This document shows positions 1 to 64,000 of a stretch of DNA of 64,000 nucleotides, piece after piece; positions within the stretch are counted from its first letter, which is position 1, and every line of letters begins with the position of its first letter. This DNA comes from a virus, in the IMG/VR virus record IMGVR_UViG_3300042922_000295, positions 1 to 64,000 of that record. One strand, 5' to 3'. The notes below the pieces were generated by a model that ran no database searches, had not been told where the DNA came from, and saw nothing but the letters and a program-made list of their open reading frames with translations. Both the position numbers and the translations under genes were made by a program.

Positions 1-1
1 G

Positions 2-1498
2 TACAAGAACGACGCCACCTTCCACAAGCTGCGCGAGCAGATGGCGAAGGACTTCGGCTTCACCATCCAGAAGATGCCGGGTGGTGTGACTCACGTCATC
101 GCCCCCGAGCCGGAGCCGGAGGAGGAACCGACGACGACAGCCCCCGGGCCTGTCGTCGTCGGTTCGGAGCCTACGGTTCCCGAATTGGCGCCCGTCATCG
201 AGATGAACGACGACGGGGACCTGCCGCAGTATGTGTTCCCCGCTCTCGACTGGCGCTCCATCGTCCCCGAGAACAGCTTCATCCGCATGTACATGCGGCA
301 GTGCTGCATCGACGATGTCGCCGAAGAGTACCACTTCTGGAACGCAATGGTGGCAGTCGGATTCGCCCTCGGCCGCGAGGCCAGGCTGTTCGACTCTAGG
401 CCGGTGTACGGGAACCTGTTCGTCTGCACGCTCGGCACGTCCGGGTCCGGCAAGTCTAAGGCAGCGGGTTACCTTAACGACTGCGTCGACCAGGCCCTGC
501 CTCACGACTGGACCGACCCCTCGTCTCGGGGCGTTCGCCGCATCGCCACTCCCGGCTCGGCCGAGGTTCTGATCCACAGCTTCATGAAGCCGATCGCGAA
601 CACCTCAAACCCCAAGGTCATCGACTACTACGCACCAGTCAAGGGCCTGATCGACTTCAACGAGTTCTCGCAGCTCATGTCGCGTGCACAGCGCCAGGGG
701 AACGCACTCAAGCCCACCCTGATGCAGTTCTACGACATGGACCGTCTGATCACGTCAAACTCGATCACGACCGGCTCCAAGGAAGCTCACGACCCCTTCG
801 CATCCATCATCACGACGACTCAGCCCGCCGCATTCCGCAATCTCGTCGGAAAGGGTGACGACGATTCGGGATTCTTGAACCGGTGGCTATTCGTTGCCGG
901 GCCGGACAAAAAGAAGATCGCGGTCGGCGGTCAGCGCATCGACGTCTCGCCGTCGGCTCCGTACCTCAAGGCGATTTTCGCCTGGGCTGGACAGTTCCGC
1001 GATAACGAGTTCGTAGAGTGGGGTCCGGAGGCACTGGAGCTGTTCGAGAAGTTCTTCCACGAGACCCTGTATCCGCGCAAGGTGCAGGGAACCTCGGCAC
1101 TGTTCAACCGCATCGACCTTCTCATGAAGAAGGTCATTCTGCTGCTCGCGGGGAACAAGATGGAGCGCGTGGTGTCCGGCAAGACGGTCGAGGATGCCAT
1201 CAGCATCTACGACTACATCATCAAGTGCTACGAGATGCCGCAGGCCGAGCTCGGCAAGACGCTGAACTCCGAAGTCCAGGAAGCTGTGCTGTACCAGTGC
1301 CGCAAGCAGTTCGAGAAGAACCCCCAGGCTGGTGTGACGGTGTCCATCATCGCTCGCAACCTCGCCAGGAGGAACTATCCGAGGGAGATGATCGTGAAGA
1401 CGCTTGACACCCTTGTCAAGCTGGACCTTATCGAACCCGTGGTGTCCGAACCGGGCAAGCGCGGCCGACCGACAACGAGGTACCGCTATGTCGGCTGA
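2..1498 (+). CDS. Primase/helicase C-terminal part, DUF3987/YfjI-like P-loop NTPase with C-terminal winged helix (5'-truncated by window)
   Basis: Frame open from base 2; Walker A GTSGSGKS, DSGFLNRWLF motif, C-terminal GKRGRPTTRY wing. Confidence 0.75.
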   Translation, partial: YKNDATFHKLREQMAKDFGFTIQKMPGGVTHVIAPEPEPEEEPTTTAPGPVVVGSEPTVPELAPVIEMNDDGDLPQYVFPALDWRSIVPENSFIRMYMRQCCIDDVAEEYHFWNAMVAVGFALGREARLFDSRPVYGNLFVCTLGTSGSGKSKAAGYLNDCVDQALPHDWTDPSSRGVRRIATPGSAEVLIHSFMKPIANTSNPKVIDYYAPVKGLIDFNEFSQLMSRAQRQGNALKPTLMQFYDMDRLITSNSITTGSKEAHDPFASIITTTQPAAFRNLVGKGDDDSGFLNRWLFVAGPDKKKIAVGGQRIDVSPSAPYLKAIFAWAGQFRDNEFVEWGPEALELFEKFFHETLYPRKVQGTSALFNRIDLLMKKVILLLAGNKMERVVSGKTVEDAISIYDYIIKCYEMPQAELGKTLNSEVQEAVLYQCRKQFEKNPQAGVTVSIIARNLARRNYPREMIVKTLDTLVKLDLIEPVVSEPGKRGRPTTRYRYVG

Positions 1499-1856
1499 CC
1501 ACGACGTGAACCTTCTCCGGAACGCCTCGATCGAGTGGGTCGAGAACGGCCGTCTCGTTCTTCAGCTCTCCAATGGCGACAGGCTCATCCTCGCGCAGGA
1601 CGTTTACGACGAGCTGTGCGACGGCGAATACTCCAACCGGCAGCACTACAGCCGCGCCACCTACGCCAAGGGGTGCCGTGGCCCGATGTGCCGTCTCGCT
1701 GAGACACACCGGGGCCGCAAGCGCAACGCCGACCGCGCCCACGAGGGCGGGCGGGAGTACCGCGAGGGCTTCCGCACTAACGACAGGTCGGTCGAACTCG
1801 CGCCGATCATCACGTGGCACCTCGCGACCCGGGGCCGCAAGATACGCGAGTCCTAG
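1488..1856 (+). CDS. Hypothetical protein with H-x5-Y-x2-GCR-x3-C putative zinc-binding motif
   Basis: ATG overlaps upstream stop; HYSRATYAKGCRGPMC. Confidence 0.7.
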   Translation: MSADHDVNLLRNASIEWVENGRLVLQLSNGDRLILAQDVYDELCDGEYSNRQHYSRATYAKGCRGPMCRLAETHRGRKRNADRAHEGGREYREGFRTNDRSVELAPIITWHLATRGRKIRES

Positions 1857-1862
1857 AAGCAG

Positions 1863-1899
1863 AGAAACCCCCCGGCTGGAATCCAGCCGGGGGGTTTCT
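1863..1899. terminator. Bidirectional intrinsic terminator
   Basis: Perfect 18-bp inverted repeat AGAAACCCCCCGGCTGGA-A-TCCAGCCGGGGGGTTTCT between convergent genes. Confidence 0.9.
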
Positions 1900-1906
1900 T
1901 GTGCCC

Positions 1907-2650
1907 TTATTGCAAGGCGCCTCGTTGGATCGGCGGTAGGTCGCCGGACAGGTTTCCAGTCGCATAGTCGTACGCGACGTCAGCGATGTGCCCGATGAGC
2001 GACCCGTCGAACTCGTCGCCGCAGATACACCCGGGCTCCGTCTGCGAGATGGGGCCGTGGTGCTCCTCGACTAGCGCCACGACCTGCTCGGGAGGGCGCC
2101 GTGCCCACATGTGACCCTCGAAGATGAGGGACCCATCCTTGTCGTGGTTGAACTCCACCTCAACGCGGGGCACCTCGCCCACGGCATGCGTGAAGGTGAC
2201 GAAATGCACACCGTCGAGCGAGGTGCCGTTGACCACGACCTCTGTAGTGGAGGGCGAGATGTTCTGCACCTTCACCATGCCAGACTTCGGAATGCGGGAC
2301 TTGACGTTGGTGCGCTCGGCCTGCGTGGTGTACTTCTTGGCGCTGCACTTGGGGCAGTAGTAGCGCGTGACAACATTGCCCTCGATCTCGTCTGGAAGCC
2401 AGGCGTGTTCGCACGACCCAGAGGTGGGAGCTCCGCCCACAACCTCCAGAGGCCCGTTTCCCAGGGAGTCCTTGAAGACCTGTGGCGGCTCAGTGCCCAC
2501 CTCCCACCACAGGTCGGAGTTGCAGATGAAGCAGTTGACGAGATACCGACCTTTGGTGTGACCCAGATCAGTTCGTACGTGACCCCACTGGTGCCTGTCG
2601 TCGCGACAGCAGGCGACAGTGCGGTCGAAGTCCCAGCTCAGCTGACCCAC
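1907..2650 (-). CDS. Hypothetical protein (CxxC pairs)
   Basis: GTG start with AGGAGA upstream, overlaps upstream gene; phage-like codon usage. Confidence 0.65.
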   Translation of the reverse strand: MGQLSWDFDRTVACCRDDRHQWGHVRTDLGHTKGRYLVNCFICNSDLWWEVGTEPPQVFKDSLGNGPLEVVGGAPTSGSCEHAWLPDEIEGNVVTRYYCPKCSAKKYTTQAERTNVKSRIPKSGMVKVQNISPSTTEVVVNGTSLDGVHFVTFTHAVGEVPRVEVEFNHDKDGSLIFEGHMWARRPPEQVVALVEEHHGPISQTEPGCICGDEFDGSLIGHIADVAYDYATGNLSGDLPPIQRGALQ

Positions 2651-3330
2651 CTCCAGTTCTCCTTGCCAGCCTTGAAGCCGCCGCACACCTGGCATTGCGT
2701 GCCCGTGATGCTCCCCACCATGGCGCGTGCCGTTCGCGTGTGCGAGCAGGCGTCGACCTCTTCCTTGGTGTACTGACGCTTCTCGTTGCACCCGTGGCAG
2801 ATCTTCCAGCCGCGCCGCATGTGGTGGTGCTCCCACTCGTGCTCGTGCGGCTGCTCCTCCAACACGGCCTCAAGCAGGACTGCCGCGCCGTCGAGCCACA
2901 TGATGCGAGTGTGCCCGCCGTGCCCGTGGACCTTCAGCGCGTCGTCGGCGGATGCGTACGTGATGGTGGAGGCCGTGTCCCCACGCCAGCGGAGCGTCAC
3001 GGTGCCGTCAGTAAACTGCACCCCGTCCGCGATGACGCCGGTGCCCGAGACGCCTGTAACGTCGTGAGAGCGGATGAGGACGAACTTGCGGAACCCCTTG
3101 GTCGGCGCACCCTCGCGCTCATCGTGCGGCTCCAGGCCGGGGCCGAACACCGCGACCTCCATCTGCACGAGGGTGATCGCGTCCATGAGTGCGCAGAGCG
3201 CCGGGTGGGTCTCCTGGAGAGACTTCCCGGCGCGCTGCTTGGGGTGGACCGACTCGTTGGCTTCCTGCATGGCCTTGGTGAACGCCGCTGAGAGCTGGTT
3301 CGCAGCAGCCTGGATGACACGGAGGTCCAT
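2638..3330 (-). CDS. Hypothetical protein
   Basis: 230-aa ORF coupled to neighbours; central FVLIRSHDVTGVSGTGVIADGVQFTDG segment looks like a compact domain. Confidence 0.8.
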   Translation of the reverse strand: MDLRVIQAAANQLSAAFTKAMQEANESVHPKQRAGKSLQETHPALCALMDAITLVQMEVAVFGPGLEPHDEREGAPTKGFRKFVLIRSHDVTGVSGTGVIADGVQFTDGTVTLRWRGDTASTITYASADDALKVHGHGGHTRIMWLDGAAVLLEAVLEEQPHEHEWEHHHMRRGWKICHGCNEKRQYTKEEVDACSHTRTARAMVGSITGTQCQVCGGFKAGKENWRWVS

Positions 3331-3581
3331 CAGTCGACCTCCGGCTTGGTGGGCTCTTCGGTGGCATCGAGCAAGGCCTCGCCGACCATCCGGAGAACCT
3401 TGTTCCCCAGGTCTCGGGCGAGCACCGGGTTCTCGGCCTGTATCGACTCGGCGTAGGCGATGATCGCGTTGACGGCGTGAGGGTCGTGCTTGGGGTCCAA
3501 GACGAACACCCAGCAGTTGTCGTGCTTGCCCTCCGGGTCGTTGATCTTCTTGACCTCGTAGCGTGCTTCCAGGCCCTTCAC
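3330..3581 (-). CDS. Hypothetical protein
   Basis: Coupled 83-aa ORF; FVLDPKHDPHA motif. Confidence 0.8.
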   Translation of the reverse strand: MKGLEARYEVKKINDPEGKHDNCWVFVLDPKHDPHAVNAIIAYAESIQAENPVLARDLGNKVLRMVGEALLDATEEPTKPEVD

Positions 3582-3808
3582 GATACCTCCTTGTAGGGGA
3601 CGAGCAGTGCGGCCAGGGCGCAGATTGCGCTGGCGATGAGGGGGAGCAGGGCGACGGGGGTCAGGTTGCCGCTGATGATGACGAACCAGACGAACCCCGC
3701 CAGGGCGCCGATGCTGGCGCTGAAAAGGAGCTTCGCACCGTAGCGCATCTCGTACCGACGCGGCGGGGCGGGCTTCTTGGCGATCACTGTTGCGTGTCTA
3801 CCTTTCAT
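3578..3808 (-). CDS. Small two-TM membrane protein
   Basis: Two hydrophobic segments; 4-bp overlap. Confidence 0.7.
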   Translation of the reverse strand: MKGRHATVIAKKPAPPRRYEMRYGAKLLFSASIGALAGFVWFVIISGNLTPVALLPLIASAICALAALLVPYKEVS

Positions 3809-3810
3809 CG

Positions 3811-4005
3811 TTACTCGTCGTGGAACGTGGGCGTTGCGCGAGCAACCCGGCAGAACCAGTAGGTCTCGTATCGCTTGTACACGTCACTGTACGTGACGTG
3901 CATCCAGGAGGGTGTGCCGTCTCCGCGCTTGAGGAAGCGCAGCGCCTGGCCGCAGAGCTTGCAGGTGTCCTTCTTGACCGGGGTCTCGGGGGTCTCTTCG
4001 CTCAT
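3811..4005 (-). CDS. Small Cys-containing hypothetical protein
   Basis: MSEETPETP start overlapping upstream stop; CKLC...WMH...WFC resembles neighbour 4002-4208. Confidence 0.65.
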   Translation of the reverse strand: MSEETPETPVKKDTCKLCGQALRFLKRGDGTPSWMHVTYSDVYKRYETYWFCRVARATPTFHDE

Positions 4006-4208
4006 GGGATCGGGGTCACCTTCTTCGTCGGCATGGGCTCCGGAAGGCGCCTCTTGCGCTCGCCCGGCTCGGCTGTGGTGCGGTGGCAGAACCAGTGGTC
4101 GTTGTGAGAACCGGCGCCGGGGGTGTAGTGAACCCACTTCTCCCCGAGGGCGAAGCGCACCTTCTTGATCGCCTTACCGCAGTGCTTGCAGGACTTGGGC
4201 TGGGCCAT
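4002..4208 (-). CDS. Small Cys-containing hypothetical protein
   Basis: AGGAG RBS; CKHC...WVH...WFC. Confidence 0.7.
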   Translation of the reverse strand: MAQPKSCKHCGKAIKKVRFALGEKWVHYTPGAGSHNDHWFCHRTTAEPGERKRRLPEPMPTKKVTPIP

Positions 4209-4216
4209 GAGGTCTC

Positions 4217-4744
4217 CTAGAAGGGGAGGTCGTCGTCGGTGTCGGCCGAACGCTCGGCTGCTGTCGTGTACTGCGCGGGCTTCGAGTCGTACAGGAGCGT
4301 GGTGATGCCTGTTGCGTCCTTCGTGGCCGTTAGCGGCTGAAAGTCGACGCCGGGACCCGCGAGGTCCAGCGTGGGCGTCGCGTCAGGCGGGGGATTCTCG
4401 GGCAGACTGCCTTCGTGGAAGTATGACGTGTCGCCTAGATCTTGTGCGCCGGGCCGGATGATCCACATGCCCTGCGAAGGGTCCCACAGGTGGTAGGAGT
4501 GCTTCGGGCAGGCGGGGTTGTAGGCGAGGTAGTACTCGATCATCCCGCCCCCGTGGTCCTCCGACTCCTGCGAGCAGGCGCACTCAACCTTGTCCCGCGT
4601 GGGGAGGATCATCTGCAGAGCAGCCGCGACCAGATGATTGCGGTCCTCGGTGGCGAGGCATGTACCGTACTTGTCGAGCATGTAGCGGTCGAGTTCTTCG
4701 GCAAGGTCCTTCATCAGGACATCGTCGTACTTGATCTCACTCAT
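4217..4744 (-). CDS. Hypothetical protein ending in SSB-like acidic tail DDDLPF
   Basis: ATGA overlap, GGAGG RBS, C-terminus DTDDDLPF. Confidence 0.75.
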   Translation of the reverse strand: MSEIKYDDVLMKDLAEELDRYMLDKYGTCLATEDRNHLVAAALQMILPTRDKVECACSQESEDHGGGMIEYYLAYNPACPKHSYHLWDPSQGMWIIRPGAQDLGDTSYFHEGSLPENPPPDATPTLDLAGPGVDFQPLTATKDATGITTLLYDSKPAQYTTAAERSADTDDDLPF

Positions 4745-5148
4745 CGCAGCACGCACCTCCTGTGGGGGCTCACGTGGTGGTTGTGAGTCGGGCAGCACGC
4801 CTTGTCAGTGTGGTCGTGCCACACCACCTTCTCGGAGTCGAGCAGGGCGAGGGCCATGTCGAAGAACGTCGCGACGAACGATGTCGGGTACTTCGAGAGG
4901 TTGTGGTCGGGCTCTGCCTTGCCGTACGACTCGAGCAGCACACCCGCCATCCGCCACGCCTGCGTGCGCTCTTCGGTGGTATTCGAGAGCGTCTCGGTCT
5001 GCATGCGCTGGCCGACAATCTCTGCCTCGGTGCGCCCGTCGAACTCGATGCAGTAGCATCCGCGCTTGGTGCACGACTCGTTGAAGTGCGAGTGCTGGAA
5101 GCGCGTGTGGGTGCAGCGGCGGCACTTGACGTCCTGCTTGTGCGTCAC
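4741..5148 (-). CDS. Hypothetical Cys/His-rich protein
   Basis: Coupled ORF; terminal CCPTHNHHVSPHRRCVLR. Confidence 0.75.
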   Translation of the reverse strand: MTHKQDVKCRRCTHTRFQHSHFNESCTKRGCYCIEFDGRTEAEIVGQRMQTETLSNTTEERTQAWRMAGVLLESYGKAEPDHNLSKYPTSFVATFFDMALALLDSEKVVWHDHTDKACCPTHNHHVSPHRRCVLR

Positions 5149-5807
5149 TTGAACGAGTCCTTTTCGACCTGGTGCAGCGTCTCGTTGAACTCGGCGACGG
5201 CCTCCTCGGAGGCCGGAGCGTACACCGCCAGCACCTGGTCGGCCGTCTCGATGATGGACTCCTGCACCCGAGCAGCAAGCTCGACGTACCCGTCGTCACC
5301 CTCTGTGGCGAGGACGTCGAACGTCACCTGCTCGCCAGCAGTCATCCCCTCGACCGCGATGGTACCCGCCACCGTCGTCGCGCTCCGCTGCGCCAGCGCG
5401 GCGAACTCGGCCTGCGCAGCGGTGCGGCAGGCGCGCCGATCCGACCATCCGGCGTTGACCCAGCTCGCCATTCCGGGCGTCCAGAAGTCGCGCTCGTAAA
5501 TCTCCTGCGCCCGCTCGTTCAGAACGTCCGGGTCGATGTCCAGCTTTCCTGCCACCGTGAACTCCTCGCTATCGGATGCGACTTTCCTCTTGACACCCCA
5601 AGGCTTATCGGCGTCGAGCCGCTGCAGTAGGGCTGCCACTACATCGCCCGCCGTTACCGGCACCTTGCGGTGCGACCCTTCGACAGACGGGTCGTCGACC
5701 CAGGCGACTACTGTGGTGCACTCGCTCGCGGCGTCGTAGAGGTGCTTCATGAGCTCAGAGCCTATCACTCCGCGCCCATGGAACCTAGCCCCCGGCGCTA
5801 TCGGCAT
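5145..5807 (-). CDS. Hypothetical protein, first gene of leftward block (start uncertain)
   Basis: 220-aa ORF with 4-bp overlap to next gene. Confidence 0.65.
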   Translation of the reverse strand: MPIAPGARFHGRGVIGSELMKHLYDAASECTTVVAWVDDPSVEGSHRKVPVTAGDVVAALLQRLDADKPWGVKRKVASDSEEFTVAGKLDIDPDVLNERAQEIYERDFWTPGMASWVNAGWSDRRACRTAAQAEFAALAQRSATTVAGTIAVEGMTAGEQVTFDVLATEGDDGYVELAARVQESIIETADQVLAVYAPASEEAVAEFNETLHQVEKDSFK

Positions 5808-5835
5808 CCCTCAGGCACTCACGACAGAGGTTTAC

Positions 5836-6325
5836 TGCAACGGCCGCTGCACTAAATGCTGTGAACCCGAACAAACGTCCCTCTCCAGGTTTTCCGCAAC
5901 GGCGTTGCACATAATGAGAGTGGGCGTCTAGACCCGAATCATGTACGTAAACGGACATCGTCTACGAAGTCGTGACATCTAGGGACGACCTGTACGGGGG
6001 TTCATGTTGCAGCAACAGATAGTGCAACACCCTCTGTTGCAGATGAAAAACGGCCCCTGACCTGCGGAAACACCATTTAGTGCAACAACTGCAACGCCCC
6101 CCCCTTACAAGCCCCCCCACACCCCACATCCCCAGCGACTGACGCTACCCGGAGCGCGGCCATGGGACGACCGTTGCAAGAATTCCCTGTTGCACTAAAT
6201 CTGGGGGGTCCCCAGCCCGGGGCTCAGGACCGTGTCCCTCCTACTACTACTACTACTACTACTATATATACAGTAAATAGGTTATAGGGGTATAACCCCT
6301 AGTCAGAGGGTGTTTTTTTAGTGCA
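5836..6325. repeat. Candidate replication origin: TGCAAC/GTTGCA and TGCACTAAAT repeats plus (CTA)8-TATATA tract
   Basis: TGCACTAAA(T) at 5848, 6075(rc), 6191, 6317(rc); TGCAAC/GTTGCA at 5836, 5904, 6006, 6023, 6036, 6081, 6090, 6173, 6189; (CTA)8 at 6241-6264. Confidence 0.55.
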
Positions 6326-6524
6326 TCACTTCCTGCTACGAACGTGTAACTGTGCGACAGTCGTTTTCAACTAATATTCTCGTCCTTGGGTGCGAAAGAG
6401 AGCAATGTCAGCGGGGTTGTGCGTAAGAATCATCGTTCTTAAGGGTAATCAGAAGACTTTTCCAAAGTTTTATGCGCGTCGAACGGGGCAAGAGAGCGCC
6501 GGGCAAAGGCGGGGTCTGGATTTT

Positions 6525-7286
6525 ATTGCCGGGGGCAACAGTGTGCATTCCGTCGGGATAATTGCCGACGGCAACTATGTCGCCTTTGTTGCGCTAGGCA
6601 ATCATCAGAATGCGTTAGCGCAATGGGTCCGATAGTGCACACTATCGGCGCACCTCATTGTCATTGTTTGCATTCTCATTGTTTCGCGTGCATTAGGCGC
6701 CGACTATGGCGACGATTGCCTCACGCAACAGTCGTATCTATGCATTCATTGAACGTGCGCGTATTAGGTCCGGTAATGAGGCGAATCGAAATACGCGCAT
6801 CGATTGGCGCCTCACCCAATTCACAATGCACACCACGTATAGCACTGTTTCATCAGGCAACTACACACCCATTCCCACAGACGTTTCATCAGGCAACTAT
6901 GTACATTCACCATTCTGTTTAGGAAAGGCTAATGGTGCACACATAACAGACCATTGCCCATGACAACTGTCTATGCACTATGCACATGCACCATTCATGG
7001 TTACCCTACGCAACTACACTGTTGCATCAGGCAACTACCCTACGGGTGCATACCTATGCACACCATGCATACCTATGTGTGCCTCACGCAACAGTATGCA
7101 ACGCGTTGACTAGGCAATTCGCGTGTAACGGCCGAACAGACCTCACCCTAGGTAATGACACCCGGGACGCATGTACGGGCGCCTACGGGGCGCCTAGGCA
7201 CGTCTACGCGTGTCCTATGGGTGCGACTACGCCTAGCGCTACGCATGCATATGCATCCCACTAGATCGACTGTTGCCTAGGGCAAC
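6525..7286. repeat. Left cluster of 15-bp palindrome RTTGCC-N3-GGCAAC (11 degenerate copies)
   Basis: Copies start at 6525, 6561, 6588, 6715, 6847, 6883, 6953, 7000, 7021, 7078, 7272. Confidence 0.85.
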
Positions 7287-7342
7287 GGCTAGCGCTAGGT
7301 CACGACCGTTACCAAACCGTTATCGGAAAGAACGGTTTCGAC

Positions 7343-7371
7343 TAGACACCACCTAGCGCTAGGCGTATGGT
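7343..7371 (+). promoter_or_regulatory. SigA-type promoter for a leaderless transcript, TAGCGCTA palindrome in the spacer
   Basis: TAGACA-17 bp-TATGGT, then 6 nt to ATG 7378 with no SD. Confidence 0.7.
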
Positions 7372-7377
7372 TGGGGC

Positions 7378-7848
7378 ATGACAACGAACCGGAACACCCG
7401 CCCCGCGCCCGACGCGGCGCCCGCGCCCCGCGTGCGACTCGCTACGGTCGCGACGGGCGCGCACGTCTACTACGCCACCGACGCAATCGACCACGTCGTG
7501 ACCGGGACCGTCGGCGACTCGTTCGGCATGGCCGAATTGGGCAACCGTGGTATCCGCATCCACGGTTGCGCATGCGGGACGACTCACAACGTGACCCGCT
7601 ACGCAATGGTCGTCGTCATCGACCCGTCGCCCGCGACGGTTGTCCCGGACACCCGTACGCGACGAGTCGCCTACACCATCGCGGACGTTGTTTCGTGGAT
7701 CAACAATGACGACGCGGACAATGACTATGCGGGACCGGGCGCGGCGCCCGCACCTAGCGCTACGTGCGAACACATGACGACCGTTTGCGACTCATGCGTT
7801 GACGAATGGTGCACCGACTACGCGATCACGTACATGCCGCACGCATAG
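7378..7848 (+). CDS. Hypothetical protein with C-terminal TCEH-x4-C-x2-C module
   Basis: Promoter directly upstream; module shared with 9281-9553. Confidence 0.75.
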   Translation: MTTNRNTRPAPDAAPAPRVRLATVATGAHVYYATDAIDHVVTGTVGDSFGMAELGNRGIRIHGCACGTTHNVTRYAMVVVIDPSPATVVPDTRTRRVAYTIADVVSWINNDDADNDYAGPGAAPAPSATCEHMTTVCDSCVDEWCTDYAITYMPHA

Positions 7849-7961
7849 TTCACCCGCTAGCACCTAGCGCTAGGGTGGCACATAGGCTAGACTGGTCTAT
7901 GTACCGCCCGGGAACTAGGTCCCTAGTCACCCCACCGACCCCACATAGGGAGATGTTTCAA

Positions 7962-8624
7962 ATGGCACGCACGAACACCCGCACCGCGCCCGCTACGTCC
8001 GCCAAGTCGTCCGCCACGGTCGACCCGTGGGACGCCGCCGTGGACGCCTACCACGCCGCGTCGGGCGCCGAAAAGTCCCGCGTGCGTCGGGACGCCGACG
8101 CGTCGATGCGCGCCGCGCTCATCGCCGGTGACGCGTCGGGCGCCATGGCGTGGTTGGCCGCTACCGAAAAGATGGTGGCCAGCCGCCCGACGGCCGACGC
8201 GCCCGACTACGTCGACATCGTCGCCCGTCGCATCGTGACCCTTCGGGGCGCGGCCGAATCGATCCTCAACGGGTCGACCCGTCCGGCCGGTATCCCGGAC
8301 GACGTCGACCTGTCCGCCGTCGCGGCACGCGTCGCCACGATGTCCTACGACGACGTGTCGGCCGACGACATGTCCGCCGTCGCGTCCGCAAAGGTGGCGC
8401 GGTCGGCCGTCCGACGCGACATCGCGGACGTCGTGCGCCGTGCGTTCGACGTCACCGGAAAGAACCGGTTGACGGTCGCGGCCATCGCGCGGCACGGTGC
8501 CACCGACGACTACACGCCTTCGGGCGGTGCGGTCGCGGCGCGCATGTTCGGTGGTCGCGGTGTCGACGGATTCACCGCCCACGAGGCGACGGCCGACGCG
8601 CCCCGCACGATCACCCGCGACTAG
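7962..8624 (+). CDS. Putative DNA-binding protein (C-terminal winged-helix-like domain)
   Basis: GGGAG RBS; C-terminus aligns by eye with that of 14160-15122; followed by terminator. Confidence 0.75.
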   Translation: MARTNTRTAPATSAKSSATVDPWDAAVDAYHAASGAEKSRVRRDADASMRAALIAGDASGAMAWLAATEKMVASRPTADAPDYVDIVARRIVTLRGAAESILNGSTRPAGIPDDVDLSAVAARVATMSYDDVSADDMSAVASAKVARSAVRRDIADVVRRAFDVTGKNRLTVAAIARHGATDDYTPSGGAVAARMFGGRGVDGFTAHEATADAPRTITRD

Positions 8625-8637
8625 TCACTAGTCGCCC

Positions 8638-8675
8638 AAAAGGCGCCCGTCCCCTAATCGGGACGGGCGCCTTTT
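8638..8675. terminator. Intrinsic terminator (bidirectional)
   Basis: AAAAGGCGCCCGTCCC-loop-GGGACGGGCGCCTTTT. Confidence 0.9.
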
Positions 8676-8689
8676 CGTGTCCCTAGATA

Positions 8690-8976
8690 GTTGCCCCGGG
8701 CGACAGTCGCCTAGCGCAACTACGAGCTACGCGGACGGTTGCCAGGGGCAACTATCCCGGTTGCGTCGGGCGACTGTTGCCTAGGGCAACGAACGCGTGT
8801 GTGCCGTTCTGACGGCCGTACACGCGTCGACCCTACCCACCTACCCACCTAGCGCTACGCGCCCCGTACGCGGGCGCCTAGGCACGTCTACGGCGAGATT
8901 GTGCCTAGGCGCCCCGCGCCCGTAGCGGTCGGGCGACTATGCGCCGACTACCGGCACGACTGTTGCCTAGGTCAAC
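8690..8976. repeat. Right cluster of 15-bp palindrome GTTGCC-N3-GGCAAC (6 degenerate copies)
   Basis: Copies start at 8690, 8706, 8738, 8760, 8776, 8962. Confidence 0.85.
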
Positions 8977-9214
8977 CAACGCGTGTGCGCCCCGTAGGCG
9001 CCCGACTAGGCGCCCCGGGTCACCTAGTACCCACCTAGCGCTAGTCGCGTCCCTACGGGGCGCCTAGACACGTCTCACGCGTAGTCGCGCCCCGTGCGCT
9101 AGTCGCCCGCTAGTCGACCGCCCGCGCCCCGCCCGTAGTCACCCGCGCCCCGTGCCACGGGCGCCCCGCGCCGACGATCCTTCGGGCGCATCGGCACCCG
9201 TGCGCGTAGTCACC

Positions 9215-9262
9215 AAAAAGGGCGCCCCACACACGAAGTGACATCTCGTGTGTGGGGCGCCC
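9215..9262 (-). terminator. Intrinsic terminator for 9281-9553
   Basis: 17-bp stem GGGCGCCCCACACACGA/TCGTGTGTGGGGCGCCC with T-run on minus strand. Confidence 0.85.
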
Positions 9263-9280
9263 GTGCGCGCTAGTTATGCG

Positions 9281-9553
9281 CTAGTCGCGTGCCTCGTCGT
9301 GCGCGTCGTCGGACTCGTCCACCATGTCCGCGTAGTGAGCTCGCGTCGCCGTGATCGTCACCTCGTAGTCGGCCGACCATGAGTCCACGCATTCCACGCA
9401 CACAGTCACCGTGTGCTCGCACGTCGTCGGCGCGATGAGAGTTGTGTTGAAAGGTGCGGCCGGTTCGTTCGTCCAGGTGACCCCACCATCGCGTGACACC
9501 CGGTTGTCGCGGATGATGAGTCGCACGTTGTCGCCCGTGTTGAAGGTCATCAT
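9281..9553 (-). CDS. Hypothetical protein with TCEH-x4-C-x2-C module
   Basis: MMTFNTGDNVRL start; upstream TGG-TACGAT extended -10 candidate; own terminator. Confidence 0.65.
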   Translation of the reverse strand: MMTFNTGDNVRLIIRDNRVSRDGGVTWTNEPAAPFNTTLIAPTTCEHTVTVCVECVDSWSADYEVTITATRAHYADMVDESDDAHDEARD

Positions 9554-9750
9554 GAGTCCAATCAATGTGTCGGGTGCGCTAGATTCCCTAGCGCTATGAA
9601 TATCGTACCACAAATGGTCACACTTTGTATTCTGGGTAATGCTGGGAATCCCAGAGAAATGCAGCATTTCAAGTGAAATGAGATATGCCTTTGTATGTGG
9701 CATCCGACTATGAATTGCCTGTGGAAATGGTCACCTGACGAACAAAGGTT

Positions 9751-9759
9751 TGATAGAAT
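9751..9759 (+). promoter_or_regulatory. Extended -10 promoter candidate for rightward early arm
   Basis: TGA-TAGAAT in an AT-richer intergenic region. Confidence 0.5.
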
Positions 9760-9824
9760 GGTCTCGTGCCCGCAACGGGCGCGGATTCGGCAGTCGGACA
9801 CTTTGACCCCATACGGGAGGCATC

Positions 9825-10445
9825 ATGAAGATCAGGGCTTTCAACCTGGTTCCGGGCGCAGTCATCTATGGCCCGAACGAGGAGCCGCGAGTCGTCCACT
9901 CGGTTCACCGCAACGTGGACAACGAGTCGGTCACCCTGTGGTTCGTCGGCATCCTGCGGGCGGCACAGTTCGACTTCAACGAGGACCTGTCCCTCATGGG
10001 CCTGACGCCGCACTACGACGACTGGACGCACGTCGAGACCGACTTCGGCACCGACGCGGGCGACGCCTACGCGAAGGCGCAGATGGCTATGCACAACCCT
10101 GCAGACGACGACGAGGGCGTCCCGTTCGCGAAGTACACGTCAGACGAGCTGTGGGGCCAGGTCCAGTCGGACTACGAGGCGCTCGGTCGGGACGGCGTGG
10201 AGATGCTGCTGGACGAGATCCTGTCCCGCAACCCGCAGTACTTCGACAGGACGGTCCCGGCCGGGTCGCTCGAAGTCGGGACGAAGTTCCGGTTCGCCGA
10301 CAAGCGCGAGTGGTACTACACCGGTAGCAACCAGGACTACACAGTCAAGGAGCACTTCGGCGGTCGTACCACCTTCGACACCCAGACCGGCCAGGGCTCA
10401 GTCCCCAGCGAGTTCCTCGTCCGCATCGTCTCCACGGAGGTCTGA
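9825..10445 (+). CDS. Hypothetical protein
   Basis: GGGAGG RBS, strong GC3 bias. Confidence 0.85.
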   Translation: MKIRAFNLVPGAVIYGPNEEPRVVHSVHRNVDNESVTLWFVGILRAAQFDFNEDLSLMGLTPHYDDWTHVETDFGTDAGDAYAKAQMAMHNPADDDEGVPFAKYTSDELWGQVQSDYEALGRDGVEMLLDEILSRNPQYFDRTVPAGSLEVGTKFRFADKREWYYTGSNQDYTVKEHFGGRTTFDTQTGQGSVPSEFLVRIVSTEV

Positions 10446-10448
10446 ACC

Positions 10449-10916
10449 GTGACGATCCACCAGTTCACCTCGAACGACGCACCGCACCTCGGAGTCATGC
10501 GCTTCTTCGGGCAGCACGTCGGTGTGCAGATTCGCCTGAAGCCGTACGACCGTGCACTGATGGTCCGTATCGACGACGAGGAGGGCACGGCAAGCCTCCT
10601 GGTCGAGACGTACATCGTCCGCGAAGGGGCGCGCAAGACGACGTTCCTCAAGCGCGGGAAGCGCCTGTACGGATTCAAGATGACGGCCGGTGGAGGCTAC
10701 CGTCCAGTCGGTGAGCCTATGGTGATCTGGGATGACGACTTCACCATCACCGAAGAGGTCCCCTGGGGATCGTCGCAGACGACCCGGGAGCGCAACGAGA
10801 AGCGTGAGTGGGAGGGTATGGCGTACCGAGTCGGCGCGCCCCGCGCCCCCATGGACAACGCTGCACGTGTGGCTGAAGGTCACACCACCGACGCAATGGC
10901 ACGTCACTGGCGCTAG
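10449..10916 (+). CDS. Hypothetical protein
   Basis: GGAGG RBS, GC3 bias. Confidence 0.8.
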   Translation: MTIHQFTSNDAPHLGVMRFFGQHVGVQIRLKPYDRALMVRIDDEEGTASLLVETYIVREGARKTTFLKRGKRLYGFKMTAGGGYRPVGEPMVIWDDDFTITEEVPWGSSQTTRERNEKREWEGMAYRVGAPRAPMDNAARVAEGHTTDAMARHWR

Positions 10917-10968
10917 ACGCGCCGACTAGCCTAGTGCTAGTCAGACCCCGAGAGGGAGGCTGGACAAG

Positions 10969-11151
10969 ATGTTCAAGATTCGTCGCCGCTCGTACATCAG
11001 GTGCTCATGCGGCAAGAAGTTCTACATCAGTGACACCTGCCCGATGGCCGGAGCACAGTCGCTCGCCATCCTGCACGTCGTCGCCTGGCACGCGTGGCAG
11101 CCGACCGAGGCACCCGCGATTCTGACCACGAAGGAGTTTCACCGTGCGTGA
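10969..11151 (+). CDS. Small zinc-finger-like protein
   Basis: CSCG...H-x4-H; RBS. Confidence 0.7.
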   Translation: MFKIRRRSYIRCSCGKKFYISDTCPMAGAQSLAILHVVAWHAWQPTEAPAILTTKEFHRA

Positions 11152-11581
11152 CATCACCGAGCCGGACTGGCCGAACCTGCCCCACGCCGTCAAGATCGAG
11201 TCCTACTACGCTCACACCGGGACGAACAAGGCGATCGAGAAGGTGTTCGACACCGAGGCCGAGGCCATCGCCTTCGCCCGGCTCGTCACGCCCGAGGAGC
11301 TGCGCCCGCAGGCCGAGGCGTGCCGCTACGACGAGGTCATGTGGCAGTCGTGCCACATGGAGTGGTGCGTGTCGATCAGCCTGCACCTGCCCAGCATCGT
11401 GGACGAGCCGCGACGGGTCGACCGCAAGTCGCTCGGATACCGGATCGGCTACTTCCTCGGTGAGCGGTGCGCCTACGTCGCCGCATGGATCGGTGACAAG
11501 TTGGCGCCCGAGCTGCCCGCCGGTCACCCGGAGTTCAACTCGCGCCTCGACATCCGCGACGCCGAGGCACACGGCAAGTAG
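11144..11581 (+). CDS. Hypothetical protein
   Basis: AAGGAG RBS, coupled. Confidence 0.8.
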   Translation: MRDITEPDWPNLPHAVKIESYYAHTGTNKAIEKVFDTEAEAIAFARLVTPEELRPQAEACRYDEVMWQSCHMEWCVSISLHLPSIVDEPRRVDRKSLGYRIGYFLGERCAYVAAWIGDKLAPELPAGHPEFNSRLDIRDAEAHGK

Positions 11582-11667
11582 TCACGCCAGGTCCGCCACC
11601 AGTCACATGATTGGTGGCGGGCCTAGTCTGACTAACAGGCTACCGACCCCGACATGGGAGGCTTCAA

Positions 11668-12036
11668 ATGAGCAACACGTACGCGTCACAGCAGGCTGCG
11701 CGCAACATCGGCGGTGTCATCGGCCGAGCGCTGGTCCGAGCGCTCCGCATCCAGTCCGAGATCAAGGGCGACAACACGTCCGCCGTCCTCGCCACCATGC
11801 GCAGGCGTGACGTCGAGCGCGGTCGAGTCGAGGGCGCCCGCACGGTCGCGGTCTGCCTCGCGTACCAGTTCGGGCTCGACGATGGCGCCTTCGACGCCGA
11901 CGAGTTCTACCAGCTCGTCCTCGACGAGGCGTACCGAGCCTACCGGGGAGAGTGGGACAAGGCGCCGGAGGGGACCACCAACTTCTACCGCACCTGGGTG
12001 TTCGACCAGCCCTGGGCCAGCTTCGGCAACCTCTGA
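11668..12036 (+). CDS. Hypothetical protein
   Basis: GGGAGG RBS. Confidence 0.8.
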   Translation: MSNTYASQQAARNIGGVIGRALVRALRIQSEIKGDNTSAVLATMRRRDVERGRVEGARTVAVCLAYQFGLDDGAFDADEFYQLVLDEAYRAYRGEWDKAPEGTTNFYRTWVFDQPWASFGNL

Positions 12037-12055
12037 TCGGGAAGGCTAACTCATC

Positions 12056-12346
12056 ATGAAGGCTCACATGCGCCTCACCGACCGCGAGCGCCAGTACCCG
12101 TTCCCCGAGCTCATCCAGGAGTGCCACGTCCCGGCCGGAGGCTACGACCAGATCAAGGCCAACTTCCCGGAGGTCAGGTCGACACCGCACGACCTGGGTA
12201 ACTTCTTCAGCTCGGCGCGCCGCTACCGAGCGATGTTCGAGTCCATCAACCGCGCCGCGAAGTTGGAGCGCGAGTGGAACGAGCGTCACGCGCACGACAT
12301 GACACCCGGGGCGCGCACGCGGGGCGCCCTCATCGAGGTTGTCTAG
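12056..12346 (+). CDS. Hypothetical protein
   Basis: GC3 bias. Confidence 0.75.
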   Translation: MKAHMRLTDRERQYPFPELIQECHVPAGGYDQIKANFPEVRSTPHDLGNFFSSARRYRAMFESINRAAKLEREWNERHAHDMTPGARTRGALIEVV

Positions 12347-12429
12347 GCGCCCCGTAGGCGCCCGCTAGACACGTCCGGGTGCCACACACCCTGGCGACCT
12401 AGGCGCCCCGCACGCGGGCGCACACACAA

Positions 12430-12460
12430 CGGCCCGACTCGCACACCGCGAGTCGGGCCG
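12430..12460 (+). terminator. Stem-loop, probable terminator
   Basis: CGGCCCGACTCGC-loop-GCGAGTCGGGCCG. Confidence 0.6.
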
Positions 12461-12505
12461 CTCGTGCTGTACGCACAGTCCATGACCCAGATCACTGGAG
12501 GAACA

Positions 12506-13315
12506 ATGGGAAAGAAGTCACGAACCTGGGACGGCTTCTGGTCGGCCATCGAGTCGTACGTGATGGGCGCGACCATGCAGGGCAAGACGCTCTCCATGCA
12601 GCGCGCCAGGAACTTCTGGGACGACCTGGCCGACGAGCAGAAGCGTGACGCTGTCGAGGCGCTGCGCTACAAGAAGCAGAACAACAGTCAGTACCCGTCC
12701 GCGTACACCGAGATCTGGGTGGCCCTCTCGGGTTACGACCCCGAGCCGTTCAAGGACCCCGAGCTGCAGACCGGCCTGCCGACGCTCACGCACCCGGCCG
12801 ACTTCCCTCCCGGGGAGCGCTACCGGATCACGCTCACGAAGGTGAACACGAGCTGGCACTACGTGGTCGACAACCACAAGGGTCACGCCATCGCAGCCGA
12901 CAACCAGCCGACGGCGAGCGCGGCCGTCGTCGCCTCTTCGCAGGCGATGTTCGCGGACATCAACAGCCACACGACACCGCCTCGCAAGGTCTACAACTTC
13001 GTCCTCTACGACCCCGCCGGGCAGATCATCGGCAAGTCGCACGCGGTCGACATCGACGACCCGCAGACGATGATGTCCAACGTCATCAAGTACCTCGGTA
13101 AGCGCTACAACGAGGGGCCTGGCCAGGAGATCATCGAGGCGGGCGCCGGACTCAAGTTCAGGGAGTTCGACGCCGCCAACGACGAGGAGGGGGCCATCAT
13201 CCACGCCATCGAGATCGAACAGGACACCGTCCAGTTCGACAACACCTTCAACGAGTACATCTGGCCCGCCGAATCCAGCACCCGGCGCCAGGTGTTCCAG
13301 TTCACCCTGCTGTGA
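12506..13315 (+). CDS. Hypothetical protein
   Basis: GGAGG RBS before ATG 12506. Confidence 0.85.
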   Translation: MGKKSRTWDGFWSAIESYVMGATMQGKTLSMQRARNFWDDLADEQKRDAVEALRYKKQNNSQYPSAYTEIWVALSGYDPEPFKDPELQTGLPTLTHPADFPPGERYRITLTKVNTSWHYVVDNHKGHAIAADNQPTASAAVVASSQAMFADINSHTTPPRKVYNFVLYDPAGQIIGKSHAVDIDDPQTMMSNVIKYLGKRYNEGPGQEIIEAGAGLKFREFDAANDEEGAIIHAIEIEQDTVQFDNTFNEYIWPAESSTRRQVFQFTLL

Positions 13316-13322
13316 GGTCACC

Positions 13323-13670
13323 ATGAGCATCACCTACGCCATTCCCAACGAGCCGGGCAACAACGACACGGTCGTTCGCACCGAAGTGAAGATCTGGTGC
13401 TCAACCGGGCACCTGGTCACCCAGCGTTCAGTGCGCACCATCGCTGAGTACTTCGCGGAGACCGGGGATGCCATGGACACGCTTGCCAGGTGCAAGCCTG
13501 TCGAGCTGGACGCGGTCATCTTCCGGTGCCTCACCATCATGCGAGGTCCGATGGTCGGCGTCGACGAGCAGATGCGCCTCATGGCACTGCTCGCATGGAC
13601 GGCGAACCGGTATGCACGCGAGGCGCAGTTGTTCGAGCTGCGCAGACGTGCTGCCATGAAGCCGCACTAG
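13323..13670 (+). CDS. Hypothetical protein
   Basis: GAGG RBS. Confidence 0.75.
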   Translation: MSITYAIPNEPGNNDTVVRTEVKIWCSTGHLVTQRSVRTIAEYFAETGDAMDTLARCKPVELDAVIFRCLTIMRGPMVGVDEQMRLMALLAWTANRYAREAQLFELRRRAAMKPH

Positions 13671-13807
13671 ACCTGGAAAAAACGCTGACGTTCCAGGTGG
13701 AAACACTCACGGCTACGTGGTAAGCTCGACGTAGTCGAAACGGCACCATTGCGCCCACCGACGACTGACCCGCCCGGGTCAGTCGAGACCCGTCACGGAG
13801 GAAAGAC

Positions 13808-13957
13808 ATGTACGTCAGCAACGAGGTCATGGAGTTCGGAGTCGCCACCTTCTCGGTCATCGGCCTCCTGTGGTCGGCCAAGGTGGTCGCGGTGTACGTC
13901 ACCAACAAGGTCACCGACACGATCGACTGGTTCCGGGCTCGTCGCACGGCGCAGTAG
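13808..13957 (+). CDS. Small single-TM protein (49 aa, not in ORF track)
   Basis: GGAGG RBS; MYVSNEVMEFGVATFSVIGLLWSAKVVAVYV... Confidence 0.7.
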   Translation: MYVSNEVMEFGVATFSVIGLLWSAKVVAVYVTNKVTDTIDWFRARRTAQ

Positions 13958-13968
13958 TTCCCACAGTG

Positions 13969-14007
13969 GCGCCCCGGTCAGGTGAGTTACAACCCTGACC
14001 GGGGCGC
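13969..14007 (+). terminator. Stem-loop, probable terminator
   Basis: GCGCCCCGGTCAGG / CCTGACCGGGGCGC. Confidence 0.65.
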
Positions 14008-14052
14008 ACTGCAACCGATAACGAATCACCCTGATTCAGGGTGGGATACGTA

Positions 14053-14081
14053 TTGACTCCGCCTAGGTTGCATGACACGCT
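14053..14081 (+). promoter_or_regulatory. SigA-like promoter candidate
   Basis: TTGACT-17 bp-CACGCT. Confidence 0.45.
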
Positions 14082-14159
14082 GAGTTTCATGCCACCCAGG
14101 GACGGTCAATCCGACAACCGTTCCCCACGACCGGACCGACACACAGGGAGTTGAGCATC

Positions 14160-15122
14160 ATGGCACGACGCAAGGCAACCGAGACCCCGGAGACGACCGA
14201 GGTCCAGAGCACGGAGGAGAACACCGTGAGCACCGACACCACCACCGAGGCGCCCGTCGAGGCCGTCGCGGACGCGCCGGAGACGGACGCGCCCGAGGCG
14301 CCCGAGTACGACCTCACCGACTTCCAGGCCGCGCTGAAGCAGGCGCTGGAGGTCCGCGACGAGACGACCGGCGTCGTCCCCGAGGCGAACGTCAGCGAGG
14401 TCGTCGTCGCGTACCGCCAGATCAAGGGCGCGGCGGGCAAGCGCGCCGCCAAGGAGATCGTCGACGAGGCGATGAAGGAGGCGATGCGCGAGGCGAACCT
14501 GTCCGTCGCCCGTGCCAACCTCTCCATCAGCGAGAAGCTCGTCGCCGGTCCGTCCGGCGGCGGCTCGTCCAAGTCGTCCACGCCCCGCGAGCCGGTCGAC
14601 CCGACCGAGGCGTTCGTCGAGCTCGCGGCCGGTCTGCGGCTCGCCACGACGCTCGTCGGCAACACCGCGCCCGAGGGTGTCGCCGAGGACTGGCAGGAGA
14701 AGGCGAAGGAGAAGGTCGACGACGCCTTCGGCGACGCCGAGACGTTCCTCGCCTGGCTCCAGAGCGAGGACGAGGGCAAGGGCGACGAGCCCGAGGTCCC
14801 CGCCTTCGTGAAGGCGGCGGTCAAGCTCGCCCTCGGCAAGTCGGCCCGCGTGGGCACGGCTCGGGCGCGTGCCACGGGCGGCGGCTACTCGGGCGAGCGC
14901 CGCGACGTCGCGAAGCACATCCAGTCGGCCTTCGCCGACGTGGCCGAGGGCACGTTCCTCGCGGTCGCGGAGATCAGGAACCACAAGTCGGAGGAGTACG
15001 GCAACGACGCCCCGAGCGCCGGTGCCATCTCCGCCCGCCTGTTCCCCCGCAACGGCAAGGTCACGATCGAGGGCGTCGAGCCCGCGACGCAGAACGGCAA
15101 GAAGGGCGCCGTCAAGGCCTGA
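14160..15122 (+). CDS. Putative DNA-binding protein (acidic N-terminus, C-terminal winged-helix-like domain)
   Basis: Very strong codon bias; own promoter candidate and terminator; RRDVAKHIQSAF...PSAGAISARLF. Confidence 0.8.
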   Translation: MARRKATETPETTEVQSTEENTVSTDTTTEAPVEAVADAPETDAPEAPEYDLTDFQAALKQALEVRDETTGVVPEANVSEVVVAYRQIKGAAGKRAAKEIVDEAMKEAMREANLSVARANLSISEKLVAGPSGGGSSKSSTPREPVDPTEAFVELAAGLRLATTLVGNTAPEGVAEDWQEKAKEKVDDAFGDAETFLAWLQSEDEGKGDEPEVPAFVKAAVKLALGKSARVGTARARATGGGYSGERRDVAKHIQSAFADVAEGTFLAVAEIRNHKSEEYGNDAPSAGAISARLFPRNGKVTIEGVEPATQNGKKGAVKA

Positions 15123-15140
15123 CGTCGGCCTGCACGACCC

Positions 15141-15180
15141 GGCCCCGCACTCTCCCACACGGGAGGGTGCGGGGCCTTCG
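15141..15180 (+). terminator. Intrinsic terminator
   Basis: GGCCCCGCACTCTCCC-loop-GGGAGGGTGCGGGGCC-TTCG. Confidence 0.75.
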
Positions 15181-15220
15181 TGCTGTAGGGTACAGCACGA
15201 GTCACGGAAGGAGAGAGAAC

Positions 15221-15490
15221 ATGAGCACGAACCTCACGATCAACAACACGAACAACGGAGGCTTCCCTGGCTATCGGCCGGTGAAGAACGCGTGGGCCGT
15301 CTTCTGGCTCGACATGTTCTTCGGCTTCCTGGGCGTGCACCGCTTCTACCTGGGGCACGTCGGACTCGGCGTCCTGTACCTGTTCACCGTGGGCCTGTTC
15401 GGTATCGGTGCCATCGTCGACCTGTTCATCGCCTGGCGCATCACGCGCAAGGAGAACATGCGACGCGGCCACGGTCCCGTCACCCGCTGA
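15221..15490 (+). CDS. TM2-domain membrane protein
   Basis: FFGFLGVHRFYLGH...LYLFTVGLFGIGAIVDL is the TM2 signature. Confidence 0.9.
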   Translation: MSTNLTINNTNNGGFPGYRPVKNAWAVFWLDMFFGFLGVHRFYLGHVGLGVLYLFTVGLFGIGAIVDLFIAWRITRKENMRRGHGPVTR

Positions 15491-15526
15491 CTCCAACACC
15501 ACTGACCCCACACGGGAGGATTCACC

Positions 15527-15910
15527 ATGAGCCGCATCGACCGCGACCTGCAGACCTGGATCGAGCAGCGCGCCACGCAGGGCCACGTCAACGAGAAGAT
15601 CGGGCTGGCCATCGACGAGGCGCCGGAGTTCGACTACCTCGACCCGAGCGCCAACCTCTACGAGGTCGCGGGCACCTACGCGGGTGCCGTCGACTTCGAG
15701 GTCATCGTCACCGGTCCGTACGAGGTGAACGTCGCCGACTGGTGCGCCGAGTACTACGCCAAGACCAACCAGGAGACCGGCGACGGTGAGCCCTGGGAGA
15801 TCACGGTCACGCCGTACGTCAAGGACGACGAGACGGGTGAGTACTTCACGCACATGAGCAACGGCGACATGCCGACGTACAAGGTCACCGACGAGACCTG
15901 GAACGCCTGA
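15527..15910 (+). CDS. Acidic hypothetical protein
   Basis: GGGAGG RBS. Confidence 0.85.
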   Translation: MSRIDRDLQTWIEQRATQGHVNEKIGLAIDEAPEFDYLDPSANLYEVAGTYAGAVDFEVIVTGPYEVNVADWCAEYYAKTNQETGDGEPWEITVTPYVKDDETGEYFTHMSNGDMPTYKVTDETWNA

Positions 15911-16167
15911 TGGCACTCGGTGACGGGATCGTCCGCGCCATCGAGACGCCCAAGAACCGGCGTGACATCATCCCGGCAGGCACTCGCGAGGTGTCGGTCA
16001 CGCTCGCCACACTCGGCAAGCAGCGCATGCGAGTGATCGACCGAGGTATTGCCATCGTGACGAAGGAGTATGTTGCGAAGTGGGGCGAGGTGCCGTGGGA
16101 CCTGGCAAGCCTGCACTTCCACTTCGTCACGGTCCAGTGCGTCGTGGTGCTGGAGGTCCGGCCGTGA
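15910..16167 (+). CDS. Hypothetical protein
   Basis: TGATG coupling. Confidence 0.7.
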   Translation: MALGDGIVRAIETPKNRRDIIPAGTREVSVTLATLGKQRMRVIDRGIAIVTKEYVAKWGEVPWDLASLHFHFVTVQCVVVLEVRP

Positions 16168-16892
16168 CCTACACCTGCGGCGCGTGCAAGCGCCAGCACG
16201 CCGACCCGTACCAGGCGCGCATCTGTTACGGGCTCGCTTCGCCGTACCCGGCACCCATGGCTGCGCCGCACTACGACGGCCGCGACGAGCCTGGCTCGAT
16301 GTCGCCTCGTCAGGAGCGCGTACTCGTGGAGCAGTACGCCGCGACCCGTGACATGACGCACCCGCACGGCCGTCGCCTGTCCGTCAACGCAGCATCCAAG
16401 CTGATCACCGAGCTGAAGGAGAAGGCCGTGAGTGGCGAGCTCAAGCTTCCCGAAGAGGACCCGCGCCTCACCATGCTCAAGGGCATGTTCGACATGATCC
16501 CGAACGGCTACTTCGCGGTCGAGATGGGCGACGGTTCGCCGCTCAAGTTCTTCCGCATCTCGAAGCGGAAGGTCGGCCACCTCAAGGGCTGCCGTGTCAT
16601 CCAGACGCAGCACGGCGAGGCGTACACGACGCGCATCGTCGTGACCGAGGCGGGGCGCTGGTCGATCCGAGACGACATGATCCTCGACCACCTCATGCTC
16701 GTCGTGGTCGACTACCAGCACGCCGCCATGCGGTACGCCAAGGAGATCGGCAAGTGCGCCCGGTGCAACGCCGAGCTGACCGACGAGCGCAGTCGGTGGT
16801 ACGGCATCGGTCCCGAGTGCGAGAAGCACTGGCCCTGGTACATCGAGGCCGTGGACCTGGAGCACAACGGAGTTCCGTACCGTGCAGGGTAA
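16164..16892 (+). CDS. DUF6011-like zinc-ribbon protein
   Basis: CARCNAELTDERSRWYGIGPEC. Confidence 0.8.
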   Translation: MTYTCGACKRQHADPYQARICYGLASPYPAPMAAPHYDGRDEPGSMSPRQERVLVEQYAATRDMTHPHGRRLSVNAASKLITELKEKAVSGELKLPEEDPRLTMLKGMFDMIPNGYFAVEMGDGSPLKFFRISKRKVGHLKGCRVIQTQHGEAYTTRIVVTEAGRWSIRDDMILDHLMLVVVDYQHAAMRYAKEIGKCARCNAELTDERSRWYGIGPECEKHWPWYIEAVDLEHNGVPYRAG

Positions 16893-17319
16893 GACCAAGG
16901 CTGGGATCGTTGGTGCGGTCGTCCTGCTCGTTGCCGGTTTCGGCATCGGGCAGGGCGTCCAGCCCAAGGTCTACCAGCCTGAGCCACGAACCGAGGTCGT
17001 CGTCAAGTACATCGACCGCGTCGAGGAGGTGGAGGTCGAGGTTCCCGCCGAACTTCCCGCCGTCTGTATCGAGGCGATCGACGCCATGCACGCGCTCCGC
17101 CTGAACATGGAGAGCATCGACACCGCAGCAGGTGACATCCTGCTGGAGGGTGCAGCACTCCAGTCGGCCGCAGTGCAGAACGACGTCAACGGCATGGTCC
17201 TCTCGCAGGAGGCTATCCGTGAGAGCCTGTCCACACTGGACACCGGCACTGTCGAGAAGCTCGACCTCATCAACCACATCGATTCATCGCTTGAGCGCTG
17301 CGAGTCGGCTATCGGGTGA
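16882..17319 (+). CDS. Membrane-anchored or secreted protein
   Basis: N-terminal hydrophobic segment then helical region. Confidence 0.75.
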   Translation: MQGKTKAGIVGAVVLLVAGFGIGQGVQPKVYQPEPRTEVVVKYIDRVEEVEVEVPAELPAVCIEAIDAMHALRLNMESIDTAAGDILLEGAALQSAAVQNDVNGMVLSQEAIRESLSTLDTGTVEKLDLINHIDSSLERCESAIG

Positions 17320-17515
17320 CGCGTTCCCTCGTACGTACGCGCCCCGTAGGCGCCCGACCACGGCCGACCGCTACAGGATCACCCGTCCGGCCGTCCGCGC
17401 CCCGTGGCGCCCCGTGCGGGCGCCCGTGCGGACGGCCGTAGCGGGGCGCCCCCGTGGTCGGGCGCCCCCGCCCGTAGCGCTATGATGTACCTACCGAAGA
17501 AAGGAACGAGACCTC

Positions 17516-17731
17516 ATGAAGCACACGTGCCAATGGGTCACCGAAGATGACACTGTGTGCGGCGAGAGCGCCGAGCACGAGCAGCGCCTGCCCATCGCAT
17601 TGGGCGCGACCGGTGTCATCTTCTTGTGCGACGCGCACAAGGCGAAGTTCAACCAGCTGATGCGGAAGAACCGGCGACTCGCCGCCCGCGTCGGCTACAC
17701 CCGTGGTGACCGAGACCGTCGGAAGGACTAG
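17516..17731 (+). CDS. Small zinc-binding hypothetical protein
   Basis: AAGGA RBS; C..C..CxxH; TATGAT -10 candidate at 17481. Confidence 0.7.
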   Translation: MKHTCQWVTEDDTVCGESAEHEQRLPIALGATGVIFLCDAHKAKFNQLMRKNRRLAARVGYTRGDRDRRKD

Positions 17732-17737
17732 AGACCA

Positions 17738-19282
17738 GTGACCAGCACCAAGCCGTCTTGCGAGACGTGTCCCGCCTTCATCAAGGCGGAGGATGTACCG
17801 GGCAAGCTCCGCCGCGCAACTGGCTCAGCCATGTGCGGACGGTTCTTGATCCCCCTTGACCGGCCGACACAGGCCGAGCCCAAGGTGCTGAAGAAGGTGC
17901 ACGAGCACTTCGCATCGACCTGCGGGTCGTACGGCGAGCCGATGCCACCGACGCCCGAGGAGGCGCGACTCACCGTCGCGTTCCCCGACCCCGACCGACA
18001 GGTCAACACGCAGGGCACACCCAACTCCGCTGCGGTGCAGTCATGCAGCGGCTGTGCGCACTTCGTGCGAGACGACGCCGTCGCCCGCGAGTTCGGCTGG
18101 GTGACCGGGATGTGCTCGGCCAAGGGCAAGCTCGTCCTCACCAACCGCCAGACGTACGAGGCCCGCGACTGCGACTTCCGTACGTTCGGGGCACCTCGGA
18201 CCGAGACAGACGGCATCACCCTGTTCCCCGAGTACGCCGATGACTTCGGAGCGTACGACCCGGTGAAGGACTTCATCAACAACCTGTCCTCCGGTCCGGT
18301 CGACCCGCTGTCCTACGAGAGCGACGCGCCGGTCACCGAAGCCGAGCAGGCCGAGGGTGTGCAGGCGTGGCGCAAGATCGAGGACCCCGAGACCGGGAAC
18401 AGCACCCTGCTGCCGATCTTCCGGCCGTCGTACTTCGACGAGGACATGCAGGCGCTCATCCCCAAGACGGGCGACCCCGAGCACCCCGAGAACTACGTCG
18501 ACCACTTCCGAGGTGTGTACCTCGCTGCCGTGTGCTGGCAGGAGCTGGACGAGACGCCTGCCCTGTGGGGACAGGCCGGGACCGGCAAGACGGAGTTGTT
18601 CCGTCACCTCGCCTGGCTCATGCAGCTTCCGTTCCGCCGCATCAGCATCACAGGGTCGACGGAGCTGGACGACCTCGCCGGGAAGATGCGGTTCAACAAG
18701 GAGCAGGGTACGTACTTCCAGTACGGCCGTCTCCCGATGGCATGGTCGCACCCGGGTGTCATCTGCATCGACGAGCCGAACACCGGCGCGCCTGACGTGT
18801 GGCAGTTCATCCGCCCGCTGACGGACAACAGCAAGCAGCTCGTCCTCGACATGAACAAGGGCGAGGTCATCAAGCGTCACGACAGCGCGTACCTCGGCAT
18901 GGCGATGAACCCAAGCTGGGACGTCAAGAACGTCGGCACCATCGAGATCGGTGACGCAGACGCTAACCGACTGTTCCACGTCTACGTCGACCTGCCGCCG
19001 GAGAAGTTGGAACGCGAGATCATCAAGGCTCGCGTGAAGCTCGACGGCTGGGAGCTGTCCGGTCCTCAGATGGACATGCTCATGGGCGTGGCCAGGGACC
19101 TGCGCGCCCTCGTGGTCGACGGTTCGCTGCCGATCTCGTGGGCCATCCGCCCCCAGATCAAGGTCGCCCGCGCCCTGCGCTGGTTCGACACGGTCACGGC
19201 GTACAGGCGTGCCGTTGCTGACTACCTGGAGCCTGCCACCCAGGACATCATCCTGGACGTCGTGCGCTCGCACGCGTCCTGA
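17738..19282 (+). CDS. MoxR/CobS-like AAA+ ATPase with Cys-rich N-terminal domain
   Basis: Walker A GQAGTGKT, Walker B ICIDEPN, AMNP sensor I, DADANRL. Confidence 0.9.
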   Translation: MTSTKPSCETCPAFIKAEDVPGKLRRATGSAMCGRFLIPLDRPTQAEPKVLKKVHEHFASTCGSYGEPMPPTPEEARLTVAFPDPDRQVNTQGTPNSAAVQSCSGCAHFVRDDAVAREFGWVTGMCSAKGKLVLTNRQTYEARDCDFRTFGAPRTETDGITLFPEYADDFGAYDPVKDFINNLSSGPVDPLSYESDAPVTEAEQAEGVQAWRKIEDPETGNSTLLPIFRPSYFDEDMQALIPKTGDPEHPENYVDHFRGVYLAAVCWQELDETPALWGQAGTGKTELFRHLAWLMQLPFRRISITGSTELDDLAGKMRFNKEQGTYFQYGRLPMAWSHPGVICIDEPNTGAPDVWQFIRPLTDNSKQLVLDMNKGEVIKRHDSAYLGMAMNPSWDVKNVGTIEIGDADANRLFHVYVDLPPEKLEREIIKARVKLDGWELSGPQMDMLMGVARDLRALVVDGSLPISWAIRPQIKVARALRWFDTVTAYRRAVADYLEPATQDIILDVVRSHAS

Positions 19283-19321
19283 TTCACCACCACCGACCCG
19301 ACACCTCGGAGGCATTACATC

Positions 19322-19807
19322 ATGAGCATCAACCCGACTGACATCGACCACCTGCTCGGCGACACCCTGACGATGCCGCCGCTCCACATCTACTCGGACA
19401 GCCAGGGGCAGGTACGTCTGCTCAAGCGGGCGCCCGTCCGACACGAGGCGTTCGCCGCCCACACGGCGCACGTGCAGGTGGTGCAGGCTGCGCCTCGCCG
19501 GACCCAGATCGAGCAGTTCGCCTGGGACCGGGCCGACTGGTTCACGGAGAAGTGGACCGCCTTCGTCGACGCCGAGGGCGACTCGCTCACGCCGATCTTC
19601 GACGAGGTCAAGCGCGAGCAGGAGGAGCGCGCCAAGGCGGCGCCGATGACGATGACCCGCCTGCGCAAGATGAAGGTCGCTGACCTGCGCGAGTGGGTTC
19701 GGGCGAACATCGACCCCGACCTCCGTCGCGACGAGGTCATCGACGCGGCTAGCAAGTACGTGCTGCTGCACATCAGCCGCGACGACATCCTGCCCAAGCT
19801 GGGCTGA
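19322..19807 (+). CDS. Hypothetical protein (C-terminal small helical domain)
   Basis: GGAGG RBS; LRKMKVADLREW resembles SAP/Rho-N-type motifs. Confidence 0.8.
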   Translation: MSINPTDIDHLLGDTLTMPPLHIYSDSQGQVRLLKRAPVRHEAFAAHTAHVQVVQAAPRRTQIEQFAWDRADWFTEKWTAFVDAEGDSLTPIFDEVKREQEERAKAAPMTMTRLRKMKVADLREWVRANIDPDLRRDEVIDAASKYVLLHISRDDILPKLG

Positions 19808-19810
19808 CCG

Positions 19811-19990
19811 ATGGCTACCTGGGTGGTGGCGCGCACCGCAAGGAAGCGCCCCACGCTCATGCACAGCCTGGACCCTGACCGGGTCGGGTACACTCTGTGT
19901 GGCGTCGATGTGTCGGCATGGTCGCGTGCGTACTTCAACGCACCCATCCCGCAGATCGAGTGCCTCCGATGCAAGGGAGTTCGCAGGTGA
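19811..19990 (+). CDS. Small zinc-binding protein (59 aa, not in ORF track)
   Basis: H...TLCG...CLRC; GTGA overlap with next gene. Confidence 0.7.
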   Translation: MATWVVARTARKRPTLMHSLDPDRVGYTLCGVDVSAWSRAYFNAPIPQIECLRCKGVRR

Positions 19991-22920
19991 CCAACACGCT
20001 TCCGTTCGAGGGTTCCGCCGAGGAGCGCACGGAGAAGGCGCAGGCTGCGGTCAAGGTGTTCCGCAGCATGCTACCCAGCCTCAACGGCTTCGTGCGTGCC
20101 CTCACGGGGAACCCTCGTGCCCGCATCGAGGTGCACCCTACCTCGAACGGTGGGACCGATGGGCAGACGATCATGTACCGTCCGCCCATCGCCCTGGGTG
20201 ACAAGCGCCCGCACGACAAGGGGCTGTGCGACAAGCGGGACGACGCGGGGCAGCAGCGCTGCCCCGCGTGTCACCTGCGCGAGAGCATCCTCACGACGCT
20301 CTATCACGAGATGGCGCACATCGCCTTCAACACCTTCGCTCCAGTCAGCCCCGACCACGCGGCGGACTTCACCCGGCGAGCAGCCGAGGAGTGGGGATCG
20401 AAGTACGCCAAGGCAATCGTGGAGAGGCTCAACGCCTTGCCCGAGCGCCAGCGCAACAACTACCTCACGCTCGCCAGCATGCTCAGCCCCTTTCTCCCGC
20501 TCCTGCTGAACGGACTGGAGGACGCCCGGGTCAACGCTCGCATGTTCGCGGCTCGCCCCGGCACCCGCGCCATGTTCGAGGCGAACGTGCGCGAGGTGAT
20601 GGCGAACGGCTTCGAGACGCATGAGGGTACGGTGCGGTGGAACGAGCGCCCGCTCAACGCACAGATCACCATTGGCCTGTACGCGGTCGCCAGCGGGTAC
20701 GACTACACCGGCTGGTTCCACGAGAAGGTCGAGCACGACCTCAAGGATGCCAAGCTCGTCGGCATCTGCGAGCAGGTGGCCGGGTCCGAGGGTGCCGGTC
20801 AGGTGTACAACCTCGCCTTCAAGGCGCTGGCGCGACTGCGCGAACTCGGATACTGCCTGTCCGAGCGTGACCCCGACGTGGAGGAAGAAGAAGATGAGCA
20901 GCCCGACGACGAGTCAGTACCTGAGCCGGATAGCGGAGAGGGTGAGCAGCCGGACGGGGATGCCTCCGAACCCGAGCACGCTGACAGCGATCAGCAGGGC
21001 GAGGGTGAGGATGAACAACCGGAAGCTGAAGAAGCTGACGGGACGTCCGAACCTGACGGCAGCGCCGACGACAGCGACGCACACGCCGACCCAGATCAGC
21101 AGGGTTCTGACGAGCCAGACTCCGGCGAGGCGCCGTCCGACGAGCCTGCATCCGACGAAGCGGACGATGGTTCCGAGAGCGACGCTGGTGACCCCGGTGA
21201 CGGGGATTCGGGAGCCGGAGCTGACGACGATGGTGGTCCTGCAGACTCCGAGGATGCTGGTGACGATGCCGACTCTGAGGGCGATGACGGAGGAGCACCT
21301 GAAGGGGAAGGTGCTGACGGGCGACCTGACGAAGCTGGCGGCAGTGACGGAGTGGACGATCAGGACTCCGAAGCAGGCGATGACTCGTCAGGCCAGGATT
21401 CGGGCGAAGCGGATGCTTCGAACGAGCAGCAGGATGGGGTAGACTCCGATGGCGAAGAGAGTGCTAACGGTGGGGCGCCTGACTCCGAAGGAGAAGAGGG
21501 TGCTGATCAGCCCGAGGCAGGGGGAGAGCTGGGAACTGGTGATCGCTCCGCCGACGCGCCAGTGGCTGACAACGATGAGCCTCTGGACGGGGACGGAGCC
21601 GACGACGCTGGCGAGGGTCAGCCCGAAGGAGACGTGACCGATGGAGCAGCCCTGGGTGAAGCTGGAAGTCCAGGAGGGGCCGACGAAGGTGTATCGGGTG
21701 ACGTGCCTCCTGGGGACAGTGCAGACGTCGGTGAGGTTCGAGACGACGAGACGCCTGCCGCCGAGGCTGGCGAAGGCGACGATGGACGTCACGAGGTCAG
21801 CGACGACGGCGATCAACCGTCTGACAGCGATGGGGCGCTCGACGTCGGACCGGCGAAGAAGGCCGGATGGGCAGAGCCCCTCCCCGAGTACGGCGAAGCC
21901 CGAGATGTCGAGGGAGACCTCGACGCCGCCATGCACCACGACGGTGACCAGGTAGCACCTTCGGGAGACATCGTCTACGACACGCAGGACGACGCCGAGG
22001 AGGTTGCCCGGGAGATCATCCAGGGCATCTACTTCGAGACGGGGTCACTCAACGTCGCGGGCGTGGTCGAGCATCGTCGTGACGACGAGCGCACTGGCGC
22101 ACACTGGAGCGCGGCCAAGAGGTTCAACGCCTTCGACAGGCGCCAGCGTGGCATCGACGGTGACTTCACCGTGCCGGAGTCCGTGCTCGGTGCCGCCCTG
22201 CAGCGCATGCGTGTCGTGTTCTCCGAGAACCGTCGAGCCGTCCACACGCGCAACCTCAAGGCCGGGAAGGTCAACGCACGGTCGCTCGGCAAGCGTGCGT
22301 GGGGTGACGACGAGCGGCTGTTCCGCCGCAAGCAGCAGCCGGGCAAGCGTGACTACTCGGTCGTCATCGGTATGGACATCAGCGGCTCGACGGCCGGGCA
22401 GGAGATCGCCATTGAGAAGCGGGCCGTCATGGCGCAGGCTGAGCTGCTCAACCGTATGGGTATCAGGTTCGCCATCGTGGCGCACTCGACCCAGCATGGT
22501 GGCGTACCAGGCATGACCGGCGGCATCACGCTGAGCATGTACCACGTCAAGGAGTTCGACCAGCCGTGGACGGACAAGACGCGGGACAACCTGTCGTCGT
22601 TGGCATCTGGCAACGGCAACCTCGACGGTCACAGCATGGAGTTCTACCGCAAGATGCTGGACCGAGAGAACACCACCGACCGCATCATCATGTACTACAC
22701 TGACGGCGCAATGCCTGCCTCCAACTACGACGAGGAACTTGAAATCCTGCGTCGGGAGCTCCAGGTGTGCGCCCAGAAACGGTACACCGTGATGGGAGTC
22801 GGCATCCGTACAGACTCGCCCACGGAGCACGGACTCGACACGGTCGTGGTGGAAGAAGACTCCGATATCGTCAACGTCGTGAAGTTCCTGGAGCGGCGGC
22901 TAGAGCGTACGGTACGGTAG
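19987..22920 (+). CDS. CobT-like protein: HExxH domain, long acidic linker, vWA domain
   Basis: HEMAH, LNGLEDARV, D/E/G-rich middle, MIDAS DISGS...TDG. Confidence 0.88.
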   Translation: MTNTLPFEGSAEERTEKAQAAVKVFRSMLPSLNGFVRALTGNPRARIEVHPTSNGGTDGQTIMYRPPIALGDKRPHDKGLCDKRDDAGQQRCPACHLRESILTTLYHEMAHIAFNTFAPVSPDHAADFTRRAAEEWGSKYAKAIVERLNALPERQRNNYLTLASMLSPFLPLLLNGLEDARVNARMFAARPGTRAMFEANVREVMANGFETHEGTVRWNERPLNAQITIGLYAVASGYDYTGWFHEKVEHDLKDAKLVGICEQVAGSEGAGQVYNLAFKALARLRELGYCLSERDPDVEEEEDEQPDDESVPEPDSGEGEQPDGDASEPEHADSDQQGEGEDEQPEAEEADGTSEPDGSADDSDAHADPDQQGSDEPDSGEAPSDEPASDEADDGSESDAGDPGDGDSGAGADDDGGPADSEDAGDDADSEGDDGGAPEGEGADGRPDEAGGSDGVDDQDSEAGDDSSGQDSGEADASNEQQDGVDSDGEESANGGAPDSEGEEGADQPEAGGELGTGDRSADAPVADNDEPLDGDGADDAGEGQPEGDVTDGAALGEAGSPGGADEGVSGDVPPGDSADVGEVRDDETPAAEAGEGDDGRHEVSDDGDQPSDSDGALDVGPAKKAGWAEPLPEYGEARDVEGDLDAAMHHDGDQVAPSGDIVYDTQDDAEEVAREIIQGIYFETGSLNVAGVVEHRRDDERTGAHWSAAKRFNAFDRRQRGIDGDFTVPESVLGAALQRMRVVFSENRRAVHTRNLKAGKVNARSLGKRAWGDDERLFRRKQQPGKRDYSVVIGMDISGSTAGQEIAIEKRAVMAQAELLNRMGIRFAIVAHSTQHGGVPGMTGGITLSMYHVKEFDQPWTDKTRDNLSSLASGNGNLDGHSMEFYRKMLDRENTTDRIIMYYTDGAMPASNYDEELEILRRELQVCAQKRYTVMGVGIRTDSPTEHGLDTVVVEEDSDIVNVVKFLERRLERTVR

Positions 22921-23035
22921 TCGTAGGTCCCCACGGGAACGGGGGCCACAGCCAGGCGACGGCGCGGCCCGTTGGCACGAGCGGCGCGGCCCGTCGCCTG
23001 GCTCGCCCCCCGACACACACACGAAAGAAGGAACA

Positions 23036-23482
23036 ATGAGCAACGCGGACTACAGCGAGTTCGAGGGCAAGAAGGTCATCCTCACCGCCACCGTCGACGG
23101 CGAGCAGGTCGAGCTGGAGGGCACCGCCGAGACGGTGAACGAGCTCGCCATCCTGTTCAAGCCGAAGGGCAAGGCGAAGCTCGACATCATCGAGGCCGAG
23201 AACATCGTCGGCGTCCGGTACGCGCCGGAGAAGCCGAAGACGCTCAAGGCGAAGTCGCTCCTCCCGATCCAGTACGGGCAGGCGCGCCAGCACCTCATCG
23301 ACCGGCACGGCTACACGCTCTCGGACATCAACGCGATGACCGAGGAGCAGGCGTACAACTTCCACAAGGAGCTCGACCACAAGGCGAGCGACCTCGGCCA
23401 CGTCCACGCGGCCAAGGAGCAGACCGAGGCCGAGGCCGCCGTCGAGGCCGTCGAGTCCGGCGAGACCGACTCCGAGGCCTGA
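23036..23482 (+). CDS. Hypothetical protein, likely highly expressed
   Basis: AAGGA RBS, very strong codon bias. Confidence 0.85.
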   Translation: MSNADYSEFEGKKVILTATVDGEQVELEGTAETVNELAILFKPKGKAKLDIIEAENIVGVRYAPEKPKTLKAKSLLPIQYGQARQHLIDRHGYTLSDINAMTEEQAYNFHKELDHKASDLGHVHAAKEQTEAEAAVEAVESGETDSEA

Positions 23483-23707
23483 GAGAGCCTTCGGGGTTCC
23501 CTCCCGACGTCCGGCAGGCGCGGCGGTCGAGGGTTTCCAACAGGGGTGAGGCTAGCGGCGAGGTTGTCGGACCGGTCGCTGCAGGCCCTTCCCAAGTCTG
23601 CCTCATAAACGGTCCCGGGCGGCGGCATTCTACGCCGTGCGCCCGGGACTGATTAAAGGATGAGTGTGGTCGGCAAGAACTCATCACAAAAACTCCTGCC
23701 GGGCACT

Positions 23708-23750
23708 CGCCCCGCACCTGGTTCCCCTGGCCAGGTGCGGGGCGTTCGTG
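23708..23750 (+). terminator. Probable terminator
   Basis: CGCCCCGCACCTGG / CCAGGTGCGGGGCG-TTCGT. Confidence 0.7.
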
Positions 23751-23788
23751 CTGACCCAACCAGACCCCAATGACGGGAGACAAGACGC

Positions 23789-24007
23789 GTGGACATCGCA
23801 CTCATCATCCTCATCGCCTACCTCATCATCGGCGCCGTCGTCGGCACGGTGCTCGTGTTCGTGGGCGAGCGAGGCAACAACGACGACCTGTACGCGTTCC
23901 TCGGAGGCCTCATCTTCTGGCCGCTCGTGGTGACCGTGCTGCTCGGCTTCTTCTTCTACAACATCATCCGCAAGACGGCGGACAAGATGAACGAGACCGG
24001 GCTGTGA
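23789..24007 (+). CDS. Two-TM membrane protein
   Basis: Two hydrophobic segments with FWP motif. Confidence 0.8.
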   Translation: MDIALIILIAYLIIGAVVGTVLVFVGERGNNDDLYAFLGGLIFWPLVVTVLLGFFFYNIIRKTADKMNETGL

Positions 24008-24281
24008 CCACCGAGCCGACCGTGGCGCCACGGGTGCCACGCGCCCCGCACACGGGCGCCGACGCCCCGGCCGCTACCCCGGTAGCCTCCGACGAGGAGC
24101 GGCCGTCCACGGGGCGCACGCACGACCGGGCATCTTCCCGCCAGTGGCGAGACGGCATGCTCCTCATCAACCTTCTACCGTCTCAGCGTCGAGACGGGAC
24201 GATGGCCGTGGTGGACTCCCGTGGTCGCATCCGCGACTACGACAGTGGCGAGCTGCTCGCCGTGACTAGAAGGAAGTCGAA

Positions 24282-24560
24282 GTGAAGAAGGCACTCGCAC
24301 TTGCTGCGGCGGTCGCTGTTGCACTCGTCGCCACCGCATGTACCCCCGACATGGAGTCGGGGGTGGTGATCGCCAAGGACCACCAGTCGGGACACTGGAT
24401 GCACTGCGGCAAGGGCTGCATGATCTGGAACGACGAGGAGTGGAACCTCCGCATCCAGGGGGTCAACGAGGAGGGCGAAGAGGCTACCGGCTGGGTCGAC
24501 GTCCCCATGGAGGTTTGGGACGCCACCGAGGTCGGCGACGAGTACCCTCCCCGTGGTTGA
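24282..24560 (+). CDS. Lipoprotein
   Basis: MKKALALAAAVAVALVATA-C lipobox-like signal. Confidence 0.75.
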   Translation: MKKALALAAAVAVALVATACTPDMESGVVIAKDHQSGHWMHCGKGCMIWNDEEWNLRIQGVNEEGEEATGWVDVPMEVWDATEVGDEYPPRG

Positions 24561-25323
24561 CGGCTGGCCGGGCGTCACCTGGCAGGAGGACATCGGGCGC
24601 TGGCTGTTCGAGTGCCCCGAGCCCAGGTGCTGGTGGCGCCTACTCATCAAGCACGAGCACGACACGGAGCACACCTGCCCGCACGAGGGGCAGGTCACGT
24701 ACGGATGGAGCGAGACGGTGAAGCTGGTCAGCCAGATCTGGGAGATGCTCGACAAGTGCATCGACGACGTGAAGAACCCCGAGGTGAACGAGGCACAGCG
24801 GGCCGTCGCAGGCAACCAGGCCAGGGCCTACTGCAACACGCTGGTGCTGTTCATGACGCCGATCTTCTCCACCAGCAACGACGTCGCCAAGGAGGCGATG
24901 GCACGCTGGCGCGCCCGGCGAGACGGTGTCGAGCACCACACGCCCGGCATGATGCACGCCACCTACAAGACCGTGCTCGACGGTGACGTCTGGTACGAGG
25001 GGACGGACGGATTCACCTCGGACCCGGCCTTCGCCTCGGGTGCGCCGCGCATCAACAACGAGACCGTGAAGAACCGGATGAAGGGCGCGCTAGATGCGGC
25101 GGCGTCGCAGTCCGGCGCGGAGGCCACACGCCTCCATTGGGAGAAGCAGGGCAAGCCGCACATGGGCCGACCCCGCCAGCCCGAGCTGCCTGTCGCCCAC
25201 AACCTGGACGACAAGCAGGTTGCTGTCGTCAAGCAGTTCGCCGCCGCCGGTGCGTCTCACGACGAGCTGGCGAAGATGTTCAGCGTCAGTGCTGCGCAGA
25301 TTGCGTCGATCGTTTCGATTTGA
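24553..25323 (+). CDS. Hypothetical protein with C-terminal HTH
   Basis: GRP...GASHDELAKMFSVSAAQIASIV. Confidence 0.75.
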   Translation: MVDGWPGVTWQEDIGRWLFECPEPRCWWRLLIKHEHDTEHTCPHEGQVTYGWSETVKLVSQIWEMLDKCIDDVKNPEVNEAQRAVAGNQARAYCNTLVLFMTPIFSTSNDVAKEAMARWRARRDGVEHHTPGMMHATYKTVLDGDVWYEGTDGFTSDPAFASGAPRINNETVKNRMKGALDAAASQSGAEATRLHWEKQGKPHMGRPRQPELPVAHNLDDKQVAVVKQFAAAGASHDELAKMFSVSAAQIASIVSI

Positions 25324-25393
25324 GAAACTTATCGGCGTAGTGTACGATAGCGCTATGTGTTCATGACCCGACACGGAGAAACGAGATTCAAGA

Positions 25394-25870
25394 ATGGACA
25401 CCTTCATTCCACTGAGGAGCTTCGAGGCTTCGGCTGAGGTTCTTCGTCCGCAGGAGGCACTGATCAGCCTGGAGGGCGCCATCCGGCTCCTTGAGCTCGA
25501 TCACGAGGTTGGCAACCTCGACCGCAACAAGATGATCGCTCGGCACCCGCTCGTGCAGATGTGGGGCAGGCACACTCCCGTGCTGTGCACGTACGCCTAC
25601 GCCATGCTGGAGCGCATGAAGAGCGACCAGGAGCACCGGCGCCTCCCGAACAGCCAGCGCATGAACTTCTCCAAGCTGGAGAAGAACCTCGACTATCACA
25701 TGGAGTGCGCCTCGTCGGGCGAGCTCGTGATGGAGAAGCCGCGCTGGCTGGGCAACGAGAAGTTCCACCAGACGCAGCGCGCTGCGCTCATGCGCCTCGA
25801 ACCGGAGCACTACGGCAAGGAGTGGCCGGACGAGGACATGCACTACCCGACCTTCTGGCCGGTGTCCTGA
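25394..25870 (+). CDS. Pyrimidine-dimer DNA glycosylase (DenV)/MSMEG_6728-like protein
   Basis: MDTFIP..SF..SA..L, HPLVQMW, PRWLG...H......L, WPV. Confidence 0.8.
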   Translation: MDTFIPLRSFEASAEVLRPQEALISLEGAIRLLELDHEVGNLDRNKMIARHPLVQMWGRHTPVLCTYAYAMLERMKSDQEHRRLPNSQRMNFSKLEKNLDYHMECASSGELVMEKPRWLGNEKFHQTQRAALMRLEPEHYGKEWPDEDMHYPTFWPVS

Positions 25871-26320
25871 ATGGCGAAGAACACGGTCGAAGCCTGCATG
25901 TTCTGCGGGTCGGTTCCGTGCGAGTGCAACAAGCCTGCACCGAAGCCGAAGGCAGCGAAGCGTGCACCGCGCACGCCGAAGCCTGTCGAGGTCGAGGCTA
26001 CGGCGACGGCGCCCGCGCCTTCGCCTGCCGAAGACATAGCGCTAGGTGAACCGTCCGGGGGCAAAAAGATCAACGTGCGAGCTGCGATGAAGGCGACGGC
26101 GAAGCCGCTACCGCCGAAGTCGGAGCCCGCACCACCGGCACCTGTCGATGACGGGAGTGTCAGTCCGGAGTTGGCGTCCGCGTTGCGGGTGCTCGACACG
26201 GTCGGCATCCTGCACCCGACGGAGCGCCGCAAGTACTCCGATGTACTCGACGCCGAGCCCGACGTCGAGGAGCGCAAGGTGACGTTCAGGAAGGCGAGGG
26301 AGTATGCCCAAGGCACGTAA
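25871..26320 (+). CDS. Hypothetical protein
   Basis: CxxC..PCxC then Pro/Ala/Lys-rich. Confidence 0.7.
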   Translation: MAKNTVEACMFCGSVPCECNKPAPKPKAAKRAPRTPKPVEVEATATAPAPSPAEDIALGEPSGGKKINVRAAMKATAKPLPPKSEPAPPAPVDDGSVSPELASALRVLDTVGILHPTERRKYSDVLDAEPDVEERKVTFRKAREYAQGT

Positions 26321-26537
26321 CTACCGAGGCCAGCGTCCCCGGCAGCTCACCGACGAGGACATCGCCTGGTTCGAGGACACCAAGCTCGACAAGCCGCTGA
26401 CGATGGAGGACGTGAAGGCGCTCCTTCGTCAGCGCAACCCGGTTCGATGGTGGCGGCTGCAGAACGACTTCAAGTGGATGCAGCGCCAGCTTCGCAAGAT
26501 GGGGCGGAACCCCGAGGATGCGAGGTGGTTGTTTTGA
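26304..26537 (+). CDS. Hypothetical protein
   Basis: GGGAG RBS, coupled. Confidence 0.75.
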   Translation: MPKARNYRGQRPRQLTDEDIAWFEDTKLDKPLTMEDVKALLRQRNPVRWWRLQNDFKWMQRQLRKMGRNPEDARWLF

Positions 26538-27277
26538 GCGCCCTGGAGGACTCGCTCCGCAAGCTCGTCCGCTTCGATGGGAACAACTTCCGACTGAAGT
26601 GCATGTTCACAGAGGGCAGTGAGTGCAAGACGAGTTGGTGCAGGCACCGGAGCGACTACATCAACCGTCGCCTCGACAGCAGGGCCATCTTCGACCTGTT
26701 CTTCGGCGAGGATGGCGAGATGCTAGGGCAGGACGAGATCGACCTCCTCGCCCCCATCCGCCCGACCGCCGACAAGTGGTCAGCGGTTCGCCTGAAAGTC
26801 GTGAGTTACAACATCCTCAGTGTGATCGACCCGAACGACGAGAGCGTCTTCTACGGTGTCATAGGCGCCGGACAGGGCCTGCGAGACGTTCGCGATCTGT
26901 GGTTCGACTCCATGCAGCAGCGGGTCGAGATTCACGGGGAGGGCACCGAAGAGGGGCGCAAGCTCCTCAAGTGCACCGGCGCCCACGGATGGAAGGCCAA
27001 GACGGCGGAAGCCCTGGTCGTCAAGAACAAGGCCCAGGTCAACCAGTACAACATCGAGGTACACCTCACGGGCAAGTGTCCGACCTGTTCCCGGAGCGAG
27101 GGCTTCGAGAACTACGAGGACATGATCCCCGAGATTCAGAACACCGAGCGCAAGACCGTCTGGCAGCGCCAGCAGGAGCGCGCCAACGGTGGGCAGCTCA
27201 GCCGGTACGCCGTCCAGGCTGGGTCGTACATGGACAAGGACGGCAACACCTGGCACTACGATCCGAACGCCTTCTAG
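26534..27277 (+). CDS. Hypothetical protein (SWIM-like Cys/His motif)
   Basis: TTGA overlap; C...C....CRH. Confidence 0.7.
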   Translation: MSALEDSLRKLVRFDGNNFRLKCMFTEGSECKTSWCRHRSDYINRRLDSRAIFDLFFGEDGEMLGQDEIDLLAPIRPTADKWSAVRLKVVSYNILSVIDPNDESVFYGVIGAGQGLRDVRDLWFDSMQQRVEIHGEGTEEGRKLLKCTGAHGWKAKTAEALVVKNKAQVNQYNIEVHLTGKCPTCSRSEGFENYEDMIPEIQNTERKTVWQRQQERANGGQLSRYAVQAGSYMDKDGNTWHYDPNAF

Positions 27278-27287
27278 GAGAGAACAA

Positions 27288-27512
27288 GTGAAGCAGCGAG
27301 TCTACCGATGCACCCGGTGCCGACGTGGCGAGGAGTCGGGTATCACCCGCGAGAAGCTCATGGTCAAGAAGGCCGTGTTCTACACCATGGGTGTCGCGCC
27401 CAAGATCATCCGATCCCGACGCCTCGACTGGCTCTGCCCCGCGTGCGTGGCCGAGGACCCCGACTGGCAGAAGGAGTCCCAGCAGGGCGCTTCGGAGGCC
27501 CTCGTTGGCTAG
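27288..27512 (+). CDS. Small zinc-ribbon protein
   Basis: AGGAG RBS; CTRC...CPAC. Confidence 0.75.
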   Translation: MKQRVYRCTRCRRGEESGITREKLMVKKAVFYTMGVAPKIIRSRRLDWLCPACVAEDPDWQKESQQGASEALVG

Positions 27513-28113
27513 GCAGGGTAGGCCGCGCAACGCCAAGGCTGCTGAAGGTCTGATCAGCAAGCACCGTGTGGCGTGGCTGGAGACCTTCATCGGCCACGTC
27601 TACATCATGATGTATCCCGAGGGTCACGCCGACGAGACCGACGCACCCTCAGTCAAATCAGAACCCGGCCCGACACTCCGGCTGATGTTCGTCAAGAACG
27701 GGCGTCCGATCTACTGGACGCTCACGGCGCTGACATCAGATGAGCTCGACAAGCTCAAGACCCTTCTCGACATGGCCTTCGACATCGCTCGCCCGATAGT
27801 CGAGGAAAGAGACAAGGCGGCACAACATGCGTACGACACCCAGGGTGACGACTCTATCGCCCGACTCTATCGCGCAGTTTCGCGCCTCATTGTGCGCGAG
27901 GGGGCGATCACCGAAAACAGCACAAGCGTACGGCAGCGACCTGAAGACGATGCTGCTGGACCTGGAGGACCCGGAGATTCCGATGAAGGACTTCGAGTCA
28001 TCGGCCCAGAACTGGCTGACGTTCAACCGGAAGCTGGTGGGGTACAAGACGACGGGACGCAGGCTGACGAGTCTCCGGGCGTTCGCCCGGTGGGCTGGAT
28101 GGCCGACCTCTGA
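27505..28113 (+). CDS. Hypothetical protein whose 3' end overlaps the recombinase gene
   Basis: TTG start with GGAGG RBS; fills the 27.5-27.85 kb gap. Confidence 0.65.
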   Translation: MARQGRPRNAKAAEGLISKHRVAWLETFIGHVYIMMYPEGHADETDAPSVKSEPGPTLRLMFVKNGRPIYWTLTALTSDELDKLKTLLDMAFDIARPIVEERDKAAQHAYDTQGDDSIARLYRAVSRLIVREGAITENSTSVRQRPEDDAAGPGGPGDSDEGLRVIGPELADVQPEAGGVQDDGTQADESPGVRPVGWMADL

Positions 28114-28663
28114 CCTCGACGAGTACAAGGCGCCTTCTGCCCCGCCGACCCAGCCTCACCCGATCCCCGAGGGCGTGGACGGACTTCGTCGCATGGTTGC
28201 GGCGGCGCGAAAGCCGAGCCATCGTGCACTAGTGGCGTTGTGCGGTTTCATCGGCTGTCGAGTCGGCGAGGCTCTCTCTGTCCGACCTAGCGACATCGAC
28301 CTCGGGTCGATGGTCCTGAAGGTCGACGGCAAGGGCGACAAGATTCGCTTCGTCCCCATCTCCACCGAGGCGTGGGGGTACATGGCGGATGCAGTAACAG
28401 CAGCTTTCCTGAACGGTGACGAGCGAATCATCAACGTTCAGGAGCGGGTGGCACGTCAGAACATCACCACCCTCGCGAAGCGCGCCGGACTCTCCCGGCA
28501 CGTTTCCTCGCATGACCTGCGGTCGACGTTCTCGACCGCTGTGTACGACAAGACGGGCGACATCCGTCTTGTGCAGGAACTCCTCGGGCACTCGTCCGTG
28601 GAGACGACCCAGATCTACATTGGCGTCAAGCACCAGAAGATGCGCGACGCTGTGGAACTGTGA
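27845..28663 (+). CDS. Tyrosine recombinase, XerC/D-like (no arm-binding domain)
   Basis: GCRVGE, GKGDK, HDLR, LLGH, TTQIY: full catalytic set. Confidence 0.93.
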   Translation: MTTLSPDSIAQFRASLCARGRSPKTAQAYGSDLKTMLLDLEDPEIPMKDFESSAQNWLTFNRKLVGYKTTGRRLTSLRAFARWAGWPTSDLDEYKAPSAPPTQPHPIPEGVDGLRRMVAAARKPSHRALVALCGFIGCRVGEALSVRPSDIDLGSMVLKVDGKGDKIRFVPISTEAWGYMADAVTAAFLNGDERIINVQERVARQNITTLAKRAGLSRHVSSHDLRSTFSTAVYDKTGDIRLVQELLGHSSVETTQIYIGVKHQKMRDAVEL

Positions 28664-28678
28664 CGAAGGGAAGTGATC

Positions 28679-29908
28679 GTGAAGAAGCAGATCATCAGCA
28701 GCATCGCGGCCGTGGGCCTGGCCCTCGGTAGCATGCTGGCGGGGGCAAGCGTCGCCGCCGCCGAGGAGGCACCGTCGACCGGCGTGTGCGTCCCGGCTCC
28801 GGCAGTCCCCGCGACCACGGAGGAGCGTCTCGTCACCGAGGCGTGGGTCGAGACGATCGTGCACCCGGCCGTGACCGAGGAGGTCGAGCACGACGCTGTC
28901 TACGAGACGGTCGAGCACCCGGCCGAGACCGTCGACCACCCGGCCGAGACCGTCGACCACCCCGCCGTCTACGAGACGGTCGTCATCGTCGAGGCGCAGC
29001 CCGCCGTTCCGGAGGTTCCCGAGGTCAGCCACACGGACTACGTGTGGAAGAACTGGATCACCCAGGAGCGTCAGGTCACGCACGACTCCAACTCGCCCGG
29101 GTTCTTCTGGGCGAAGGTCGGCACCGAGAAGCATGTCACCCAGGAGTACGTCCCGGGCAAGCCCGCCGTCGAGGAGGTCACCGAGCAGCGTCTCGTCAAG
29201 GAGGCATGGAGCGAGACCGTCAAGGAGGCGTACACCGAGACGATCAAGGAGGCGTACACCGAGGAGGTGCTCGTCACCGAGGCCTGGACCGAGACGGTCG
29301 TCATCGTCGAGGCGCACACCGAGAAGATCGAGCACGACGCCGTCTACGAGACGATCGATCACCCGGCGGTCGAGGCGATCAAGTGCCAGGACGGTGTGAC
29401 GGTCACGGCCAGCACGCGGTGCCTCGACGGCACCGCCTACGTCGGCGTCCGTGTGGTCAACAACACGGGCGGCGCACTCACGGTGAAGTCCGGTCCGACG
29501 TCCGATGTCGCCTTCGCGGCGAACGAGGTCGCGGCGGGCGGGAACTTCTACCAGTCCTACAACCAGCGTGCCGCAACCCTGGACGCGGGCAAGGTCGTCG
29601 TCGCCCTGAAGAACGCGGGCGGCGCGTGGACGTCCACGGCGCGCTACACGTCCCTGGACTGCGAGGTCACGCCCGTGACGCCGGAGAGCCCGGCGCCCTC
29701 CAACGCGGCGCCCGCACCGGCGCCCACGGTGACGCAGGTCAGCAACCCGGTGGTCAACGAGGCGAACCCGACCGAGACGCTGTCGGCGCAGGAGGGTAGT
29801 ACGCTCGCCAGCACGGGAGCGAACACCCGCCTGTTCGGCATCGGCGCGGGCATCCTCATCCTCGGCGGTGTCGTCATCATGGCGACTCGCCGGTTCAGCA
29901 GCAACTGA
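28679..29908 (+). CDS. Secreted, sortase-anchored (LAxTG) surface protein
   Basis: Signal peptide, T/E/V-rich repeats, LASTG + hydrophobic helix + RR tail. Confidence 0.85.
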   Translation: MKKQIISSIAAVGLALGSMLAGASVAAAEEAPSTGVCVPAPAVPATTEERLVTEAWVETIVHPAVTEEVEHDAVYETVEHPAETVDHPAETVDHPAVYETVVIVEAQPAVPEVPEVSHTDYVWKNWITQERQVTHDSNSPGFFWAKVGTEKHVTQEYVPGKPAVEEVTEQRLVKEAWSETVKEAYTETIKEAYTEEVLVTEAWTETVVIVEAHTEKIEHDAVYETIDHPAVEAIKCQDGVTVTASTRCLDGTAYVGVRVVNNTGGALTVKSGPTSDVAFAANEVAAGGNFYQSYNQRAATLDAGKVVVALKNAGGAWTSTARYTSLDCEVTPVTPESPAPSNAAPAPAPTVTQVSNPVVNEANPTETLSAQEGSTLASTGANTRLFGIGAGILILGGVVIMATRRFSSN

Positions 29909-29922
29909 TCCATCCGCTCGAA

Positions 29923-29952
29923 GTCGGGCTGGAGCCTCGGTTCCAGCCCGGC
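29923..29952 (+). terminator. Stem-loop, probable terminator
   Basis: GTCGGGCTGGAGCC / GGTTCCAGCCCGGC. Confidence 0.55.
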
Positions 29953-30001
29953 CTCGGACTGATGTTATCAGCCCGACCCGACACAGCGAAAGGAGTTCCC
30001 G

Positions 30002-30244
30002 ATGGCCGAGAAGCTTCTGGTCTTCGAGAACAACCTCGGAGAGCGTGCGTTCATCAACGCGATCACCTCCGAGGTCAACCCGAGGTCCGGTCACCGCGAG
30101 GTGTACCTGAAGGGCTTCGACACGGAGGCAAAGCCGGTGTCCTACCCGGCTGACCTCCTCCTCGACGGACGCCTCCACGTCGAGCGCGGGATCGCGGTCC
30201 GGTGGCACTTCAAGCGATCGGAGTACACGGGTGCCGCAGGCTGA
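30002..30244 (+). CDS. Hypothetical protein
   Basis: AAAGGAG RBS. Confidence 0.8.
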   Translation: MAEKLLVFENNLGERAFINAITSEVNPRSGHREVYLKGFDTEAKPVSYPADLLLDGRLHVERGIAVRWHFKRSEYTGAAG

Positions 30245-30968
30245 CGCCGCCTACGATCTCCGGTACACCGACCGGGACGTACGGGAGGACCCCCGTCTGA
30301 CCGAGCTGGCCATCGCCTACCTCGGTCAGTACGGCGGGGACTTCGAACCACTCGTGGGCGCGCAGCGCATGCTGCGCGCTCGCGGGGGGCTCACCACGGC
30401 AGTGACACGCAAGGTGTTGAACTGCATGCGCCACGACTGGAACGTCGCAGGCGAACTGCCCGAGCCCAAGGGCTACAGCCTAGGGAGCAACGTCGTGCCT
30501 TTCCCGAAGCAAGAGCCCGAGCCCGAGCCGCCACCGCCGCTCGGTAGCCCGAGGTGCAACATCAAGGCGCTGCATCATTCTCACAGCGTCCCGGCCCTCT
30601 TCGAGAACCAGTACCGTGGCTGGTGCCCAGGCGTGCGAAACGAGCGAGAGGTTCTCATTCGCCCCGCCAGGGTTAAGCACGAGTTTCTCATCGGCAAGAC
30701 GGGGCGCCTGATTCACAGACTCAATCCGTGGCACCCACCCGTCGTCATCTGGGAGCCCAACCAGTATGACGACACGGGGTGGGACAAGGTCTACCTCAAG
30801 GTATGGACGCAGTGCAAGAACCCGGGCAACATCAAGTCGCCCATCGTCATGTCGTACTTCGAGGCTGCATCGCTGTGGGCGACGGGCGAGCGTAACATCG
30901 GATACGCAAAGCCGGTCGCGCTGAGCCTGTGCATGAACTGCTTTCCCAGGGGAGATCTGAATGCGTGA
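30231..30968 (+). CDS. Hypothetical protein
   Basis: GGAG RBS, coupled. Confidence 0.75.
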   Translation: MPQADAAYDLRYTDRDVREDPRLTELAIAYLGQYGGDFEPLVGAQRMLRARGGLTTAVTRKVLNCMRHDWNVAGELPEPKGYSLGSNVVPFPKQEPEPEPPPPLGSPRCNIKALHHSHSVPALFENQYRGWCPGVRNEREVLIRPARVKHEFLIGKTGRLIHRLNPWHPPVVIWEPNQYDDTGWDKVYLKVWTQCKNPGNIKSPIVMSYFEAASLWATGERNIGYAKPVALSLCMNCFPRGDLNA

Positions 30969-31131
30969 GTTCGCGCTCATGAACGGTGACACGGTGGTAA
31001 ACATCGTGCTCACCAACAAGACCAAGGAGCAGGTGGAGCGCACCGCCTCGGAGGGCTACAAGGTGGTCCCCATCGAGATGGTGCCGCGTGCTTCGCTGAC
31101 CCGCTACAAGTACTGGAAGGAGCGGTCCTGA
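30961..31131 (+). CDS. Small hypothetical protein (56 aa)
   Basis: GGGAG RBS, fills gap. Confidence 0.7.
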   Translation: MREFALMNGDTVVNIVLTNKTKEQVERTASEGYKVVPIEMVPRASLTRYKYWKERS

Positions 31132-31395
31132 ATGGACATGGCCCAGGCCCTGGAGTGGGCTGCCAAGTTCGCTGAGGACACCAAGCTGTTCGAGCCGGTC
31201 CTCAACGCTCGCGGCTACGCGGACGGCTGGAAGCCGCCGGACCCGCACGACAAGTCGGTCATCATCACCGAGCTCGCCAAGACGGTGGTGACCCCGGTCG
31301 TGAGCCTCAACGACGTGTCCAACGTCTGCATGCACGGCGCGCTCATCTGTGCACCGTGTGACTTCATCCCGCCCTCGTGGCGCCCGAGCGAGTGA
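31132..31395 (+). CDS. Hypothetical protein
   Basis: AAGGAG RBS. Confidence 0.75.
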   Translation: MDMAQALEWAAKFAEDTKLFEPVLNARGYADGWKPPDPHDKSVIITELAKTVVTPVVSLNDVSNVCMHGALICAPCDFIPPSWRPSE

Positions 31396-31403
31396 GGACA
31401 GGA

Positions 31404-32213
31404 ATGGCAGAGACAACGACCGCCGAAAAGTTCTGCACCAAGAAGGTCAAGAACGAGTACGGCGAGCAGGTGCCCTGCGGGCAGCGCCTGAAGGGGGAGT
31501 GCCGGAACCGCAAGAACCACGTCGGCAAGTACAAGACGGGGTTCTGCTCGAACGGGTTCTGCGAGGGGGTGAGTGTCAAGTCCCCTCGCACCGGCAAGCC
31601 GATGAAGCACTGCGAGGCATGGCAGACGTGCGGGTGCCAGTGCCACGTCGGCGTCGACAAGCTCTTCATCATGACGAAGATGCCTCGCGTCCACCAGGAC
31701 ATGTCCGGCTACAGCCCGCCGCACAGCCCGTACAAGATGCCGACCGCCGAGGAGCGTGCACTGCTGCACGCCGCCGCGAAGTCGAGCACGCCCGACAAGC
31801 CCGTAGTCGTCATCGAGTCGCCCGCCCCCGGGCTGGTTCCCCCGACGATCCAGCGCGAGTTCAAGGAGACTCCGACCGGCCGCGCCGGGCGCGGTCAGCT
31901 CGAATACCGGGTGAAGGAGTTCTGCGACGAGTACCTGGTCGCCACGCTGGACCTCGCCTGCACACCGAAGGCCGTGGCCGAGGGCATCGCGAAGAAGTAC
32001 GGGATCGAGCCGCCGAGCCAGGGTGCCGTCGATGCCGTGTTCAAGCGGTGGGTCGCGCTCGACTTCGCCATGGTCGCGAGCAAGCCGACGCGCTTCATCG
32101 GGTACACGCCCGAGGGCGCGAAGCTCGGCCTGGAGGCCATGAAGGTCCAGGCCAAGCAGCGTGCCAAGTCGAAGGAAGCGGAGTCAGCGCGCACCTTGCG
32201 TCCGCGCAAGTAA
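31404..32213 (+). CDS. Cys-rich zinc-binding protein with C-terminal winged-helix-like domain
   Basis: N-terminal Cys cluster; TPKAVAEGI...PSQGAVDAVFKRW. Confidence 0.75.
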   Translation: MAETTTAEKFCTKKVKNEYGEQVPCGQRLKGECRNRKNHVGKYKTGFCSNGFCEGVSVKSPRTGKPMKHCEAWQTCGCQCHVGVDKLFIMTKMPRVHQDMSGYSPPHSPYKMPTAEERALLHAAAKSSTPDKPVVVIESPAPGLVPPTIQREFKETPTGRAGRGQLEYRVKEFCDEYLVATLDLACTPKAVAEGIAKKYGIEPPSQGAVDAVFKRWVALDFAMVASKPTRFIGYTPEGAKLGLEAMKVQAKQRAKSKEAESARTLRPRK

Positions 32214-32362
32214 CCGCTCCACGCCGATAGCATCCCTCGCTAGACGGCGACCGGGCGCATGCCCTAGACTATGACCTGCCGCCGTACTGTGTCGGGTCGA
32301 TGGCATCCGCCGAGGGTCACGCTTAATCAGCGTGGCCCTCGGCTTCTCTGTGAGGAGGAAAC

Positions 32363-32665
32363 GTGGCAGACAATCGCGGCCAAGGGGTCAACCTTCCGGC
32401 GCCTAACGTCGGACTGCCTCCGCGCCCGTTCCTGTACACGATCGATCAGCTCGCGGTCGTGCTGAACATGCGCGAGGAGAACATCAAGAACCGCTACCTC
32501 TACCTCGAAGGGCGCAGTATCGGCGTCCGGAGGAAGGATCTCATGGTGGCGCGGAACATCGCACTGCGGGAAGAGAAGCCCGACTGGCGGGTGACCGAGC
32601 GCGAGTTCATCCGGTGGATGAAGCTCAAGGGCTTCAAATACTACGAACGAGGTACCTTCGCCTAG
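32363..32665 (+). CDS. HTH DNA-binding protein (excisionase-like)
   Basis: LYTIDQLAVVLNM...WRVTEREFIRWM. Confidence 0.7.
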   Translation: MADNRGQGVNLPAPNVGLPPRPFLYTIDQLAVVLNMREENIKNRYLYLEGRSIGVRRKDLMVARNIALREEKPDWRVTEREFIRWMKLKGFKYYERGTFA

Positions 32666-32714
32666 TAGCCGATAGCGCGCCGTGACGTGCACGAACGTAT
32701 GGGATGGTACGGTT

Positions 32715-33167
32715 ATGAACATGCCGGAGCCCCAGCCTGGACCGCTACGTAAGGCGCTGAACTACGCCGAGAACGACCTCGGAGTGCACGCGGCTTACGA
32801 GGAGGCCAACAAGGCAAAGGCCACACTGGAGGCCGATCTGGACCTCCTTGCACAGGCTCGCAGTGGCAAGCGCGAGCTGGAACAGAAGATTGCCGACAGG
32901 GAGATGGAGCTCGTCATCGACGAGACTTCCAAGCACCCGAGCATGTCGGTAGCGGCCATGGAGCGTCACCTCAAGGTGGTGGTCCACACGGATGAACCGA
33001 TGCGGAGCCTGAAGCAGGGCCTGTCCAATCAAGCCCTAGCCCTTGACCTGGCCGAATCAAGGGTGAAGTCATCCGACGCAGCGGTTCGGATTGCAGTCGC
33101 TCGCCTGAGTGAGTTGGGTGGATATCTCACCTACCTCGCTGCAATCAAGTCAGCCCAGAAAGCGTAG
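32715..33167 (+). CDS. Coiled-coil hypothetical protein
   Basis: Helical composition; lies before SSB-like gene. Confidence 0.75.
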   Translation: MNMPEPQPGPLRKALNYAENDLGVHAAYEEANKAKATLEADLDLLAQARSGKRELEQKIADREMELVIDETSKHPSMSVAAMERHLKVVVHTDEPMRSLKQGLSNQALALDLAESRVKSSDAAVRIAVARLSELGGYLTYLAAIKSAQKA

Positions 33168-33181
33168 AAAGCGAGAACGGA

Positions 33182-34342
33182 ATGACAGTCGACACGGTCG
33201 GCAACGCAGGGGCCGTCGGCGCCTGGTCGCAGGGTGACCAGGGGGTCGCGGGCCTGGAGGACATCGGTGCGGAGGACTTCAGCGTCCCCCGGCTGAAGAT
33301 CATGCAGCGGGAGTCGCGGTTCAAGCTCCCGGACGGTTCCGAGCTGCAGCAGCTCGACTGCATCCTGCTCGGCATGACCAAGCAGCGCATCATGTGGTAC
33401 AGGGACCTGGAGGACAACGACAAGCCGCAGTGCAAGTCCCCGGACTTCCAGCACGGCTTCCCGAACATCGGGCGCGGTCGTCCCCAGACGCACTTCCCGT
33501 TCTCGATCACGCCCTTCACGCCGGAGTCGCTCCGGCCGGTCGAGGAGCCGCCGTCGTACGAGTGGCAGGACGGGTACTCGTCCAACGGTCACCCGGTCAT
33601 CGCCTGCTCCACGTGCCCGCTCAAGGAGTGGGGCAAGGACTCGTCGGGCAAGTCGACGCCCCCGCCGTGCTCGGAGCAGCACACGTACGCGCTGCTCTAC
33701 ACCACGGACCAGGGTCAGAGCTGGTTCCCGGCGATCCTCACGCTCCAGAAGACCGGCATCAAGCCCTCGAAGAACTACATCCAGGGCTTCGCGCAGCGTC
33801 GGCTCCCGCTGTTCTCGGCGCAGACCCGCATCACGCTGCGCGGCGAGAAGCGCGGCATGGTCGAGTACTCCGTGCCGACGTTCGAGAAGATCGGTGACAA
33901 CGATCCTTCGATGGCGGCGGAGTTCGCGGACAAGGGTCGGGCCATCCGCGACTTCCTCCGGGCGGCTCCCCGTCCGAACGAGGTCGAGGCAGCTCCGGAG
34001 TCGAACCCGGGCGCGGCAGACCCGTGGGCGACGGACGGTCAGCGTCCGGCACCCGCACCGGCTCCCGCCCCGGCACCGGCAGCCCCGGCACCCGCCGCAC
34101 CGGCACCGGCAGCGGTCGCTGCTGCCCCTGTGGCGCCCGCTCCGGCCGCACCGGCACCCGTGGCACCGGCAGCCCCGGCTGCGCCCGCACCGGCCGCTCC
34201 GGCGCCGCCCGTGGCACCCGCCGCGACGGCGCCCACGGCCCCGGCAGCGCCGCCCACGCCGACGCCCGCGCCGCCCTCCATGCCCGCCATGGCGACGCCT
34301 CCTCCGGCGTCGGAGGACGACGACGACGAGATTCCCTTCTGA
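33182..34342 (+). CDS. Probable ssDNA-binding/recombination protein
   Basis: VPRLKIMQ, CKSPD, CSTCPLKEW core; Pro/Ala linker; acidic tail EDDDDEIPF. Confidence 0.7.
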   Translation: MTVDTVGNAGAVGAWSQGDQGVAGLEDIGAEDFSVPRLKIMQRESRFKLPDGSELQQLDCILLGMTKQRIMWYRDLEDNDKPQCKSPDFQHGFPNIGRGRPQTHFPFSITPFTPESLRPVEEPPSYEWQDGYSSNGHPVIACSTCPLKEWGKDSSGKSTPPPCSEQHTYALLYTTDQGQSWFPAILTLQKTGIKPSKNYIQGFAQRRLPLFSAQTRITLRGEKRGMVEYSVPTFEKIGDNDPSMAAEFADKGRAIRDFLRAAPRPNEVEAAPESNPGAADPWATDGQRPAPAPAPAPAPAAPAPAAPAPAAVAAAPVAPAPAAPAPVAPAAPAAPAPAAPAPPVAPAATAPTAPAAPPTPTPAPPSMPAMATPPPASEDDDDEIPF

Positions 34343-34370
34343 TCGTCGAGGGGTAATTCGTCAGTAAGAC

Positions 34371-34415
34371 CAGGGCGGTCCCGGTGTGCATCCCCACACC
34401 ACCGGGACCGCCCTG
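34371..34415 (+). terminator. Stem-loop, probable terminator
   Basis: CAGGGCGGTCCCGGTG / CACCGGGACCGCCCTG. Confidence 0.65.
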
Positions 34416-34443
34416 CCCATGATCCGACGAAAGTAGAGGTGCT

Positions 34444-35001
34444 ATGGACATCAACATGTACGTCCAGGACCAGATCAACCAGGTGAACGACACCCTGGAC
34501 TCCCTGGACAACGAGTCGCTCGCCGTCATCGGGCAGCTCGTCAGCGCAATCGTCCTCGGCCACGAGGGCCTCGGGCACTACTGGAAGGGCACCATCGACG
34601 CACGCCTCCGGGCACGCGGCGCCTGCCTCGGCTGCGGCGGAGACCCGCTGCGTCACGCACACGACATGGACGGCCAGATCGTCCCGCTGGACGAGGACGA
34701 GCCTGTTGCGGCGCAGGGTGACTCGTATAAGCACTTCCAGAGCGAGCCCAAGGAGGTCGCGGAGTACCTCCAGGGAACGCTGTTCGACGACCCCGCAGAC
34801 ATCGTTCCGGGTGACCCCATCGCGAACATGAAGGCCAACGCCTTGGAGTGGGGAGTCACCTTCGCGGACGAGGGCAACCTCTTCGGTCCGGTCATCTGCG
34901 ATGGCTGCGGCCAGGAGTACGTGTCGCTGGAGGACCGCATGCTCCGCCCGCCCGGCCTCGACGGGTGCCACTTCTGCCAGCTCAAGTCGCGGCTCGGCTG
35001 A
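34444..35001 (+). CDS. Hypothetical zinc-binding protein
   Basis: GAGGT RBS; three CxxC. Confidence 0.8.
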   Translation: MDINMYVQDQINQVNDTLDSLDNESLAVIGQLVSAIVLGHEGLGHYWKGTIDARLRARGACLGCGGDPLRHAHDMDGQIVPLDEDEPVAAQGDSYKHFQSEPKEVAEYLQGTLFDDPADIVPGDPIANMKANALEWGVTFADEGNLFGPVICDGCGQEYVSLEDRMLRPPGLDGCHFCQLKSRLG

Positions 35002-35159
35002 TGGACTGGCTCGCACTGCTCGGCAGTGTCGTCACGTTCGGGATCGGCTGGCACATGGGTAGCCTCAAGGGCTACAAGATCGGCGTCAAGTCTGGCACCG
35101 AGCGAACCACGCAGGCCATCACCGAGGGCTACATGCTGATTCCCCGGAGGAAGCGATGA
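35001..35159 (+). CDS. Small membrane protein
   Basis: TGATG coupling; N-terminal TM. Confidence 0.7.
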   Translation: MDWLALLGSVVTFGIGWHMGSLKGYKIGVKSGTERTTQAITEGYMLIPRRKR

Positions 35160-35410
35160 ACCAGGGTCGACGCAGGCGCAACGGACAGATCGACCGCAAG
35201 CGCATGACGTGCGCTCACTGCCTGCAGGGCAACTGCATGCGGTGCGTCGACGTCGTCCGAGTGGCGTTCGACATGAAGCCTCTGTGCACCTGCACGGCCA
35301 AGGACCACGGTGGCGAGCCTGCTGCGAAGCAGATCGAAGACCCTTTCACCGGCGACGTTCACGCGCCGGGAATGGTCATCAAGAAGGATGGGGAGGTGGA
35401 GCGGAAGTGA
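35156..35410 (+). CDS. Small Cys-rich protein
   Basis: ATGA overlap. Confidence 0.75.
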   Translation: MNQGRRRRNGQIDRKRMTCAHCLQGNCMRCVDVVRVAFDMKPLCTCTAKDHGGEPAAKQIEDPFTGDVHAPGMVIKKDGEVERK

Positions 35411-35667
35411 AGTGCGCGCTGTGTGGTAACCCGATCCTGGACGGTGGCGAGGTTGCCGTCGAGGTCAAGGGCTGGGTCAGCGGGCCGAAGCGGGACTCGA
35501 TGCGACTCCGCGCCGAGACCGGCAGGAAGGCGCACGAGCACTGCGTCACCATCGTGGCCGCAGGCCAGGACCCCGTCCAGCCCGACCTGTTCGAGCCGGA
35601 GGGTCGGCTCGCAACGGCGGCGACCCAGAACACGGTCACAACCGAGAACCTGGAGGACATGCTGTGA
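35407..35667 (+). CDS. Small zinc-binding protein
   Basis: CALC...HEHC; QPDLF motif. Confidence 0.75.
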   Translation: MKCALCGNPILDGGEVAVEVKGWVSGPKRDSMRLRAETGRKAHEHCVTIVAAGQDPVQPDLFEPEGRLATAATQNTVTTENLEDML

Positions 35668-35836
35668 AGGGCATGAGCACGGTATTCGAGTTCGAGAGGG
35701 GCGAGGCGACGCCGCAGGCTGTCTCCCAAGTCCTGTCGGACATCCCCGAGGGCGCCACCATGAAGGTGCTGTCCTACATGAACGGTGACCTCCGCAAGAT
35801 CACCGTCACCTTCCCGTTCGACACCCCGCCTGCAGC

Positions 35837-36118
35837 ATGAGCGAGCAGGCGAACCCCCGCGAGGGGGAGTACGAGGCGGCAGCCTACATCTACTACGACG
35901 ACAAGCTCAACGAGGTCTTCAGGTCGTCGCAGCCGAAGTCGGACGCCGAGGCGAAGGATCACTACTACGACCTCTTCGAGCGCGAGCCCGCGTTCATCCA
36001 CGCCCGCCGCTTCGACGGCAAGCACGAGGCGCTGGAGTTCAACCCGGACGAGTACTACGAAGAGCCGACACCCGAGGAGCGAGAGGAGCTGGACGGCCTT
36101 GGCAGTAGCAACGCCTGA
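35837..36118 (+). CDS. Acidic hypothetical protein
   Basis: GC3 bias, coupled. Confidence 0.7.
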   Translation: MSEQANPREGEYEAAAYIYYDDKLNEVFRSSQPKSDAEAKDHYYDLFEREPAFIHARRFDGKHEALEFNPDEYYEEPTPEEREELDGLGSSNA

Positions 36119-37577
36119 GACGAACCAGTACACCGGACAGCGTCCGCGCAAGTCACTGGAGCCGTGGATCAAGGATGAGGTGCACTTCTACCCTCATCAG
36201 ATCGACGGTGTGCGGACGCTCGCCCGGCGTCGGTCGTTCCTTCTCGCAGACGACATGGGCCTCGGCAAGTCACTGCAGGCACTCACGGTGTTCGCAGTCG
36301 ACGTCGTGCAGGGGTACTCGAAGACCGCCATCGTGGTTGCGCCCGTCACCCTGAAGGGCAACTGGTCCGACGAGATCGAGAAGTTCTCGCGGTTCCCGCA
36401 CGTGGTTCTCGACGGGACCCCGGCCAAGCGCCGCAAGCAGATCGAGGAGTTCCGGCAGATCGATGGCCCGAAGATTCTCGTCGTGAACTACGAGCAGGTC
36501 GTCACCCACAAGGATGACCTGAACAGCCTCCTGTTCGACATCGCGATCTTCGACGAGGCGCACTACCTCAAGAACCCGAAGGCGCAGCGCACCAAGGCGT
36601 GCCTCATGCTCTACTCGCGTCGGTCGTTCCTCCTCACGGGTACGCCGATGCTGAACCACGTCGATGAGCTGTGGTCCATTCTCAACCGGATCGACCCGGT
36701 GAAGTGGCCCAAGTACTGGAGCTTCCTCAATCGCTACGCAGTCTTCGGCGGATACAAGGACAAGCAGATCATCGGCGTGAAGAACGAGCTGGAGCTCACC
36801 GAGCGCCTCAAGGACGTCATGGTTCGGCGCCTCAAGAAGGATGTGCTCGACCTCCCCGAGGTCCAGTACATCGAGCGCCGCGTCGACCTGGAGAAGGAGC
36901 AGCGGACGCTGTACGACGAGGTCGCGAACGAGCTGCGACTCCCGACCCCGGACGGCGACCCGCAGGACATCGAGAACGCCCTCACGAAGTTCCTCCGACT
37001 CAAGCAGATCTGTGGCACGACACTCCCGTTCACCGGCGAGGACGTGTCCAGCAAGCTCACGCTGGCGGTGTCGGACGACGTCGAGTTGCTGGAGAACGGC
37101 GAGCGTGTCGTGGTGTTCACGCAGTTCAGGGACGTCCAGCGTGCGTACATCGACCGCCTCAAGAAGGCTCGGCCTAACACGCCTATCTTCGAGCTGCACG
37201 GTGACGTGCCGACAGACGGTCGCCAGCAGGTCGTCAAGCAGTGGGGGATGACCCAGGAGCCTGGCGTGATCGTCTGCATGCTCCAGGTTGCAGGCGTCGG
37301 CCTGAACATGACGCAGGCGCGGCACGGCAGCTTCATCGACAAGCTCTTCGTCCCCGGCCTCAACCAGCAGGCCGTCGACCGGCTCCACCGTATCGGACAG
37401 TCCGAGACGCAGCAGGTGCAGATTCGCGAGTACCTGTGCCGCAACACGATCGAGTCCAGGGTCAACCAGATCCTTCGGACGAAGAAGAAGTTGTTCGGGG
37501 AGATCGTGGAGACCGACCCGAACTGGAAGCGGAAGCTCATCGCGGCCATGCGAGAGGATGACAACTACGGTGGATGA
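36099..37577 (+). CDS. SNF2-family DNA helicase
   Basis: DDMGLGKS, DEAH, LTGTP, GVGLN, QAVDRLHRIGQ. Confidence 0.95.
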   Translation: MAVATPETNQYTGQRPRKSLEPWIKDEVHFYPHQIDGVRTLARRRSFLLADDMGLGKSLQALTVFAVDVVQGYSKTAIVVAPVTLKGNWSDEIEKFSRFPHVVLDGTPAKRRKQIEEFRQIDGPKILVVNYEQVVTHKDDLNSLLFDIAIFDEAHYLKNPKAQRTKACLMLYSRRSFLLTGTPMLNHVDELWSILNRIDPVKWPKYWSFLNRYAVFGGYKDKQIIGVKNELELTERLKDVMVRRLKKDVLDLPEVQYIERRVDLEKEQRTLYDEVANELRLPTPDGDPQDIENALTKFLRLKQICGTTLPFTGEDVSSKLTLAVSDDVELLENGERVVVFTQFRDVQRAYIDRLKKARPNTPIFELHGDVPTDGRQQVVKQWGMTQEPGVIVCMLQVAGVGLNMTQARHGSFIDKLFVPGLNQQAVDRLHRIGQSETQQVQIREYLCRNTIESRVNQILRTKKKLFGEIVETDPNWKRKLIAAMREDDNYGG

Positions 37578-37758
37578 CAACGACCCTCTCGTGAAGGTCA
37601 GCAGCGTGGCGGAGATCTTCGGCGTCCAGCCCCGCACCGTTCGCGAGTGGATCAAGAGCGGCAAGATCAAGGCCACCAGCACGCCGGGTGGTCAGTACCG
37701 AATCCCTCAGTCCGAAGTTCAGCGACTCGCTGACGCCATGTACGGGAGCAACGCATGA
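37558..37758 (+). CDS. MerR-like/excisionase-family HTH protein
   Basis: VAEIFGVQPRTVREWIKSGKI...TPGGQYRIP. Confidence 0.9.
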   Translation: MTTTVDDNDPLVKVSSVAEIFGVQPRTVREWIKSGKIKATSTPGGQYRIPQSEVQRLADAMYGSNA

Positions 37759-38372
37759 ACAAGTTCTTCTGGATCGACGTCGAGACCACCGGTCTGGACC
37801 CCCAGCAGGGGGACGTCCTGGAGGTGTCGTTCGCCGTCACCGACACCGAGCTGAACATCATCGACATCGCCAACTGGATCATCCGCCAGCATGGCGCCGA
37901 GGACTACGTCGCCCTCCGCGCCAGCGGCGGTGACACCGGCGCCGAGACCGTCCTGCAGATGCACCGCAAGACCGGGCTCTGGGAGGACATCCTCTCGCCC
38001 AAGGCGTGGTCGGAGAACGACGCGGCGAAGGCGATGATCCAGTTCCTGGAGCAGAACGGCATCACCCTGAAGGACCCGATGTGCGGCTCGTCCGTGCACT
38101 TCGACCGGGCCTGGATGGCCCAGCACTTCCCCGACGTGCACGCCCTGTTCCACTACAGGAACATCGACATCAGCACGCTCAAGGAGCTGTGCCGTCGGCT
38201 GCAGCCCGAGATGTTCGCCTACCAGGAGAACGACCTCCGGCCCTCGATGAAGGAGCCGTTCCACCGGGCGGAGAACGACGTCGAGAACACCATCGCCGAG
38301 GCGCGGTGGTACTTCGACAACTTCCTCTTCATCCCGACCATCGAGGTCATCAGCGACCCGGGTGAGATCTGA
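37755..38372 (+). CDS. orn: Oligoribonuclease (DEDDh exonuclease)
   Basis: WIDVETTGLDP, GSSVHFDR, FHYRNIDISTLKEL, HRAEND. Confidence 0.9.
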   Translation: MNKFFWIDVETTGLDPQQGDVLEVSFAVTDTELNIIDIANWIIRQHGAEDYVALRASGGDTGAETVLQMHRKTGLWEDILSPKAWSENDAAKAMIQFLEQNGITLKDPMCGSSVHFDRAWMAQHFPDVHALFHYRNIDISTLKELCRRLQPEMFAYQENDLRPSMKEPFHRAENDVENTIAEARWYFDNFLFIPTIEVISDPGEI

Positions 38373-38950
38373 TGAACCCCGAAGGCGATCCGGTGGACGG
38401 GAAGGTCGGCCCGTCCACCGATGAGGTTATCGGTCACCTCGTCGATGCCGCCAAGAAGGGCTTCATCACGCCGCCGAACCAGTCGGGCTCGTGGTCGGAC
38501 CCCAACACAGACGTCATGGCGAGCCTTCGGAAGGCGTCGGATGCCTTGTCGAAGCAGATCGGTTCGGGGAAGATCTTCGCGCTGCCTGCCGACATGCAGC
38601 CCACGGTCGCCTCACTGCTGGGTCCCAACGGTCTGGGGCAGCCGCTGAACGGCATCCGGTCGGGCAGGTTCACGGGACCGACGCCACCGGCCAACACGCC
38701 CGCAAGTGGTGGCATGCTGTCACGAGCTGCCGGGCATCGGGATTGGGCAGAGAAGATGAACAGCACCGAGACCGACTACCTCATCAACCTCCTCGCCCTG
38801 CTCATCGAGCAGGTCGGTGGCAGCATCGTCCTGTCCAAGCAGGAGGTCGAGCAGCTCGCTATCGCCCCGCGCCGAACCCTCGAAGTGTTCGAGGACCCCG
38901 AGCGCGGTTCCATCACCTATCGAGTCGACATCGAGGAGACCCAGCAGTGA
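38372..38950 (+). CDS. Hypothetical protein
   Basis: TGATG coupling. Confidence 0.75.
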   Translation: MNPEGDPVDGKVGPSTDEVIGHLVDAAKKGFITPPNQSGSWSDPNTDVMASLRKASDALSKQIGSGKIFALPADMQPTVASLLGPNGLGQPLNGIRSGRFTGPTPPANTPASGGMLSRAAGHRDWAEKMNSTETDYLINLLALLIEQVGGSIVLSKQEVEQLAIAPRRTLEVFEDPERGSITYRVDIEETQQ

Positions 38951-40047
38951 CGATCAAGGTCACATTCGAGACTGCGACGCTGGCGGACGCCATCAAGAAG
39001 GCCGACCGCGTCGCCCCCGGAAAGGGGAAGGCCTTTGACGAGGCCGGTGGCATCGTCATGGAGTTTGTCCCTGACGAGAACCTGGTTGTCGTACGCGCCA
39101 CCAACACCGAGATCTTCTACCGCGAGTGGATCAACGGTCAGATCGAGACCGACCAGGAGTCCGTCCTCTGGCGGCTCCCGAGCCAGATGCTCACGCCCAT
39201 CGTCACCAGCCTCCCCATCGGGTCCGGCAAGACGGTGACGTTCGAGCAGGTGGGCTCGCGCATCGAGTTCAAGTCGGGGCGCGCCAAGGGCAAGATCAAC
39301 CTGCTGGACCCCTCGTACTACCCCGAGTGGGACGTGTTCGACCCGGACGACCTGAAGCCGGTTGCCGACCTCGGCGGCAAGGTCAGCCTGGTGGAGTGGG
39401 CTATCGACAAGACTGCCCCGCCCTTCAATGGGGTGAACTTCAACGGTGACGCGGTGCGTGCCACCGACAAGTACAGGATCGCCACCGTTCCGCTCGCCAT
39501 CCCGCTGGACGCGCCGGTCACGGTTCCCGGAGGCCTCCTCGGGTCGATCCTGAAGCAGACTGGCGAAGTCATGGTCGGCTTCACGGAGCACCAGATGCTC
39601 CTGATGCCGAACGAGACGACGCAGATTCGCCTCGTGCTGATCGGCAGCCAGTACCCGGCGGTCGAGCGTGTCATGGATCGTGACATGGAGATGTCGGTGA
39701 CTTTCAACAAGACGGAGTTGCTGGAAGTCATCAACCGTGTCATCATCGCGGCGGGCGGGGATCGGCTTCCCGTCATGAGGATGTACTTCGGTCGTGAGGG
39801 CATCAACGCAGTCGTGAAGTCGGACACCAGTTCGATCCTCGACGGCATTGAGACGCCGGGGTACTGCGTGCACGACCGCATCGAGATAATGTTCACGCCC
39901 AAGAACATCGTTGACCCGATCTCGAACGCGCCGAACGAGAAGGTTACCCTGCACTACAACCTCTCGGACAACAAGAAGGTCTACATCGACGGAGGTTCAG
40001 GCTACGAGGCCTGGGCCGTCGTTCGGGCCTCCACTGGCGAGTCATGA
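38947..40047 (+). CDS. dnaN: DNA polymerase III beta sliding clamp
   Basis: About 366 aa; ATNTEI, ATDKYRI, YPAVERVM match the beta-clamp pattern. Confidence 0.85.
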   Translation: MTIKVTFETATLADAIKKADRVAPGKGKAFDEAGGIVMEFVPDENLVVVRATNTEIFYREWINGQIETDQESVLWRLPSQMLTPIVTSLPIGSGKTVTFEQVGSRIEFKSGRAKGKINLLDPSYYPEWDVFDPDDLKPVADLGGKVSLVEWAIDKTAPPFNGVNFNGDAVRATDKYRIATVPLAIPLDAPVTVPGGLLGSILKQTGEVMVGFTEHQMLLMPNETTQIRLVLIGSQYPAVERVMDRDMEMSVTFNKTELLEVINRVIIAAGGDRLPVMRMYFGREGINAVVKSDTSSILDGIETPGYCVHDRIEIMFTPKNIVDPISNAPNEKVTLHYNLSDNKKVYIDGGSGYEAWAVVRASTGES

Positions 40048-40448
40048 GAGACGAGGAGACGACGGGAATGAAGCTTCCCAAGGGGTTCGACTTCCAGCGG
40101 GAGTACTACCTCGCTGGGCCGATGACGGGGTACGAGCACTTCAACTACCCCGCCTTCGAGCGCAACATGCACGAGCTCGAAGGAGAGGCGGTGACGATCA
40201 AGTCGCCGCACACGATCCCCTGGCCCGAGGAGCCTCAGGAGGGGGAGGAGCTCTGGCAGACCATGATGCGCAAGGCGCTCGCGATGCTCCTCACCTGCAA
40301 CGGCATCATCCTCATGCGAGGGTGGACCGAGAGCAAGGGGGCGTTGGTCGAGTACAACATCGCCACCGCCCTTCGCATGCCCGTCTACTTCCTGGACGGT
40401 AAGTACGTAGTTCCGATGCACGACCACGAGAGGACGCTTGTTTCATGA
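40044..40448 (+). CDS. DUF4406 / nucleoside 2-deoxyribosyltransferase-like protein
   Basis: YLAGPMTG...NYPAF...GWTESKGALVE. Confidence 0.85.
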   Translation: MRDEETTGMKLPKGFDFQREYYLAGPMTGYEHFNYPAFERNMHELEGEAVTIKSPHTIPWPEEPQEGEELWQTMMRKALAMLLTCNGIILMRGWTESKGALVEYNIATALRMPVYFLDGKYVVPMHDHERTLVS

Positions 40449-41044
40449 CCAACGCAGCTTACGCCGAGCCGATGTCCGTTGAGGACTACTCGGCCAAGGC
40501 GCTCACGACCGCCATCTACCCGGGTCGCAACGAGACGGGTGGTGTGCTGTACGCCACCCTCGGCCTCGTCGGCGAGGTGGGCGAGACGGGCGAGTTGTTC
40601 CTGGAGGACAAGGACTTCGAGCGGTCCGCCACGACGCCCGAGCTGGGTGACGTCCTGTGGTACATCAACGCGCTGGCCGACGAGCTCGAGTGGGGTCTCC
40701 CGGGCGTGCACAACGAGGTGTGCTACCGCCTGGGGATCGACGTCGCGAACATCTTCCTCGCGTCATCCCGGTCAGCGATCCCGTGGCGCCTGCACGCCGA
40801 GCTCGTCGTCAAGACCGGGGCCATCGCCAACAAGGTGAAGAAGGCGCTCCGCGACGACAAGGGCGTCATCACCGAGGACCGGGCGTCGCACCTTCGCGTC
40901 CTGCTGTCCCAGGCGTACGAGGTCTACATCCAGCTCGTCTGGGCGTGCGACCTCGACCTGCACGCCGTGATGGTGTACAACATCGACAAGCTCTTCGACC
41001 GCAAGCAGCGCGGTGCCCTGGGTGGCGACGGGGACAAGCGGTGA
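40445..41044 (+). CDS. MazG-like nucleotide pyrophosphohydrolase
   Basis: GLVGEVGE, ELGDVLWY, NIDKLFDRKQRG..GGDGDKR. Confidence 0.9.
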   Translation: MTNAAYAEPMSVEDYSAKALTTAIYPGRNETGGVLYATLGLVGEVGETGELFLEDKDFERSATTPELGDVLWYINALADELEWGLPGVHNEVCYRLGIDVANIFLASSRSAIPWRLHAELVVKTGAIANKVKKALRDDKGVITEDRASHLRVLLSQAYEVYIQLVWACDLDLHAVMVYNIDKLFDRKQRGALGGDGDKR

Positions 41045-41595
41045 GCCAGTTCATCTACCTCTACGTACCGGTCAACCCCGAGCCGTGGGCCATCGGGCCT
41101 GTCGGCTACGCTCGCCGGGGTGGTAAGATGTCGGCGTATGTCGGGCAGAACAAGCAGCTCGCTGCCTTCAAGGAGGCCGTCGCGGAGTCCGTTCGTGAGC
41201 AGTGGGGCGGGCTGCCGATGCTCGAAGGTGCCATCGAGATGCGACTGTGGTTCTGGCGCCAGCGAGCCGCGTACAAGACTCCGGCAGCCCGCGTCCACCG
41301 CAAGCACGAGGCCGACGCGACGAACATGCAGAAGGCAACCGAGGACGCCCTCCAGGGCATCGTGTTCGGGAACGACCGGGACGTGAAGATTCCCCGCTCC
41401 GTCATCATGGAGCAGGGCGAGTCGACGGTCGGCGGTATCGTCATCGCGGTTCGGAGCATCGAGGGGTGGGCCGAGGCCGAGGAGGATGCCCTGCCTCCCG
41501 GCGTGCGCGCCGCTCGTATCCAGCACATCGGCAGCTTCACCCCATCCCCCGAGACCGACAGCAACGCGTGGCCCCCGGCTGACGGAGCCTTCTGA
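41041..41595 (+). CDS. rusA: RusA-like Holliday junction resolvase
   Basis: DATNMQKATEDALQGIVFGND. Confidence 0.8.
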   Translation: MSQFIYLYVPVNPEPWAIGPVGYARRGGKMSAYVGQNKQLAAFKEAVAESVREQWGGLPMLEGAIEMRLWFWRQRAAYKTPAARVHRKHEADATNMQKATEDALQGIVFGNDRDVKIPRSVIMEQGESTVGGIVIAVRSIEGWAEAEEDALPPGVRAARIQHIGSFTPSPETDSNAWPPADGAF

Positions 41596-41900
41596 TGCTG
41601 ACGGTGTCGGTCAAGGTCAATGACCTCGAAGTCGCCATCGTGGAAATCAAGAACGTCCAGACGAACGAGGACGGGACTGCTAACTACGTAGCGACCTTCG
41701 AGGTTGACCGGATGGGTGCGCGAGGCCGACACCGTCGCAGGCTGTTCGGATTCCCGCGCACGCAGTACAACGCACTTGGGCTACTCAAGTTGGCCCTGGA
41801 TTCACTCGACCCGAGAGACTTGGAGCTCGAAACCGATGGGACTGGTACATCAGATCTGGCACGGCGACAGCGTGGAGCTGGCCCAGCGCTTCCACGCTAA
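41595..41900 (+). CDS. Hypothetical protein
   Basis: TGATG coupling. Confidence 0.7.
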   Translation: MLTVSVKVNDLEVAIVEIKNVQTNEDGTANYVATFEVDRMGARGRHRRRLFGFPRTQYNALGLLKLALDSLDPRDLELETDGTGTSDLARRQRGAGPALPR

Positions 41901-42564
41901 GCGTCGCATCCAGAGCGTCATCACCGACCCGCCCTTCGGCGTGGACAACCTGTCGAACATGGCGACGACGCAGGCTGGCAAGGAGTATGCCCGCAAGATC
42001 GCCAACGACGAGTCCCCCGAGGTGGCGATCAAGGTCTTCCGTGACGTCATGGAGTCCGTCATCCCCGGGATGAAGGAGGAGTCGGACATCTACATCTTCA
42101 CGGCGCACCAGGTGCTGGAGGAGTGGCTGGTGTTCACCCGGGACCTCCTGGAGCCGCACGGCTTCCGCCGCAAGGCGATCCTCGTGTGGGAGAAGGATGG
42201 CCCCGGCATGGGCGACCTCAACTCGTGGGGCATGGGCTGCGAGTTCGTCCTGTACTACAAGCGGGGCAACCGCGAGAAGTCGGACAAGCGCCGGAACAAC
42301 GTCCTGCACCTCCCGCAGCTCAGGCCGAACGAGCTCATCCACCCGCACGAGAAGCCGGAGCAGTTGCTGGAGTTGCTCCTGAAGCACTCGACGGACCCGG
42401 GCGACTTCGTCATCGACCCGTTCGGTGGTAGCGGCAGCCTCGTGCGCGCCGCTCGCCGGTGCGGCCGGTCGGCGGTCGCCATCGAGCTGGACGAGAAGAA
42501 CTACGAACTCGCCAGCAAGAAGCTCAACGAGGGCGACGGCGGAGGCTTCGACTTCGGAGTGTGA
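41836..42564 (+). CDS. Orphan amino-DNA methyltransferase (N6A/N4C, beta-class motif order)
   Basis: ITDPPF, HPHEKP, DPFGGSGS. Confidence 0.92.
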   Translation: MGLVHQIWHGDSVELAQRFHAKRRIQSVITDPPFGVDNLSNMATTQAGKEYARKIANDESPEVAIKVFRDVMESVIPGMKEESDIYIFTAHQVLEEWLVFTRDLLEPHGFRRKAILVWEKDGPGMGDLNSWGMGCEFVLYYKRGNREKSDKRRNNVLHLPQLRPNELIHPHEKPEQLLELLLKHSTDPGDFVIDPFGGSGSLVRAARRCGRSAVAIELDEKNYELASKKLNEGDGGGFDFGV

Positions 42565-42674
42565 TCGACCTGCCAGGCGGGGGCGGCGTATCCGGTAGTG
42601 CACGCACTATCACGCCGCCCCCGCTTTCGGCTACCATGACACCACCCGAAGCCCCGACCCAGCAGGAGGCACCA

Positions 42675-43028
42675 GTGAGTACGACCGAAGGCCAGGAGGT
42701 GCGGGAAGTCCACCCGTTCTCCATGGACAGGATCAGCCCTGTCATGAGCTTCGCCCCCGTCCCCGAAGTCGAGGCGGAGGTCCCAAAAGAAGAATCTGCA
42801 CCGGAGCCTGCTCCCGTGCCCGATCCGACGCCGACGACTCCGGACCCGGAGAAGAAGGACCCGGAGGACGACCCGCTCAAGGACGTGAAGGTGAGCGAGG
42901 GGGAGGCTTCGAAGAAGTCTGGGGAATCGACCTCGTCCCCCACGCCGCCCACGACCCCCGCACCCCCGGCGAAGCCTGCGACTGCGGCGAAGGTGTCGAA
43001 GAGCGACTCGCCGACTTCTTCCAAGTAG
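42675..43028 (+). CDS. Low-complexity Pro/Ser/Glu/Lys-rich protein
   Basis: AGGAGG RBS before GTG 42675. Confidence 0.65.
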   Translation: MSTTEGQEVREVHPFSMDRISPVMSFAPVPEVEAEVPKEESAPEPAPVPDPTPTTPDPEKKDPEDDPLKDVKVSEGEASKKSGESTSSPTPPTTPAPPAKPATAAKVSKSDSPTSSK

Positions 43029-43249
43029 ACACGTCATGGCAGGAGCGCGGAGCATGCTTCGGCCGGGCTCCTGCCAAGCGTGGCGAGCCTGACCCCTTCT
43101 TCCCGGAGAAGGGGTCTATCGCCTTGGCGAACAAGGCAATCAAGGAGTATTGCATGGTCTGCCCCGTGCGCAAGCTGTGCAAGCAGTACCAAGAAGAGAC
43201 TGGCTCCGTCGGAGTATGGGGCGGGCAGTACATCGGTCGAGATTCCTGA
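42962..43249 (+). CDS. whiB: WhiB-family transcription factor domain (no canonical start codon; 5' end uncertain)
   Basis: Hand translation: WQERGAC...DPFFPE...CMVCPVRKLC...GVWGG; absent from ORF track. Confidence 0.85.
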   Translation, partial: TPGEACDCGEGVEERLADFFQVDTSWQERGACFGRAPAKRGEPDPFFPEKGSIALANKAIKEYCMVCPVRKLCKQYQEETGSVGVWGGQYIGRDS

Positions 43250-43260
43250 AGGGAACAACA

Positions 43261-43581
43261 GTGAACGTCCACAAGGTCACCATCTACACGGACCCCGAGA
43301 CCGGCAAGCTCAGGTGGCGCTTCGTCCGCAAGGATGGGTCGATCCTCGCGGAGAGCACCAAGGTGTACGACACCCGCGAAGAGCTCATGGAGGACATGCA
43401 GATCGTCGTCGGCCTGTGGTTCGCCTTCGACGAGCACATGCCGGACCGCGTCAAGCAGGTCAGCCTCCACCGGAGCGAGCCGGTCGGCCTGGAGCTGCCT
43501 CAGCCGCAGGTCACCCCGGCCGAGCCCGAGGAGTCCGGCGAGGTCATCGGCGACCCCGACACCGAGGTCGAGCAGCCGTGA
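43261..43581 (+). CDS. DUF1508/YegP-like protein
   Basis: GKLRWRF...GSILAES...Y. Confidence 0.65.
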   Translation: MNVHKVTIYTDPETGKLRWRFVRKDGSILAESTKVYDTREELMEDMQIVVGLWFAFDEHMPDRVKQVSLHRSEPVGLELPQPQVTPAEPEESGEVIGDPDTEVEQP

Positions 43582-44801
43582 GGCCCAAGTCTCTGTCGGC
43601 ATCAGCGCTGCAGGTTGCAGCGCTGTGCCTCTCTCGGTACAACGCGGAGAACATCAACTACTCACGCGGCGCGTCCAACGAGGCGGCTCTCACCGGAACG
43701 TCGGCGCACGGCGCACTGGAGTTGTACGTCCAGAAGGTGTACCTGGAGAAGTCGATGGAGCCGAGCGTCGAGCTGCTCCTGGAGTTCTTCAAGCTGTCGT
43801 ACGTCAAGACGTTCGGCAACTCGGACTTCCGCTCGAAGAACTACAAGGACGGCGTGAAGATGCTCACGGCGTGGTTCGAGCGTACGTCGTTCGAGGGCTT
43901 CGAGGTCATCAGTACGGAGAAGAAGAAGAACTTCCCCATCCCCGTGATGATCGACGGAGTCAAGGACTCCATCCCGTTCAACTATGTTCTCGACCGGTTC
44001 GATCGCCTCGGCGAGACGAAGTACCGAGTCGTGGACTACAAGACGAACATCATGCCGCTCTCGCCGTCCGACCTGCGCGACAAGCCGCAGGCTCGCTGCT
44101 ACGCACTCGCCATGCAGATCGAGCACAAGGATGCCACCCAGATCTGGGTCGAGTTCGACATGCTTCGTCACGACGGCCCCGTGGGTGTGACCTACACCCG
44201 CGAGGACAACGTCGAGACGTGGAAGTGGATCAAGGCCGAGGCGCAGCGCATCATCGACACGCCCACGACCAAGATCGACAAGCAGACGGGCGAGGAGGTT
44301 CCGGCCAAGCTGCCCGAGACGCTCAACCCGGAGTGCAACTTCTGCATCCGCAAGACCACGTGCGAGACGGTCACCCGGAACATCGAGAACGGCGGCGTCC
44401 TGAGTCTCGGGATGCCGGGGATCGCTGACCGCCGCGCCGCGCTGGAGAACCAGAAGAAGGCGGCGGCGGCTGCCATCGAGGAGATCGACCGCGTCCTCCT
44501 GGCCGAGGCCAAGGTTGCCGACGTCGACCTCATCCCGGGAGACGACTACGACCTCGCGGTCGGCGTCTCGAAGCGTCGGGGCGTGGACGCGGAACGTCTC
44601 GTCATGGTACTGGCGGACAGCCCGAACCTGATCCGCAAGTACACCGGCGGCGCGTCCATCACGATGCGTGACTACGACGCCCTGCTGTCCGACCCCGAGC
44701 TCACCGAGGATCAGCGGCGGCACGTGTCAGGGCTGGTTTCGACCCGCTACGGGGAGCCGAGCATCCGAGTCAAGAAGAAGCCGACGATCCGCTCGAAGTA
44801 G
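43578..44801 (+). CDS. PD-(D/E)XK exonuclease (RecB/Cas4-like)
   Basis: LSAS...C, GTSAH, DR...VVDYKT, Q..CY, CNFC.....C. Confidence 0.9.
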   Translation: MRPKSLSASALQVAALCLSRYNAENINYSRGASNEAALTGTSAHGALELYVQKVYLEKSMEPSVELLLEFFKLSYVKTFGNSDFRSKNYKDGVKMLTAWFERTSFEGFEVISTEKKKNFPIPVMIDGVKDSIPFNYVLDRFDRLGETKYRVVDYKTNIMPLSPSDLRDKPQARCYALAMQIEHKDATQIWVEFDMLRHDGPVGVTYTREDNVETWKWIKAEAQRIIDTPTTKIDKQTGEEVPAKLPETLNPECNFCIRKTTCETVTRNIENGGVLSLGMPGIADRRAALENQKKAAAAAIEEIDRVLLAEAKVADVDLIPGDDYDLAVGVSKRRGVDAERLVMVLADSPNLIRKYTGGASITMRDYDALLSDPELTEDQRRHVSGLVSTRYGEPSIRVKKKPTIRSK

Positions 44802-44929
44802 CGCCACGCGGCCCGGTGGGACCCGCCCGGAGACGAACGGCGCGCTAGCGGCGGCACGTCCTCTAGGGAATCGGCTCCACCGGGCCGTTTCGCTTTAAAG
44901 ACCCGACACAACTGTAGTGAGGACTGAAA

Positions 44930-45229
44930 GTGCCCGAGTTCAAGAACATGATCGTCATGATCCAGCGAGGGTTCGGCAAGGCTGCTCTCGCGGCGAAGGA
45001 GGCCGGAAAGGCCTTCGAGATGTGGGGCCAGACGACCTACCGCAAGGTGCAGCGCTACAGGCTGCAGATGGAGACGGCCGACTGGCCTCCGTACAAGCGA
45101 GCCGAGGCTCTTCGCAAGCTGGATGCGACGTACCGCAAGCGGGATGCCATCGCTGCCAACCACGCGCAGGGTCACCCGAGCATGCGTGGTATCATCAGGA
45201 AGTCCAACAAGTCCCGAAAGGGGTGGTGA
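44930..45229 (+). CDS. Hypothetical protein
   Basis: GAGG RBS. Confidence 0.7.
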   Translation: MPEFKNMIVMIQRGFGKAALAAKEAGKAFEMWGQTTYRKVQRYRLQMETADWPPYKRAEALRKLDATYRKRDAIAANHAQGHPSMRGIIRKSNKSRKGW

Positions 45230-45549
45230 CAGTGCCGCACGACAAGAACAAGCCGACCTTCATCTGCGGTGGCGATGACACGCCGGGTGATCGTGGAACC
45301 GAGTGCCCGAACGCCCTGCACGATCATCCTCTTCCGTCCGGCTACGTGGACGCTGCTGCAGCGGCAGACAGGCGCTTGCGCTCGGGCAACTGGCGCAACA
45401 AGCGCTGCCCGGAGTGCGGCACGTACGGCTGGGAGGGGAGAGAGGACGACGCCCCACCGGAGGAGGTGCGGGGCGTCGTCCAGTCCAAGGGCCGGATCGT
45501 CGGCGGCAGCATGAAGGGACTCGAGTCCCAGGGCCGCATCATTCGATAG
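45226..45549 (+). CDS. Small zinc-binding protein, last rightward gene
   Basis: GTGA overlap; CP...H...CPECG. Confidence 0.65.
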   Translation: MTVPHDKNKPTFICGGDDTPGDRGTECPNALHDHPLPSGYVDAAAAADRRLRSGNWRNKRCPECGTYGWEGREDDAPPEEVRGVVQSKGRIVGGSMKGLESQGRIIR

Positions 45550-45943
45550 GGGACTTCTCCTCGTCCTCGTCCTCCTCGTTGAAATCGACTTCGGCCAGTT
45601 CCATCACCGGCGGGTCGGGCAAGTTAAGCCCGGCCCGCCGAAGCTCTTTGACGACAATCTGGTCCCACGTGGCGTGCGCGTCGAAGAGCTTTCGCATCTT
45701 GTCGTCTCGCCTGCGCACCGCAGTCTTGAACCGGTCGAACCGAGACGAGACGCGGATGTTCTCTGCACGCAGTCGCCCGTTGTCCTCCTGCAGGTTGAGG
45801 ACGATCCCGCCCGCCGCCTGCGTGATGATGTGGGTTGCGTCCGCAGAAAGCTTACGCTTCTGGATTACGCCGTTGGCAATCGCTCCGAGGATCACGGTTA
45901 CGCCTGACGATCCAATGACCGCAATAAGGACGTCAGTGTCCAC
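45539..45943 (-). CDS. Membrane-anchored coiled-coil protein (lysis cassette)
   Basis: N-terminal TM then coiled coil. Confidence 0.75.
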   Translation of the reverse strand: MDTDVLIAVIGSSGVTVILGAIANGVIQKRKLSADATHIITQAAGGIVLNLQEDNGRLRAENIRVSSRFDRFKTAVRRRDDKMRKLFDAHATWDQIVVKELRRAGLNLPDPPVMELAEVDFNEEDEDEEKSPIE

Positions 45944-46379
45944 GATTCCCGAACCCCCTCTGCCGACGCTGTGCGAGAACCTCGGCCTTCTTCAGTGCCT
46001 TCTGGATGCGCCACCAACGCCGGAAGCAGGCCAGGCCGAAGCCGGTAACCGCGATGGCTGGGAAGAAGCCTGACCACCCGGCCGCGTCGAGGACAGCAGC
46101 AGCATACGCGAGCATGCCTACGCCCGTCGCCACCATCCCGATCTGCTCGATGATGAGCCCGGTGTCCCGCCTCGGGAGAAAGATTCCGATGAGGGCGATG
46201 AGCGACCCGAGGCAGATCATCAACCCCCATACGAGCTGCCACTGGTGCGGGAGAAGAGCCTGGATCGTGCCCGGCGTGGCGTCCCCGAAGATGATCGGCG
46301 GTCCACCGAGCACGCACAGTACGAGCGTGTAGATCTCGAAGCCTTCACGGCCTTCCCGCGTCACCTCGGTCAGTGGCAT
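45933..46379 (-). CDS. Four-TM membrane protein (lysis cassette)
   Basis: Four hydrophobic segments downstream of endolysin. Confidence 0.8.
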   Translation of the reverse strand: MPLTEVTREGREGFEIYTLVLCVLGGPPIIFGDATPGTIQALLPHQWQLVWGLMICLGSLIALIGIFLPRRDTGLIIEQIGMVATGVGMLAYAAAVLDAAGWSGFFPAIAVTGFGLACFRRWWRIQKALKKAEVLAQRRQRGFGNRGH

Positions 46380-46797
46380 TGTAAGCCTTCCTCGTGTTTC
46401 GGTAGACCTCGGCCATGCCCGCGTACATCACTCCGAGGATAGCGAAGATGATGAGACCGAGGCCTGACGAGCTGGGGATATCCATGAAGGCCTTGCCGAA
46501 GACCCCTGCAAAGAAGAACGACCATACGGCACTGGCGTAGAAGCCGATGACGATGTAGATGAGCTTGTGAAGTATGCCGCCGTAGGCGGATACGAGTCCT
46601 GCCAGGAGGATCACCCAGCCCCACGTCGGAGGAGCGCCGGGCACCGCCAGGGCGTATGTGAACCCTGGCGATGCCCAGCGACTCGGTTCCGTGAGGACGA
46701 TGAAGACTCCCTGGAGGATGGCGAACAGCGACAGTAGCCGCGACCCCTGCGTGACGGCCCACTGAGCCATCTTCAGGGGAATGATCGGTCCAGTCAC
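46345..46797 (-). CDS. Four-TM membrane protein (lysis cassette)
   Basis: GGAGG RBS, four hydrophobic segments. Confidence 0.8.
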   Translation of the reverse strand: MTGPIIPLKMAQWAVTQGSRLLSLFAILQGVFIVLTEPSRWASPGFTYALAVPGAPPTWGWVILLAGLVSAYGGILHKLIYIVIGFYASAVWSFFFAGVFGKAFMDIPSSSGLGLIIFAILGVMYAGMAEVYRNTRKAYNATDRGDAGRP

Positions 46798-46810
46798 TCC
46801 AGGGCCTCCG

Positions 46811-47914
46811 TCACTTGTTGATAGCGTGCTTGCGCCACGCCTGGACGAAGGCTGCGTCCGTTCCCGGACCCCACTGCCCGTCGATGGCTCCCTTGTAGAA
46901 GCCGTGGGCCTTGAGGGCCTGCTGGACACGGATGACCGCCTGGTCGTGGGCCTTGATCGACTTGCGACCCCAGTCCCCGTCCTGTCCGGTGCCGACGACA
47001 GCCTGCGCGTACTTCACGCCGAACGGGAACTGGCGACCCTTGAGCGACGAGGACATGCGAACCGCGTGGGTGCGCTTGTCGGTGTCGTTCCCCCAGAAGC
47101 CGTCGTCCGTCGCGCCGACCGCACGCTGGATGGCCTTGACGGCCTCGTTCCCAGCGGGCTTGGGCGGCTTCGGCAGCGCGGGCTTGCCCTTGTTGGCGAT
47201 GGCCCGGTCGAGCGCGGCCATCGTTGCAGGACCCGGGTCGCCGTCCACCGAGATGCCCGCCGCCTTCTGGAAGGCACGCGTGGCGTCGTAGGTGTACTTG
47301 CCCAGGTCGCCGTCCACGCCCGCAGGGCCGAGGTTGTACCCCAGCGCCTTGAGCTTGGTCTGGATGGCCTTGATCCAGACGCTGGTGCGACCGTTCGGGT
47401 TGTACTTGACGGTCGTGCCGCCACCCGTGGAGACCGCGTTGGAGTACGCCGGGGAGCCGTAGCCCACGATGTACGCCTTGCGACGCTTGCGGACAACGGC
47501 GCGCCCGTTGCGCTGGTCACCGGCAGCGGTGCCGCTGGTGTTGAACTCGATCGTGTTGACCGAGCCGTCACCGTTCACGGACTCCACGATGCCGACGTGC
47601 GAGATGCGGTTCGGCTGACCGGGCCAGTCGAAGAACACGATGGCGCCACGGTGGATGCCACGCGTGCCCGTCGTCCACTGGCCGCGAGCCTTGAACCAGT
47701 TCGCACCCGCAGGGGTGTAGGCGTGCAGCGGGAAGATGTCGAGTCCACCGACGCCGTCGAACACCCACGACAGACCCATCGCGCAGAACGCGGCGGAGTC
47801 GTAGACGCTGGAGCCGACCTTGTCGCCGTACCAGACACCGTACTTCGAGTTGCCGGGGTAGTAGTTCCCCAGCTCCCCGCGAGCCTTGGCGAGAACCTGC
47901 TCGATGGTCGTCAT
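46811..47914 (-). CDS. Endolysin: CHAP amidase/peptidase plus peptidoglycan-binding domains
   Basis: FCAM...HVGIVE...TIEFNT; DGDLG..T..A..AFQ...DG repeats. Confidence 0.92.
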   Translation of the reverse strand: MTTIEQVLAKARGELGNYYPGNSKYGVWYGDKVGSSVYDSAAFCAMGLSWVFDGVGGLDIFPLHAYTPAGANWFKARGQWTTGTRGIHRGAIVFFDWPGQPNRISHVGIVESVNGDGSVNTIEFNTSGTAAGDQRNGRAVVRKRRKAYIVGYGSPAYSNAVSTGGGTTVKYNPNGRTSVWIKAIQTKLKALGYNLGPAGVDGDLGKYTYDATRAFQKAAGISVDGDPGPATMAALDRAIANKGKPALPKPPKPAGNEAVKAIQRAVGATDDGFWGNDTDKRTHAVRMSSSLKGRQFPFGVKYAQAVVGTGQDGDWGRKSIKAHDQAVIRVQQALKAHGFYKGAIDGQWGPGTDAAFVQAWRKHAINK

Positions 47915-48063
47915 CCGCCGACCTCCTGCTCGCCGTCCGGGCCGACCTCGACGCTCGGGTCGTTCGGCGGGTCCGGATACTCCGAGGGGTGGTTGCCCGT
48001 GTCGGGCAGGTCACCGCCCGTGGGGTCGTTGGTCGCCTTGGCGATCTTCTTCTCCTCGGTCAT
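47911..48063 (-). CDS. Small acidic protein
   Basis: ATGA overlaps on both sides. Confidence 0.6.
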   Translation of the reverse strand: MTEEKKIAKATNDPTGGDLPDTGNHPSEYPDPPNDPSVEVGPDGEQEVGG

Positions 48064-48401
48064 GCTGCGTGCCGCCCCTCGTACGTCTGGACGGCAGCCT
48101 GCTCCAGCGCGACGACCTCGGCGTCCTCGTTGAGGTCGACCACGGCGTTGCCGGGATAGATGACCTCGGGGGCGTCGAACGGCTTCGGCTGGAAGGCGAT
48201 GACCTTCGCCATGCTCGTGACGGTCGGTCGTGCCACGAGCACCAGGAACAGCGCGCTGACCGCCGTGAACAGGTCGACGATGAGGTCGACCCACTGGTTC
48301 ACGTCGGGGATGCCGAACTGCGCCAGGATGCCCGCGAGCGCCACCAGCAGGCCGCGCACCAGCACGGGCTCCGTCTGGAAGAACTGCTTGAGCTTCTCCA
48401 A
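48060..48401 (-). CDS. Holin-like two-TM protein
   Basis: EPVLV..., two TMs, ARPTVT; upstream of endolysin. Confidence 0.75.
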   Translation of the reverse strand: MEKLKQFFQTEPVLVRGLLVALAGILAQFGIPDVNQWVDLIVDLFTAVSALFLVLVARPTVTSMAKVIAFQPKPFDAPEVIYPGNAVVDLNEDAEVVALEQAAVQTYEGRHAA

Positions 48402-48502
48402 GTTCCTCTCCTCCTTCTGTCAGGCCGAACTGTACGGCCCACTAACCACCCGCGTCAAACGGGAGGCTGTTCGCGGATTGAACGCACCCGCGTCTATAAG
48501 TA

Positions 48503-49957
48503 CTACGCCTCGGCGACGAAGTTGATGCCGTTGAGACTGTGCCAGGAAGTGACCGTACGGTTCATGTGCTCGATGTCACCAAGTGAGGCTGCAAACAGGT
48601 CAACTCGTGCCCACTGATTGTCGGACGAGATGGTGTACAGGCCTCGCTCGGAGGGGCGTGCGCCGACAGGAAGGATTCCAGAGTCGCCAGGAAAGGTTCC
48701 ACCGGTGATGAGTCCCTGGAGTTGGACAAGGCTGTCAGCATGGCGCTGGTACTGCTGTGCTGGCATAGAAGCGTTGAACGATGCCCAACTGTTTGTGTAA
48801 GGGATGTTGGTCATCGCCTCGTACTCTTCCGGGGTGTACATCAACCCAGCGAGCGAGACCCAGGTAGTCGTGTTGGTGCCGGTGGTCTTGCGCTTCCAGC
48901 GGAGCGTCGGGTAGTTGGCGTCGCCACCCGCCGCGTTGATCCTGGCAAAGTCGACACCGCTTCCGACGTTCGTCATGAGAGCAGGCATGTGGAGCTGCAG
49001 TCGAGGCTGGAGGTTCGTCGGGAGCTGGGCCATGATACTGTCAGCCGTGGGAACTGCTCCCCTGTACACCATGCCCCGGAACCAGACTCGTCCCAACCGA
49101 TCCTGCCACCACGAGGGCGTGCCATAACCAGAGCCGCCCGAGTCCGTGTATTCCAGCCACGAGTTGACGAGCGTGAGCGGCTGCCAGTCGGCAACACCAG
49201 CGGCTGGGAACATGATGCCGTCGAGGCCGATCCAATCCGGGTCAGACCGAACAGCCACGATGTTCCCGTTAGGGTGGACGTCCACACGCCCGACGATGTT
49301 GGAGAACGTGGACGTCTCGAACACCATCCGCTCGTCAGGCCGGTAGCCCTCCGGAAGCTGGGCAATCACGCTACCCTCGGCTCCGCCCTTCACAAGTCCC
49401 TTGAGGACAACGATGCCGGTATTGAGCTTGAGGTATCCACCGTCTGCATACGATGTGGCGTAGCGGGTCCACGGAGTCTCGTAGGGGAGCTGGGTCCATG
49501 TAGCCTTGCTGGGCATGGCGTCAATGGAGAGCCAGGTCACCCCGTCCGTCGTGAGGCGAAACTTGTACGGGTCCGTAACGGCGTCGTTCCTGTGGATGAT
49601 GACAGGCGAGTTGTGATCCGGCCTCATGGCCGCGAGGATAGCCTGCTGCTCGGTGAAGGTGGAAGCGCTCAGGATCGGGACCGTCTCGGGTACACCGACG
49701 ACTCCGTCGATGAAGCGGTCGGTGCCGATGCCTGACACTCGCACGATCTGCCCCGGTCGCGGCCAGACGCCAGCGATGGGAACGTTCACCGGGTCGAGGT
49801 CGCCGTTGAACAGAACGCTAGCCCTCTTGGCGGGGATGTCGACCGAAACGCACGCGCCATACCTGTACGCCGGGCGCAGCTTGTTGATCGTACTCTCGGC
49901 GATCGACGTGATGAGGTCACGCATCTTCGCTGAGACGTTGTACTCGGACAGGCCCAT
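48503..49957 (-). CDS. Minor tail protein with three tandem C-terminal repeats
   Basis: W..L...W..Y...G.V.L.G...LP.G.RP unit three times. Confidence 0.8.
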   Translation of the reverse strand: MGLSEYNVSAKMRDLITSIAESTINKLRPAYRYGACVSVDIPAKRASVLFNGDLDPVNVPIAGVWPRPGQIVRVSGIGTDRFIDGVVGVPETVPILSASTFTEQQAILAAMRPDHNSPVIIHRNDAVTDPYKFRLTTDGVTWLSIDAMPSKATWTQLPYETPWTRYATSYADGGYLKLNTGIVVLKGLVKGGAEGSVIAQLPEGYRPDERMVFETSTFSNIVGRVDVHPNGNIVAVRSDPDWIGLDGIMFPAAGVADWQPLTLVNSWLEYTDSGGSGYGTPSWWQDRLGRVWFRGMVYRGAVPTADSIMAQLPTNLQPRLQLHMPALMTNVGSGVDFARINAAGGDANYPTLRWKRKTTGTNTTTWVSLAGLMYTPEEYEAMTNIPYTNSWASFNASMPAQQYQRHADSLVQLQGLITGGTFPGDSGILPVGARPSERGLYTISSDNQWARVDLFAASLGDIEHMNRTVTSWHSLNGINFVAEA

Positions 49958-49959
49958 GG

Positions 49960-52287
49960 TCAGCTCACATTCGTGACGCGTCGTGCCTTGCCGTCCATGA
50001 GGCCGAGGCCGAGCGGGATGGAAAAGTCGCTAAGCAAGAACGTCGTCGGGTCGCCGGGCGCCGGACGAGGGTCCACGAACCCGACGATATCACCCGCCTC
50101 CAACCAGGGAAGCATGAGGGAGCTGAATCCCAGCTCGAACTCCTCCAGTGCGTGCACTGCGAGGAAGCTGTCTGCGACCTGCTGCGCCTGCGGTGTCGTC
50201 TCGATGAACGAGCTGGAGTACTCGTAGACCCGCTCCCCGATGTTCACAGTACTCGTGGGGGAGTTGGGGTCGTCGTTGCGAGCGACCGCATAGACAGGCG
50301 GCGAGTCAGCGTCGGACGACTCGCCCGTCACGAGCACCACGTTGTAGATGCGCGTATCCGTCGTGGACTTCTCGTACGATCCGAGCTGACCGCCGTCGCG
50401 CCCGGTCTTGAGTACCAGGACGGGGCTCGTGCTGACAGGATCGCTGTACGGACGGAGGATCAGGAACCCGGTCGCGTCGAAGAAGATCTCGTAGTCGTAC
50501 GCAGTTGCGATCTCCTTCATCGCTTCCCACCGGGATACGCCCCGGTCGAAGAAGAATTCGCGGGCGACGACGACACCCGTCGTGGGGAGGCTCCGCTTCG
50601 TGATGCCCGCCGCCCCGGCGATGGACGCGATGATCGACTCAAGCGCCATGCCGGAAGCAAACTGCGTGGCGTAGAGGAACTTCGACCCCATGCACTTCTT
50701 GGTGTAGTCTCGTCCTGTGAGCGACACGTCGTAGGGGAAGTGACGCTCGGTGATCCGATCGATCATGAACTCACCGATCTGGCATTCCCACTCCAGCATC
50801 GGCTTCACCGTGTTGAGCCACCCGAAGAAGCTCGCCAGCATGTTGACGACCTGCGGAACGTCATACTGGTTGTAATCGAAGGGCAGGTGCGCTGCAATGA
50901 GTCGCCCGCCGCGAATCGGCTCGGCGTAAGCCACGATGCGCGAGTAGATCGCGTCCACAGGGTCGGCGGAGATGACGGACGCCTGGGAGATGCCAGACAC
51001 ATCGTACGACCGGCCCGCGATAGCCGAGCGAGTGGACGTCGAAGCGTTCGCCGTCGATGTCCACGCGTAGTCGTAGAACTGCGTGTCAGTCATGTCGCCA
51101 TCGACATACGGCTGAATCTCCGGCTCATAGTAGGTGCGACCGCCGGTCCAGTGGAAGATGTCTCCCACTCCGAGGTACGAGCCGCCCGAGGGGACGAACC
51201 ACACTCGAGTCGAGGTGTAGTCGCCGGTCGACGTCACAACGTCCGACAGCTCCAGCCACTGGTTGAGCGGCAGGGTGACGCTGACCTGCTTGCTGCCGAC
51301 GACGGTGCTGCCGTTGTAGAAGCGGAAGTAGGCGATGCCACTCACAGCTCGATTCGCCCTGATCCACATGCCGATGTTCGCCGTCTGTCCAGCACTGCCC
51401 GAGACGAACACACTGCGGTAGGGTCCGCTCGACCCAGCCGTCTGCGCTGTCGTGACCTCTGCACGGCGGTACGTCGTGATCTTCGAGCCGTCCGAGAGAA
51501 CCGGGCCGTCCGACGCTCCCGTGACGTTCGAGAGGGTAGCCGCTCCACCGGTGCCGAGTCCCAAGGGCCAGTTAGTCGCAGTCGTTGCACGCGGGTCAGG
51601 GTCGAGGTTCGTGAGCTGGATCGGCGTGTAGTTCTCGAACTCCTGCCAAGCCTTGGATGCGGGGTGCGGCGACCCAGCCAGCGGCGCAACGGTCCTGTCG
51701 GTCGAGTAGATCGACAGTGCAGTCGGGTGGTACGCCTCCATCCAGGCAGCCGCGTCGGCGTCCTGGAGGTACACGGACTTGCCAGCCTCGTACGCCTCCT
51801 GGAACAGCTCGACCTGCGACTCCACGGCGCCGCCGAGGCCGACGATGATGTCGAAGTCGAGAACGTCGCCCCAGACGTAAGCGGTGGTGTTCACGAGGAC
51901 GTCACCGAATCCGCTGGTAACGAGCGCGTCACGGAACGAGCTGGCGAGCGTCTCCGGGCCAGCCTTGTCCGTGATGATAAGAATCTTCGGAGTGCGCGTC
52001 GGCTGGTTGATCCGAACCCCACGGAAGACCTTGATGATCTTGTCGTACCAGAACTCGTCCGGCGCGTTGACAAGAACGCCGTCCGCGTTCGCGAGCTGAA
52101 GGTCGAGGGTGCGGCGCTCATCGCGATTCTGGTCGACGCTCACCGTCCCATCCTTGAGGCGCAGCTCGGTGTCCTTCGACCAGCGAGTCAACCCATCCGC
52201 CTCGTAAATCTCCACGCGGCGGATGTGGCGAGTCGTCGAGCCGAGGAACTCTCGGAGTGCGATCTGCGGGGGAGTAGTGGTGGGCAC
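49960..52287 (-). CDS. Minor tail protein (DUF5047-like, with inserted domain)
   Basis: GTVSVD...RRTL, YNVVLVTGES, PWLEAGD; position in tail module. Confidence 0.8.
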   Translation of the reverse strand: MPTTTPPQIALREFLGSTTRHIRRVEIYEADGLTRWSKDTELRLKDGTVSVDQNRDERRTLDLQLANADGVLVNAPDEFWYDKIIKVFRGVRINQPTRTPKILIITDKAGPETLASSFRDALVTSGFGDVLVNTTAYVWGDVLDFDIIVGLGGAVESQVELFQEAYEAGKSVYLQDADAAAWMEAYHPTALSIYSTDRTVAPLAGSPHPASKAWQEFENYTPIQLTNLDPDPRATTATNWPLGLGTGGAATLSNVTGASDGPVLSDGSKITTYRRAEVTTAQTAGSSGPYRSVFVSGSAGQTANIGMWIRANRAVSGIAYFRFYNGSTVVGSKQVSVTLPLNQWLELSDVVTSTGDYTSTRVWFVPSGGSYLGVGDIFHWTGGRTYYEPEIQPYVDGDMTDTQFYDYAWTSTANASTSTRSAIAGRSYDVSGISQASVISADPVDAIYSRIVAYAEPIRGGRLIAAHLPFDYNQYDVPQVVNMLASFFGWLNTVKPMLEWECQIGEFMIDRITERHFPYDVSLTGRDYTKKCMGSKFLYATQFASGMALESIIASIAGAAGITKRSLPTTGVVVAREFFFDRGVSRWEAMKEIATAYDYEIFFDATGFLILRPYSDPVSTSPVLVLKTGRDGGQLGSYEKSTTDTRIYNVVLVTGESSDADSPPVYAVARNDDPNSPTSTVNIGERVYEYSSSFIETTPQAQQVADSFLAVHALEEFELGFSSLMLPWLEAGDIVGFVDPRPAPGDPTTFLLSDFSIPLGLGLMDGKARRVTNVS

Positions 52288-54902
52288 TACCCGACCTCCT
52301 CGTAAGGAATGGTGATGTCACCCATCTCGGAGGTGCCGGTCCCCGGGAGGGGCGACCAGCCGATGTTCCCGAGGGCGACCTCGAACAGGCGACCGAACGG
52401 CGTCCGGTAGTAGTACGACTCCTGCGAGTTGCGCATCGCCTCGATGGCGAGACGGAACCGGTTCGGCCGCTCCGTCCCACGCGCCTGGCAGACGATCGAT
52501 CCGGTGTACCCGAGTCGGTCACCGTAGTCACGGTGGCGCCCTCGACCGATGATGGTAGACGTCTCGGACTCGTACTCCAGGGTGCTGTCATCGCTGATGA
52601 CGTTCTGGAGGCGAACGCTAAGCTGGGGGTTGTCCGGGTCGATCAGCCAGTAGTGCGTGAGGTCGATGAAGTAGACGCGGTTCTCGACCTGCTCGTCACC
52701 GCTGGGGTCATCTGCAGGGACATAGTAGCCGACCGGGCTCTCCAGGAGGATGCCGGAACGGCTCGCCGCCTGGGTAACCGAGTAGGCGTAGTTGCTCCCG
52801 GCGCTGACCATGTAGTCGCGGAACTCGCGGGTGTTCTGGTTCGTGACCTCGCCGATCAGCTTCCACGTGGTGTCGGGCAGGTTACGTCGGTAGACCTTCC
52901 ATGCTGCGAAGAGCGGGTCGGGAGCCGCATCCACCCAGGTGACACTGACGTAGCCGTTCTCGTCCACCTGATCCACGTTGACACTGTAGGACAAGATGTC
53001 CGGGGCGATGTACTCCGTCTCGAACGCTCCGGTAGCCACGCCCGTGAGGCCAAGCGAGTCGGTAGCCTCGATACGGAAGTGGTAACTACGAGCGTTGATG
53101 AGGACGACGACCTGGGGCGTGACCTGGGTGGCCTGCCCGACCACCGCATCGGTCCAGATGAGCTCGTTGTTGGCGTCGTCGAACACCTCGATGACAGCCA
53201 GAGCCTGCGTGCCACCGGACGGGGCGGTGAACTCCCACGAGAACGTCGGCGCGCCGTTGTCGACCGGCAGGGACGGGGCGGGCGTGATGACCGTCACGAC
53301 AGGCGGGTCGGCCAGCGTGAACAGTCCCCAGCCGGTCCAGCCGGACTCGGTGTCGCCCTTGTCCCAGACCTTCACGCGCCAGCGCAGGACGTCGTTCTTC
53401 TTGTCCTCCGGGATGGCGACCGACCGCGAGACCGTCGGGTTGGAGGCACTCGACACGAGTGCGACCTTGCCGCTGTCGTAGACCACGTCGCCGGAGAGGT
53501 TGTCCTCGATGACGAGCTGGTAGGCAGACTGCACGTCGTTCGGGTTGGCCGCGTCCGTGAAGCGCCACTGGAACACCGTCTGCGCCTCGTACCGAACCGT
53601 GCTCCCTGTGACGGGAGACTGGAGAGAGACGGACGGCTGGTGTGCCTGGGTGATCTTGAGCGTGGTCGACCAGGGAGTGATGTAGCCCGTGTTGAGGTTC
53701 GTGACCTTCGACCGCATGTACCAGTCGCCGGACTTCAGGTACACCGCCGTCTTGGTGAAGCGGTACAGGCTGTTCGAGGCGACCGCAGCAGGGGTCAGCG
53801 TCTCGGTGGTAACTCCCGTGGCAAAGGTGGAGTCCTGCGACACCTCGACCGTAATGAGGCTCTTCGTGGCGATGATGCCGAGTGCCTTGATCGTGACGTC
53901 GAGGATGCCGTTGCTGACGGTCGCGTTGTTCGCGGGGGACGAGAACTCCGGGGTGCCAGCGAGTGTGGTGAACGCCTGTGCAGCAGACCACGGGCCAGGG
54001 CCGACACCGTTGGTGGCGCGGACGCGAGCCCAGTATGGCGTGCCAGGCGTGAGGTCCGTCAGCTCGGCAGGCGTGGTTCCGTCATCGAAGTTCTTGACGC
54101 CTGCCGTGAAGCCGCTGTTCGTGGCATACTGGATGTTGAACGTCTTGAGCGCCGACCCGCCGGTGCTGGCAGGGTTCACGAAGTTCAGCCGAGCGGACGT
54201 CTGCTCGACGTTCGAGATGGACACGCTCTGCGGCACGGTGGGGATCGTGGCGCCCGTAGTGAAGGAGATCGTGCCGGACCAGGCACCCCATCCTACGCCG
54301 TTACGTGCCCGCGTACGGGCGTAGTAGGTGGTTGCCGCAGCCAGACCCGTGACGGTCCCCGAACCACCGCCCCACGTGAGATGCGGCGAGGCGAAGTTCG
54401 AGTTGTTGTCGACCTGGCTCTGGTACTCCTGGATGCCCGAGCCGCGCCCGTCCGCAGCGCTGACGGTGATGCGAGCGCTGTTGTTCGTGACCGACCCGGC
54501 CGAGATGCCAGGCTGCGTCGGGACGTTCGCAGGGCGCGCCGGAACCTGCCACGACCGGGACACGCTCGGCGCGCCGCCGAGGTAGGAGCCGCTGATCGAG
54601 GCGTTGAATCCCCACACCGGACCTGGCGAGTAGTTCAGCCCAGCGACGACGTGGCGAGTCGAGATGAACTTCGTCTGCGGCTGACCAGGAACGTTCGGGG
54701 TGTTCATGTAGAACGCCCACGACCCACTTCCCCACGAGTCGGCGAAGTGGTACGTCTGGTTGTCCGCGAAGCCCCAGCCGTCCGAGCCGACATAGTAGTC
54801 AGCGTAGACGTTGATGGCAGTCGTGTTCGTGTTGTACGAGTCGTGTCGGATGTCGATACCGACTCGCTCGTGCTGCGAATAGCCGCCCCAGACGATAGCC
54901 AT
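52287..54902 (-). CDS. Minor tail protein with fibronectin type III repeats
   Basis: GL...TTYYARTRARNGVGWGAWS and similar repeats; follows tape measure. Confidence 0.85.
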   Translation of the reverse strand: MAIVWGGYSQHERVGIDIRHDSYNTNTTAINVYADYYVGSDGWGFADNQTYHFADSWGSGSWAFYMNTPNVPGQPQTKFISTRHVVAGLNYSPGPVWGFNASISGSYLGGAPSVSRSWQVPARPANVPTQPGISAGSVTNNSARITVSAADGRGSGIQEYQSQVDNNSNFASPHLTWGGGSGTVTGLAAATTYYARTRARNGVGWGAWSGTISFTTGATIPTVPQSVSISNVEQTSARLNFVNPASTGGSALKTFNIQYATNSGFTAGVKNFDDGTTPAELTDLTPGTPYWARVRATNGVGPGPWSAAQAFTTLAGTPEFSSPANNATVSNGILDVTIKALGIIATKSLITVEVSQDSTFATGVTTETLTPAAVASNSLYRFTKTAVYLKSGDWYMRSKVTNLNTGYITPWSTTLKITQAHQPSVSLQSPVTGSTVRYEAQTVFQWRFTDAANPNDVQSAYQLVIEDNLSGDVVYDSGKVALVSSASNPTVSRSVAIPEDKKNDVLRWRVKVWDKGDTESGWTGWGLFTLADPPVVTVITPAPSLPVDNGAPTFSWEFTAPSGGTQALAVIEVFDDANNELIWTDAVVGQATQVTPQVVVLINARSYHFRIEATDSLGLTGVATGAFETEYIAPDILSYSVNVDQVDENGYVSVTWVDAAPDPLFAAWKVYRRNLPDTTWKLIGEVTNQNTREFRDYMVSAGSNYAYSVTQAASRSGILLESPVGYYVPADDPSGDEQVENRVYFIDLTHYWLIDPDNPQLSVRLQNVISDDSTLEYESETSTIIGRGRHRDYGDRLGYTGSIVCQARGTERPNRFRLAIEAMRNSQESYYYRTPFGRLFEVALGNIGWSPLPGTGTSEMGDITIPYEEVG

Positions 54903-57900
54903 TACTTACCCGCCAGGTCTTCGAGGTTACGGATGAACTTCTCGGCGTCGTTCTCGTCCTTGATGTTCGGGAACGACAGGTCGCCGTGGAAGTGGAAGGT
55001 TCGGTTGTCGTTGTACGTCTGGCTCTGCACTCCGGACTCCGCCTTCTCCAGGCGGGCCATGATGCGGTCGAGACGGCCAGACAGGCTCTGGATGCTGTTG
55101 TTGCCCTGGAACATCGTCTGCCAGTTGCGGGGCAGCGGGATGACAGCCTCGTCTCGACCGGCTTCGCCGATGGTCGCGAGCGTACCACCGCGCCGTGCGC
55201 CGACGATACCGCCGTCTGCAAGCGGCACACCCTTGCTAGCCATCCACGGAACAGGGTTCGTGGCGACCCCGCCCTGCTTCACGATGAAGTGAAGGTGGGA
55301 ACCAGTCGATGCACCTGTGCTACCCATGCGGGCGATGAGCTCGCCCGGGGTGACCTGACGCGGCCCTCCGACGTAGCCGGAGAGGTGGCCGTACCACGTC
55401 TGCAGACCGGCGCCGTGGTCGACCTTCGCGTACTGACCCAGACCGCCGTTCATGCTGTGGTAGGTCACCCGACCACCGGCAGCGGCGAAGATCGAGGAGC
55501 CCATCGGACCGGCAAGGTCGACGCCGTCGTGCAGGCGACGCTGACCGGTGATCGGGTGCGTACGCATACCGAACGGCGAGGACATTCGGTAGCCCGTTGC
55601 AGGCTTGCGCCACGGACCAGACCCGCCAACCTCGGTCGCAGCCTTGCGGTACGCCTCGTCCGTTCCGGTGACCCACTCCCAGACCTGATTGAGCCCGGCC
55701 TGTGCGTACTTCTTGCCGAACTGCCAGGTCATACCGTCGATCTGCGTCTGTGCAAGCTGGCGGATCGGCTCGAAGATGACGGACGCCGCGCCCTGTGCAA
55801 CATCCTTGAGCCAGTCGACACCCTGGCCCGCGAGGTCCGCACCCTTGCCGATGAACGCCTTGACATCCTCCCAGCCGCCCATCCCGAGGCCGGTGTCGTC
55901 CGTCCCGGCGCCGATGCGCTTGCCGAGCTCCTCGTAGAGTGCGCTGGCACGGCGGCGGTGAGTCGGGTCGGTCGGGATGACGAACTCGGGGTGGTTCGCC
56001 TTTCCCTCACCGACGATGGCGCGAGCGCCGTTCGTCTCGAATCCGCCACCAACACGACGCGTCGGGATGGCACCACCCTTAGCCAGCAGGGGGATGGTGC
56101 TGATGTTCCAGTCGAGACCGGGCAGGATGTCCGCGACCTTGTTCAGGCCATCGATCAGCTTGTTGACGAACTTGATGCCGCTGTTGATGCCAGTCTTGAT
56201 GAAGGTCGTGATGTTGTCGAAGATGCCGCCGATCTTGTCCTTGACCCAGGTGAACGCACCAAGCATGTTGTCGCGCAGCGTGTTGAAGGCTGTCGTGGCA
56301 GCGTCCTTGAGGAGGTTGACCTTCTCCATGACGCTGTTGCGAATCTGCTGGAACTTCTCCACGACCTTGTCCCAGATCATCTTCGCGACTGCGATCAGGG
56401 TGTCCTTGAAGTTGTTCCACTTGGTGATGGCACCGGTCACGAGGTCTGCGATCCACTGCAGAACCTTCGCCCGCATGTCCAGAATCCAGCCGACGACCTC
56501 GTAGGCGATCATCTTGGCGAAGTTGACGATGTTGTTGTACCAGCCCTGGACGGTGGTGACGACTGCAACCACCATGTTCTTGATCCAGGTGGTCACCCGG
56601 TTGTACAGGTCCACGAACCAGTCCACGACACCATTGACGAGGCCAGACACGAAGTCGATGACCGTGTCCCACAGGTTCTTGAACCAGTCGATGATCGCCA
56701 GGACCATGTCCGGGATGATCGAGTGGCCGACCAGAACGTCCCAAAGCCAGGTGAAGAACTCGACGATGCCTTCGACCAGGCCGGAAACCAGGCCGTAGAC
56801 GATGTCCCAGGCGGTGGTGAAGATCGACACGATGGTGGACCAGATCGCACCGAAGATCTCGGTGATGCCCGTCCAGGCCCGCGACCAATCGCCCGTGAAC
56901 ACGCCGACGATGAAGTTCACCAGGCCTCGGATAACCTGGATGACGTTCCCGATGAGGTCACCGATGAAGCTGATGACAGGCTCGACGATGTTGCCGATCA
57001 TCGAGAACGCGGTCGAGAAGGCTGCGACGAGCGTTCCGCCGATGAAGCCCACGAGCGGCTTGAGGATGTAGTCCCAGAGCCACTTGAGGACGCCGCCGAT
57101 GTTGCCCAGCGCCTCCTTGACCGGACCCATCATCGGGCCGAACTTGGCGAGCTGGGTCTTGATCTCCTCGACGGCCGGGCCGACCGCCGCGACGAGGTTG
57201 TCCCAGATCTCCTTGAGCTGAGGGCCGAACAGGTCCCAGAGCTGGCTGGCGCCGCTACTAATGCCTTCCCACAGACCCTTGAACCAGTCGCCCACCGCTG
57301 CGAACTTGTCGGTGAACCCGCTGAAGTCGATTCCGCTGAACGCGTCCTTGAGGCCGCCGACGAGACCGTTCCAGGCGGGGACGATGGTCGTGTTCCACCA
57401 GTTGACGACCTTGTCCCACATGTTCTGGAGGCCGGTCAGCGGGTTGATCGACGCGAGCGACGCCGCGAGATCTTCCTCAAGCTGCTTGGTGAACTCGTCG
57501 ATCATCCCGGACTGGTCGCCGAACCCGCCTTCGCGGGCGATCGAATCCATTCCTCCAACGTCGGGGAACTCTCCACCCGCCGCGTTCATAAAGTTTTCGG
57601 CTCCGGGCGACAGGGACCCCGCTCCGCCCGCGCCGCCGCCCGCCGCCGCGTCCCGGGCCTGCTTCGCCGCCGACGCCGCGCTCGCGACGTCGTTCAGTGC
57701 GGCCTCGATCTCCCGGATAGCATCGGCGGTGAGCTGGTACTCGTCCTTCAGGGTCTGGAGGCTCGCGTACTCCTGATCGTACGCAGCCTGCACCGCGTTC
57801 TTCGCTGCGGTGAGCTGGTCAACAGAAGCGGACTGCGCGTCGTACGAGGCCTGGGCGGCGTCGAGCTGAGGCTGCAGCGCCGTCATCGCGGCCTGCTCGC

Positions 57901-60900
57901 GCTGGATGCCAGCGATGATCTCGGCGAACGTAAGCTCCTTGGACGCGTTCGCCGCCTGCTGAATCTGACGCTCCAGCCCGTCGAACTGCAGGCTGTTCTC
58001 CAGGTCGAGCCGGGTGCCCTGTCGCTGCAGGTCGGCAAGCTGCTTCTGCAGGTCGCTGATCCCGTTGCCCTGGCCCATGCTCTGACCCATGGCGTCATAC
58101 GCGGCCTGCATGGCATCGATCTGCGAGTTGATCGGACCGAGCACGTCCGACCCAGCACCTGCAGCGCGGAGGTCGTTAGACTCTCCGCGCAGCTTTTCGA
58201 TGTCGCCCTGCAGGGAGGCCATCTTGCCACTGATGTCCTCGACGGCGCCGCCAGCGTCCTCCAGGTCCATGATGGCGAGCTGGAGTCGCTTCTGCTCCAT
58301 GGTGTTCGCGAAGATCGCGTCGTCCATGGCCTGCATGCCGACGATGCCTGTGTTCGAGTAGTTCGCGATGGCATCGGCGTGAGCCTGGTACTGGTTCTGC
58401 AGCTTCTGCAGCTTGTCAGCCGCCGCGTCGAGCTTGTTCTGCTGCAGGTCGAGAGCGGTGTTCGCCGCGTCGAGCTTCTTCTTCCACGAGTCGACGACGT
58501 TCTGCTGGCGGGTGACCAGAACCTGCTGCTCGGCCAGGAGGGTGTTGAGAACCTTGAGGTCCCCGACCAGGGCGTTGAAGTTGCCGAGGTTCCCCGGCAT
58601 CATGTCCTTGACCTTGCCCCGCTGGTCCGACCACTCGTCGAAGTTCATCGAGGCTGCCATCTTCTTGAACTTGGCGAGGTCTGTAGCAGCCTTGCCGAAG
58701 ATGGCGCCGACGTTGCCGACGCTCTGGAACTGGCGCTTGATGGCTGCCATGCCCCAGGTGACCGTCTCCACGAGGGACGGGGAGTGGTGGGCAAACGGGT
58801 TGATATACGAGAACCACTCGTAGATCGCGAGTGCCGCCTGCTTGATGATGTTCACCACGGCGATCATCGACTTCTGGATACCCTCGGGCAGCTTGTAGAA
58901 CAGCCGCACGATCCCGTCGATGAGCCCCTGGAAGAACTTCCCGAGTGGCTCGAAGCCCTTGGCGATGCCCTCCGCGTTGCGCGACAGCCCCTGTCCGAGC
59001 TGGCTGAAGAAGTCCTTGATGTCGTTCCAGAAGATCGACAGCAGCGTGACAATCGCAGTGATGGCGATACCCCAGGGGCCGGTGAGCAGGCCGATGAGGC
59101 GAGGTCCCCACGTCTTGATGAACGCGAGGATCGCAGGCCAGAGTCCCTTGAAGAATGCGAGGACCGCCGCGCCACCCACCTTGAAGGCGACGAGGATCAT
59201 CGGGAACAGCTTGCCCCAGAGCGTCGCGATGGCAAGCATGGCGGTCCGAGACAGGGCGACGAGGGCGGCGTAGCCCTTCGCCATCACCGTCTGCATAGCC
59301 CACATGGCCTGCGCCATGAGGAGGCCGAGCCGCGCAGCCATTGGAGCGAACACTGCCGTGACGGCGGTCCACATCGCCACGAAGGCGCGCTGGACTCCAG
59401 CGATGCCAGCCCAGACAGCACCGGACAGGCCTGCCATGACCGAAGCCATGGTGCCCATCATCATCGGCACGCCCTTGGTGAACATCGCCGTCATGAGAAT
59501 GACGCCGCGCATCATGAGCAGGTTAATGCCTGCCCATCCCCGCTTGATGATGCCAGGGATCGTGGTGAACAGGAGCATCTGGAAGGCGAAGTTAACCCGC
59601 CCCAGCGCACCGAACACAGCCGGGCCGAGCAGTGCGGCCCTGGTGTACATAAAGGTGGTGATCTTGGCCCAGCCCGTGGAGATTGCGGCGCCCATGGCAG
59701 CGAACATCGAGGCGATTCCCGCCGTGATTCCGCCTGCCGCCGCGAAGGTCTTGACCGACCACAGGGCGATGATGCCCTTCACCCACAGAACCTTCATCGC
59801 CGCCCAACCGGCGGGGATCACCGTTCCAAGAACGGCGAACATCTTCGCGAAGCCAGCCGCTACGGCGATGCGCAGGGTAGCCATGTACGACTGGAACGAC
59901 GACATGCCCTTGACACTCGTCACTGCCGCTGCGCTCACGCCGAGCATGCCCTGGACGAGCCGCGACAGCCCGCCGAACAGCGCCCCGACTCCGGTCGCCG
60001 CCGCCGTGAACGGGAGGGCCAGGAACGAGCCCATGACGCGCACGGCAGGCAGCATACCCCCGGCGAACCAGTGGACGGCCTTTGCGAGCTGACCGAACAG
60101 GACTGCCGTTGCGCCGACGTACCGACCGATGGGGCCAATGAGGGCGAGGAACACTGCCCCGATGACGACGGCCTTCTGAATCCACGGCTCCAGCTCGCTG
60201 AACGACTTGGCGAGTTCCGCGACTTCCTTGGCAGCCCAGACGATCCACGGGATGAGCGGCTGGATGACGTCAGCCAGCGCGTTCTGCAGGATGACCCACA
60301 TCTGCTGCAGCTTGTGCGGCGACGAGTCGAGGACCGCGTTGAGCTCCTTGACCTTCTGGTTGTAGGTCTCGGTAGCACTCGCGGTGTGCTCCAGCGCTCG
60401 GTTGTAGTAGCCGAGCGGGTTGATGATGTCTCGCATGAGAACGTCGAAGCGGTTGATCTGCCAGCGTCCAGCGACCGATGCCGACACCTGCGCCTTCTGT
60501 GCGTCGCTGAGCTGGTCGAACGCCTCCGCCATCTTCTCCAGGCGCTGCGCACCGTTCAGGGACTGCCACCCCATGTCCTGGGTGTTCATCCCCATCATAC
60601 CCATGATCTCGGCAGCCTCCTTGGTAGGCGCCAGGAGACGGGAGAGGATGGTCTTGAGTGCGTTACCGGCATTCGCGGCCGACCCGGACGCCGGGACGAG
60701 CGCGGCGGTCAGGGCTGCGAGGTGCTGGACGTCGACACCGGCCGAGCGGGCCGAACCGGCAGCACGAGCGAAGGTCTGGATCAGACCCTCCATCGTGACA
60801 CCGGTCTCGTTCTCAACCATGTTGAGGGTGTCGATGGTCTTGGAGAGTTCCTGGGTACTCAGACCATACTGAGCCTGGATCGCGATGAGTGCCTCGGTGG

Positions 60901-61408
60901 CGGCAGCCGCCTCCATCTCACCGAGGACCATGGCCTCCAGTGTGAGCTTGACACCCCGGGCGAGCGCGATGCCGGATGCACCGGCTGCAGCCCAGTCTCC
61001 AGCGATCTCGATGACCTGCTGCTGGTGGACGCCGAAGCGGTCCGACAGGGCTCGAAAGGCTCCTTCGAGAGCCTTGAGCTCGTTGGTCATCACCTGCGCG
61101 GAAAGCCTACTATCTCCGTAGACCTTGTTCACGCGCACCATCGCCGCCTCGTTTTCGAGGGCGAACTTCGTTGCCGCCGCACCTGCGATGGCGAGGGGGA
61201 TGGTGAAGTTGTACGTGAGCTGTCGTCCGGCCCACTGCACCTGCGAGCCCCACTTGGTCAGGTTACTCCCAGCACCGACCTTGGTCTGGGCGCCCTGAGC
61301 GCGCTCAAGCTGCTGCTGCAGACTCGCAACTTCGCGGCGCAGGCTCTGGACCTCCTTCTGAGCCTGCGCGGCCTGAATGCGAATCTGGATCGCCATGAAG
61401 GCGTTCAT
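54902..61408 (-). CDS. Tape measure protein with C-terminal M23 peptidase
   Basis: 2168 aa, Trp-periodic helical repeats, HDGVD...YGH...HLHF. Confidence 0.95.
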   Translation of the reverse strand: MNAFMAIQIRIQAAQAQKEVQSLRREVASLQQQLERAQGAQTKVGAGSNLTKWGSQVQWAGRQLTYNFTIPLAIAGAAATKFALENEAAMVRVNKVYGDSRLSAQVMTNELKALEGAFRALSDRFGVHQQQVIEIAGDWAAAGASGIALARGVKLTLEAMVLGEMEAAAATEALIAIQAQYGLSTQELSKTIDTLNMVENETGVTMEGLIQTFARAAGSARSAGVDVQHLAALTAALVPASGSAANAGNALKTILSRLLAPTKEAAEIMGMMGMNTQDMGWQSLNGAQRLEKMAEAFDQLSDAQKAQVSASVAGRWQINRFDVLMRDIINPLGYYNRALEHTASATETYNQKVKELNAVLDSSPHKLQQMWVILQNALADVIQPLIPWIVWAAKEVAELAKSFSELEPWIQKAVVIGAVFLALIGPIGRYVGATAVLFGQLAKAVHWFAGGMLPAVRVMGSFLALPFTAAATGVGALFGGLSRLVQGMLGVSAAAVTSVKGMSSFQSYMATLRIAVAAGFAKMFAVLGTVIPAGWAAMKVLWVKGIIALWSVKTFAAAGGITAGIASMFAAMGAAISTGWAKITTFMYTRAALLGPAVFGALGRVNFAFQMLLFTTIPGIIKRGWAGINLLMMRGVILMTAMFTKGVPMMMGTMASVMAGLSGAVWAGIAGVQRAFVAMWTAVTAVFAPMAARLGLLMAQAMWAMQTVMAKGYAALVALSRTAMLAIATLWGKLFPMILVAFKVGGAAVLAFFKGLWPAILAFIKTWGPRLIGLLTGPWGIAITAIVTLLSIFWNDIKDFFSQLGQGLSRNAEGIAKGFEPLGKFFQGLIDGIVRLFYKLPEGIQKSMIAVVNIIKQAALAIYEWFSYINPFAHHSPSLVETVTWGMAAIKRQFQSVGNVGAIFGKAATDLAKFKKMAASMNFDEWSDQRGKVKDMMPGNLGNFNALVGDLKVLNTLLAEQQVLVTRQQNVVDSWKKKLDAANTALDLQQNKLDAAADKLQKLQNQYQAHADAIANYSNTGIVGMQAMDDAIFANTMEQKRLQLAIMDLEDAGGAVEDISGKMASLQGDIEKLRGESNDLRAAGAGSDVLGPINSQIDAMQAAYDAMGQSMGQGNGISDLQKQLADLQRQGTRLDLENSLQFDGLERQIQQAANASKELTFAEIIAGIQREQAAMTALQPQLDAAQASYDAQSASVDQLTAAKNAVQAAYDQEYASLQTLKDEYQLTADAIREIEAALNDVASAASAAKQARDAAAGGGAGGAGSLSPGAENFMNAAGGEFPDVGGMDSIAREGGFGDQSGMIDEFTKQLEEDLAASLASINPLTGLQNMWDKVVNWWNTTIVPAWNGLVGGLKDAFSGIDFSGFTDKFAAVGDWFKGLWEGISSGASQLWDLFGPQLKEIWDNLVAAVGPAVEEIKTQLAKFGPMMGPVKEALGNIGGVLKWLWDYILKPLVGFIGGTLVAAFSTAFSMIGNIVEPVISFIGDLIGNVIQVIRGLVNFIVGVFTGDWSRAWTGITEIFGAIWSTIVSIFTTAWDIVYGLVSGLVEGIVEFFTWLWDVLVGHSIIPDMVLAIIDWFKNLWDTVIDFVSGLVNGVVDWFVDLYNRVTTWIKNMVVAVVTTVQGWYNNIVNFAKMIAYEVVGWILDMRAKVLQWIADLVTGAITKWNNFKDTLIAVAKMIWDKVVEKFQQIRNSVMEKVNLLKDAATTAFNTLRDNMLGAFTWVKDKIGGIFDNITTFIKTGINSGIKFVNKLIDGLNKVADILPGLDWNISTIPLLAKGGAIPTRRVGGGFETNGARAIVGEGKANHPEFVIPTDPTHRRRASALYEELGKRIGAGTDDTGLGMGGWEDVKAFIGKGADLAGQGVDWLKDVAQGAASVIFEPIRQLAQTQIDGMTWQFGKKYAQAGLNQVWEWVTGTDEAYRKAATEVGGSGPWRKPATGYRMSSPFGMRTHPITGQRRLHDGVDLAGPMGSSIFAAAGGRVTYHSMNGGLGQYAKVDHGAGLQTWYGHLSGYVGGPRQVTPGELIARMGSTGASTGSHLHFIVKQGGVATNPVPWMASKGVPLADGGIVGARRGGTLATIGEAGRDEAVIPLPRNWQTMFQGNNSIQSLSGRLDRIMARLEKAESGVQSQTYNDNRTFHFHGDLSFPNIKDENDAEKFIRNLEDLAGK

Positions 61409-61474
61409 GTGGACCCACGATCTTGTTCGATCTATATGGGCCTCAAGTGCCCGACGACTCGCGAAGCATACAGG

Positions 61475-61509
61475 TAGGGCCGGTCCCGCGTCTAGCGGGA
61501 CCGGCCCTA
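61475..61509. terminator. Strong stem-loop between tail chaperone and tape measure
   Basis: TAGGGCCGGTCCCGC-GTCTA-GCGGGACCGGCCCTA. Confidence 0.6.
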
Positions 61510-61516
61510 GGCTTTG

Positions 61517-62319
61517 CTATCGGCGGCGTCCGCCAGCAACTCGACCTGCTCCCTTGCCGCTCGATTGCTTTTTGCGATCGAGCTCTCGCTTCCGCTCTTG
61601 CTCGGCTTCGTGCTCGCCGCGCTTAGCGAAGATGTAGCGAAAGTCTTCCAGGAGCTTCGGGTGTTGATCGTACAGCCCACCCTCCACCGGGAGGTGGTTC
61701 CACTTCATCGACTCGCACAGTGCGAACAGGCGGATCGACTCGGCAGGGTTCGGTACGGACTCACCCTTGATGAACAGGTCTACTTGCTGGTGGAAGAGCC
61801 TTCCCCCGCCTCGCGCTCCTCGGCCTCCTTGATGAGCTTGTCGAGCTCGTCACGCTGCTCGTACAGCTCCTTGGCCGACAGCTCCGCCGTGAGCCAGGGG
61901 TTGGCCTTGCGGATCGCGACCTCGATCTTCTCGATGATCGCGGGGTTGGCGTCGCGCAGGAACTCGCGACGCGTCTGCGCGTTGAAGGGGACGTCCTCCA
62001 GGGGGCCGTCCGCGCTGCGGCGGCGCTTGAGGTTCCAGCCGACGAGGCTCGTCTCGATGAGCGCGTGGCGCTCCGAGGCCGGGTCCATCCGGGTGCGGGC
62101 GTCGCCGCCGCGCTGGATGACGAGGTCGCGCTGGGTGTCGCGCTGGAAGCGCGCCTTCTGGCCCTCGTTCATGATGGCGTACTCGACGTACGACACCTTG
62201 TCGGGGAAGAGGAAGCGCTCGGTGCCGCCGAAGCCGAAGTAGTCCATCTGCGGCTGCTGGAACGAGTCCGGCGCGGCGTCGACGGGCTGGGGGGTGTACT
62301 GCGTGGAAGTCTCGGACAT
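61517..62319 (-). CDS. Tail assembly chaperone pair (short form 61780-62319; long form via -1 frameshift)
   Basis: GGGGGAA at 61801-61807 (minus); -1 frame is open into the 61517-61708 ORF. Confidence 0.88.
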
Positions 62320-62375
62320 CCTTGTGACCCTCTCTGTGGTCTAGTGGGCATGCATGCAAGGGACATCATGCCACA

Positions 62376-62404
62376 GCCCCGGGGCGCGGTACACACCCCG
62401 GGGC
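62376..62404 (-). terminator. Stem-loop
   Basis: GCCCCGGGG...CCCCGGGGC. Confidence 0.45.
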
Positions 62405-62422
62405 TATCGGCATGACTCCGGC

Positions 62423-64000
62423 CTAGAGCGCTGCGAGCTCTTCCGGCGTCAGGGCCTTGCGGAAGATCTGCACCTCGTCCACGATACACCCCTCCGCGAC
62501 GTCGAGCTTGATCCGATCTGCAATCGGGATGATGCCCGTCGTAGCAGCAGGCGTTCCGATCGACGCTCCGTCTCGGTACAGGCGCAGCATCGATCCGTCG
62601 AACGTCGCTGCGATCTTGTACCACACCTTTCCCGGAGTGTTGCGCGACACCTGCTGGAACACGTTCTTGCTGGCCCCGCCGAACACACCCTCGAAGCGGC
62701 AGGTCACGTAAGGCTGGGTTGCAAGCAGGTTGCCTCGAACGTACATGCGAGCCACGTACTCCGGCAGCCCGTCCGAGAACAGCGAGACGTAGTTGATGTT
62801 GGTCGAGACGCCCTCGGGAAGCATGACGTTCGCGAACAACGTGAAGGCCGATGCCAGCGTGGGTGCGTACCCGATGCCGACATCTCCAACCCCGCCTCCC
62901 GCGAGTCCCTGAACGCCCCCTCCGCCAGGCGTGGACACTCGGCTGACGTTCGACAGAAGCATCGGACGCGCCTTGACGGTGTCGACAGCAACATCCGGGT
63001 CCTCGTCTGCGATGAAACTCCACATCGCCGCCTCGGCCGGAGGCTCCGAGCCAAGGAGGGGGAGGAGGATGCCGCCCTGCTTGACCCACCCCGCGACCAC
63101 GGGGCGAATCTCGGCACCGACCTTCACCTTCTTAATCCGCCGCTCGGTGACGATGCCACCGGACTTCATGCGGATGACGACGCCCGTCTCGGGCTCCTGG
63201 TTGATCGGCACCACCACGTCGAGCTGAACTCGAATGGTGTTCGTCGTGTCGTATCCCCGGAAGGCGAGCGTGACACTGTCGGCCGTCTCGGTGACAGTCG
63301 TGATTCCGTGCTGCGCAACCTCGACGCCCTGCGTGGTGGGGTACATCCCCTCGGACCAGTCGTCGACAGACAGGGTCTTGATGGACGACGTGTTGCGGAA
63401 CGGCGCCGCACAGAAGGACGGAAAGCCGCCCCAGGGGTTGTTCGACCCGTCGTCCGCCCCCAGGGAGTGCTGGTCGCCGGTAGCCGTGACGACCTGACCA
63501 ACCGCCTCGTTTGCGATGAAGGTGCCCAGCTCGGACTTCTCTGCAGGGAAGTCCTGCCACTTGTCCTCGCCGCTGTTCGGCTCGTTGTCGATCCAGATGG
63601 ACTCCTGAATCCACACCTTCACCGGCTCGGGCTGCTGCAGCTCTGCCTTGAACCAAGCCTTCTGCGTGGCCCCCATGCGGGTCACGCCGACCTCTGCAGC
63701 GTATCGAGTGTCCGTCACGATGTAACGAACGCTGCCGATCTTGAAGCTGTGGTACAGCATGTTGGGGTCGGGGCGAGTCAGGAAGGCGTACATCTGCAGG
63801 TTTGCAGCACGGTTGGCAGGCGTGTACACGCCAGGGAAGGAGTTGTTCGCACCTCCGCCGTCGTGATCCGAGTTGAGCGGAATCACGGGAATGGACTTGT
63901 GAAGCTCGCGCAGGGCAGACGAGTATGTCAGCGTCTGCTTGAGGTCGTTGTAGTGCGACGACTGCTGCGTACTACTGTTGTTGGCGTACGTCTTGTCGCC
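62423..64000 (-). CDS. PhoD-like metallophosphoesterase fused to LamG-like domain (5'-truncated by window)
   Basis: Frame open to window end: GDKTYAN, DHD, DTR, QKAWF, GDQH; C-terminal WYKIAATFDGS..RLYRDG...DEVQIFRKALT. Confidence 0.8.
   Translation of the reverse strand, partial: GDKTYANNSSTQQSSHYNDLKQTLTYSSALRELHKSIPVIPLNSDHDGGGANNSFPGVYTPANRAANLQMYAFLTRPDPNMLYHSFKIGSVRYIVTDTRYAAEVGVTRMGATQKAWFKAELQQPEPVKVWIQESIWIDNEPNSGEDKWQDFPAEKSELGTFIANEAVGQVVTATGDQHSLGADDGSNNPWGGFPSFCAAPFRNTSSIKTLSVDDWSEGMYPTTQGVEVAQHGITTVTETADSVTLAFRGYDTTNTIRVQLDVVVPINQEPETGVVIRMKSGGIVTERRIKKVKVGAEIRPVVAGWVKQGGILLPLLGSEPPAEAAMWSFIADEDPDVAVDTVKARPMLLSNVSRVSTPGGGGVQGLAGGGVGDVGIGYAPTLASAFTLFANVMLPEGVSTNINYVSLFSDGLPEYVARMYVRGNLLATQPYVTCRFEGVFGGASKNVFQQVSRNTPGKVWYKIAATFDGSMLRLYRDGASIGTPAATTGIIPIADRIKLDVAEGCIVDEVQIFRKALTPEELAAL

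Follow-up and report, generated by a model that had tools for sequence, protein, structure and literature searches.

Comparative evidence for a programmed -1 ribosomal frameshift as the probable route to a WhiB-bearing protein in actinophages

It was found that a programmed -1 ribosomal frameshift at positions 42782-42788 of the viral DNA analysed here (a stretch of 64,000 nucleotides, referred to below as the window) is very likely the route by which its WhiB-bearing protein is produced, although no experimental, RNA or protein data exist for any of the viruses concerned. The slip site, the direction of the shift and the translation of the -1 frame were demonstrated by comparison with related sequences only. 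The efficiency of the slip, which could be very low, as well as metal binding, stimulation by a Shine-Dalgarno (SD)-like element and the roles of the two products, were merely inferred. Judging from the relatives that were recovered, the same recoding is very probably common to well over a hundred related actinophages.

Results

The WhiB frame and the ORF upstream of it

The virus record behind the window (IMG/VR, 84.5 kb) is rated complete. The methylase of the window was 68% identical to the methylases of Woesvirus Gordonia phages, and the window is an uncultured soil relative of the actinophage supergroup that carries the leader/WhiB locus. The locus was situated in an early/replication module, between the methylase and a Cas4-like exonuclease.

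Inspection of the ORF listing and its translation showed that the WhiB frame was open from 42599 to 43249 (216 codons, TGA stop at 43247-43249). The earliest ATG, GTG or TTG in this frame was a TTG at 43124, which lies inside the domain, past its conserved Trp at 43037 and the first of its WhiB cysteines at 43055. The codons of the upstream ORF (42675-43028) start at positions with a remainder of 0 on division by three and those of the WhiB frame at positions with a remainder of 2, which places the WhiB frame at -1 relative to this ORF. An earlier note on this DNA had claimed that an intact WhiB domain is left without a start codon before its first conserved Cys, and that its frame is -1 relative to an ORF with a strong ribosome binding site (RBS). 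The first claim was borne out by the position of the TTG, and the second agreed with both the codon phases and the AGGAGG in front of the ORF (Table 1).

The same note had proposed that the ORF contains a correctly phased X XXY YYZ heptamer, using codons atypical of this genome (CCA AAA GAA GAA TCT). In the sequence C CCA AAA G at 42782-42789, CCA and AAA are indeed codons of the 0 frame, so that the phase of the heptamer was confirmed. The codon usage of the window, calculated from 45 putative genes (13,610 codons), bore out the second part of the proposal: AAA made up 1.0% of the Lys codons, CCA 5.6% of the Pro codons, GAA 8% of the Glu codons and TCT 3.7% of the Ser codons; AGA (1.1% of Arg) and UUA (0.3% of Leu) were also rare. 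CCCAAAA occurred only twice in the 64 kb.

Table 1. Features of the leader/WhiB locus in the window; the shift, its products and its stimulators are predictions
Feature	Position	Strand	Remarks
RBS AGGAGG	42664..42669	+	5 nt 5' of the GTG start at 42675; anti-SD duplex -10.3 kcal/mol
0-frame ORF, 117 aa (unshifted product)	42675..43028	+	GTG start; GC3 0.80-0.86 in frame
SD-like GAGGCGGAGG, possible 5' stimulator	42771..42780	+	1-10 nt 5' of the heptamer
Slippery heptamer C CCA AAA (X XXY YYZ), proposed -1 shift site	42782..42788	+	0-frame phase
-1 frame after the shift, 153 codons + stop	42788..43249	+	joined to the 38-aa leader, giving a predicted 191-aa fusion
Dual-coding overlap, 240 nt, 0 and -1 frames both open	42789..43028	+	
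Cys4 module, first half, C-T-G-A-C (family R-x-x-C-x-G-x-C)	42797..42811	+	alignment
Local hairpin GCAC.GGAG/CUCC.GUGC	42798..42819	+	9-nt spacer after the heptamer; not kept in relatives
Cys4 module, second half, C-D-C-G-E-G (family C-x-C-G-E-G)	42977..42994	+	alignment
WhiB (Wbl) domain, W-x5-C ... FFP ... C-x2-C-x5-C ... GVWGG	43037..43246	+	Pfam PF02467

Conservation of frame and heptamer in relatives

Searched as DNA, the region had no match in the phage collection; relatives were visible at the protein level only. When the WhiB frame was compared with 50,697 phage records by tblastn, 146 records were matched. A longer query that began at the heptamer matched 126 records, comprising 105 Gordonia, 6 Rhodococcus and 6 Tsukamurella phages and a few ordinary WhiBs; the matches extended 5' beyond the 0-frame stop, as far as the heptamer in the case of Camerico. 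No match was obtained by tblastn of the 0-frame ORF against phages, because its leader is too short and its tail is of low complexity.

Twelve annotated GenBank loci from about ten genera or lineages were compared for frame and heptamer, namely those of MrWormie (Woesvirus), Gorko (Montyvirus), Camerico, GMA7, GordTnk2, Perlina, ReqiDocB7, TIN2, Teatealatte, Jumbo, Orchid and GMA3. In all 12 the WhiB frame was -1 relative to the upstream ORF, with no start codon 5' of the Cys-rich stretch. The gene order methylase, small ORF, WhiB, Cas4-like exonuclease was observed in 8 of them; the other 4 had a RusA-like resolvase or small ORFs upstream instead. A scan of IMG/VR returned the same phages and one new contig, L026 (81 kb), in which a TGA stands directly 5' of CCCAAAA and the Cys module is a CxxC ... 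CxC variant. The metagenome scan was carried out with the PK-type subset of the motif, the Cys4 alignment of all 13 sequences being too diverged, and gave five more contigs with 44-63% GC, among which L073 was the closest relative of the window. The protein identity of the relatives to the window was 34-58%.

From the 12 GenBank loci, 13 IMG/VR loci plus L026, and the 5 metagenome contigs, 28 distinct sequences were drawn, which represent Gordonia, Rhodococcus and Tsukamurella phages, one IMG/VR contig and the five metagenome contigs. An in-phase CCCAAAA or CCCTTTA was present at the homologous place in 28/28, and the WhiB frame was -1 in every case. None of the relatives had a start codon in this frame 5' of the Cys4 module. 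As a control, an in-frame start 5' of the domain was found in all 44 ordinary WhiB loci of the same IMG/VR scan. Because the lineages are phylogenetically related, these counts overstate the number of independent observations.

It had to be considered that the split gene is an artefact or a product of decay, i.e. that it reflects a 1-nt mistake in sequencing or assembly, or a genuine mutation inactivating a former single leader-WhiB gene, which one window alone cannot exclude. Contigs from two soil-metagenome runs of two studies, at 57x and 1514x, showed 0 differences and 0 gaps over 42400-43400. The record may itself have been assembled from these contigs, and the case against an error therefore rests mainly on conservation: the -1 relation and the heptamer recurred in 28 distinct sequences, which stem from isolates of many laboratories and from metagenomes, and both the WhiB domain and the Cys4 module were under purifying selection (see below). 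Nor was a single-frame relative established in the protein searches. In a word-indexed protein search, no fused relative of 118-378 aa in a single frame was obtained at E<=0.001, and an exhaustive search of representative proteins returned ordinary WhiBs, a low-complexity artefact (P0003), a fragment of Orchid (P0009) and P0018. The last (170 aa) contains KKICTSAC...CDCGQG...WhiB in one predicted ORF, which might be a single-frame form or a frameshift variant; the two were not distinguished, a scan of viral contigs for P0018 yielded a 16-residue match only, and its status remained unresolved. Taken as a whole, artefact or decay was assigned a nearly negligible probability.

Conservation of heptamer and frame in relatives was the check that the earlier note had set for its central inference, a WhiB made as a programmed -1 frameshift fusion, and that inference was supported by the heptamer, the frame and the Cys4 module of the 28 sequences. 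The indel or assembly error which it had left as an alternative was excluded by the conservation together with the two identical deep contigs.

Nucleotide constraint on the heptamer

Codon-position entropy was obtained from a codon alignment of the 28 distinct nucleotide sequences. The Pro codon of the heptamer was CCC in 28/28, with zero entropy at all three positions. It was followed by AAA (n=15) or TTT (n=13) and by no other codon, and the Arg codon next to these was AGA or AGG only, never CGN. The other invariant Pro/Gly columns of the same alignment had third-position entropies of 1.3-1.9 bits, and the lack of any such variation in the heptamer indicated that it is constrained as nucleotides. 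Its letters were kept beyond what the amino acids require, against the strong preference of the window for AAG, TTC and CGN.

The site was delimited on its 5' side by seven lineages (GordTnk2, Orchid, Jumbo, GMA3, L026, L076 and L077), in which a stop codon of the -1 frame lies 0-3 nt 5' of the heptamer, making a shift further upstream impossible. In these lineages the conserved RxxCxGxC begins 2-5 codons past that stop.

The conserved element contains homopolymer runs (CCC with AAAA or TTT), on which RNA polymerase might stutter. Transcriptional slippage on C3A4/C3T3 would generate minority mRNAs one base shorter or two bases longer, in which the frames are fused without any slip of the ribosome, and the invariant letters and the translation of the -1 frame would fit a shift at the RNA level or at the ribosome level alike. 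The tracts at which transcriptional slippage is known in bacteria and phages usually have at least 7 identical bases, however, and the runs here are of 3-4 bases only. Moreover, slippage of the polymerase needs no 0-frame phase, but X XXY YYZ was in phase in 28/28. Transcriptional slippage was accordingly judged scarcely credible, and a slip of the ribosome remained the preferred reading.

Translation of the -1 frame and the Cys4 module

In the 13-sequence alignment A1, the -1 frame past the heptamer reads P-(K/F)-R-(x-x)-C-x-G-x-C, followed by C-x-C-G-E-G and then by the WhiB domain, and the Cys, Gly and Cys of CxGxC were invariant. In the first half of the module, the first Cys and the Gly were kept in 28/28 sequences and the second Cys in 27/28; in CxCGEG both Cys were kept in 28/28, and G-E-G was invariant or nearly so. 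The Cys and Gly codons of the two motifs (27-28/28) had zero entropy at positions 1 and 2 of the -1 frame and 0.7-1.95 bits at position 3, and the Glu codon of CxCGEG (26/28) varied slightly at all three positions. Changes among the Gly codons GGA, GGC, GGT and GGG are non-synonymous in the 0 frame, where they give Glu, Ala, Val and Gly, respectively. The variation of the Cys and Gly codons at the third position only implied that the -1 frame is translated. The 0 frame of GordTnk2, Jumbo and GMA3 stops before CxCGEG, which means that conservation of the 0 frame cannot account for this motif. These codon patterns show that purifying selection acts on the -1 frame directly after the heptamer, as seen in the invariant Cys4 motif. 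When only the window and L073, its closest relative, were compared, the frames could not be told apart, but the codon-position analysis of the whole family did distinguish them.

The linker between the Cys pairs in the -1 frame was of low complexity, rich in Gly, Glu and Arg, and poorly conserved. In AF2 models of a long and of a compact family member (two alignments), the Cys4 module had a pLDDT below 60, compared with 75-91 for the WhiB part; its fold and metal binding were thus unsupported by modelling. No match was found when the module (profile positions 1-63) was searched against the PDB, and a search of the ESM Atlas gave no usable match. The module is probably a metal site, as inferred from its cysteine pattern alone. 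The predicted combination of leader, CxGxC...CxCGEG module and WhiB domain is a previously unrecognised Wbl architecture.

The WhiB domain

In every sequence test, the domain that the shift would add behaved as an ordinary member of the Wbl family. Pfam Whib (PF02467) matched residues 84-146 of the -1-frame translation with 38.8 bits (cut-off 23.6, E 1.4e-9), and a match to the WhiB family PHROG 472 was obtained with an E of 2.5e-10. C92, C124, C127, C133, G144 and W146 were invariant in alignments A1 and A5, and G148 was invariant in A1 and kept in at least 90% of A5; all of these residues were present in the window. The family profile matched the solved WhiB, WhiB1, WhiB3, WhiB4 and WhiB7 chains, the best being 8dy7_H (E 2.7e-17), and the WhiB part of the window had an AF2 pLDDT of 75-84. 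Binding of a [4Fe-4S] cluster and of the primary sigma factor was assumed solely on the ground of homology to the solved WhiB, WhiB1, WhiB3 and WhiB7.

Public annotation and the question of a separate WhiB start

The frameshift was unannotated in all records examined (12 annotated loci). In the Woes and Monty types, a 33-residue 'WhiB family transcription factor' is annotated from an internal ATG, and PHROG 11832 looks to have been built from such stubs. The gene of GordTnk2, Jumbo, GMA3, Perlina, ReqiDocB7 and Teatealatte is annotated from an ATG or GTG beside the Trp, and in Camerico, GMA7, TIN2 and Orchid the region was left unannotated. For GordTnk2, Jumbo and GMA3, a stand-alone WhiB is also possible, from an ATG four codons 5' of the Trp.

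These annotations bear on the possibility that WhiB is made alone, from a non-canonical or internal start, and that the upstream ORF is an unrelated neighbour with which no fusion is formed. The ATG adopted by annotators in GordTnk2, Jumbo and GMA3, and the ATG or GTG just past the Trp in Perlina, ReqiDocB7 and Teatealatte, would allow it. The window, however, has no ATG, GTG or TTG before 43124, and its only near-cognates are the ATCs at 42794 and 42926, neither of which is conserved (the relatives have GTC, ATA or GTT at these positions, or lack the residue) or has a well-spaced SD. The invariant heptamer and the third-position-only variation of the Cys4 module lie upstream of the proposed starts and would be left unexplained, and the 33-residue stubs of the Woes and Monty types lack two of the four cluster cysteines. 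A non-canonical start had been another alternative of the earlier note; no conserved candidate for it was found. A separate start was consequently given very little credence, and synthesis of WhiB as a frameshift fusion with the leader was retained.

The unshifted product and dual coding

The 38-aa leader carries the family motif xNP(V/I)xF...DFRP in the relatives and EVHPF ... MD in the window. It is followed in the 0 frame by a tail rich in Pro, Ser, Thr, Glu and Lys, and neither the leader nor the tail matched Pfam or PHROG. The tail stayed open for 32-79 codons past the heptamer in 16/16 tabulated lineages, including those with 46-52% GC, and the third frame had 1-6 stops over the same span. 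The GC3 profile favoured the 0 frame as far as its stop (43026) and changed in favour of the WhiB frame only past about 43037.

The long-open tail, together with a GC3 typical of a translated frame, suggested that the overlap is truly dual-coding. In this respect the emphasis of the earlier note was corrected: the region after the heptamer could not be regarded simply as WhiB frame, since GC3 favoured the 0 frame across 42675-43028 and pointed to dual coding over the 240-nt overlap. On this pattern, the 117-aa unshifted product is probably functional too. A shift or an error near the 0-frame stop (43026) had at first been suspected from GC3; a shift site there was rejected because the -1 homology reaches the heptamer, and no slippery pattern was present near this stop.

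Candidate stimulators of the shift

Anti-SD pairing at -18..-3 relative to the heptamer was better than at control positions in 18/18 lineages (median rank 0.067, Fisher p 1e-10), the lineages not being independent. In the CCCTTTA group, the upstream G-run also encodes a conserved Gly-Gly of the 0 frame, which confounds the SD-like signal. Stimulation of the shift by the upstream element was therefore regarded as suggestive only, because shared ancestry and Gly codons confound it.

Many efficient -1 sites have downstream RNA structure. In the window, the 82 nt past the heptamer folded at -29.5 kcal/mol (z -2.1). The folds of the relatives in this place were heterogeneous and mostly unremarkable, and no stem-loop or pseudoknot common to them was found downstream of the heptamer: 14 PK-type relatives gave a consensus fold of -0.25 kcal/mol without covariation.

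Discussion

Based on the above results, the following scheme is proposed. Ribosomes would initiate at GTG 42675 behind the strong RBS and translate the 38-residue leader. At C CCA AAA a fraction of them would slip back by one base, tRNA-Pro re-pairing from CCA to CCC and tRNA-Lys from AAA to AAA. The slipped ribosomes would then read the -1 frame through CxGxC ... CxCGEG and the WhiB [4Fe-4S]-type domain to 43249, giving the 191-aa fusion, and those that did not slip would complete the 117-aa protein, with the same leader and the Pro/Ser/Thr/Glu/Lys-rich tail, at the stop at 43028. One mRNA would in this way yield two proteins with a common N-terminus, in a ratio set by the efficiency of the slip. 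The fusion is assumed to be a sigma-factor-directed regulator like other Wbl proteins, and the short product a leader-sharing partner or competitor.

It had further been suggested in the earlier note that the shift sets a low, fixed dose of the regulator. This is plausible, but the efficiency cannot be read from the sequence. A more speculative possibility, which we consider unlikely at present, is that the slip acts not only as a fixed-ratio device but as a tunable sensor with two functional outputs. The A-site codons AAA/UUA and the first -1 codon AGA/AGG are among the rarest of the hosts, so that the efficiency could track tRNA supply or growth state. Since the 0-frame tail is open in every tabulated lineage and the leader motif is shared, the unshifted protein could act with or against the fusion on a common host target.

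If these predictions hold, they would correct the annotations of more than 100 sequenced actinophages, which show a 33-residue stub or a fragment with an internal start, or lack the gene altogether. The locus occurs in cultured Gordonia, Rhodococcus and Tsukamurella phages, and the prediction is thus directly testable. No description of a WhiB frameshift was found in a full-text literature search; the word 'frameshift' is absent from a systematic survey of phage WhiB genes (PMC8612146), and a WhiB frameshift is not described in an overview of Gordonia phages (PMC5559632).

The predicted arrangement can be compared with several known systems, of which the IS3-family OrfA/OrfAB, dnaX and the G/GT tail-chaperone shift are the nearest in mechanism. 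It resembles the stand-alone Wbl proteins of phages, such as the WhiB of mycobacteriophage TM4, and of hosts in that its last 70 residues make up a full Wbl domain, including the four cluster Cys and G(V/I)WGG. Unlike the present locus, ordinary WhiB genes have a start of their own, as in the 44 control loci, and no CxGxC...CxCGEG module.

In the IS3 family (IS911, IS150 and IS3), OrfA and OrfAB arise by a -1 slip on X XXY YYZ, which fuses a short ORF to a startless downstream ORF. As in that family, two products with a common N-terminus would be made here in a fixed ratio, and the upstream frame ends within the downstream one. The IS3-family genes are, however, transposases of mobile elements with A AAA AAG-type heptamers and often a downstream structure, whereas the phage locus would add a transcription factor domain in an early region, at C CCA AAA or C CCU UUA, without a conserved 3' structure. 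OrfA and OrfAB of IS911 also offer an analogy for an unshifted protein that competes or cooperates with the fusion.

The tau/gamma frameshift of Escherichia coli dnaX is a -1 programmed frameshift in a non-structural gene, with an SD-like stimulator upstream and a strong hairpin downstream. The phage gene is likewise non-structural, and the SD-like element enriched 5' of its heptamer may be a counterpart of the dnaX stimulator, although shared ancestry and Gly codons confound this signal. The shift in dnaX truncates the protein after one codon, whereas that of the phages would add 153 residues with two domains, and the unshifted phage product keeps a long tail of its own.

Among tailed phages, programmed frameshifts are textbook knowledge for the tail chaperones, and a few capsid and tail proteins are also known to be made in this way. 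The -1 frameshift of the G/GT type in the tail assembly chaperones of tailed dsDNA phages was reportedly treated by Xu, Hendrix and Duda in 2004. The G/GT and the leader/WhiB arrangements have in common a phage -1 frameshift that is conserved over very diverged genomes and gives two products, one short and one long, which begin with the same N-terminus. They differ in that the G/GT genes are structural, belong to the tail module and are routinely annotated, whereas leader/WhiB belongs to the early/replication module and its shift is unannotated in all records examined. If a conserved frameshift is the only route to a transcription factor in these phages, it would represent a different use of recoding, one that controls the dose and the form of an early regulator.

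Open tail of the unshifted frame and annotation of the WhiB frame

The unshifted frame, which encodes the short product (predicted at 117 residues in the window), remained open for 32–79 codons beyond the heptamer in every tabulated lineage (42789–43028 in the window, and the homologous stretches of the annotated phage loci L001–L012, the IMG/VR locus L026, the metagenome contig L073, and L074). In many of these lineages, no more than about 20 nt separated the stop of this frame from the codon of the WhiB Trp; in Camerico, Teatealatte, L073 (the contig closest to the window) and the window itself, the stop lay 11 nt upstream of that codon. The open tail and the nearby stop suggest that selection acts on the tail of the short product or on the stop position.

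In the records of Woes- and Monty-type Gordonia phages, the annotated WhiB begins at an internal ATG and comprises only 33 residues, with two of the four cluster cysteines missing. The profile of PHROG 11832 is likewise 33 long, and this family appears to have been built from such stubs.

Table. Coordinates of annotated and candidate features
Feature	Location	Strand	Remarks
33-residue "WhiB family transcription factor" annotation	L001 1627–1728; L002 1627–1728		GenBank ON970596, MK801728
WhiB with ordinary start and N-terminal CPRC...CQDC motif	L069 (IMGVR_UViG_3300042923_000666), WhiB frame upstream of 1501		
CCCAAAA, sole other copy	window 8635–8641		
GGGAAAG	window 12508–12514	+	between or at ORFs 12056–12346 and 12464–13315
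N6/N4 DNA methylase	window 41836–42561		upstream of leader/WhiB locus; PF01555, 79 bits

Comparable architectures and other slippery-type sequences

The CPRC...CQDC motif of the IMG/VR locus L069 is zinc-ribbon-like and in-frame with its WhiB; therefore, Cys4-plus-WhiB architectures, as judged by motif pattern, are found also without recoding. In the library protein P0018 (170 aa), KKICTSAC, CDCGQG and WhiB follow one another within one predicted ORF, preceded by an Arg-rich, out-of-frame-looking N-terminus. At the protein level, it may be either a genuine single-frame form or another frameshift variant, one whose slippery site differs.

The second CCCAAAA lies 11 nt beyond the stop of ORF 7806–8624 and is thus apparently intergenic. 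GGGAAAG is a putative slippery site for the tail assembly chaperone of this phage.

Neighbouring genes

The methylase of the window shares 68% identity with Woesvirus methylases. Downstream of WhiB, from 43261 onward, the window carries a small ORF followed by a long one; in relatives, a Cas4-family exonuclease lies at this place.
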